Positions 1-46,727 of a stretch of 46,727 nucleotides of DNA are shown here, piece after piece. The notes beneath the pieces are model-generated. The model was not told where the DNA came from and did not search any database. It saw only the letters and a list, made by a program, of their open reading frames with translations. Each line of letters starts with the position of its first letter. The stretch's first letter is position 1. Both the position numbers and the translations under genes were made by a program. This DNA is from Chiloscyllium plagiosum. Taxonomy: Eukaryota. The stretch is taken from positions 1,317,036-1,363,762 of the forward strand of contig NC_057752.1 of the NCBI RefSeq assembly GCF_004010195.1. Reading direction: 5' to 3'.

Positions 1-224
1 CAGACAGAGCAAGGAGCCGTGACTAGTTCTATGTCCCACCCCTCCAAACTGAGGGCTAATTGCAGCCTGACACCAGGCACACCCACCCGAGATGGAGGAG
101 ACAGGAAGTTGGATTCACAATGAGATAATCCCAGACAAAATGTAACATGTCTCTCTCTCTGTGACTAACACACACTAATTACAGATGGAAATAAACTGCA
201 GCAACATGCAATTTCCCAACACAC

Positions 225-620
225 TGCAGTTTTGGTCTCCTTACCTGAGGAAGGATGTTCTGGCAATGCAGGGAGTGCAGCTCGATTTCCCAGACTGATT
301 CCTGGGAATAACAGGATTAATGTATGAAGAGAGACTACATTGATTAGGACTATATTCACTGGAGTTTGGAAAAATGGGGGAGGAGGGGAGGGGAGATTCT
401 CAGAAACCAATAAAACTCGACAGGACTAGACAGGGTAAAAACAGAAAGGATGGACCGGGGAGTCCAGAACCAGGAGGTCACAGGCTAAGGATACTGGATA
501 GACCATTTCACACTGAGATCAGGAGAAATGGCTTCACCCAGAGACTGGGGAGCCTGTGGAATTCTCTCTCACCAAAATCAATTGAGGCTAAAACGCTGAA
601 TGTTTTCAAGGAGGCATTTG
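225..620 (+). mobile_element. Decayed CR1 ORF2 C-terminal fragment
   Basis: gcagttttggtctccttacctgaggaaggatg...; LWNSL...LNVFK motif. Confidence 0.7.
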
Positions 621-884
621 GTACTGTTATAGAGTCATAGAAATGTACAGCATTGAAGACAGAGATTCCTGCAATACAGTATTGGCCGTCTTTCCTACCA
701 GTGGCAGTGCTTACTGTGTCAACACTTCCCCCTGCTACGTTTTGGTCCCTGTACTTCCCAGACTGTTACCCAGGACTGGGGAAATCCTACCAATTCACTC
801 AATTTCTCTCTCCACAATGTTGCCAGGCCAACTGTCTCTTTCCAGAATTTTCTACCTTTCAGATTTCCAGCAAAAGCAGGACAG

Positions 885-1750
885 ACAAGGAACAAGAGTC
901 GGTCACTCAGCCCTTTAAGCCTGTTCCGCCATTAAATAAGATCGCAGCTGATCTGATTTCAACCTCAACTCTACACTTCTGCATATCCCTCGATAATCTT
1001 TCATCCCCCTTGGTTATCAAGAATCTATCTCCCTCTGCCTTCAACATATTGAAAGATTCTGCATCCACTGCCTTTTGAGGAAGGGAATTCCAAAGACTCA
1101 ACTCTCAGAGAGAAAAAGAAAATTTCCTCATCTGTTTTAAATGGGCAGCCACTTATTTTAAAACCATGACCCCTAGTTTCCTCATCTCCGTTTTAAATTT
1201 TAAAACAATGACTCTAGTTCTAGAATTCTCCCACAAGAGGAAACATCCTTTCCACACCCACCCGGTAAAGTCTCCTCAGGATTTTATATGTTTTAATTAA
1301 GTCACCTCTGACTCTTCTAAACTCCAGATGATACAGGCCCAGCTTGTCCAACCTTTCTTCATAAGGCAATCTGCATATTCCAGGGAATAGTTCAGTAAAC
1401 CATCTCTTAATCGGTTCTAATGCAGCATACCACTCCATCAGTGACCAGTAGAGTCATAGTATCAAACAGCATGGAAACAGACCCTTCAGTCCAACCAGTC
1501 CATACCACCCATAATCCCAAACTAAACTAGTCCCACCTACCTGCTCCTGGCCCATATCCTTCCAAACCTTTCCTACTCATGTGCTTATCCACATGTCTTT
1601 TAAGCGTTATAACTGTACTCACATCCACCACTCACTCAGGAAGTTCATTCCACAGACAAACAAGTCAAAAGAATTTGCCCCTCATGTCTTTTTACCGATA
1701 ACAGGGCAACCAGAACTGGACAAAGTATTCCAGAAGGGGCCTCACCAACG
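885..1750 (-). mobile_element. Cluster of CR1 3' fragments
   Basis: YEERLDKLGLYHLEFRRVRGDLI and [10 protein letters not shown] peptides, plus CR1 3' UTR tails. Confidence 0.8.
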
Positions 1751-2849
1751 TCCTGGGCAACGGAAGTATACTTTGCTCTTGGAGATGAACTGAAGTATTG
1801 AAAATGAGCAGGCAGATTTTAACCTACTAATCATCAGCTGTACTGTATTATCGGAGGAATTCGCCAAAAGAAATCAAGCGTGTTAGACTTCATAAGCTTA
1901 GCTTTTATTTGTTTCTTATTAATGGCTTCTGGTAGTAAACCATAATTAGGCTTAATTCACACTTTTAAGCAAATGTGCTAAATTAATAAAGAGTCCAGAA
2001 GCCAGGTTAGTATATCAAGCTTAATTGAATGAAAAGTCTAACACTACAGAGCTTGGAAAGATGTAATAAATCCAGAACTATTCAGCCAGTAGCTGGGAAA
2101 GTTTCAAAGTTTCAGTGCATTAACCACTCCTCATTTTTTTAAACTGTCACCTTCTAAAAAGGTCTGCACTCATATAGCGTTTTTCAAATACCTCGAGACA
2201 CTTCATGGTTTTTGAGATGTCGCCACTGGAATGCGCACAAGATCCCACGAACAGCAATACCATAACAAACCACAGAAACTCCCCCCCAGACCAGAAGCCG
2301 CCAGCTTCTCTTTGAAATTTTTCACACCACCTCCTCCCACTCCCTCCCAGGGCGTGCAGGCAGGTTTAACATCCCGAGACAGCACCGCCAACAGTCCAGC
2401 CGCAGTACTGCACGGACATACGGCCTTGGCGTTCTGTGCTCAAATTCCCAAGTGGCCCTGGTACCAGCCCCTTCTGAATCAGCTCTACTTGGATGTGCTG
2501 CTGGAGGTCTCACCAAATAAAACGCTCGCTTCTGCTGCCTCATCTCCAACCAGCTGCTGCTAACTGGAAGAAAGTGTACAGAAACCCACTGTTTAGTTTG
2601 TTGCCCCTCAGATTTTTGTCCTAAGTTTATTTGCAGCAGAGTTCCGGTGATTAACCTTTATTCCTGAAGGCACCAGGGCAACCCGGGAGAGTTGTCAACC
2701 TAATGTTTGCACTTCACACGCTTTTGACCTATGTATGTCTGTGGAAAGGTAAGGACACACATTGGATAGGTAACAGCAAACATTTAAAGAACACTGGGAG
2801 AAACTGCGACAATTGTTCATTGCAGTCTGGCACACAAATCAAAGGTAAA

Positions 2850-3545
2850 AAGTGGCTCAATTATGGCTAATTAAGGAAATTAGGAATCGCATTAGATCCA
2901 AGGTAGGGCCATACGAATTGGCCAAAACAAGATCAGCAGGCCTGAGGATTGGGAGCAGTTTAGATTTCAACAAAGGAGGACAAAGGGGTTGATTAAGAGA
3001 GGATGAATAGAGTATGATAGAAAGGTTGTAGGGAACACACAAACTGATTGGAAAAGCTTCTATAGATATGTGACGAGAAACCGATTAGTGAAGGTGGTGA
3101 TCCCTTGCAGCCAGAAACAGGGGAAGTTATAATGGGGAACCAAGAGATGGCAGACCAATTAAATACATTTTTTGGTTCTGCCTTCACAAAGGCGAACACA
3201 AATAACATGTCAGAAACGTTGGGGAACACCAGGGTCTAGTGACAGGGAGGAACTGAAGGAAATCAGTATTAGTAGAGAAATGGTGTTTGGGGAAATTGAT
3301 GGGACTAAAGGCAGATAAATCCCCAGGGCCTGATAATCTACAGCCCAGAGTGCAATAGGAAGCTGCCCTAGAAATAGTGCAGGCATAGGTAGTCATCGTT
3401 CAGGATTCAATAGACTCTGAACAGTTCCTATAGATTGGAGGGTCATTAATGGAAGCCCACTATTTAAAATAAAGGTGGTAGAGAGAAAACTAGGAATTAT
3501 GGACTGGTTAGCTGAACATCAGTCATGGGGAAAATGCCACAGGCC
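2850..3545 (+). mobile_element. CR1 ORF2 internal fragment (upstream of RT)
   Basis: gataaatccccagggcctgat (DKSPGPD) and ggaattatggactggttagc (NYRPVS-like); many stops. Confidence 0.8.
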
Positions 3546-3599
3546 ATTATAAAAGCAGAGCCCCTGGTTTGTCCAGAAACTGAACTCAGATTTGACCTT

Positions 3600-4142
3600 C
3601 GAGTCTGCTCCCCCATTCAATATGATCATGGCTGATCATCCAACTCAGTCCCTGTTCCTGCTTTCTCCCCGTAACACTTTGATCCTTTTAGCCCTAAGAA
3701 CTGTATCTAACATAGGGTCATAGAGATGTACAGCATGGAAACCCGTCCATGCTGACCAGATATCCCAACCCAATCTAGTCCCACCTGCCAGCACCTGGCC
3801 CATATCCCTCCAAACCCTTCCTATACATATACCCATCCACATGCCTTTTAAATGCTGTAATTGTACCAGCCTCCACCACTTCCTCTGGCAGCTCCCTCTG
3901 GCAGCTCATTCCATACATGTACCACCCTCTGTGTGAAAAGGTTGCCCCTCAGGTCTCTTTTTAAATCTTTCCCCTTTCACCCTAAACCTATGCCCTCTAG
4001 TTCTGGACTCCCCCACCCTGGGAGAAAGTCATTGTCTATTCACCCTATCCATGCCTCTCATGATTTTACAAACCTCTATAAGGTCACCCCTCAGCCTCCG
4101 ATGCTCCAGGGAAAACACCCCAGCATGTTCAGCCTCTCCCTG
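3600..4142 (-). mobile_element. CR1 3' ends
   Basis: Homologous to the 21071-21610 and 36540-36940 copies. Confidence 0.8.
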
Positions 4143-6199
4143 TCTGAAAACTACAGTCAGAAAGCAGAATGATTGGAGAGGTGTGTCCCTGAGTCAGGAT
4201 AGAGTGGGTGGCCTATCTGAGCTGTGGTGAAATATATTGTTGACAGGGCTGAACAAATTAGGGCAGGTGCTATCACTCAGTGCAATTCTTGAAGGAAGAG
4301 GCAATGAGGACAGAAAGATGTTCAGGGACCCTTTTGTCAGCATTCAACAGTGAAAACATTTCACACAAACATTTGCCCGGTCTAATGACACATTCTGATC
4401 CCATCCCTGCATTCCCACCTCCAGTAAGAACAGCAGGAAGCCATTCAACCTGTTTTCCCGTTTAATCAGATCATGGCGGACCCTTATCCGAACTGGATCC
4501 ACTCACCTTGGTCCCCATAACGCTGGATTCCCTTTACCCAGCAATCCCAGAAATCAAGCAACCCATCCAGGGAACGCTATTCGTCTGGCGATAGGTGATG
4601 TCAGTGTTCTTCAGACTGAACTGGGAATTTTTTTTTGGTCGCGATTTCCATTTGGGCCTTTACTGGTTGTCATAGCCGCCAGGAATGTTCCTTTTGCAGA
4701 GCTGTTGGCTGACTCCGGTCGGCAAATGCCGAGTGGCCGCAGGTCTGGGATGGAATTCCAACCACCGCCCAATACTTCCGCACAAACCCGTGGCTTTACA
4801 AATCCTTGATGTTTCGGATCGACTTGGAGATATCACAACACACAGCTGGAACAGGCAGGACTTGAACTTGGGGAGCCTGAGCTCAGAGGCAGGGACACTC
4901 CCACTGTGAAAAAAGAGCCACTGTTCGCTGCAAGTTTGGTCCGTGCTGATTAGAGTCGGCCAGGTTTAATCCTGGTTGGTCCTGAGTTGGTTAATCTCAG
5001 CCAAGTAATGGGCTTGAACTGACCCCACACCTGCCAGCTGCAGACCCAATTCTGGACCATTGCCCCACTCTGCCCAGATGTGTACCAGGGGGCAGCTGTA
5101 CCATTCAGCCCCTGAGTCTTTACCTCATTGCCCCATCTGACTGAATGCCAGGACAGGCTCAAGGAACTGAAAGGCTTCTTCCTGAGGATATTGGGCACCA
5201 TCAGAAGGTGTCCTTAGAGTGGGAGGAAGCTTCACATAAACAGGGAATGGTGCCATGGCCAAATTACTGGGAGGAATTTGATGGCGTCTTCAATAAAGGG
5301 GTGGAGGGGGAAAGACAGCAGCAGAGGAGTTGGGCCGAAGGGCCTGTTTCCGTGCAGTATGACTCCATGACTTGGGGCATTGAGTTGGGATAAAACACCC
5401 CAGGTGCTACACACAAGGTAAAGGAAGGACAAGGATGTACGACTCGCCTGCTTATACAGAATCACGTTTGTCAAGTGGCTCTCTCTGTGCTACACATTCT
5501 GGTTATTCTGTGATTCACTGGTGGGATTTAAATTGCCTACTTTCCTTGCATTAATATGACTGAGACTTTATAAATGGAGCTGTCACTTAACAAGTGCTTA
5601 ATACACATCACTTTGATCCCTGTACAAAGGCTGGGTTACACTTTACTCTTCAAGTGATGTCTACTTAATTAAAAAAACAGCACCCGTGTTTTGTGTCTTA
5701 ATTACCTTTTAATCACACATTTCACAGCATTCTCATGTTTCTGTGTCAAACACAGACACCCACACACACACACGCTTGCATACAAATTTTCCAAGGGGCT
5801 GCAAATTTAGCTGATTAAACGTCTGGAAACTTCCAAAGAATTCTCGGCCTCTTTTCCTTTACATCGTCCCTCGAGCTGGTCCCTTTTCCCAAGTGACCAC
5901 TACCTGTGCACCAGCTGGGGCAAGGCAGGCAGGATATTCGACATTGTTAGCATGATGCCAACGATCAATCCATGGGGTGTGACAGGACAGAGATGAGAAA
6001 TTGGAGCTGGAAACCCAGAGGGGTTTGCTTTGCTCTCTACGGAGGGAATTCAACAGAGACTAAGGGATTCCTGCTGAACCGATGAAGGTAGTGCTGTCCA
6101 AAGCCAACACACTATCCACTGAGCAATGATGTGAGGAGGGTGTGATGTTGAGGGAAGCGTTTCACTCACTTCTATTTATAAATATTCCTTCTGTTGTCA

Positions 6200-7530
6200 G
6201 AGAGTCAGAGGGTCATACAGCATGGAAACAGACCCTTCGGTCCAACTCGTCCAGGTTTCCCAATCCAATCTAGTCCCACCTGCCAGCACCCGGCCCATAT
6301 CCCTCCAAACCCTTCCTATTCATGTACCCATCCAAATGCCTCTTAAATGTTGCAATTGTACCAGCCTCCACCACGCACTCATCACCCTCTGTGTGAAAAC
6401 GTTGCCCCTCAACTCCCTACTAAATCTTGCTCCTCTCACCTTAAACCTAGTTTTTAGATGGTTAAAACATAGAAGGATGCCATTTGGTCTTTTGTGTCTG
6501 TGCCTCTCCCCCAGCTGCTCCCTGCGCGTTCCTTCTTTTCCGGTAATTATCCGATTCCATTTGTGAAAGGTTCGATTGAACCAACCTCACCCAACCCTCT
6601 CAGACTGTGCACTCCTGATCCGAACCACCCACTTTGTGAAAAAAAAAGTTTCCTCTGCCAGTCCCCTTAAATCTGTGCCTCTCAATCCTTCCACCGACAG
6701 AAACAGTTCCCCCCCCCCCAGCACTCGGCCACCTGCCAGCGCCCGGCCCATATCCCTCCAAACCCTTCCTATTCATATACCCATCCAAATGCCTCTTAAA
6801 TNNNNNNNNNNNNNNNNNNNNNNNNNNNNNNNNNNNNNNNNNNNNNNNNNNNNNNNNNNNNNNNNNNNNNNNNNNNNNNNNNNNNNNNNNNNNNNNNNNN
6901 NNNNNNNNNNNNNNNNNATAGGAAGGAGACCAGAATTGCATGCAATATTCCAACAGTGGCCTAACCAATGTCCTGTACAGCCGCAACATGACCTCCCAAC
7001 TCCTGTACTCAATACTCTGACCAATAAAGGAAAGCATACCAAATGCCCTCTTCACTATCCTATCTACCTGCGACTCCACTTTCAAGGAGCTATGAACCTG
7101 CATTCCGAGTTCTATCCTGCATCCTTAGACTGTGACCATCTGGTTCTGGACTCCCCGGTCATTCGGATCATCATTCCTGTGTTTACTCTGTCCAATCCCG
7201 ACAGAATTTTATAGATTTCTATAAGATCTTCCCTTCGTTCTTCGAAACTCTAGTGAATATAGTCCTAATCGATGTGGTTTGTCTGCACACGTCAGCCCTG
7301 CCATCCCAGGAATGAGTCTGGTAAACCTTTGTTGCATTCCCTCTATTGCCAGAACATCCTTGCTCAGGGAAGTAGACCCGGACTGCACACAATACTCCAG
7401 GGGTGGTCTCACTCTGTCCAATAGCAGTAAGACATCCCTGCTCCTGTACTCGAATCCTCTTGTTATGAAGGCCAACATACCATTTACCTTCTTCACTGCC
7501 TGCTGGACCTGCAATGCCCACTTTCTGCAT
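6200..7530 (-). mobile_element. Cluster of CR1 3' fragments spanning an assembly gap
   Basis: [37 protein letters not shown] and AVKKVNGMLAFITRG peptides. Confidence 0.85.
6802..6917. other. Assembly gap (116 N)
   Basis: Run of N inside a CR1 copy. Confidence 0.99.
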
Positions 7531-8284
7531 TTCTGACAATCTTATGTTCTGGGCGGGGGGGAAATTAACAATAAATGTGCTTATTGTACTGCAGAGCAGG
7601 TTCGATGGGCTGAATGGCGTCTGTCCAGTCAAAGGGAACTATCATTCAGCAGTGCAGGGTTGAACTGTGAGATTGAAACCTAATGGCAATGAGCTATGTG
7701 TCAGTAATGACAGATCAGTAAATATCAGGGAGACCAGGGCTGGGCTTACAGGTGTCCATCGGAAGAGTGCCATGTGGTGAGTGTGTAAGGCAGTGTCCCT
7801 GAAACTAGGCCCTAGCAAGTAACAGTGCCTTCAGCAGAGGGGCAATAGGGAAATTAATTTGGTCCCAAAATACAAGGACGTTTTCACAAGGAGTTTCTCG
7901 AGTGTTCCACCTTGTGGCAGGTTTATGAACTGCACCCTTTCCCAGGCCTAGTGGGCAAAGACCAAGCCACATGCTGCAGATCACCCTGGGAAACCACACT
8001 GGAAACGAGGCCATGGATAGTAACTGAGCAATGCCTGGAAAAAAACATCTCACCCTCATTGCGAAAATAACCAAAACATTTTACAGGGCATTAGCAGAAG
8101 GACAAATAACAGAAGGTGGCAGATGTAGCTGAAATTACAGAAAGCAAAACAGAACTCTTATAAAGTAGCTTCCAGAAAAGTTATACAAACCTTAGCACAC
8201 TGTCCATTTATATTTACAGTGTGTTTGCTACCGGTAACTTGGCACTGTAGGGTTTTAAAAGAGTTTAAAATGGCTATGAATATA

Positions 8285-8830
8285 TTAGAGTCATAGAGCT
8301 GTACAGCATAGAAACAGACTCTTCGGTCCAATTCATCCATGTTGACCAGATATCCTAAATTAATCTAGTTCCACCTGCCAGCACTTGGCCCATATCCCTC
8401 TCAACCCTTCCTATTCATATAACCATCCAGATGCCTGTTAAATGTTGCAATTGTACCAGCTTCCACCACTTCCTCTGGCAGCTCATTCCATACATGCACC
8501 ATCCTCTGCATGAAAAAGTTGCCTCTTAAGTCCCTTTTATTATCTTTCCCCTCTCACTTTAAACCTATGCCCTCTAGTTCTGGACTCCCCGACCCCAGGG
8601 AAAAGACTTTGTCTATTTATCCTATCTATGCCCCTCATGATTTTATAAATCTTTATAAGGTCACCCCTCAGCCTCCGATGCTCCAGGGAAAACAGCCCCA
8701 GCCTGTTCAGCCTCTCCCAGTAGCTCAAATCCTTCAACCCTGACAACATCCTTACAAAATCTTTTCTGAACCCTTGCAAGTTTCATGACATCCTTCCTGT
8801 AGCAGGGAGACCAGAATTGGACGCAATATT
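8285..8830 (-). mobile_element. CR1 3' fragment
   Basis: ERLNRLGLFSLEHRRLRGDLI peptide; agagtcatagag tail. Confidence 0.85.
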
Positions 8831-9424
8831 CCGAACGTTCTCTCTATGAGCTTGATATAACATGCTGAAAGCAGCAGAGCATCAATTCGATTTGCAATGG
8901 ATTGTTCAGAGGAGTCACTCTGTGAAAGCTTGCTGTTTCGACATCTGCGTGGATCAATGTTACACACGATCACGTGGGATATACCGCACAGGAATAGGCC
9001 ATTCAGCCCAACTAGTTGATGTCAGGCATTTTGCTTCACCCAAGTCTCCTTCTATCTCACTGACATCTACCACTCGATGCACTTCCCTCTAATACCTGTT
9101 AGCTTCCCTTGAAATCCATCCTTCCTCTTCACTTTAACCACTCCCTCTGGGAGTGGCTTCCATGTTCTTTCCATTCTCTGGGCAAATGGTACCATCTGAA
9201 TTCTCCATGTCATAAGACAGTCCCTCCATACCAAGGATCAGCCAAGTGAATCTTCCCTGGGCTGCCTCCAATGTCACACTATTCCAGCTGTGGTCCAACT
9301 AGTGCCTTGTATAGTTTTAATAAGACTTCCCTACTTTTAGGCTCCATTCTTGGTGACTATCTTATGTTGCCAGTGCCCAGTGATAATGTCCCCAGCAACA
9401 GACACATCCTGTCCACTATTTTAA

Positions 9425-9995
9425 ACTGAGAGTAAAGCTCCCTCCACACTGTCCCCCCATCAAATACTCTCAAGACAGGGACAGCACAGGGTTAGATACA
9501 GAGTAAAGCTCTCACTACACTGTCCCCCCATCAAAAACTCCCAGGGACAGCATGGGGTGAGATACAGAGTAAAGATCCCTCTACGCTGTCCCCTATCAAA
9601 CACTCCCAGGGACAGCATGGGATTAGAGACAGAGTAAAGCTCCCTCTGCGCTGTCCCCCATCAACCACTTCCAGGGACAGGAATAACACAGGATTAGATA
9701 CAGAGTAAAGCTCCCTCTACACTGTCCCCCATCAAATACTCCCAAGGACAGGGACAGCACAGGGTTAGGTACAGAGTATAAAGCTCCCTCTACACTGTCC
9801 CCATCAAACACTCCCAGGTCAGGGACAGCACAGGGTTAGATACAGAGTAAAGCTCCCTCTACACTGTTCCCCCATCAAGCACTCCCAGGACAGTGACAGC
9901 ACTGGGTTAGATACAGAGTAAAGCTTCCTCTACACTGTCCCCCATCAAATACTCCCAGGGACATGGACAGCACAGGTTTAGAGACAGGGTAAAGC
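9425..9995. repeat. Minisatellite, ~71-bp unit, about 8 copies
   Basis: The AGTAAAG anchor (variant in two units) recurs at 9431, 9502, 9568, 9633, 9704, 9775, 9846, 9917 and 9988. Unit is approximately gggttagatacagagtaaagctccctctacactgtcccccatcaaacactcccaggacagggacagcaca. Confidence 0.95.
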
Positions 9996-10007
9996 GTGTT
10001 ACATGGA

Positions 10008-10420
10008 GTGGCACAGTGGCTCAGCAGTTAGCACTGCTACCTCACAGCGCCAGCGTCCTGGGTTTGATTCCAGCATTGGGTGACGATCTGTGTGGAGTTT
10101 GCACGTTCTCCCTGTGTCGAGAGTGTGGTGCTGGAAAAGCACAGCAGGTCAGACAGCATCTGAGCAGCAGGAGAATTGACATTTTGGGTATAAGCCCTTC
10201 ATTAGGAATCCCCATGTCTGCATGGTTTTCCTCTGGGTGCTCCAGTTTCCTCCCACAGTCCAAAGATGTGCAATTCAGGTGAATTGGCCATGCTAAATTG
10301 CCCACAGTGTTCAGGGATGTGTAGGTTAGGTGCATTAGTCAAGGATAAATGGTAGGAGAATGGGGTTGGTGTGATCTTAATGGGCCGAAGGGCCTGTTTC
10401 CACACTATAGGCATCTTATG
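10008..10420 (+). mobile_element. HE1-type tRNA-derived V-SINE (interrupted)
   Basis: tRNA-like head, V-domain tgtgtggagtttgcac...gtttcctcccacagtccaaagatgtgc, CR1-like tail gggccgaagggcctgtttcc. Confidence 0.85.
10119..10209 (-). mobile_element. Family A PLE module inserted in an HE1 SINE
   Basis: Reverse complement of the family A module. Flanked by ccctgtgtc (10110-10118) and ccccatgtc (10210-10218), both CpG-decay forms of the SINE sequence ccccgtgtc. Confidence 0.75.
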
Positions 10421-11359
10421 ATTCTACAACGCACCTCTTTGGCCATCACACCCTGAGGTGGGACTTGATATCCTATCACTCTCCTTTCTGAGTACAATGT
10501 GAACTGCACACACTCCTCTCCAGCCAGGATCAGCCCCAGGCCTGAACGGTGTGGGGCCTGCTGGGAAATCCAGGAAAATCGTGCCAGGCCTTTTTTGTTG
10601 TCGGGAGCAATGGGTCACGTTTTCCATCAGAGTTCTGGTATTGAGGTGAGATTCTCACCAGTGAGCCATGAGAGGCTTATTGCTCATTGTTTACCCTCAC
10701 TGTGACTGAATCTCACCTCAATGATACACAGACGGTGAGAATTCCTGACAGGTACCTGGTGACACCAACTCATCACGCACTCCTATGACCTTCCATCTTA
10801 GACTCCCTGCACCAACATCTCAAAATATACACCATGGGCAGTGACTGCCCACAGCCCACATCCATTGATGCTGCCCTCTGACACATGCGAAGCTCTGCAC
10901 CATCTTGGCACATCTCCAATCCACTTTCACTCTGCTGCTGCACTGCCATCCTACAATTTGGAGTTCACCAGAAACTACCATTAAAATTTTTCCCAGAATG
11001 GACCAGGATAGCTCACTCACTCTCTTAGTGTAGACACACACACAGCACCGACCCACATGCTCACAGCGTTGCTGCCCTGACGCTCAGCATTGATGGTCTG
11101 TCCAGGGACAGCCACAGAGAAAGGGGTGGAGGGTGGGGGTGGAGAGGAGGGTGATACTGGTCTACAGCGGGTACTGGGAGAGGACTGGCACTAATTTAAG
11201 GAGGGCTGTGAGATGACGATGTGGCTACAGATAGATAAGCTATGCGCCCTGGTGTTTAAACCACGGTCCGTTGTGCAGTTACAGATGCAAAGAAGTGCCA
11301 GCCATGCCCGCTGTATGCCATGAGAGGCATTGGAAGGAAATGATGCTTGGCCAAAAAAG

Positions 11360-11670
11360 AGGGTGGCACATTGGGTCAGTGGCTAGCGCTGCTGCCTCAC
11401 AGCGCCAGGGTCCCAGGTTTGATTCCAGCCTCGGGTGACTGTCTGTGTGGAGTTTGCACATTCTCCCCGTGTCTGTGTGGGTTTCCTCCGGGTGCTCCGG
11501 TTTCCTCCCACAGTCCAAAGATGTGCAAGCCAGGTGAATTGGCCATGCTAAATTGCCCATAGTGTTAGGTGTATTAGTCAAAGGGAAATGGGTCTGGGTG
11601 GGTTACTCTTCGGAGGGTCGGTGTGGACTTGTTGGGCCGAAGGGCCTGTTTCCACTCTGGAGGGAATCTA
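11360..11670 (+). mobile_element. HE1-type SINE
   Basis: Full head, V-domain and tail. Confidence 0.88.
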
Positions 11671-12229
11671 AAACAGAAGAAAATGGTAAGATTCAGCCCT
11701 TGGTGTGGACTAACCAGGGTTTAATATATGTTTGGCACAAGTTAACTCAACCCTTTGAGATAGAAAGACCAGCGCTTAGTTGGGTTATTTCTGTTCATGG
11801 CCTCGCCAACTTGGGGAGCTGGTGACAACCAAGAAGGTTCTAGAACATGCTTTATTGTTCATTTATTGCTGCTAGAACTTCCTCACGATTGCCATTCAAG
11901 AAATACCATCACCATGGGGACTGCAGCAGCTCAGGTAGGAGGCCTATCGGCCCCTTTCTCATACAAACTTGCCCACACCCTGGCAGCAAATGACAAGAGG
12001 CCAATCAACGAGGTGGCACAAATTAGATGGGTCAAATGACCCCCTCTTTGCCTTTGTCAAAAACTTTCTGGACACACAAATATCTGAAATAAATTCGGTC
12101 ACGGTGCAATTTGCTGATCTCTGGCAGAGTGATGGGACTTTTTTTCATTCTTACACACCGACGAACACTTGAAGTGACCTCGTTATTTCTGCCATGTTAC
12201 ATCCAGGGCATCGTGCTCAGGATGATTCT

Positions 12230-12368
12230 GTAACCTGCACATCTTTGGATTGTGGGAGGAAACCAGAGCACCCGGAAGAAACCCACGCAGACATGGGGAG
12301 AATGTGCAAACTCCACACAGAGAGTCGCCCGAGGCTGGAATTGAACCTGGGTCCCTGGCGCTGTGAGG
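12230..12368 (-). mobile_element. HE1-type SINE fragment
   Basis: Reverse complement of head and V-domain. Confidence 0.8.
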
Positions 12369-12547
12369 CCCCTTTCTGACCTTGACAGGTTGCTGCCCTG
12401 AGTCTCAATTGACGAAGTGATTGAGGAGGAGGGCAGGGTAAAAGGTCACCATTCCACTCCCTCTGGGTCCCCGCCCCCCTCAGCACCCACCCATCATGGC
12501 AGGGTCACTCTGGACTCACAGTGTAAACACAGTGGCTCCAAGAGCAA

Positions 12548-13127
12548 GTCAGAGACCAGGAATACTGCGGCGAGTAACTCACCTCCTGACTCCCCAAAGC
12601 CCGTCACCAAGGCCCAAGTCAGGAGTGTGATGGAATACTCCCCACTTGCCTGGATGGGGGCAGCTCCAACAACACTCAAGAAGCTCAACACCATCCAGGA
12701 CAAAGCAACCCCCGCTTGATTGGCCCCACATCCACAAACACCCACCCCCTCCCCCACCGACACTCAGTAGCAGCAGTGTGTACCATCTACAAGGTGCACT
12801 GCAGAAATTCACCAGAGATCCTCAGACAGCACCTTCCAAACCCATGACCAATCCCACCTGGAAGGACAAGTGCAGCAGATACATGGAAACACCAACCCCT
12901 GCAAGTTCCCCTCTAAGCCACCACCATCACCGTTCCTTCAGTGTCGTTGGGTCAAAATCCTGGAATTCCTTCCCTAAGGTCATTGTGGGTCAACCTACAG
13001 CACATGGACTGCAGCAGTTCAAGAAGGCAGCTCACCCCCACCTTCTCAAGGGGGCAACTAGGGACAGGGCAATAAAAGCTGGGCCCAGCCAGTGACTCCC
13101 ACGTCCCCAAGTGTGAACAATGAAAAA
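12548..13127 (+). mobile_element. L2/CR1-group LINE 3' fragment
   Basis: KAQVRSVMEYSPLAWMG...SKSWNSFP...FKKAAHPHLLKG; tail gggcaactagggacagggcaataaa. Sister copies at 14163-14378 and 45286-45918. Confidence 0.75.
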
Positions 13128-13967
13128 GCTCTGTCGATGAGGGAGGGGGGGGTTGGCATCAGCATGGCACTCATTCTCTGGATACTAGCTCATTGTCCAT
13201 CCATCACTGCAAACTGTGTACACTGGGCTAGCTCAGGCTGAACACGCCAAAAAGGCTGAATTTATTCAGATATTTGTCTTCAAAAAGCTTTTGACAAAAG
13301 AAAAGAAGTGGGCGGGGGGGGGGGGGTTGTCATATTTTGGTCACCTCTTTGAATGAGCCCACAGCCCTGGCCTTTGCCCGTAGCCTGCAAACTCTTCCCC
13401 TCAGGTAGTTGATCTGGGTCACTCTCTGATAAAATCTGCTTTCACTCCAGGGAAAATTGCTGCATGAGAAAAAAACAACTCTCCTCATATCACCTCGAGA
13501 CATTTTTACCACTTACCTTCAATCTCTGGTTCCTGGTTTTTCCACTCTCTGCCTCGCTTTATAAAAACCTCGACTTACTGAAGGCTAAAAGTACCTTTTC
13601 AACAGCTTTCACAACTTGACCTGTCAGTTTCAAAGACATTTCTGTACATTTCCAGTCTCAGACCTATTTATGTAGCACTGCATTAAACACTGGAATATGA
13701 GTGTAGTGGCTACACAGTTGGATGAGTAGTTACTGACTGACGTCAGTTCAGATCTAACCATAGCAGCTGAAGGGATTTAAATTCAATTTGTGAAATTAAT
13801 GTAGAATTGGTCTCAGTGATAAACAGGAAACTATCGGACTGTCATTTTAAAAAACCAATCAATTTGATTTACTTAAGGCCATACCTGGTCTTGTCTGAAT
13901 GTGACAGCAACGATTGTGGTCGATTCTGTTCCCTCAGTAAAATCCTGAGGACAGTGGAAATCTGAAA

Positions 13968-14153
13968 TAAACACTGAGAATGCTGGAGAAACTCAGTAGG
14001 TCTGTACAAAGAGAGAGAGAGAGAGTTAATGGCTCAAGTCTGGTAGGACCCTTCTTTAGAATTTTGGGAAAGAGTCAAGCTGGACTTGAAACGTCTCTCT
14101 CCCCACACAGACACTGTCAGACCTGCTGAGTTTCTCCAGCAATTTCTGTTTTT
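13968..14153. mobile_element. Older inverted-repeat element (family C, probably PLE-derived)
   Basis: 24-bp inverted arms at 13981-14004 and 14118-14141 (1 mismatch); internal GAGTC..GACTT-GAAACGTC. Relatives near 27215-27400, 17375-17450, 18060-18125 and 39770-39840. Confidence 0.55.
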
Positions 14154-14162
14154 GGTAAGTCA

Positions 14163-14378
14163 CTCACCATCCTGACTTGGAAAGATATCACCGTTCCTTC
14201 AGGGTCACCAGGTCAAAATCCTGGAACTCCCTCCCTCAGAGCATTATGGGTCTACCTACAGCACATGGACTGCAGCGGTTCAAGATGGCAGCTCACTCCC
14301 ACCTTCTCAAGGGCAACTAGGGACAGGGTGATAAATGCCAGCTTCGTGAGTGGATGCCCACGTTCAGAATCAAATAAA
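14163..14378 (+). mobile_element. L2/CR1-group LINE 3' end
   Basis: Homologous to 12930-13120. Confidence 0.7.
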
Positions 14379-15199
14379 ACAGGATGCTCTGTCAGAAGTT
14401 GTAGACAAGAAGGAGAGAAAGATTGGGGAATGGAGAGAAGTAGGGGCAAGGTGATTTGGAGGTCACCTGTTAATTATAGCGTCTAATGGTGGCCTGCAGA
14501 TGAGGAGACAATGCTCACAGTATCATAATAACCTATCACGGCAAGGTATAAGGTGGCCAATCAGGTGAAAGGTTTACACTAAGAATTAAACTGGTGTGTG
14601 TTTGAGCAGAGGATGAGCAGGTTCACTTCAGCAGTGGTACCACCTCATTAGTAAGCACGGCTTCAGGTTGAACTGGCAGAGGGAACGCAGGGAGGGGCCT
14701 TGGAACGAGAGGCCATTTTGCACAAAATGTGAAGGAGGAAGGTCAAAAGGCCTCAAAATCTACCGGACAAGGTGACAAGGGCGCCTCACTGAGATACGGA
14801 AATTATTAAATGGCTAACTGATAATATTGCTTCAGGGTAAAACGAGGACGCAAGAGGATATGGAATTAAATAAGTTGAAATCAATTTCCAACAGATTTTA
14901 GGAATACTTTATTCAGTCAGATGACTGACTGGAGCTACACAACACAGTTATTTGAATGAAGCGAGTTAAAGGAGCAGAGAGCTGGGTTACACTGAGACAA
15001 GTTCACTGGTTCTTTCATTAAAAACAATGCTGTAATCTCGAGTGGAAACCTGAAGTGAATCATCCACTGTTGGTACCAGCCTCCCTAAAACTCCTGGCCT
15101 CTCCTTTCAAATACTCCTCAGCACCTTCCTCTTTGACTATCCCATGTGATTTGGTGTTGCCATCAGTCCCAATAATGTTCCTGGGAATTGTGTTTGGGA

Positions 15200-15770
15200 C
15201 ATGTACAGGATGTTGGTGAGGCCTCTTCTGGAATACTGTGCCCAGTTCTGGTCACCCTGTTCTAGGAAGGATATTATTCAGCTGGAGAGGGTTCAGATTA
15301 ATTTACCAGGATGTTGCCGGGTCTGGAAGGCTTGAGTTATAAAGAAAGGCTGGATAGGCTGGGACCTCTTTCACTGGAGTGTAGGAGGTTGAGAGGTGAC
15401 TTGAAGAAAGTTGATAAAATAATGAGGGGTATAGATGGGGTAAATGATAGTTGTCTTTTCCCTAGGGTAGGGGATTTCAAGATGAGGGGCCACAGTTTTA
15501 AGGTGAGGAGAGATTTTAAAAAGACATGGGGGCTAACTTTTTTTATGCAGAGGGTGGTTCACGTGTGGAATGAACTTCCTGAGGAAGTGGTGGATGTGTG
15601 GGCAATTGCAATGCTTAAAAGACAATTGGATAAGTACATGAGTAGGAAAGGTCTGGAGGGATATGGGCCAGGAGCAGGCAGGTGGGACTGGTTTAGTTTG
15701 GGATTATGGTCAGCATGGACTGGTTGGACCGAAGGGTCTGTTTCCGTGCTTTTGTGACTCTATGACTCTT
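15200..15770 (+). mobile_element. CR1 3' fragment
   Basis: [18 protein letters not shown]...WNELPEEVV; gactctatgactct tail. Confidence 0.88.
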
Positions 15771-16359
15771 AAGTTGTTGCTGTACAACAAACCAAGATAA
15801 TGCTGCAGGACAGGAACAGAGCACCCAACTTACAAACTCCTCGAAGATTCTTAGCATCCAGTATGAGTGCTGTTCCCTTTCCCCCACCCACGGAAATATC
15901 CCCTTTATGTGGCCGGTAGCCTTTTGCTGCCCTCTAGTGGATATTGACATTCAAACACCTGCAAAGCTGCTGAAGTTGCCTGCCAATGTTCTGACTTAAG
16001 GGCACCAACTCTTGCAGGGACACATGATGCCCACTTACTGTCCCAGGTACCAGCCTATCATTAACTGATGCCATCTCACCTGCAATTCCATTCGGAGTGG
16101 CTGCCTAATGTGCTGCCCCAGAAGCGTTTCTGACAACAGGAACAAGGATTTTTCTCTCATGCCGTGCTGATCATGAGGAATAAATCCACAGCTAAGCCAC
16201 CAATTCGGCGTCAGCGAACAAAACAGCACCCTGATGATCCAAGTAAGATTAGCATCGAGGGTTACAAGGACAGACGTCGATAGGATTACACTGTCTGCTG
16301 GTACCTCACAGATATTGGCAATTACACGTCAGAAACAGCATGCAGTGGGTGAAGCAGAA

Positions 16360-16790
16360 AGCTGCCTCACAGCACCAGGGACCTGGGTTCAGTTCTAGCC
16401 TCAGGCGACTGTGTGTGTGGAGTTTGCACATTCTCCCTGTGTCGACCCAGGTTTTGTCCGCGTGCTCTGGTTTCCTCCCACACTCCAAAGATGTGCAGGT
16501 TAGGGTGGATTGGCCGTGCTAAATTGTCCTGTAGTGCCCAGGGATGTGCAGGTCAGGGTGGATTGGCCATGATAAATTGTCCCATAGTGTCCTGGGATGT
16601 GCAGTTTAGGGTGGATTAGCCATGCTAAATTGTCCTGTTGTGTCCTGGAATATATGGTTCAGTGGATTGGCCATGGGCAATACAGGTTTACAGGGATACG
16701 GTAGGGGGGTGGGTTTGGATGGACCTTCAAAGGGTCAGTGTAGACTCAATGGGCCGAATGGCCTGCTTCCACATTGCAGGGACTCTATGA
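16360..16790 (+). mobile_element. HE1-type SINE with an internal 53-bp tandem expansion
   Basis: Units start at 16490, 16543 and 16596, with a partial unit at 16649. Confidence 0.8.
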
Positions 16791-16794
16791 ACCA

Positions 16795-17140
16795 ATGGAG
16801 GTATATAAGATGCTAAAGGGGGCTTGACAAAGCAGATGTGGAGGGGATGTTTCCCCACGTGGAGCATTCTAGAACGAGAGGTCACAGCTTTCGGAAAAGG
16901 GGTAGCAGATGCAAAACACAGCTGAGGAGAAATTACTTTGCTCAAAGGGTCATGAATCTAAATTCACTCCCCCTAGAGTGCAGTGGATGCTGGGGCATTG
17001 CGTAACTTTAAGGAGGAGATGGACAGATTTTTAATTAGTGAAGGGTTACGGAGAGTGGGCAGGAAGTGGGGTCGAGGTCGAGATGAGATCAGCCATTATT
17101 GTTCGAGCGGCTGAAGGGCCTCCTCTTGCGCCCACTTTAT
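16795..17140 (+). mobile_element. Decayed CR1 3' fragment
   Basis: tttaaggaggagatggacagatttttaatt...gatcagcca tail. Confidence 0.7.
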
Positions 17141-17744
17141 AAGGTCAGTATCTCCTCTTTCTAAAGCACGCTGAGAAAACAGAGAGGCAGATCATTGCTG
17201 AGCCATCCTGCTCTCCATTTTAACGTCCAGCTCACCTTTCAAACCCGTTGGATCGTAGGTTTCACAATCCAACAGCTTGGAACCAACAGCTTGGTTGCAA
17301 TCACACTGGTTGTGATGAATTTGAAGAAGTCATCTGACTGTTCACATGACGCAGTTACAAGGAACAGTGGGAAGTGAGGAAGGGTCACTGGACTCAAAAA
17401 CTGGAACCCTGTGTTTCTCTCTCGCTATAGACCTGCTGAGAGTTCTTCTGGTTTGGTTAGAGGGAAGGGAAATCTTTTCTCAAGCTGCAGGGGGTGGGCA
17501 GCGGACACTGAAGAACTTCTGTCTAACACGCTTTGGATTTTAATGGATTTTTAACCTATTTTTAGCTTTTACTTTTTGTGATTTTCACCATTCACGTGGG
17601 TTCTCAGGAATGGAACTCTCGCAGGTACGGAGGATTTTTGTTGTGGACGTGTAGTAAATGTTTTGACATGGGGAAAGTTCACATTCAGCAAGGTGAGAAT
17701 GGAGAGAGATCACAGACAATTGAATGGGCTGGTGCGTACATCCC

Positions 17745-17930
17745 AAAGGTGAAAGTGAGAACTGCAGATGCTGGAGATTAGAGTCAAGAATATGGTGCTG
17801 GAAAAGCACAGCAGGTCAGACAGCATCCGAGGAGCAGGAAATGATGAAGGGCTTTTGCCCGAGACGTCGATTTTTCCTGCTCCTCGGATGCTGCCTGACC
17901 TGCTGTGCTTTTCCAGTACCACACTCTGGA
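17745..17930. mobile_element. Family A inverted-repeat PLE module
   Basis: Arms about 17793-17841 and 17873-17921 are inverted around the degenerate core atgatgaagggcttttgcccgagacgtc. Confidence 0.75.
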
Positions 17931-18119
17931 CATAAATGACAAAGTTAAGATGCAGGCACAGCGAGCGATTAGGAAGGCAAATAGATTTGAATAAACATGT
18001 TGTAACATTTTGCTCCAGTGACACAGGGTATTGGCATGACCCAGATCCTGAATACCCTGCCATATCAGACTCAGAAGATTAACTCTGTTTCTCTCTCCAC
18101 AGAAGTTGCTAGGGTTTCT

Positions 18120-19165
18120 GGAGCACTGTACACAATTTTGGTCTCCCTTTTTTAAAAAAAAGAGGATGTAAATGAATTAGCTCACATGGTTTATTCCTGG
18201 GATCGCATCTTGAGAAATAGGAATGATATTATTAAACTAGAGAAGGTTCAGAAAAGACTGACCAGAATGTGACTGGGAATGGGGAGTGTTGGGAGTTATA
18301 AAACTAGACTGGGACTTTTCTCATTGGAGCGTAGGAGTGAACTTACTGAGGTTTATAAAATCATAAGGGGCATGGATAAGGTGAATGACAAGTGACTTTT
18401 CCCAAGAGTGGGTGAGTTCAAACCTAGGGGGGAAATATTTTAAAGGTGAGAGGAGAAAGATTTAAAAAGGACAGGACTAGATTCCCTCTGAAGAGTAACC
18501 CACCCAGACTGATTTCCCTCTGACTAATGCACCTAACTCTCGGGGCAATTTAGCACAGCCAATCCACCCTAACCTGCATATCTTTGGACTGTGGGAGGAA
18601 ACCCACGCAGACACAGGGAGAACGTGCAAACTCCACACAGACAGTCACTCGAGGGTGGAGTTGAACCCGGGTCCCTGGTGCTGTGAGGCAGCAGTGCTAA
18701 CCATTGAGCCACTGTGCCACCCTGACATGAGAGGCAACGTTTTTATACAGAGGGTGGTTCACTTATGGAATGAACTTCCAGAGAAAGTGGTGGATGTGGG
18801 CACAGTTACAATGTTTAAAGGGTATTTGGACAAGTTCATGAATAAGAAACGTTTGGAAGGATATGGGCAGGTGGGTGGGACTAGTTTAGTTTGGGAACAT
18901 GGTCGGCATGGACTGGTTGGACCAAAGAGGTTGTTTCCATGCTGTGTGACTCTAGGACTCTTAAGTTGGGCCTGTATCCATTGGAGTTTTGAATAATGAG
19001 AGGCAATTTGATTTAAGCTTATAAGACCTTGAGGAGTCTTGGTTGGCTGGATGCTGAGAGGGTGTTTCCCCTTGTGGAGAGACTAGAACACTGTTTAAAA
19101 ACTGGATCGCTGTTTAAAAATAAGAGGTCTCCCATTTAAAGCAGAGATGAGGAGCATTTGTTGTC
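18120..19165 (+). mobile_element. CR1 fragments interrupted by an HE1 SINE (18477-18720, minus)
   Basis: CR1 sequence resumes after the SINE (MRGNVFIQRVVHLWNELPEKVV). Confidence 0.8.
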
Positions 19166-19399
19166 TCGCTGATGGTCGGTGGCCTGTAGACTTCTCTTGC
19201 CCAGAGCGTGGTCGAAGCTGGGAGGGAGGAGGAAGTGAAACCTGCTTCCCAGGCCCCACTGCACTCTGGGAAATTCTGTCCCGCTTGGCCGAAGATCTGC
19301 AGCTTGAGAATTGGCCTGCTGTGTCCCACAAAGACCCAGGGCAGCAGGTGCCACCCTCAAATCGAAGCATCGTTGATGACTCTTATGAGAATGACCAGA

Positions 19400-19640
19400 T
19401 AATTTTATTTTTAATGACGTTTATCGAGGGAAACATATTGGCCAAAATATCAAGAAGAAAACCCTCTCCCCCCATCCCCTCCTGTTCTTTTGACATCCAC
19501 TTGGGAGTTTTGATGGAGCCTCATCCAAAAGATGCCACCTCCCACAGTGGAAGTCTCCCTCAGTACGTGCTCCACTGGAGAGTCAGCGCAACCCGCAAGG
19601 TTGGGCCTTGGTCCCACTACCCTCTGACTCAGAGCTGTTA
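19400..19640 (-). mobile_element. Possible DeuSINE-like remnant
   Basis: ctcatccaaaagatgccacctcccacagtg...tccctcagtac resembles the reverse complement of the Deu domain as I recall it. A weaker relative lies near 2200-2460. Confidence 0.45.
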
Positions 19641-19689
19641 CAATCGATCCACAGTGAGAGCATCAGGTAAAGGGGCCATACTCACAGAG

Positions 19690-19880
19690 AACCACAGGGC
19701 AGCTCTCTCCTTGAACAGAGGTAGCTGGGACTGGTTTAACCCGAGGGTCACTATGCCTCCAGGCAAGGGGAGAGGCTGAGGAGGAGGATCCTTCAGCCAG
19801 TGCGGGAATTGAACCCACGCTGTCAGCATCACTCGATACCACAAAGCAGCCATCTGGTAAACCGAGCCAACTGAACCCCG
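19690..19880 (-). mobile_element. tRNA-head SINE (second family)
   Basis: Minus strand has A/B-box-like ttggctcggttt...gggttcaattccc; body homologous to 36372-36527(+). Confidence 0.6.
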
Positions 19881-19924
19881 AGTTAACGGTATTACTGATT
19901 TTCAGAAAACATTTTAAGGCTACA

Positions 19925-20555
19925 TGAGAAAGTGTGTGAGAGTTTGTGTTTGTGTGTGTGAGAGAGAGAGTGTAAGTGTAAAAGAGTGTGTGAGTGAGTG
20001 TGTGTGTGAGAGCATGTTTATGAGTATGTGTGTGTGAGGGTGTGTCTGTGTGTCAGTGTGAAAGTGTGAGTGAGAGTTTGTATGTGAGTGTGTCAGTATG
20101 TGTGTGAGAGAGTGGTGCTGTGGGAGGAAACCAGAGCACGCGGACAAAACCTGGGTCGACACGGGGAGAATGTGCAAACTCCACACACACAGTCGCCTGA
20201 GGCTAGAACTGAACCCAGGAATGAAGGGCTCCTGCCCAAAACGTCGATTCTCCTGCTCCTCGGATGCTGCCTGACCTGCTGTGCTTTTCCAGCACCACTC
20301 TAATCTAGACTCTGATCTCCAGCATCTGCAGTCCTTACTTTTGCCTTGTGAGAGAGTGTGTGTATGTGCGTGTGTATGCACAAGAGAAAGAGTGTGTATG
20401 TGGGAGAGAGTGCATGAGAGAGATTGTGTGAGCGTGAGAGAGAGCGTGTGTATGCATGTGTGTATCTATGCGTGCGTATGTGAGAAAGTGTGTGTAAGAG
20501 AGAGAGATTGTGTTTGTGTGTGTATGTGTGTGTGCGTGTAGGTGTGAGTGTGTTG
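19925..20555. repeat. Compound (GT)/(GA) microsatellite, interrupted at 20109-20345
   Basis: Imperfect tgtg/agag runs. Confidence 0.9.
20109..20345 (+). mobile_element. Family A PLE module with a captured SINE fragment, inside a microsatellite
   Basis: Short inverted arm agagtggtgctg, then about 100 bp of HE1(-), then atgaagggctcctgcccaaaacgtcgattctcctgctcc... Confidence 0.7.
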
Positions 20556-20650
20556 CATTAATGTTAGCATGGAGTGTTTCTGTGCTGTAGAGAATGGGTA
20601 ATTCTGTTGAAAAAAATAACGAGATGTCAAATTAAACAAGTGTTAGAAAA

Positions 20651-20656
20651 TTTATT
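20651..20656 (-). terminator. Candidate poly(A) signal for the RDH5-like transcript
   Basis: AATAAA on the minus strand in non-repeat sequence, followed by T/GT-rich ttgtttaatttg...ttatttttt, about 2 kb past the stop codon. Confidence 0.3.
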
Positions 20657-20947
20657 GCACCATCTATGTATTTCCACCTGGATTCGAATACAGTTAACTG
20701 AAATAATTCCTGACAATCAAGGAGCTCTGGAGCAGTGCTGGACCCCACCTTGCAGATCTTTGCCAGTTTCAGATGCTTCCTGCATAAGGGTCACCGGTTG
20801 GCATCGCTGGCCCGTTCACTGGGTGGGGATGTGAGATGTCAGCTTGAGCCTGACTGAATACGTGGCCCCCTCCCTGGTGGATTCTCCTCCTCCCTCCCAC
20901 ACCAGCTTCATGAGGTTCATTATCCTCCCTCTGCCATCGACTGATTC

Positions 20948-22255
20948 GGTAGATAGGATAGTGAAGAAGGCGTTTGGTATGCTTTCCTTTATTGGTCAGA
21001 GTATTGGGTACAGGAGTTGGGAGGTCATGTTGCGGCCATACAGGACATTGGTTAGGCCACTGTTGGAATATTGCATGCAATTCTGGTCTCCTTCCGAGTG
21101 AAAGATGTTGTGAAACTTGAAAGGGTTCAGAAAAGATTTACATGTATGTTGCCAGGGTTGGAGGATTTGAGCTACAGGGAGAGGCTGAACAGGCTGGGGC
21201 TGTTTTCCCTGGAGCGTAAGAGGCTGAGGGGTGACCTTATAGAGGTTTATAAAATCATGAGGGGCATGGATAGGATAAATAGGCAAAGTATTTTCCCTGG
21301 GGTCGTGGAGTCCAGAATTAGAGGACATACGTTCAGGGTGAGAGGGGAAAGATATAAAAGAGACCTAAGGGGCAACTTTTTCCTGCAGAGGGTGGTGCGT
21401 GTATGGAATGAGCTGCCAGAGGATGTGGCAGAGGCTGGTACAATTGTGACATTTAAGAGGCATTTGGATGGGTGTATGAATAGGAAGGGTTTGGAGGGAT
21501 ATGGGCCGGGTGCTGGCAGGTGGGACTAGATTGGGTTGGGATATCTGGTCAGCATGGACGGGTTGGACCGAAGGGTCTGTTTCTGTGCTGTACATCTCTA
21601 TGACTCTATGATTCACCACAACTGAGAGATTCAATCCTGGGCACTTCCTCATCTTAATGGTTCATCCCAGAGCACCATCAAGTTAATTCCAAAGACGTTT
21701 GTGATATGAACTCACATAAATTATACAATCTAAAATCAGGGGGACAATTCTAAAGGGGATACAGGAGCAGAGGGAGCTGGGTGTATCTGTGCACAGATCA
21801 TTGAAGGTGGCAGGACAGATGGCGAGAGCAGTTAATAAAGCACACAGTGTCCTCAGCTTTATTAATAGGGACATAGAGAACAAGAGCAGGGAGGTGATGT
21901 TGAACTTTTACAAGACCCTTGTTAGACCTCAGCTGGAGGGTTGTGTCCAGTTGTGGGTCCCACACTATAGGAACGATGTGAACACATTGGAGAGAGAGGG
22001 CAGGAGGGATTTACCAGAATGGTTCCAGAGATGAGAAACTTCAGTGAGGAGGAGAGATTGAAGACATTGGGACTGTTCTCCTTGGGGAGAAGGAGGCTGA
22101 GAGGGAGATCTGAGAGAGGGTTCCAACATCATGGGGGAGGGGGCTGGACAGAGTAGATCGGGACAAACTGTTCCCACATGGAAAAGGAACAGGAACGAGA
22201 GGGTCAGAGATTAAAAGGGATGAAGTGAGGGGGAGGTGAGGAAATTCTCACCGAG
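20948..22255 (+). mobile_element. Two CR1 fragments (20948-21610 with 3' tail; 21715-22255)
   Basis: [15 protein letters not shown]...GYGPGAGRWD; HRSLKVAGQ...LVRPQLEGCVQLW. Confidence 0.88.
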
Positions 22256-22702
22256 CGAGTCACCATTACTCACACAATCATGAACCGTTAAAACCTGTTT
22301 GGTTCACTCACTCCCTTATCCAATCTGGCCCATACGTGACTCCAGACCCACCGAAATGGAGTTGGCTCTCAACTTTGTTCTGGAATGGCCGAGCAAGTCA
22401 GTCAGCTTGGGGGCAATTAGGGAGGGTCAAAAAACAAGCTGGTGCCATCAGCTTGAATGACGGAGCAGCCTCGATGGGCCGAATGGCCTACCTTTATCTG
22501 GTTGACGGTCGCATCTGAAACAGGCAAATGCCTGGACTGGCTATGGCCACCAGGGATGGAGAGAGGGGATTGGGTAGGAGGTGGGGTCCTTGTGTTTTTG
22601 ATCTGTTGACATGTCGTCCCAGCCAAGCGGTTGCCCCAGAAACCCAGTCCCTGATGGGGGAGGGGGGGGTGAACTGCAATGGCGACCAGCCTACCCTGCT
22701 CT

Positions 22703-22926
22703 TCATTGGACACTTTGCAAAGGCTTTGGCAGCAGAAGGGTGAGCAGGAAGTCGCTGAGACGGGTCGGCATGTAGGAGAGGGGTATCCAGAAGAGCTTGG
22801 CGTCCCATCCAGCAGCGTAGCGTGAGCGAGGGTGTCTGGCCACTAGAGCATGCTCCATACAGGTTGTGACTTTGGATAGGTCACCATCACATAACATATT
22901 CATGGAGAACTGCTGGGCCTTCATAT
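22703..22926 (-). CDS. RDH5: RDH5-like last coding exon
   Basis: Acceptor catttccttttcAG at 22928-22927; (Y)[27 protein letters not shown]...[12 protein letters not shown] at 22705-22703; 224 nt. Confidence 0.95.
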
Positions 22927-25900
22927 CTGAAAAGGAAATGACACAGCAGCTAATAGAGTCGACCTCGCACTTACAGGAAGATATTCAACAACCATAAAAT
23001 GACAGGCCCCCCCCTTGTTCCTTTCTAAACACTGCCCTGCCCCACCCTCCCCACCCCCATAGTACACATCAGTTCTGAGGTAGCTTGCAAGCAGAGGTGA
23101 CAATGAGGTCCCCTCCTGGAATGAGCTCAAATCCGTGGAAAACAAGCAGTAAACAGCGATGATGCGAGGAGACCGTCTCTCAGTGGGTTACAACAACAAC
23201 AACCAGCAATCAGAGAGAGACATTCTCAGCTACACAAACCTGGGGGAATCAACAATGCCTTCCAGCGCATCTCCTCCACTTCCTGCACCTTCACCCTTGA
23301 ACCCCACCCCTCCAACCTCAACAAGGATAGAACCCCCCTGGTCCTCACCTTCCACTCCACTAATCTCTAGTCAGACCCCACCACCATTTCCCTCACCACC
23401 CCTATCTGCATTCTGCAGAGACCATTCCCTCTGTGACTCCTTCCTTAGGTCCATGCCCCACCAACCCTCCACTCCTGGCACCTTAACTTGCCGCTGCAAG
23501 AGGTGTAAAACCTGCGCCCACACCTCCCCCCTCACCTCCGTCCAAGCCCCAAAGGATCCTTCCACATCCAGCAGAGATTTTCCTGCACATCCAAACATCT
23601 CACCTACTGTATCCGTTGCTCTCAATGTGGTCTCCTCTACATTGGAGAGACAGGACACCAACTCACAAAACGTTTCAGAGAATATCTCTGGGATACATGA
23701 CCAACCAATCCCACTACCCTACTTCAACTCCCCCTCCCACTCTGCCAAGGACATGTAAGTCCTGGGCCTCCTCAACCACCAAATCCAAGACACCCAACAC
23801 CTGAATGAAGAACGCCTCATCTTCCACTTTGGGAACCTCCAACCGCACGGCATCAACATAGTCTTTACCAGTTTCCTCATCTCCTGTCCCCCAACTTCAT
23901 CCCAGAACCAACCCTCTGACTCAGCACCACCCTCTTGAACTGTCCTACCTGTCCATCTTCCTACCCACCTATCCACTCCACCCTCCTCTCTGACCTATCA
24001 CTATCGCTCCCCACTTGCATCTGCCTATCGCCTTCCCAGCTACTCTTCCCCCAGCCCCATTCCCACCCTCACCCTTTTATTTATCTCTCAGCCCCGCTTC
24101 CCACATTCCTGATGAAGAGCTTATGCCTGAAATGTCGACTCTCCTGCTCCTTGGATGCTGCCTGACCTGCTGTGCTTTTCCAGCGCCACACCACTTTGCG
24201 ACTCAGTCCACCCACCAGTCAAGATGCCACAGTTGGTAAGGGCAGTGTGGCATTGAGCTGTACAAACATGGGTCAAGTCTTGCATTCAATGCCCTGCGTT
24301 GACTAATCTTAACCCTAACTGGCCTCACCCCAACTGGTGTTGTCCAGGGCTTCCAAGAATAAAGGTTAGGATGTTCAATCATTGACTGACCAGGGAGAGT
24401 ACTAACCCAGAGTATGAGCAGAACACCCAACCTCTTTGTTACTCACATCATTTTGCATTCACCCACTGGGAGGATGCCCTCTCTCATGCCACTTGCTGAA
24501 CTGTGCCCAATTTCTGACCCTCAGAACCAGAGCGGTGTTGGTACTGTCAGGCTGAATACCTACACTTTGCCAAGTAATTCTGTCCGTAACTCTCTCGGAC
24601 CTCAGGAGAAAGTCTGTCCCAGAGACGCTGCAGGTCATTCTCGATGCCTGCCAGGTTCGTCACAGCTGTCTTAAAGAAGCCAGGCTCGATGATGCAAACC
24701 TGGATGCCAAAATGATGCATGTCCCGCCTAATAAAACACAATGGGAATGTAAGTGAGCAGGAAAACTCATAGAATGTTGTATTACAAGGGGACCTGAATG
24801 GAAGAGTAGGGAGATTACACTTAGGTTGTGTGTACAGTAGTGGACACCGTACTGATGGAAGGTTGTTAATGCGTTGGAAGCAGTTCAGAGAAGGCTTATG
24901 AGACTAATCCCTGGAACAAGTGGATTGCCTTATGAGGAAAGGCTGGACAGGCTAGGCCTGTGTCCTCTGGAGTTTAGAACAGTCAGAGGTGACTTAATTG
25001 AAACATATAAAATTCTGAGGGGGATTTGACCAGGTGGGTGTGGAAAGGTTGCTTCCTCTTGTGGGAGAATCGAGAACTAGGGTCATTGTTTTAAAATTTA
25101 AAACGGAGATGAGGAAACGTTTTTCTTCTCTCTCAGCAGACTGTTCTGAAAATCCTTTTATCGATTCATGTGCACTTTGGAACAGCTATTTGCACTTATA
25201 TGGCACCTTTAAATGCAGTGCAAAGGTTCCAAGATGCTTCACATTCTGTGCTACTGGTCAGGTGACAGAGAGGTCAGTTTGCAGAAGGAAAGTTTTACTG
25301 GAGGGGGGGGCGCGATTCTGGAGAGGAGGGTCTCAGCAGCTGAAGGCGTGGCCGGGGCGGGGTGTGGGGGGGAGTGATAAACATCAGAGAGCCTCCAAGA
25401 GGCGTGAGCTGGTGCAGTGCGGAGATGCAACGCACCCCGCATATCACCACAGTCCTCATCGGAAACTTTACCCTGGCACCTCACTCAGTCCCGCAGTGTC
25501 GGCCCCAGTTTGGGCTCAATTCACCCAAAAGCAACTTGAGAACGCGACGTCCCGACAGAGCCGCATGAGAGGGGGACTGGACTGACACCATCCCAACTGT
25601 GACAACGGCCTTTACCCAATCAGCAGTAACAGGCAGAATATTTGACCGGTTTTAGTCATTCAGGAGATGTGGACATCCTTGGCATTTATTGCCCATCCCT
25701 AATTGCCCCAGATGGGTAGTTGAGACTCAGCCCTGTTGCTGTGGGTCTGGAGTCACATGTAGACCGGGTAAGGGTAGCTGATTTCCTTCCCTAAGGGATA
25801 TCACTGAACCAGTTGGGTTTTTACTCCAATGGACACTGGTCACCTTTAGCCTTGATGTGGAGGGGCCGGTGTTGGACTGGGATGGACAACGTTAGAAATC

Positions 25901-28900
25901 ACACAGCACAGTGGTATAGTGGTCAGCACTGCTGCCTCACAGCGTCAGAGACCCAGGTTCAATTCCCGCCTCAGGCGACTGACTGAGTGGAGTTTGCACA
26001 TTCTCCCCAAGTCTGCGTGGATTTCCTCCGGGTGCTCCGGTTTCCTCCCACAGTCCAAAAATGTGCAGGTTAGGTGAATTGGCCATGCTAAATTACCCGT
26101 AGTGTTAGGTGAAGGGGTAAATGTAGGGGAGTGGGTTGCAGGTCGGTGTGGACTTGTTGGGCCAAAGGGCCCGTTTCCACACTGTAAGTAATCTAATCTA
26201 AAAACCACGTTATAGTCCAACAGGTTTATTTGGAAGCACGAGCTTTCAGAGCGCTGCTCCTTCATCAGGTAATTGTGGAGCAGGATCATAAAACACAGAA
26301 TTTATACCAAAAGTGTCATGCAATTAAAACGATATATTGAATCCAGGTTTGTTCAATATATCATTTTAATTGCCTGACAATGTTATTTGTTTGCTATAAA
26401 TTCTGTGTCCTATGATCCTGTCCCACTAGTTACTTGATGAAGGAGCAGCGCTCTGAAAGCTAGTGTTTCCAAATAAACCTGTTGGACTATAATGTGGTGT
26501 TGTGTGATTTTTAACTTTGTCCACCTTTAGCTGAGCTTTTTATTCCAGATTGCTATTGAATCACAAAGTGACCGTTCGCCTCAGAGGGATTTGTACCCAG
26601 TCCTGAGAACATTAGCGTGGGGCTTCTCAATTACTGGCCCCACCATGCCACGGCCCGAAACAAAACTGAAAGTGAACCATCATGACAACTCAGGTCCCTT
26701 GAAAGGTTTTGGTTTGTCGACATCGAGTACATGTAATGAGGCGGGTCAGGCTGCTTTTTTGATGAAAGTTTCTGCCCTTTGGTGTGGTTTAGGAATGACA
26801 GGCGTGCAAAGACTTTCTCGTCTGACTGCGCAAGACAGAAGTGAACAGGCGTGGAGAAGCTCACCTCAGACTGTCGGAGAAAGACTCCACACCACATTTG
26901 GAGAGGCAGTACCCACCCCCAGCAAGCGATATCCTGCCCAGAATACTAGCTACGTTCACGATCCGGCCCCTGGCCTTCTTCACCAGTGGGAGGAAGGTCA
27001 GCGTCACTTCCATCAATCCAAACAAATTCACATTCAGCACTTTTAAATAATCCTCCATCTTCATCCATTCTGTTGGACCAATGGGAATGGCTCTCCCGGC
27101 GTTGTTGACCAACCCCCATAGGCCTGTCAGGGAAAGGGGACAACATTTTGAGGAAACAGCAGGATTTGGAAATATAACGGAAGCAAAACATTGAGGGAGC
27201 TGGCGATCTGAATTACAAACAGAAGTTGCTGGAGAAACTCAGTCGGTCTGGTAGCATCTGTGAAGACAAAAAAGCCAGAGTTCACCTTTCGACTCCAAGA
27301 TGACTTATTCAGAATGGAAATGTGGAGGAAGGATCATATTAGACTCAAAATGTTCTCTCTGTTTCTCTCTTGCTGCCAGACCTGTTGAGTTTCTCAGGTT
27401 TCGCAATGTACTCACTTGTCCCTTTTTCATCCTGTTATCAGCTCTGCTTCCCCAGCCCCTTGTCGCCAAATAACAAGCAACTCACACGGAATAGTGATTT
27501 GAACAAAGCTTTCGAGGTGTTAAGGATAACAGCCAGGGAAGATTGTCAAAAACTACTTCCAGAATTTGGACACTCTGGGACGAGGGGCTGCAGCCAGGCA
27601 TTTCAGGAGCAGAATGAGGAGTTACTGATGAGGAGAACCATCTTCACTCAGGGAGCTGGGAGCCTGTGAAACTCTCTGCCACAGAAAGCAGTTGTGGCCA
27701 AACGAATAAATCTTTTCAAGGAGGAGTTCAATATTGTTCTTAGGGATAAAGGGATCAAAGGGTATGGGCAGAAAGTGGAAACAGGGGACTGAGTTGGATG
27801 ATCAGCCATGATCAGATTGAATGGCAGTACAGGTTCGAAGGGCCGAATGGCCTACTCCTATTCCCAGTTTCTATGTTTCAATGTTTCCATCCAAGTGAGG
27901 TGGAAGTTTGGAACTCTCTTCAAAGAAATGATAGACGATCTGATTGAAACATACAAGATTCTGAGGGAGCTTGACAGGGGTGGGGTGGGGAGAGGTTGTT
28001 TCCCCTTGAGGGAGTCTAGGACCAGACGGCATCATCTCTGAATAAGGGGTCACATATTTCAGCAGAGATGAGGAGGAATGTCTTCTCCCAGAGGGGAGTG
28101 AATCTGTGGAATTCTTTACCACAGAGGGCTGTCGAGACTGGGTCATTCAGTATGTTCAAGGCGGAGACAGACAGATTTTTAATCAGGGAAGGGAATGAAG
28201 GGTGTGTGGGGGAAAGGCAGGAAAGTGGGTTTGAGGATGATTGGATCAGCCATGATCCCATTGAAGCTTTTTGCCAACTTGTTTCGCCTGTCAGTACCCC
28301 TCTGCAGACTCTCTGTGTCCATCCTCACCACTTGCCTTCCCACCTATTTTTGTCGTATCTACAAACGTGGCTACAGTACATTTACTTTCCTCATCCAAGT
28401 CATTAATATAGTTTGTAAATAACTGTGGCCCCAGCACTGATCCCTGTGGCACTCCACAAGTTACAGGTGTCATCCTCAGAAAGCACCCCACTGCCCCCCC
28501 CCCACCGGGCGGCACGGTGGCACAGTGGTTAGCACTGCTGCCTCACAGCGCCAGAGACCCGGGTTCAATTCCCGCCTCAGGCGACTGACTGTGTGGAGTT
28601 TGCACGTTCTCCCCGTGTCTGCGTGGGTTTCCTCCGGGTGCTCCGGTTTCCTCCCACCATCCAAAGATGTGCAGGGTTAGGTGAATTGGCCATACTAAAT
28701 TGCCTGTAGTGTTAGGTAAGGGGTAAACGTAGGGGTATGGGTGGGTTTCGCTTCGGCGGGTCGGTGTGGACTTGTTGGGCCGAAGGGCCTGTTTCCACAC
28801 TGTAATCTAATCTAAACCCCTTATCCAAACTCTCCGTCTTTTATTAGTTAGCCAATCCGCGATTTGAACAAAGCTTTCGAGGTGTTAAGGATAACAGCCA

Positions 28901-31610
28901 GGGAAGATTGTCAAAAACTACTTCCAGAGTTTGGACACTGGGACTAGGGGCTGCAGCCAGGCATTTCAGGAGCAGAATGAGGAGTTACTGATGAGGAGAA
29001 CCGTCTTCACTCAGGCTAAAATACTACCCCAGCACCGTGGGCTCTGGCCTTATAAAGGAGCCTAATGTATTGTCCTTTACCTTCTGACAATCCAAATATG
29101 TTACATCCACTGCCTTCCCCCTTTACCTATCCTGTTTGGTAGCTCCCCAAAGAACCTGAATAATTTTCTCAGGCATTATAGAACATTCCAGCACAGTACA
29201 GGCCCTTCGGCCTTCAATGTTGCGCTGACCTGTGAAACCAATCTGCAGCCTATCTAACCTACACTATTCCATTTTCATCCATATGTCTATCCAATGACCA
29301 TTGAAATGCCCTTAAAGTTTGCGAGTCTACTGCTGGCAGGGCTTTCCACGCCCCTACTACTCTCTGAGTCACTACCCTCTGACAGAAGAAACCTCTCCTC
29401 ATCTCTGTCATGAAAGGGCAATCCCTTACTTGGAGACAATGTCCTCTGGTTGTACTCTCCTGCAATGGGAAACAACCTTTTTGCACTTACCCTGTCACGT
29501 TCCCTAAGAATCCTGTCCACACAGTTAACCTGCCTGTGTCCCTCTGCGGATCCCTTGTGTCAGGTCCCCAGTCCAGAAGCACAAGAATCTGTGATTAGAA
29601 CACTTTATGATCCCATGCCAACTCTGCTTGATCTTACAATGTATTTCGAATGCTCTGCTGTTACAATAGACGTGAACATTTTCCCCGAGACCAGGCGTTA
29701 AGCTAACATCAACAAACATCTGGAATGCAAGAAAATGTCAAGTGGTTGTAACGTCCTGCTGTCCACGTGTGTCCTTTGAGCTGCAGTGCTCTGCAGGCTC
29801 TGGTAATTCCGATCATTTGGACGTTTGGAAAGCCCAGAGAAGATCCCCATTGACGACCTCAGTGGGCTTTCTACCAATGGTCGGGCAACGCTGAAGCCAC
29901 CTCTTGTGGAAATCAGAGGAGATAGGAAGACCTCAAGTCACAGAGTCATGGAGATGTACAGCATGAAAACAGACCCGATTTCCTAACCTAAGCCAGTCCC
30001 ATTTACCAGCACTTGGCCCATATCCCTCCAAACCCTTCCTATTCCTATTCCTATTAGGAGTGGCACGGTGGCTCAGTGGTTAGCACTGCTGCCTCACAGC
30101 ACCTAGGATCCAGGTTCAATTCCAGCCTCGGGTGACTGTCTGTGTAAAGTTTGCATATTCTCCCTGTGTCTGTGTGGGTTTCCTCTGACTGCTCTGGTTT
30201 CCTCCCACAGTCCAAAGATGTGCAGGTTAGGGTGGATTGGCCATGTAAAATTACCCATAATGTTAGGTGCATTAGTCAGAGGGAAATGGGTCTGGATGGG
30301 TTACTCTTCAGAGGGTCTGCGTGGACTTGTTGGGTTGAAGGGCCTGTTTCCACACTGTGGGGAGTCTAATCTAATCTATTCATATCCCCATCCAGATGCC
30401 TTTAAAATACTGTCATTGTACCAGCCTCCACCACATCCTCTGGCTGCTCGTTCCATACACGTACCACCCTCTGTGTGAAAAAAGATGCCCCTTAGGTCTC
30501 TTTTAAATCTTTCCCCTCTCACCCTCAACCTATGCCCTCTAGTTCTGGACTCCATCCCAACCCTTTTTTTTCTAGAAAACCATTTTCTTGCCAACCCACC
30601 TCCAAACCTGCCCCCCACAAAGTGCTGGGGGAACTCCTCTGGGGAACATCAGGCAAGCCTCCGACTCCTGGTGATTGGAAGGCAAAGTGACCGAAGGGGG
30701 CTTTGCCTGTGGTCGCTCGCTGCAGCACCCCCCTGTGTTAAATGAACAGGCCTTCTCCTTGAAGGTTAACCTAAAAGTCCACACATTAAAAGTTGACGGG
30801 TAGAGCCCGAGTGTCTCTGGAGAAGGAGCACGCGGTGTCCACCGACACCCTGGAGTTGTTCAGGGAGAGGTGGGTGTCACAGGGAGTGGAGTGCATTATT
30901 TCCCCCTCCAATTCTATTTTGATTTAATCCCTGCCCTCCCCTTCACTGTTTGATCACACAGCATTGCCCTTTGATGTGAAGGGCACTGCTTGTCACTGGC
31001 CACTCGGGTGTTTCCTTTCTTTCTGATGGTGGGAATTGAATAAAGATTTGTGCACCTTGTGTCTCTCACACCTGAACAAAAAAAAGACAAGAGAGAAAAA
31101 AAATAATCAGGAGTGCCAGATATCCTGCTCACACTGAGAGCTGCCTCTGAGGGAGCTGGATCAGTGTGGAAGTGAAGGGCTCTGCTCTTTTCCCTATGCT
31201 AAAGAAAGGAGACAGGACTGATTCTCTGTCCTCGCATTAAGGAGGAGTTTATTTTGAAGAAGAAAAAATCAAAGCTGACAGGTACCTTTCTCTCCCACCT
31301 CTGCCTGAACCCAGTCCGCTGCCTTCTGTATGCTGCTACAGTCAGTCACATCCAGGAGGATGGCTTTCAGCATGGACGCGTTGCTGCTCTGGAGGCCGTC
31401 CACTCCTTTTTGGGTCAGGCAGCCAGCGAGGACGCGGAACCCTCGCCTCTCCAGGCGCTTTGCCAGGAGGTTGCCGAAGCCCGTGTCACAGCCGGTGATG
31501 AAGACAAACTTGTCTTTGACCTGCCCGACTTCCTGACGGTCTCGGTGGAGCCACCAAACGGTGAGCAGAGCAGCAGCAGCAGCAGCAGCAGCGAGGAGGT
31601 ACACCCACAT
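22703..31610 (-). CDS. RDH5: Retinol dehydrogenase 5-like short-chain dehydrogenase/reductase (SDR9C family); spliced CDS join(31610-31286,27123-26865,24727-24564,22926-22703), 323 aa
   Basis: Exons of 325+259+164+224 nt join in frame with GT-AG sites. Motifs: TGCDTGFG (TGxxxGxG), LLDVT, LVNNAG, VNVAS, YCLSK (YxxxK), [28 protein letters not shown]. The C-terminal [20 protein letters not shown] and RDMHHFGI segments resemble RDH5 more than RDH16/HSD17B6 as I recall them. Family is secure; orthology needs a tree or synteny. Confidence 0.85.
23255..24195 (+). mobile_element. Penelope-like retroelement 3' fragment (decayed GIY-YIG endonuclease plus terminal module, family A)
   Basis: Frameshifted peptides: [65 protein letters not shown] (YIG at 23638-23646), [17 protein letters not shown]. 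Ends in the CTGATGA...GAAA module. Confidence 0.85.
24109..24136 (+). ncRNA. Degenerate minimal hammerhead ribozyme motif (family A) at the PLE end
   Basis: CTGATGA-A-GAGC-TTAT-GCCT-GAAA-TGTC. The consensus from sister copies is CTGATGA-A-GGGC-TT(T/A)T-GCCC-GAAA-CGTC. Confidence 0.6.
24564..24727 (-). CDS. RDH5: RDH5-like coding exon 3
   Basis: Acceptor tgtgttttattAG at 24729-24728; [24 protein letters not shown]...SYGQNYLAK; donor T|GTAGGT at 24563; 164 nt. Confidence 0.95.
24860..25130 (+). mobile_element. CR1 fragment in an RDH5 intron
   Basis: tatgaggaaaggctggacaggctagg...agaggtgacttaattgaaac. Confidence 0.75.
25908..26203 (+). mobile_element. HE1-type SINE nested in a family B element
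   Basis: Head, V-domain and (AATCT)n tail. Confidence 0.88.
26240..26268 (-). ncRNA. Minimal hammerhead motif (family B), intact core on the RDH5 sense strand
   Basis: Minus strand reads CTGATGA-A-GGAGC-AGC-GCTCT-GAAA-GCTC. Confidence 0.65.
26865..27123 (-). CDS. RDH5: RDH5-like coding exon 2 (NNAG, catalytic Ser and YCLSK)
   Basis: Acceptor tcccctttccctgacAG at 27125-27124; (G)LWGLVNNAG...[18 protein letters not shown]; donor AG|GTGAGC at 26864; 259 nt. Confidence 0.95.
27215..27400. mobile_element. Family C inverted-repeat element
   Basis: ttgctggagaaactcagtcggtctggtagca versus tgctgccagacctgttgagtttctcag. Confidence 0.5.
27496..29520. mobile_element. Cluster of CR1 fragments on both strands
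   Basis: [12 protein letters not shown] (+) and [14 protein letters not shown]...FVDTTKIGG (-); several 3' tails. Confidence 0.8.
28508..28815 (+). mobile_element. HE1-type SINE, young (CpGs retained)
   Basis: ggcggcacggtggcacagtggttagc...gggttcaattcccgcc...(taatc)n. Confidence 0.92.
29940..30555. mobile_element. CR1 3' end (-) interrupted by an HE1 SINE (+, 30059-30375)
   Basis: CR1 resumes after the SINE; ctatt is present on both sides. Confidence 0.85.
30797..31055 (+). mobile_element. Probable Tx1/L1-group LINE 3' end
   Basis: 30802-30927 reads [41 protein letters not shown], like Tx1 ORF2 C-termini as I recall them; AATAAA at 31039-31044. Confidence 0.5.
31286..31610 (-). CDS. RDH5: RDH5-like coding exon 1 (membrane anchor plus Rossmann TGCDTGFG)
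   Basis: ATG at 31610-31608, [16 protein letters not shown]...VGEKG. Donor AAG|GTACCT at 31285 (phase 1). Upstream acceptor tcttgtttcccctcAG at 31630-31629 leaves 18 nt of 5' UTR. Confidence 0.93.
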
Positions 31611-32206
31611 GGAGTCCGTTTGAAGAGGCTGAGGGGAAACAAGACCAGATCGTAAGGAAGAGGGACCCGCTCACAAGTTCACAGCACAAAATCACACTCG
31701 TTAGGCAAGGTGGGGTGGGGGGTGCCATTTTAAGGTTTCGAAGGCATTGAAGGAAAATGGCTCCCCCCCCCAGAGGGTGGTGGGGGTCTGGCTGGGTGGG
31801 AAAGTGCCAATATTCACTCATACATTCAAGGCCTTGGGCCTAATGCAACAAAGTGGTGTTAGTGTAGATTCTACAGTATGATTCTATCATCATTCTCCTT
31901 TTCCATGGAATACTCCATAGAAGCTGCCCCAAAAAGGCCTACTTGGCCAATGCACCCCTCAGCGTACCCCCTGAGACCTCCAAACCAGCAGAGGTCCCCA
32001 GATTGAGCCCTGCTCTGCCCCCAAGAAATGAAAAGCTCCCTCCGGTGTGGGAAGGCATCGGCATCTTGTGCGACTACAGTTTGCAAAAGCATTTGAACAG
32101 ACTTCAAAGGCAAGCCGAAACATAGAAAACGTAGGGTCCAGCATAGATGGCAAAGATGCCTTAGATAGATCCCCATCTATCTAAGTATCACCTAACAGAT
32201 GAACTA

Positions 32207-33030
32207 GGGAGGCCATGGTTAGTAATGTTACTGGCTCCAGTGCTTCAGAACTCCCAGGGGTGGCTCAGTCATTAGCACAGCTGCCTCACAGTGCCAGGGA
32301 CCTGGGTTCAATCCCACCCTCAAGCAACTGTCTGTGTGGAGTTTGCACATTCTCACTGTGTTTATGTGGGTTCCCTCCCTCAGTCCAAAGATGTGCAGGT
32401 TAGGGGGGGATTAGCCATGGTATGACGTCCAGGGGTGTGCGGGCTAGGTGAGTTAGCCAAGGGAGATGCAGGGTTACTGGGATAGGGTGGGTCTGGGTGG
32501 GATGCTCTTCAGAGGGGTGGTGTGGGCTCAAATGGGCTGAATGCCCTGCTTCCACACAGTAGGGCATTCTATGATGATTCTAATGACCTGGGTTCAAATG
32601 GCCAGGAGAACATGAGGACTGGAGATCAGAGTGGAGAGTGTGGTGCTGGAAAAGCACAGCAGGTCAGGCAGCATCCGGGGAGCTGGAGGATTGACGTTTC
32701 GGGCATAAGCCCTTTATCAGGAATGCCTGAAATGTTGATTCTCCTGTTCCTCGGATGCTGCCTGACCCGCTGTGCTTTTACAGCGCCACACTCTCGCTTC
32801 AAATACCCACCGTGGCAGATGGCGAAAGTGAAATTCATTCCACCCCATCTGGGTTCACTAATGTCCTTCAGGGAAGGAAAGTGCTGTCCTCATCTGGTCT
32901 GGGCCTACTGTGTGAGTCCAGACCTACAGCAATGTGGTTGACTCTTAAAATGCCCCCTGGGCAATTAGGGATGGGCAATAAATACAGGCCTAGCAGCAAT
33001 GTCAACATCCCATTAACAGCTTTAAAAAGA
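32207..33030 (+). mobile_element. tRNA-head SINE (third family) hosting nested HE1 (about 32258-32580) and PLE-A insertions
   Basis: Body ggttcactaatgtccttcagggaaggaaa...cagcaatgtggttgactctt; tail gggcaattagggatgggcaataaat. Relatives at 22285-22425(+), 25670-25840(-) and 13700-13935(+). Confidence 0.7.
32600..32797. mobile_element. Family A inverted-repeat PLE module in a SINE B box
   Basis: Inverted arms; minus-strand core ctgataaagggcttatgcccgaaacgtc; 7-bp direct repeat TTCAAAT at 32593-32599 and 32798-32804. Confidence 0.75.
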
Positions 33031-33319
33031 AGTGCTTTATTTTCCCCCAAAGTAAAGGTTGGGTAGCTGTTTCATTGAGCAGTGATTAAGATCCAGAATT
33101 GGCAGAAAATAGGATATAGGACATTCTTGTCTAGTTTAAATGCAGCTTCCGAGATTGGGATGAGTATATCCGGCAGACAGTGAAAGTGACATCAAAAAAT
33201 CAAATCAGAGAGGTTCTGTATAAAATCATCCCAGACCCCATCTATCTAAGTATCACCTACAGTATGAACTTACATAATTGGTGTCTTGGAGAAACAAGAT
33301 AAAACAGCAAAGATTGCAA

Positions 33320-33552
33320 TTTTGATTTGATTTGATTTATTAATGTCACGAGTAGTTCAGCACAGTGAGAGGTGTTGTCTTATGTGCCTTACAAGCAGAT
33401 GGTACTATACAAGTGTATCAGGATAACAGAACAGAGTGCAGGATACAGTGTTACAGCCAAAGAGAAGGTGCAGAGAGAGATCAACATCAGCATTTGAGCG
33501 ATCCATTCTGATAACAGGGGGGGAAGAAGCTGTTCTTGAACCTGTTTGTACA
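33320..33552 (-). mobile_element. Probable Rex1/Babar-type LINE 3' end
   Basis: Minus strand reads TNRFKNSFFP, then a UTR, AATAAA and an (AAATC)n tail. Confidence 0.6.
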
Positions 33553-34159
33553 TGTGCACAAGAGAACGTACCAAGACAACACCAGATGCCTGAACAATCG
33601 TGAAAACGTGGGACGGTCGTCTGATTGTAGTTTGCCGAAAGAAAATCAAAGTAATTTAAAATGAGGTGAAAACATGCATCCTGTATTACAAGCTTTTGTT
33701 CTAGGATTTTGAATCAGAGGAAGCTCACTATTGTGTTTTCCATCCAGCTCTCCCATTCAGATTCTGCTCCTGTGAGGGGCCTCATTATTTCCAGCCTTTA
33801 GCCACTCGGCGCTTACTCTTGAGACTGTAAGGAGCTCATGACTTACTAATCTCCTTCTACGCAAGATTCTCAGCTGACTTACAATGTTCCAGAACTCTGC
33901 CTATAGGCTACAGGGCCCCTGGTAAGCTTTCAGGAAGCTCAAAGACTTTCTTTTTATGCATCTCATGTGACCCTTGAACATAGTGCATTGTGTGATCAAG
34001 TTTGGTCACATGCTGAGGAACTGGACCTGATTTCCAGAATTATTTAAGTCAAGGTTAAAGAGCTCGTAAATGGGCAGGACATGGTTGACTGCCAGTTTTG
34101 CCAACGATACTGGGTGGCACCAGCTGACACCTCAGTGAAACACGGATAAGGTGGACCGG

Positions 34160-34415
34160 GATGGGGAGAATTTTTCTCTGCAAGGGCCATTAATCTGTGG
34201 AACTCTCTTTCCCAGACAGCAATGGGAGCTGAACTGTCATGTATATTCACGACTGCGTTAGATAGAGTTTGGATCGACAAGGGAGTCAATGCTACAGGCA
34301 ACAAACAGCAAAACGGGGTTGAGGCCACAGTTAGATCAGCCAGGATCAAAATGAATGACGGTGCAGGCTCAAGGGGCTGAATGGCCTCCTCCTTTTCCTA
34401 ATTCATATGTTCTTA
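34160..34415 (+). mobile_element. CR1 3' end
   Basis: aatctgtggaactctcttt...gggctgaatggcctcctcc tail. Confidence 0.75.
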
Positions 34416-35003
34416 TGGAGACCATTCAGCCCCATGTGATCATCCAGCTATACTATAATGACTCACATCCTCCCATTGAATATGGGACTCGCTGCCACAA
34501 GGAGTAGGTAAGCATTGGAACCCCTGCCCTGTTTCTCCCCCGCACCTCGAACGGGTGACTTTAAATAAAGCCCTCAGCCAGTTTAGGGCGAAAAGAAAAT
34601 CCTTCCTCTCCCAAAGCCAGGAAATTGCAATGAACTGCGCAGTCCATGGAGCAGCAAAGCAGCCAGCTCAGCCAACTCCAGGAGAAGCTCAGTTTTAAAT
34701 CTGCATCAAAAACATACCCACCTGGATTAGCCACAACCGAATGCACAGTTCTTTGAGTTTCAGAAAACTCCTCCCATCATTGAACCTGGTTCTGTGCTTA
34801 TGTGATTTCTCTTCAACTTATCTATTTCAAGTTAAAATTTATGCAATTTCAATCATTTGTCCACACGCCCCTTTATGATTTTAAACATATAGAAGTTGGG
34901 AAGTTAGGCTGCAGCTGTACAGGACGTTGGTGAAGCCGCACCTGGAGTATTGTGTTCGGTTTGGTCACCTCGCTATAGGAAGGATGTTATCGAACGGATG
35001 CAG

Positions 35004-35206
35004 AGGTGCCGGTGTTGGACTGGGGTGGACAATGTTAAAAATCACAGGACACCAGGTTATAGTCCAACAGGTTTATTTGGAAGCACACTGGCTTTCAGAG
35101 CACTGCCCCTTCATCAGGAAGGGCTTTTGCCCAATATGTCAATTTTCCTGCTCCTCGGATGCTGCCTGACCTGCTGTGCTTTTCCAGCACCACTCTAATC
35201 TTGACT
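35004..35206. mobile_element. Chimeric family B(-)/family A(+) PLE-type module inside a CR1 fragment
   Basis: 35004-35117 is the reverse complement of family B and 35118-35206 is family A. The junction lies at the hammerhead cores. Confidence 0.7.
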
Positions 35207-36529
35207 TAGAAGGAGATGGGCCAAGTGCAGGGAAGTTGGGTTAGCACAGATGAACATTTTGGTTGGCATGGACTAGTTTGGGTCGAAGGGCCTGTAGCAC
35301 TCTATGATATAACCAAGTTTGTTCAAAGTCCTAAGGGTAAATAGGCCCAGCCCCTCACTTACATTAGCTAGGTGTTCTTAGGCTAGCCATAACTAGGGCC
35401 TCTATAGCTTCTACTGCTTGAGGGGCCAAAACTGGACACAATATTTAAATGGAGCCCCGTGAAGGCATTGTTCAGGGTCACTGTGTTTTGTATTTTACTT
35501 ACAGCCGAATGCACTGGTTGCTTTCTCAATAGGACTTCATCACTGACCACGAACCTTCAGAGATCAGTACAATATTACATTCAAGTCCAGCATGGCATAT
35601 ATATGTTTGGCACTAGTCCAACCAATGTGTACCAAGCTACTTTCATCAATATTAAATATAATTTCTCCCGTGTGTCTGGCTGAGGTAGTAACCTTTTCTT
35701 TTCAGTAAGGTTTTGGAGAGCAGTGCGGACCGTGATGTGTGCACCATCAACATCCAAGCTCCCCACACAAATCCTGATCAGGAACTATCTGAAGAGGATG
35801 TAACCACAAGTCGAACACAGGACTTGCCCATCACTCCCACCGCATTTGTTGTTTTCAAATGCTGACTGGGTTACCAGCAACTTGGCAATCTCTTTAAAAA
35901 ATTCCATCAGATTAATAAGTCCTGACTTCCTTGTCCAGAGGTTACTCCTGACTGTCTTTAGTCTGTCACTGTGGTTACAAGGAGCACCCTAAAAATCCCA
36001 TCTCATAAATTTCTCCCAACTGACATCAAGCTAATGGTTGTAGCATTTTCTGACTGACTGATTTTTATGAACATTGTGTGACACTAATTTCCGGCCAGCG
36101 ATGGCCCCTAGATGTCAGCAAACAGCGGAATAGCATTCACAAATCTTTCAGTAACTGTGGGGGAAGATGCTGCCTCAGCCAGCGGCTCCATGTGCTTTCA
36201 GACCTCTTAATCTTTTCAAGGATGTTCTCCCCTGACATTAACAAGCACAGTGTGAACAGCTCCCTGCATTCCTGGTGCCTAACCACAGTCTACAGGAGGA
36301 AACGTTGCTCCAAGCCTTCACCACATTCTGAAAGTCCATCTCATGCTGCCCTATGCAGTCCCTTAGCAGCTGGGCAGTTGGTTAGCTCAGTTGGCTGGAT
36401 GGCTAGTCTATAACACAGAGTAACACCAACAGCATGGGTTCATAGCTAGCTGAGGTCACCATGAAGGACTCTCCTTCTCAAATTCTCCCCCCTTGATTGA
36501 GGTGACCCGCTGGTTAAACCACCACCACT

Positions 36530-37255
36530 TATGGGAAACAGACCCTTCGGCCCATGCTGACCAGATACCCTAACCTAATCTAGCTTCATTTGCCAGCACC
36601 CGGCCCATATCCCTCTAAACCCTTCCTATTCATATACCCATCCAGATGCCTTTCAAATGTTGCAATTGTACCAGCCTCCACCACTTCCTCTGGCAGCTCA
36701 TTCCATACACGTACCACCCTCTGTGTGAAAAAGTTGCCCCTTAGATCCTTTTTAAATCTTTCCCCTCTCACCCTAAACCTATGCCCACTAGTTCTGGACT
36801 CCCCTATCCTGGGGAAAACACCTTGGCTATTCACTCTATCCATGTCCCTCAAGACTTTGTAAACCTCTATAAGGTCAGTCCTCAGCCTTCGACGCTCCAG
36901 GGAAAACAGCCCCAGCCTGTTCAGCCTCTCCCTGTAGCTCAAATCGTCCAACCCTGGCAACATCCTTGTAAATCTTTTCTGAACCCTTTCAAGTTTCACA
37001 ACATCTTTCCGATAGGCTGGAGACCGGAATTGCACGCAATATTCCAACAGTGGCCTAACCAATGTCCTGTACAGCAACAACATGACCTCCTAACTCCTGT
37101 ACTCAATACTCTGACCAATAAAGGAAAGCATACCAAATGCCTTCTTCACTATCCTATCTACCTGTGACTCCACTTTCAAGAAGCTATGAACCTGCACTCC
37201 AAGGTCTCTTTGTTCAACAACACTCCCCAGGAACTTACCATTAAGTGTATAAGTC
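36530..37255 (-). mobile_element. CR1 3' fragment
   Basis: 165-aa [19 protein letters not shown]...GYGPGAGK. Confidence 0.9.
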
Positions 37256-37491
37256 CTCTCTCTCTCTCTCTCTCTCTCGGCAGCATTACATACGGAGCCC
37301 TTTAGTATCTAAAGTGGATTTCACTATTTCTCTAACAGTTGCTTTCTAACGGACCTTATGGCAGCTTTAAGATGGCCACAATTCCAATTCTCAAGAGTTG
37401 CTTTTCTTTAATCTGTCCACGTGTTTCTGCTCAAGTTTGAATAGTTCTCATATGTGACCAGCTTGGCTTGCTTTTACTCTGGGTCCTTCCT

Positions 37492-39563
37492 TAGAACATA
37501 GAACATAGAAAAGTACAGCACAGAACAGGCCCTTAGGCCCATGAAGTTGTGCCAAGGTTTAATCCTAATGTAAAATATAATAATTTAACCTACGCACCCC
37601 TCAGCTCACTGCTATCCATGTGCATGTCCAGCAGTCGCTAAAATGTCCCCAATCACTCTGCTTCCACCACCAGAGCTGGCAATGCATTCCATGCAGTCAC
37701 AACTCTCTGCATAAAGAACCTACCTCTGACTTCTCCCTTTTACCTTCCTCCTAATATCTTCAAACTATGACTTCTCGTACCAGTCAATCCTGCCCTGGGG
37801 AAAAGTCTCTGGTTATTGACTCTATCTATTCCTTTCCTTATTTTGTATACTTCGATCAGGTCTCCTCTCTTCCTCCTCGTTCTCTTCAGAGAGAAAAGTC
37901 CAAGCTTATTCAACCTTTCTTCATAAGGCGCCTCCAGTCCAGGCAGCATCCTGGTAAACCTTCTTTGCACCCTCTCCAAAGCCTCTGTATCTTTCCGATA
38001 GTAGGGTGACCAGAATTGGACACAACATTCCAAGTGTGGTCTCACCAGGGACTTGTAGAGCTGCAGCAAAACCTTGCGGCTCCTAAACTCGATCCCCCTG
38101 TTAATGAAAGCCAAAACACATATGCTTTCTTAAGAACTCTATCCACTTTGGTAGCAACTTTGAGGGATCTATGTACTTGCATACCTAGATCCCTCTGTTC
38201 CTCCACACTGCCAAGAATCCTGTCTTTAATCCTATATTCAGCATTCGAGTTCGACCTTCCAAAATGCATCACTTAGCATTTATCTAGGTTGAACTCCATC
38301 TGCCATTTCTCAGCCCAGCTCTGCATCCTGTCTATGTCGCGCTGCAGCCTGCAGTACCCCTCTATATTATCGACGACCTTTGTGTCATCTGCAAATTTAC
38401 TAACCCACCCCTCAACTTCCTCATCCAAGTCACTTATTAAAACTACAAAGAGCAGAGGCCCAAGAACAGAGCCCTGCGGGACCCCACTCAACACTGTCTT
38501 CAAGGCAGAATATTTTCCATCTACAACCACTCTCTGCCTTCTGTCAGCCAGCCAGCCAATTCTGAATCTAGACAGCCAAATCTCCCTGTATCCCATACTT
38601 CCTGACTTTATGAATGAGCCTACCATGGGGAACTTTATCAAATGCCTTGCTGAAGTCTATATACACCACATCCACTGCTCAACCGTCATCGACCTGTCTC
38701 GTCCCCTCCTCAAAGAACTCAGTAAAATTTGTGAGGCATGACCTGCCCCTCACAAAGCCATGCTGACGGTCATTAATCACGCTATGCTTTTCCAAATAGT
38801 CATAAATCCTATCCCTCAGAATTCTTTCCAAAACTTTGCTGACCACAGACATAAGACTGACTGGTCTGTAATTGCCAGGGATTTCCCTATTCCCCTTCTT
38901 GAAAAAAGGAACAACATTCAACTCCTTCCAATCCTCCAGTCCGACTCCTGTGGAGAGTGAGGAGGCAAATATCCTCGCCAGCAGCTTAGCAACCTCCTTT
39001 CTCACTTCCCGGAGCAGCCTAGGATAAATCTGGTCTGGCCCTGGGGACTTATCAATCTTCATGTTTTCCAAAATTTCTAGCACATCATCTTCATCAATCT
39101 TGATCTGGTCAAGCCTGTTTCCCAACTCCTCTAAGTTCTCATTTACAACAAGGCCCCTTTCCTTGGTGAAAACTGAAGCAAAAAACTCCTTTAGGGCTTC
39201 CCCTCTCTGCTCAGACTCCACACACAAGTTCCCTCCACTACCCCTGATCGGTCCCACCTTCTCCCTGATCATTCTCTTATTCCTCAGGTATGAGTAAAAC
39301 GCCTTTGGGTTCTCCCTAATCCTATTTGCCAAGCCTTTTTCGTGCCCCCTCCTTAATCTCCTCAGTCCATTTTTGAGCTCCTTCCTAGCAGGCCTGTAAT
39401 CCTCTAAAGCTGTGCTAGATCCTTGCTTCCTCCACCTTACGTAAGCTGCCTTCTTCCTTTTGACGAGAAGTTCCTCTGTTCTCATCATCCAAGGTTCCTT
39501 AATCTTACCCCTTCTTACCTGTCTCAGAGAAACAAATTTGTGCATCACTCACAACAACTGCTT
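37492..39563 (-). mobile_element. CR1-clade LINE, 5'-truncated ~2.1 kb ORF2 (reverse transcriptase) plus 3' UTR
   Basis: [71 protein letters not shown]; frameshifted; (TTCTATG)n tail at 37492-37510. Confidence 0.93.
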
Positions 39564-40139
39564 CTTTGACCTTAGAGGCTCAAGGTCTCGACAACTGAAA
39601 TCATCGGCTTGGACCTGATCAGCCCTGAGTTACCTGAAACATAGGCAGTGCCCCAGTGAAAATGAACAGGACCTTGACAAATTAGCGAGAAGCTTTAAAG
39701 TTACTCCATCGCCATGTAAACTGTGGAGAGCATCAGGAACTGCACAAACCCAACTTGTTTTGTAACAGGCGCAGAGAATGCTGGAAAAACTCTGGCAGTC
39801 TCTGTGGAGAGAGTCTGGTCCAACTCTCCTTCAGAACTGCAGCTTGTTTAACTTGCTTAATAATGCACTTCAGAGAGCAGCTTAGAAGTAATTCCTTTCT
39901 TGAAACAATGTGCTACTTCCATGGGATTTAGTGGCTGAAATCTAAATCCACACTCGAGAGGTTGCATTAGGATTAACTTAACAGAGACTCTCAGACAAAT
40001 CCTTTTGTGCTCAGAATTCAGAAATACAAGGAGCTTAGAATCGACTGGGATCAGAAGGTTTAAGACGAAACAGGACTTGTCCTTCAGTTGTGTTGGCAGA
40101 ATGGTAGAGATACACATATCCAGACTGGCTAAATGCCTC

Positions 40140-40610
40140 AGGTCATACAGCACGCAAACAGACCCTTCGGCCCAGCCAGTCCATGCTGAATATAATCCCC
40201 AAACTAACCTAGTCCCACCTGCCTGCTCCTTTCCTACTCATATATTTATCCAAATGTCTTTTAAATATTGTAACTGTACCCACATCCACCACTTCCTCAT
40301 AAAGTTCATTCCCCACATGAACCATCCCCAGTGTAAAAATGTGCCCCTCAGGTCCCTTTTAAATCGTTCTCCTCCCACCTCTAGTTTTGAACTCCCGTCC
40401 CCTAGGGAGAAGACCTTTGTTATTCACCTTAAGTGATGACCCTCATGATTTTATTAACCTCGATAAGGTCACCGCTCAGCCTGCTACGCTCCAGTGTGAA
40501 GAGTCCCAGCCTCTCCTTATAACTCAAACTTTCCAGTCCTGGTAACATTCTGGCAAAGGCTTTTCTATGTCCTCTCCAATCTAATAGTATCGCAGGGTGA
40601 CCAGAACTAA
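40140..40610 (-). mobile_element. CR1 3' fragment
   Basis: MLPGLESLSYKERLGLFTLERSRLSGDLIEV. Confidence 0.8.
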
Positions 40611-41010
40611 GAAAAGAGGGCATTAGTGGGCAAAAAAAAAGAGCTGGACTGGGTAGAGGGCAACACAGATGGCAGTGACGTGTGCATTAGGGCTTTCTTA
40701 TAGTGATTGTGGGGTTATGTGAATTGAATGAGAACCAATCGGAATACTGCCCTGGTGTTGTCTCCAGGGCGTCACTGTGCACTGTCATTCAGCAGGCAGT
40801 CATGTGGGTGCTCATTGTCATCGATGGTCTGCGGAAGGGTGTGAAGAAGATGGCGTGATTTGATACCATCACCCTGAGATCTCTCTCCCTTAGTTGGTTT
40901 GTACAGTTTTGGATTACTTGTTGCTTTAGTTAGACCCTTGGGCATGTGACTCCTATACTTAGCATCTTATCCCAGTCATTTGGTTTGTCTGTAGCACCAC
41001 CTTACTTTGA

Positions 41011-41205
41011 TTTGGAGATGTCAGTGTTGGACTGGGGTGGACAAAGTTAAAAATCACACAACACCAGGTTATAGTCCAACAGGTTTAATTGGAAGCACAC
41101 TAGCTTTCGGATAACTACCTGATGAAAGAGCAGTGCTCTGAAAGCTAGTGCTTCCAATTAAACCTGTTAGACGATAACCTGGTGTTGTGTGATTTTTAAC
41201 TATGT
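41011..41205. mobile_element. PLE-type family B inverted-repeat element
   Basis: Arms about 41036-41108 and 41140-41210 are inverted. Flanking direct repeat CCACCTTACTTTGA at 40997-41010 and 41206-41219. Confidence 0.75.
41119..41147 (+). ncRNA. Minimal type-I hammerhead ribozyme motif (family B), intact core
   Basis: CTGATGA (41119-41125), A, perfect stem II AGAGC/GCTCT with AGT loop, GAAA (41140-41143), then GCTA, giving palindromic AGCT and a CUA cleavage triplet. Stem I is short (tac/gtg). Confidence 0.7.
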
Positions 41206-41259
41206 CCACCTTACTTTGAATTCAGTGTAAGTATCTCTCTGCCTCATTTAATCAGATTA

Positions 41260-41535
41260 TCGCTTGTTGACACTTTCTTCACACTGTCTAACACACTTGG
41301 TCACCTGCAGAGACTTATTGTCTGACATTCCACTCACACCAGTTGTGTGATCGCTTGACCTCTCTGTCCTTGATCTCTCCGCCTGTAACTCTGTGTCTGT
41401 GTGCTCTTCTCCCTCACTACACTCGATGAAGGAGCAGCGTTCCGAAAGCTTGTGATTTCAAATAAACCTGTTGGACTATAACCTGGGGTTGGGTGACTTC
41501 TGACCTCGTCCACCCCAGTGGCACTTCCACATCAA
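41260..41535 (+). mobile_element. Diverged family B PLE-type terminal module
   Basis: tcgatgaaggagcagcgttccgaaagctt...aataaacctgttggactataacctgg...gtccacccc, homologous to the family B arms. Confidence 0.6.
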
Positions 41536-42250
41536 TATACAGAGAGCCAGATTTTTATTCAGGAAGGGAATCGAGGGTTAGGGGGGAGAGAGCAGGAAAG
41601 TGGAGTTGAGGGTGATCAGATCACTGTGTGATCTCACTGAATGGCAGACCAGCATCGATGGACCGAGTGGCCTGCTTCTTCTACTCGATCTTATACAGTC
41701 AGTAGAGAAATTGCAACTGGGCACTCCTGGCATTAGGCTTTGTGAAAGGTGCCAGGCAGCCTAGCTTAGACAGTGAGTGCACAATGGTTGGATTTCTTGC
41801 ATTTGAACTTCAGCCTCTGATCAGAATCCCCCAACTTTCAAACTCGGAAGCTCCGAGCACTGATCCCACTGGCCTGACTTTCACTTGTGTTCTCAGCATT
41901 TACCCTGATCTCACTTTCAGGCCACTCTCACAGCCCAGTATTATTACACAGGCACTCGCATTCACTGAGGATTAGATTCACCTTGTTAATCTTGCTTAAA
42001 GCCGAGCACATGCTATAAACTCGGAAGTGCTTGCAAACCAGGCCCCAGTTAATACAGAGCACGAGAAAGCAGCCACAAGCAGTAATGAAGAAGATAAATA
42101 CAGTGCATCAATAGATTACAATCTAAAGTGATAATCACTAAAGAATGGGAATATTCTCATTGTAGGGGTGTGCTGATTCATTTCTGTTATAATTAACTAG
42201 CCTGGCTCATTTTCAACTTTTGGGCATGACCTTGTGGGCATGACCCTTGT

Positions 42251-42562
42251 GGGTGGCATGGTAGCACAGTGGTTAGCATTGCTGCCTCACAGCACCAGAG
42301 ACCTGGGTTCAATTCCCGCCTCAATCAACTGTCTGTGTGGAGTTTACACAGTCTCCCTGTGTCTGCGTGGGTTTCCTCCGGGTGCTCCGGTTTCCTCCCA
42401 CAGTCCAAAAAAAAATGTGCAGGTCAGGTGAATTGGCCATGCTAACTTGCCTGTAGTGTTCGGTGTCGGGGAATGGTTCTGGGTGGGTTGCTATTTGGAG
42501 GGTCGGTATGGACTTGTTGGGCCGAAGGGCCTGTTTTCACACTGTAAATAATCTAATCTAAA
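42251..42562 (+). mobile_element. HE1-type SINE
   Basis: Head, V-domain and aatctaatcta tail. Confidence 0.88.
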
Positions 42563-42601
42563 CATCTTGCTATTTCAGCAGGAAATGAAACAGAAATATA
42601 C

Positions 42602-42748
42602 CTGAAGCTGTCAGTTTCACCAGTGATGAAAGAAATCCAGGCCTGTGTCAGGACAGACTGGTGACTGATATTGGCTTTGCCTCTGTTCATTTTTTTGGCC
42701 GGGTGGGGCGGGTTGGGGGGGTGGGGGGGGGTGGGGCGGGTTGGGGGA
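42602..42748 (-). promoter_or_regulatory. Candidate promoter and non-coding first exon of the RDH5-like gene
   Basis: Read on the minus strand: two GC boxes (GGGCGG on + near 42706 and 42734) in a G-run tract, CCAAT (42674-42670), then donor CAG|GTATAT at 42601. Motif-only evidence. Confidence 0.3.
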
Positions 42749-43877
42749 GCGATCTTTCTGACAAGCCAGCCAAAGAGAAACTGACAAAGTGCATGGAATA
42801 GACAGACTTTTTCCCATCGAGGCTTCCAACGGTGGCTTGGAGCCTGGGGAAGCGTGGATGGGGAAAAACAAAAATAAAAACCAGCTACTTCAGCTCAAGC
42901 ATCCAGCTCTCCATTTCCAATGGCCTTCAATATAGGAACCGATTCAAACATTCGACTGAAATGTGAAATGTCGCTTCCTCACTGTGCAGGGAACTCTGCC
43001 TCTGTCTAACGTCACTGCATTCTCAAAGTCGTTCAGCTGGTGAGCTTAGAGGGCACTCTGTACAAATTTATGTTTAAGCAAATCAACCCGCCATCCCGTC
43101 TAGGGCCTTTGTTTAGGATTATGTCCATCGGTTCGCGAGCCCCTGGGAGGAAGAATCCCGTATAAATATGGGTCTTATTATCACTTGATATAATCTTATT
43201 TTGAGTGCTGATTTTTTCTTTCTTTTTGTTGTTAGTTATGTACGATATTGTAGTCTTTTTTTAAAATACATAGCGTCTTTCTTCTTCTATTTTACTTTGT
43301 GTTTTGGTAGTTTATAGAGTAGATTAGTAGTTAGTTTTTTCTTAATTCATATTGATGTTGCCCTTGTATTGTAAAGTGGTTACACTATTCTGTAATTTTG
43401 TTAAAAAAAACCCCAAAACGTCTTTCTTTTCAATAAAAATATCTATATATAAAAAAATTAAATGTGAGCTGGGAGAATCTGGGTCATAGGTGAAATTAGC
43501 CAAGTATAAATTTACTCTGGAATTTCCAGTAAGATTTGCTCCAATTCCTATATTGCCAAGGCGCATTGGGGAAAGACCATTGTCTGAGGTCTTCCTGCTG
43601 AAGTTAATTAGGGGTCTGTTCAGTTATTGGACCCTCCTAGTGCCTCAAATGCATGTATGTGTAAGAGATGTCCTTGGTTTGTTCGGTTAGAGTCCAACTG
43701 CAATGTTTGTTCATTTTATTATACAAATCCAAACTGCATTCGTGACTATCTATATATACAAAGTTTTTTTGTGAATAAAGTATATTTTTGAAACTACAAA
43801 AAAACAACATTTCCTTCCTTCGAACAGTTGCCCCTATTGCTTTCACTGGAAATGAATTATATACTTGCCCAACATTG

Positions 43878-44080
43878 AGTCCAAAGATGTGCAGTTAGGT
43901 GGATTGGCTATGCTAAAAAAGAATTGCCCCATGGTGTCCATGTTCAGTGGGTTATCCATGGTAAAAACCCCACGCGGGATAGAGTGGGGGAGGGTCTGGG
44001 TCTGGGAGGGATGCTCTTCAGAGGGTCTTTGCAGACTCAATGGGCTGAATGGCCTCTTTCTGCACTGGAGGGATTCTATG
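43878..44080 (+). mobile_element. HE1-type SINE 3' part
   Basis: gtccaaagatgtgcag...gggctgaatggcctctttc. Confidence 0.7.
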
Positions 44081-44804
44081 ACCTGGACTCGGATGTCAAA
44101 CATGCAAGTGATGATGGACATTAAGGACCAGCTGGATGGTGTGATGTGGTGTAACTGCGAGCAAGCCCATGGAAGCAAGGCTGAGCTGACTTTCAAAAGT
44201 CAAAACAGGGATGCCTTGAAGAAATGGGGGAAGGCCGAACCCAACTATAAATGACATAGTGGGTGGCCAGAGGCTGGTGATGGTGAGAGGCCATGTGATG
44301 GTGTCTCCCAGCCAGTTCCATTGTTTCATGAAAAGGCATCATCAATGATGTAGCCTTGCAATGCCAAGAAGATTATGATGCATCCTTTGGAGCTGCCAAG
44401 AGGAGAAGGATCAGGAGGGGGCGCTGTGGGGGGGGAGGGCTACAAGGCCACTGCCTGTGGCCAAATGAGCTGTGATGGGTTTTTCGCAGAGAGAAGGACA
44501 ACATTTCACACAGATTTTCTTTCCCCAGGCCCAGTCAACATTTGACACCAGAGGAAAAAGCTTACAAATGGGGACACCAGAACTATTCTTTAGGAAATTG
44601 TCAGGAAAACGGGACAGTTTCTGGTAAAACGGGAGCGTACCAGCAAAATCAGAACATCGACTGAGCTGGAATGGAGGCACACTGGAACACGGTGGTTGTG
44701 TTGTACAGAGATGCACTAGTTGGATCGGTAGCAACTGTATCTCTGGGACAGAAGACCCGGGTTCAAGTTCCACTTGCCCTGGATTGGAGTCATCACATGT
44801 TTAA

Positions 44805-44925
44805 GATTAGATTAGATTAGATTACTTACAGGGTGGAACCAGGCCCTTCGGCCCAACAAGTCCACACCGACCCGCCAAAGCGCAACCCACCCTTACCCCT
44901 ACAGTTACCCCTTACCTAACACAAG
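44805..44925 (-). mobile_element. HE1-type SINE 3' part
   Basis: (agatt)n tail plus caggcccttcggcccaacaagtccacaccg. Confidence 0.8.
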
Positions 44926-45285
44926 AGAATGCTTGTGGTGTAGTGGCAGAGTGCCTTCCTCTGGACCCAGATGCCTGCGTTCAAGTCCCACCTGTTCCAG
45001 AGCTGTGTGCTAACTCTTGATCAGGCTGATCAGAAAATCTTTCAATAAAAAGTATACTTCACGGATTTAAAAAAAAATCAGGTTGCTCATGACTACAGAT
45101 CCAGGAACCAAGTGTGTTTATATCACAGAATCAGGCTATTTGGCCCATCTGGATCATGCTGGTGTTTCTGCTCTCGAAGGACCTTCTCCCACCAAACATT
45201 AGCTGTTTTTGATGTGCAGCCACAGATGTGTTGGCAAATATCACAACCGATTTGGATACTCAGGCCTACTGGAGATGAAATCTGG

Positions 45286-45918
45286 TCAACACCTTTGGGG
45301 TTACCATTGACCAGAAACTGAACAAGATCAGCCAAATAAATCAGAGGCTAGGAATACTGCGGTGAGTAACTCCTCTCCTGACTCCCCAAAGCGTGTCCAC
45401 CATCTACAAGGCCCAAGTCAGGAGTGTGATGGAATACTCCCCACTTGCCTGGATGGGGGCAGCTCCAACAACACTCAAGAAGCTCGACACCATCCAGGAC
45501 AAAGCAGCCCCTGCCTCATTGGCCCCACATCCACAAACATCCACTCCCTCCCCCACCGACGCTCAGTAGCAGCAGTCTGTACCATCTACAAGATGCCCTG
45601 CAGACATTCACCAAAGATCCTCCGACAGCACCTTCCAATCTCACGGCCACTTCCATCTAGAAGGACAAGGACAGCAGATACATGGGAACACCACCTACTG
45701 CACGTTCCCCTCCAAGATCCTCCCCATCCTGACTTGGAAATCTATCACCGTTCCTTCACTGTCGTTGGGTCAAAATCCTGGAATTTCCTCCCTCAGGGCA
45801 TTGTGGGTCAACCCATAGCACATGGACTGCAGCCGTTCCAGAAGGCAGCTCACCTCCACCTTCTCAAGGGGCAACTAGGGACAGGGGCAATAATTACTGG
45901 GCCCAGTCATGTCCTGTG
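45286..45918 (+). mobile_element. L2/CR1-group LINE 3' fragment
   Basis: TIYKAQVRSVMEYSPLAWMGAAPTTLKKLDTIQDKAA...SKSWNFLP... Confidence 0.78.
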
Positions 45919-46139
45919 AAAGGCTTCCTAACCCTCTTTGCATGACAGAGATAAGAATAGAAAGAGGGACAATAATTTGAAATAATTCGGCATTCTATAT
46001 TGGTCTGATTTCAATCACACTGAACATTTGGACAACAGTCCAATGTTTTTGAAAGAAGATTTTAACACAGTGATGTTATTTTGACCAGATGATGTCAATC
46101 AGTCATCCATTACACATTCCTCTCAATTGAAATCAAAAC

Positions 46140-46727
46140 ATTGAGGAAGAACTGGGAACAAGATGAGGCCATTCAGCTCCTTGAGCCAGTTCTGCCATTT
46201 CATACTACCTCATCTTGGCCTCAACTCCACTTTCCCGCCCACTCTCAATAACCCTTTAACCTATTACTGTTTAAAAATCTGCCTATTGTACCCTTAAATT
46301 TACTCAATATCCCGATAGCCACTGCACTCTGGGATAGTGACTTCCACAGCTTCGTTTCTTTGGGAGAAATAATTTCTCCTCATCTCTGTTTTACATCTAC
46401 TACCCCCTTATCCTAAAGCTGTGATCTCTCGTTCTGGATTGCCCTACAAGAGGACACATCCTCTCTACGTCTACTTTGTCAATCCCTTTTAGTGTCTTCT
46501 ATTCCTCAATTCAATCTCCTCGCATTCTTCTAAACTCTAGCGAGTATTAACATCAACTGCTCAATTTCTCATCATAAGAAAAACCATCATATCATAGAAT
46601 CATAGAGATGTACAGCAATGGAAACAGACCCTTCGGTCCAACCCGTCCATGCCGACCAGATATCCCAACCCAATCTAGTCCCACCTGCCAGCACCCGGCC
46701 CATATCCCTCCAAACCCTTCCTATTCA
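46140..46727 (-). mobile_element. Two CR1 3' ends; the second runs off the window
   Basis: CR1 UTR tails; catagaatcatagagatgtacagc. Confidence 0.8.

Follow-up and report, generated by a model that had tools for sequence, protein, structure and literature searches.

Hammerhead-bearing inverted units in a shark genome as probable insertion products of two Penelope-like families

Short inverted units carrying hammerhead cores in the genome of the shark Chiloscyllium plagiosum are very probably the hammerhead-plus-tail ends (~90–130 nt in each arm) of two Penelope-like element (PLE) families, inserted as heavily 5'-truncated copies whose inverted arm was often built in the same insertion. An inverted 5'-truncated copy, a tail on one side and a target duplication make up the shape of PLE insertions described in the accessible text of two earlier studies (PMC8557442, PMC3846280), and the palindromes analyzed here match that shape.

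The window, that is, the whole stretch of DNA that was analyzed, comprises 46,727 nt of contig NC_057752.1. It is repeat-rich vertebrate DNA with fragments of LINE reverse transcriptase, and the two hammerhead families, A and B, occupy about 5% of it. Two opposed SINE-like copies, 708 nt apart, form a 134-nt, 93% inverted repeat at 11394–12369, and no tRNA gene was called in the window. The minus strand bears exons of a short-chain dehydrogenase at 31269–31670 and 26861–27238 (Pfam adh_short), which we take to be retinol-dehydrogenase-like.

Table 1. Hammerhead cores, arms, units and target duplications in the window
Feature	Positions	Strand	Remarks
Family-A cores	10178–10205(−), 17841–17868(+), 20218–20245(+), 24109–24136(+), 32693–32720(−)		Fuzzy motif search
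Family-B cores	26241–26268(−), 26434–26461(+), 35090–35117(−), 41119–41146(+), 41423–41450(+)		Fuzzy motif search
Solo family-A stub within SINE-like repeat	10119–10209	−	Flanks overlap by ~10 nt on other copies of the SINE-like repeat
Family-A inverted unit	17730–17931		Inverted arm ends ~4 nt beyond predicted cut; forward arm begins at U4
Solo family-A stub, long tail	20221–20335	+	Begins inside core
5'-truncated, frameshifted Penelope-like element	23240–24195	+	Zinc-finger-like linker, GIY-YIG, 3' UTR, family-A hammerhead 24109–24136, short tail
Family-B inverted unit, two cores	25854–26527		Cores 26268 (minus, intact) and 26434 (plus); interrupted by SINE-like repeat at ~25921–26200; 10-bp target duplication CACCTTTAGC
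Family-A inverted unit	32600–32797		Arms joined via 3–4-nt overlap; 7-bp target duplication TTCAAAT
Head-to-head chimera	35003–35206		Family-B arm (minus, long tail) and family-A arm (plus, short tail) joined at core; inside CR1-like LINE
Left target-site duplication, focal insertion	40997–41010	+	14 bp, CCACCTTACTTTGA; duplication script
Inverted family-B arm, long tail	41011–41111	−	5' end within helix II (~+18 from C3), hence without 5' core box
Forward family-B arm, short tail	41112–41209	+	Begins 7 nt ahead of core; final 4 nt overlap target duplication
Minimal type-I hammerhead motif	41116–41150	+	3-bp helix I, CUGAUGA 41119–41125, extra A, 5-bp helix II, GAAA, GC, UA
Right target-site duplication, focal insertion	41206–41219	+	Duplication script
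Diverged family-B stub	41387–41535	+	~80% to other copies; core broken (TCGATGA)

Hammerhead cores and the probable Penelope-like ends that carry them

A fuzzy search of the whole window with two 28-nt motifs, allowing up to six substitutions, recovered 10 hammerhead cores, five in each family (Table 1); a sequence-only reading of the same DNA had put the number at about 10 in two families, with correct motifs and coordinates. Both family patterns contain the complete set of minimal type-I hammerhead features (CUGAnGA, GAAA, helix II, palindromic 15.2–16.2 and UH). The proposal that both families keep the CUGAUGA and GAAA boxes and stem II holds at the level of these patterns but not copy by copy: all catalytic boxes, helix II, the helix III pair and UH were present together in only two of the 10 copies (26268 and 41119), and both of these lack G10.1–C11.1, having G-U and A-U there instead.

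The loose pattern CTGATGA-N8-30-GAAA matched the window four times against a shuffle mean of 1.24, and two of 100 shuffles also reached four; alone it is weak. We then used a structural descriptor requiring the core, a helix II of 4–7 bp, GAAA, a paired 15.2–16.2 and UH, with 40 dinucleotide shuffles as the control. With an exact core it matched twice (41119 and 26268) and never in the 40 shuffles; with one core mismatch there were four matches, compared with a mean of 0.025 and a maximum of one in the 40 shuffles. A search of the window against Rfam at the gathering cut-off gave no hit at all, none of the Rfam models fitting these cores, and below threshold the region 40900–41600 yielded just hairpin-like miRNA and snoRNA matches.

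Family A is the hammerhead-plus-tail end of an endonuclease-bearing PLE, as seen from an attached ORF. The core at 24109 ends an 870-nt stretch with broken frames that holds a C-x4-C-x2-C linker and a GIY-YIG domain. The frame 23242–23922 matched Pfam GIY-YIG with an E value of 0.0022, short of the curated cut-off. By tblastn, relatives cover 23239–23987, and the ORF region matched the shark protein P0005 (42% over 180 aa, E 3e-31) and P0001 (E 1e-24), both of which score above the GIY-YIG cut-off, P0005 weakly. The reverse-transcriptase match is weak in the relatives P0005 and P0009, and P0011 exceeds both the reverse-transcriptase and the GIY-YIG cut-offs. Four relatives were found among five candidates for a 51-aa piece of the ORF, P0001 being the longest; P0001 as query gave 12 relatives among 898 candidates, led by proteins of Rhincodon, Stegostoma and Chiloscyllium, and no related locus in prokaryote genomes; these closest named relatives are in keeping with a carpet-shark host. 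The window contains no reverse-transcriptase sequence of either family, that of family A having been lost by truncation of the window copy. The hammerhead lies ~200 nt past the ORF, which ends near 23890–23930.

The C-x4-C-x2-C linker is present in the window frame 23240 and in P0001, P0005 and P0017. A cysteine-rich linker marks the Neptune and Nematis clades in the available parts of one survey (PMC8557442), and the shark families carry a linker of this kind.

Family B has no ORF in the window detectable by tblastn. A pattern covering both cores found no locus in viral contigs, none in prokaryote genomes and one in metagenomes, the marine contig locus L001; a second family-B pattern found none in either of two sequence collections. 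In L001, the core and tail match the family-B copies of the window (78% over 67 nt, E 8e-7), and a frameshifted ORF ends ~210 nt 5' of the core (stop near 675, core at 886). The end of this ORF matches P0017 (95% over 21 aa and 66% over 29 aa, E 5e-15) and P0018 (E 4e-17); P0017 has a reverse-transcriptase domain and 38% identity to the family-A protein P0005. From homology to this single distant locus, we infer that family B is also a PLE end. The earlier assignment of the cores to the minimal type-I hammerheads of PLEs is upheld, for family A by the attached ORF; for family B it is probable, via the homologous locus. L001 itself (523–1000) is a 5'-truncated PLE end in AT-rich DNA, with a 5-bp helix I and a B-type core sharing 26 of 29 nt with a window copy, a similarity suggesting that family B either is deeply conserved or has moved horizontally.

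Arms, centers and insertion of the units

The focal unit represents a single insertion, in which a long-tailed inverted arm meets a short-tailed forward arm head to head. Its target duplication is 14 bp long, and the first 4 nt of this coincide with the end of the forward arm. The element span of 41011–41219 given previously needs trimming: 41011–41205 is element, but 41206–41219 is the right target duplication. The predicted cut falls after 41147. Helix II (AGAGC/GCTCT) lies within 63-nt arms of 95% complementarity, and the perfect stem described for this copy, with A-T in place of G-C, is indeed in the sequence. The T of the A-T pair (41127/41139) is common to four of the five B copies and stands at a CpG site, so that a single private change makes the pair; we therefore rejected it as a sign of selection. 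Downstream, the diverged stub at 41387 may extend upstream to ~41222. The cores at 41119 and 41423, of the same family and strand, are 304 nt apart, a spacing suitable for a dimeric hammerhead, and the second core is broken.

The palindrome center differed in all four same-family units, so each insertion likely made a palindrome of its own. In each of these four palindromes the tail of one arm is 20–50 nt longer than that of the other. Arms within one unit are 95, 92 and 86% alike; between units, identities are much the same, 85–96% for family A and 89–94% for family B without the diverged copy. A script found target duplications of 7, 10 and 14 bp on three of the nine elements tested and nothing clear for the other six. 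All five head-to-head units (17730, 25854, 32600, 35003 and 41011) have the long tail at the left and the short tail at the right of the plus strand, an arrangement with a chance of ~0.06 under random orientation.

We then placed the 5' ends of 14 arms relative to C3. Seven lie between −7 and +5, three at about +14, +18 and +32, and four further upstream, at least −36, −73, −82 and −870, the last running into the PLE ORF. Only one end (+32) adjoins the predicted cut site. With half of the arms ending at the front of the core and one near the cut, templates appear to have been mostly uncut, and cleavage-defined 5' ends were rejected as the main source of the stubs.

Contigs were aligned to family A only, at 23150–24300: 101,576 of 19.4 million in run X1, 123,346 of 23.1 million in X5 (bearing another organism label) and 7,821 of 1.8 million in X17 (guessed to be RNA). 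Summed depth in X1 was ~10 in the unique flank, 1.3e4–1.7e6 in the ORF, 1.6–2.8e4 just 5' of the core and 1.4–1.6e7 in the tail; such depth is not copy number and shifts with the drift of the 23240–24195 copy from its family, and the values are consistent with short ends being vastly in excess. The best-supported loose end on the 5' side, followed by unrelated letters, is at 24104, 5 nt before C3 (734, 815 and 96 contigs in the three runs), where reference indels at 24094–24099 may themselves break alignments. At 24118, G makes up 89% of the depth and restores helix II. Among the 15 joints listed (there are 1157 others), summed depth was at most 294, compared with 10^6–10^7 on the arms. Two joints among these 15, the only ones between opposite strands, have 2–5 contigs per run and put the end of the inverted arm right by the predicted cut (24136/24137), namely at 24135 and 24137. 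These joints speak against uncut templates, and cleaved RNA may have been the source of a minority of arms.

These features can be accommodated by a mechanism modeled on a lizard PLE. The accessible text on Poseidon of Anolis carolinensis reports, in vitro, two internal starts of reverse transcription and uncut RNA as the main template (Frangieh et al. 2024, PMC11167929). By analogy, the endonuclease and reverse transcriptase of the shark element itself would likely have written in the units as heavily 5'-truncated copies: the enzyme would nick both strands and begin copying at either of two internal sites 3' of the hammerhead, which would give the two tail lengths, and the two cDNAs would extend inward and then be joined, sometimes via a few shared bases. 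Since most arms retain the core, the copied RNA would have been uncut. Ribozyme activity is likely confined to the parent element, in dimeric form or aided by protein. For the pile-up of 5' ends at the front of the hammerhead, a somewhat favored account is that the RNA begins there and that priming in the first terminal repeat yields short run-off cDNAs; stalling of the polymerase at the fold is possible though less probable, and a repair bias is doubtful.

Some of the solo stubs might instead have been re-inserted in trans by the PLE enzyme, part of them forming a SINE-like non-autonomous lineage, with the palindrome still made at insertion. The tail depth, ~100 times that of the median ORF bin, and the length of the arms, 10 of 14 being shorter than ~130 nt, would fit such a lineage, and in the available parts of a rotifer study cis-acting terminal repeats were enough for mobilization in trans (PMC3846280). 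However, truncated or run-off copies of full-length RNA would look alike, and the stub tails are 87–93% identical to the ORF-attached copy, as they are to each other, with no sign of a separate lineage in eight arms. We consider this alternative unlikely. The sequence-only reading had gone further, proposing non-autonomous families that spread as whole inverted-repeat units of 100–400 bp. Five head-to-head units in 47 kb with the same tail asymmetry, and target duplications that flank entire units, are what fixed elements would leave, but the differing centers, the arm that runs 870 nt into the PLE ORF, the lack of a high-depth joint among the 15 listed and a focal-unit transcript predicted to form one long hairpin with its core buried all speak against it; the proposal is improbable and we do not retain it. 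Truncated PLE copies, with the inverted arm often made during insertion, remain our preferred reading.

Stubs occur within an abundant SINE-like repeat, and this repeat in turn occurs in a B unit (10119–10209, 20221, 25921–26200 and 32600), and this nesting in both directions indicates that their activities overlapped in time. At 13969–14153, 27206–27409 and 18061–18125 lies a third and older family; its tail is related, its hammerhead-like cores are decayed, and it too forms inverted units.

The chimeric unit and the state of the genomic cores

The unit at 35003–35206, which joins arms of both families, has the same tail asymmetry as the same-family units and no detectable target duplication. 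The surrounding CR1-like LINE lacks ~370 bp relative to three other copies in the window; a fourth copy gave ~130 bp and a fifth had no good right-flank match. Read in register, the center of the chimera carries an A-type base at a position where T stands in all three of the other B cores that were compared, and AA comes next, just as it does in inverted arms of family A. Such a center agrees with a deletion that joined a B unit to a neighboring A unit via the common 12-nt core. In both same-family B units, private variants are common to the two arms, which indicates one source for both; the arms of the 41011 unit differ by a 2-nt indel that is present in another copy. Later deletion between B and A units is probably the origin of the chimera. 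A single insertion from two RNAs of two PLE families, primed at nicks ~370 bp apart and joined at the hammerhead core, is a less probable origin that we hold tentatively; if true, the inverted arm of PLE insertions would come from a second template rather than from the fold-back of one.

Decay, covariation and folding bear on whether the host could be retaining the copies as functional ribozymes, which might for instance cleave intronic RNA from the neighboring short-chain dehydrogenase gene. Two copies have all catalytic boxes, and the 26268 copy follows closely after a same-strand dehydrogenase exon. Across five B-type cores, 40 of 40 cells of helices I and II pair and two pairs change on both sides, but 67 of 500 shuffles of these five sequences reach this, so that covariation is not above that of shuffles; between the shark cores and L001, helix I shows a two-sided A-U to U-A change. 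Catalytic positions of the cores differed from the pattern at 9 of 106 sites (8.5%) and the tails at 24 of 427 (5.6%; Fisher p 0.27), in a test that is small (106 core positions) and in which using the same five copies as reference lowers the tail divergence. The cores decay no more slowly than the tails, with no sign of selection in this small sample.

The cost of adopting the hammerhead fold was 21 kcal/mol in the focal unit, 4.4 in its forward arm alone and 53 in the palindrome of the 26268 copy, so that the inverted arms would sequester both intact cores. The focal hairpin has a z of −18. Pairing with the inverted arm spans the cut site of this unit, whose core is predicted to lie hidden within the hairpin; the genomic copies are predicted to be inert. 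Dimers of PLE hammerheads reportedly cleave, according to a 2017 paper. Minimal hammerheads are described as inactive as monomers and weak as dimers in the accessible portion of an earlier study (PMC4209133), which also argues against a host function. A role as host ribozymes is accordingly very improbable.

Relation to known elements

By the features tested, the units likely belong to insertions of endonuclease-bearing PLEs with minimal hammerheads, and the insertion pattern is already known in other animals. As early as 2014, in the part of the paper available to us, truncated PLEs were named as the source of scattered single minimal hammerheads and of pairs on opposite strands (Cervera and De la Pena 2014, PMC4209133). 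Among the metazoan PLE pLTR hammerheads treated there, helix II is 7–8 bp in Schistosoma, whereas it is 4–5 bp in the shark families. The same text, in which sharks do not figure, gives ~4,000 hammerheads per genome for coelacanth and ~9,000 for Xenopus, compared with two strict matches in 47 kb here, from which the density in the shark may be far higher as judged from one window.

Endonuclease-bearing PLEs as described in the accessible text of two studies (Arkhipova et al. 2013, PMC3846280; Craig et al. 2021, PMC8557442) are similarly 5'-truncated, with a head-to-head inverted copy and a tail at one end, and have target duplications of 8–10 bp or a microhomology junction without one. Unlike them, most of the shark insertions are reduced to the last 90–130 nt, and one unit combines two families. 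In Poseidon, in the available parts of its description (PMC11167929), two reverse-transcription starts 3' of the hammerhead account for long and short tails, uncut RNA is the main template and both strands are cut and extended, as would apply to the shark families too; these differ in having the cysteine-rich linker of the Neptune/Nematis kind.

Non-LTR retrozymes, as far as the available text of two reports goes (Cervera and De la Pena 2020, PMC7229834; Li, Clavereau and Pollet, bioRxiv 10.64898/2026.07.22.740005), are likewise short non-coding repeats with type-I hammerheads, kin to PLE pLTRs, and have been reported in one chondrichthyan; they form head-to-tail tandem arrays, whereas the shark units are solo or head-to-head. 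Type-I hammerheads in short repeats would suit tandem-type retrozymes, and terminal inverted repeats with target duplications would suit miniature DNA transposons, but self-comparison of the window revealed no head-to-tail array, the duplications vary in length (7, 10 and 14 bp), the ends are asymmetric and the arms are homologous to the 3' end of a retroelement, so that either origin can practically be set aside in favor of truncated PLE copies.

We found no description of shark families A and B in the main text of open-access papers; the supplements of PMC4209133 and bioRxiv 10.64898/2026.07.22.740005 may list chondrichthyan families, and the whale shark genome paper just lists Penelope as present. 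The present analysis contributes two shark families to a class already known, and palindromes of this type should be annotated as Penelope insertion products rather than as new mini-elements or host ribozymes. The PLE cycle is called still undefined in papers, and with a genome this rich in stubs one can tabulate the positions at which copying begins and ends with respect to the hammerhead, and ask if the two arms of a unit can derive from different RNAs. If true, two-template insertion together with run-off copies of hammerhead-started RNA would explain the very large number of ribozyme motifs in sharks.
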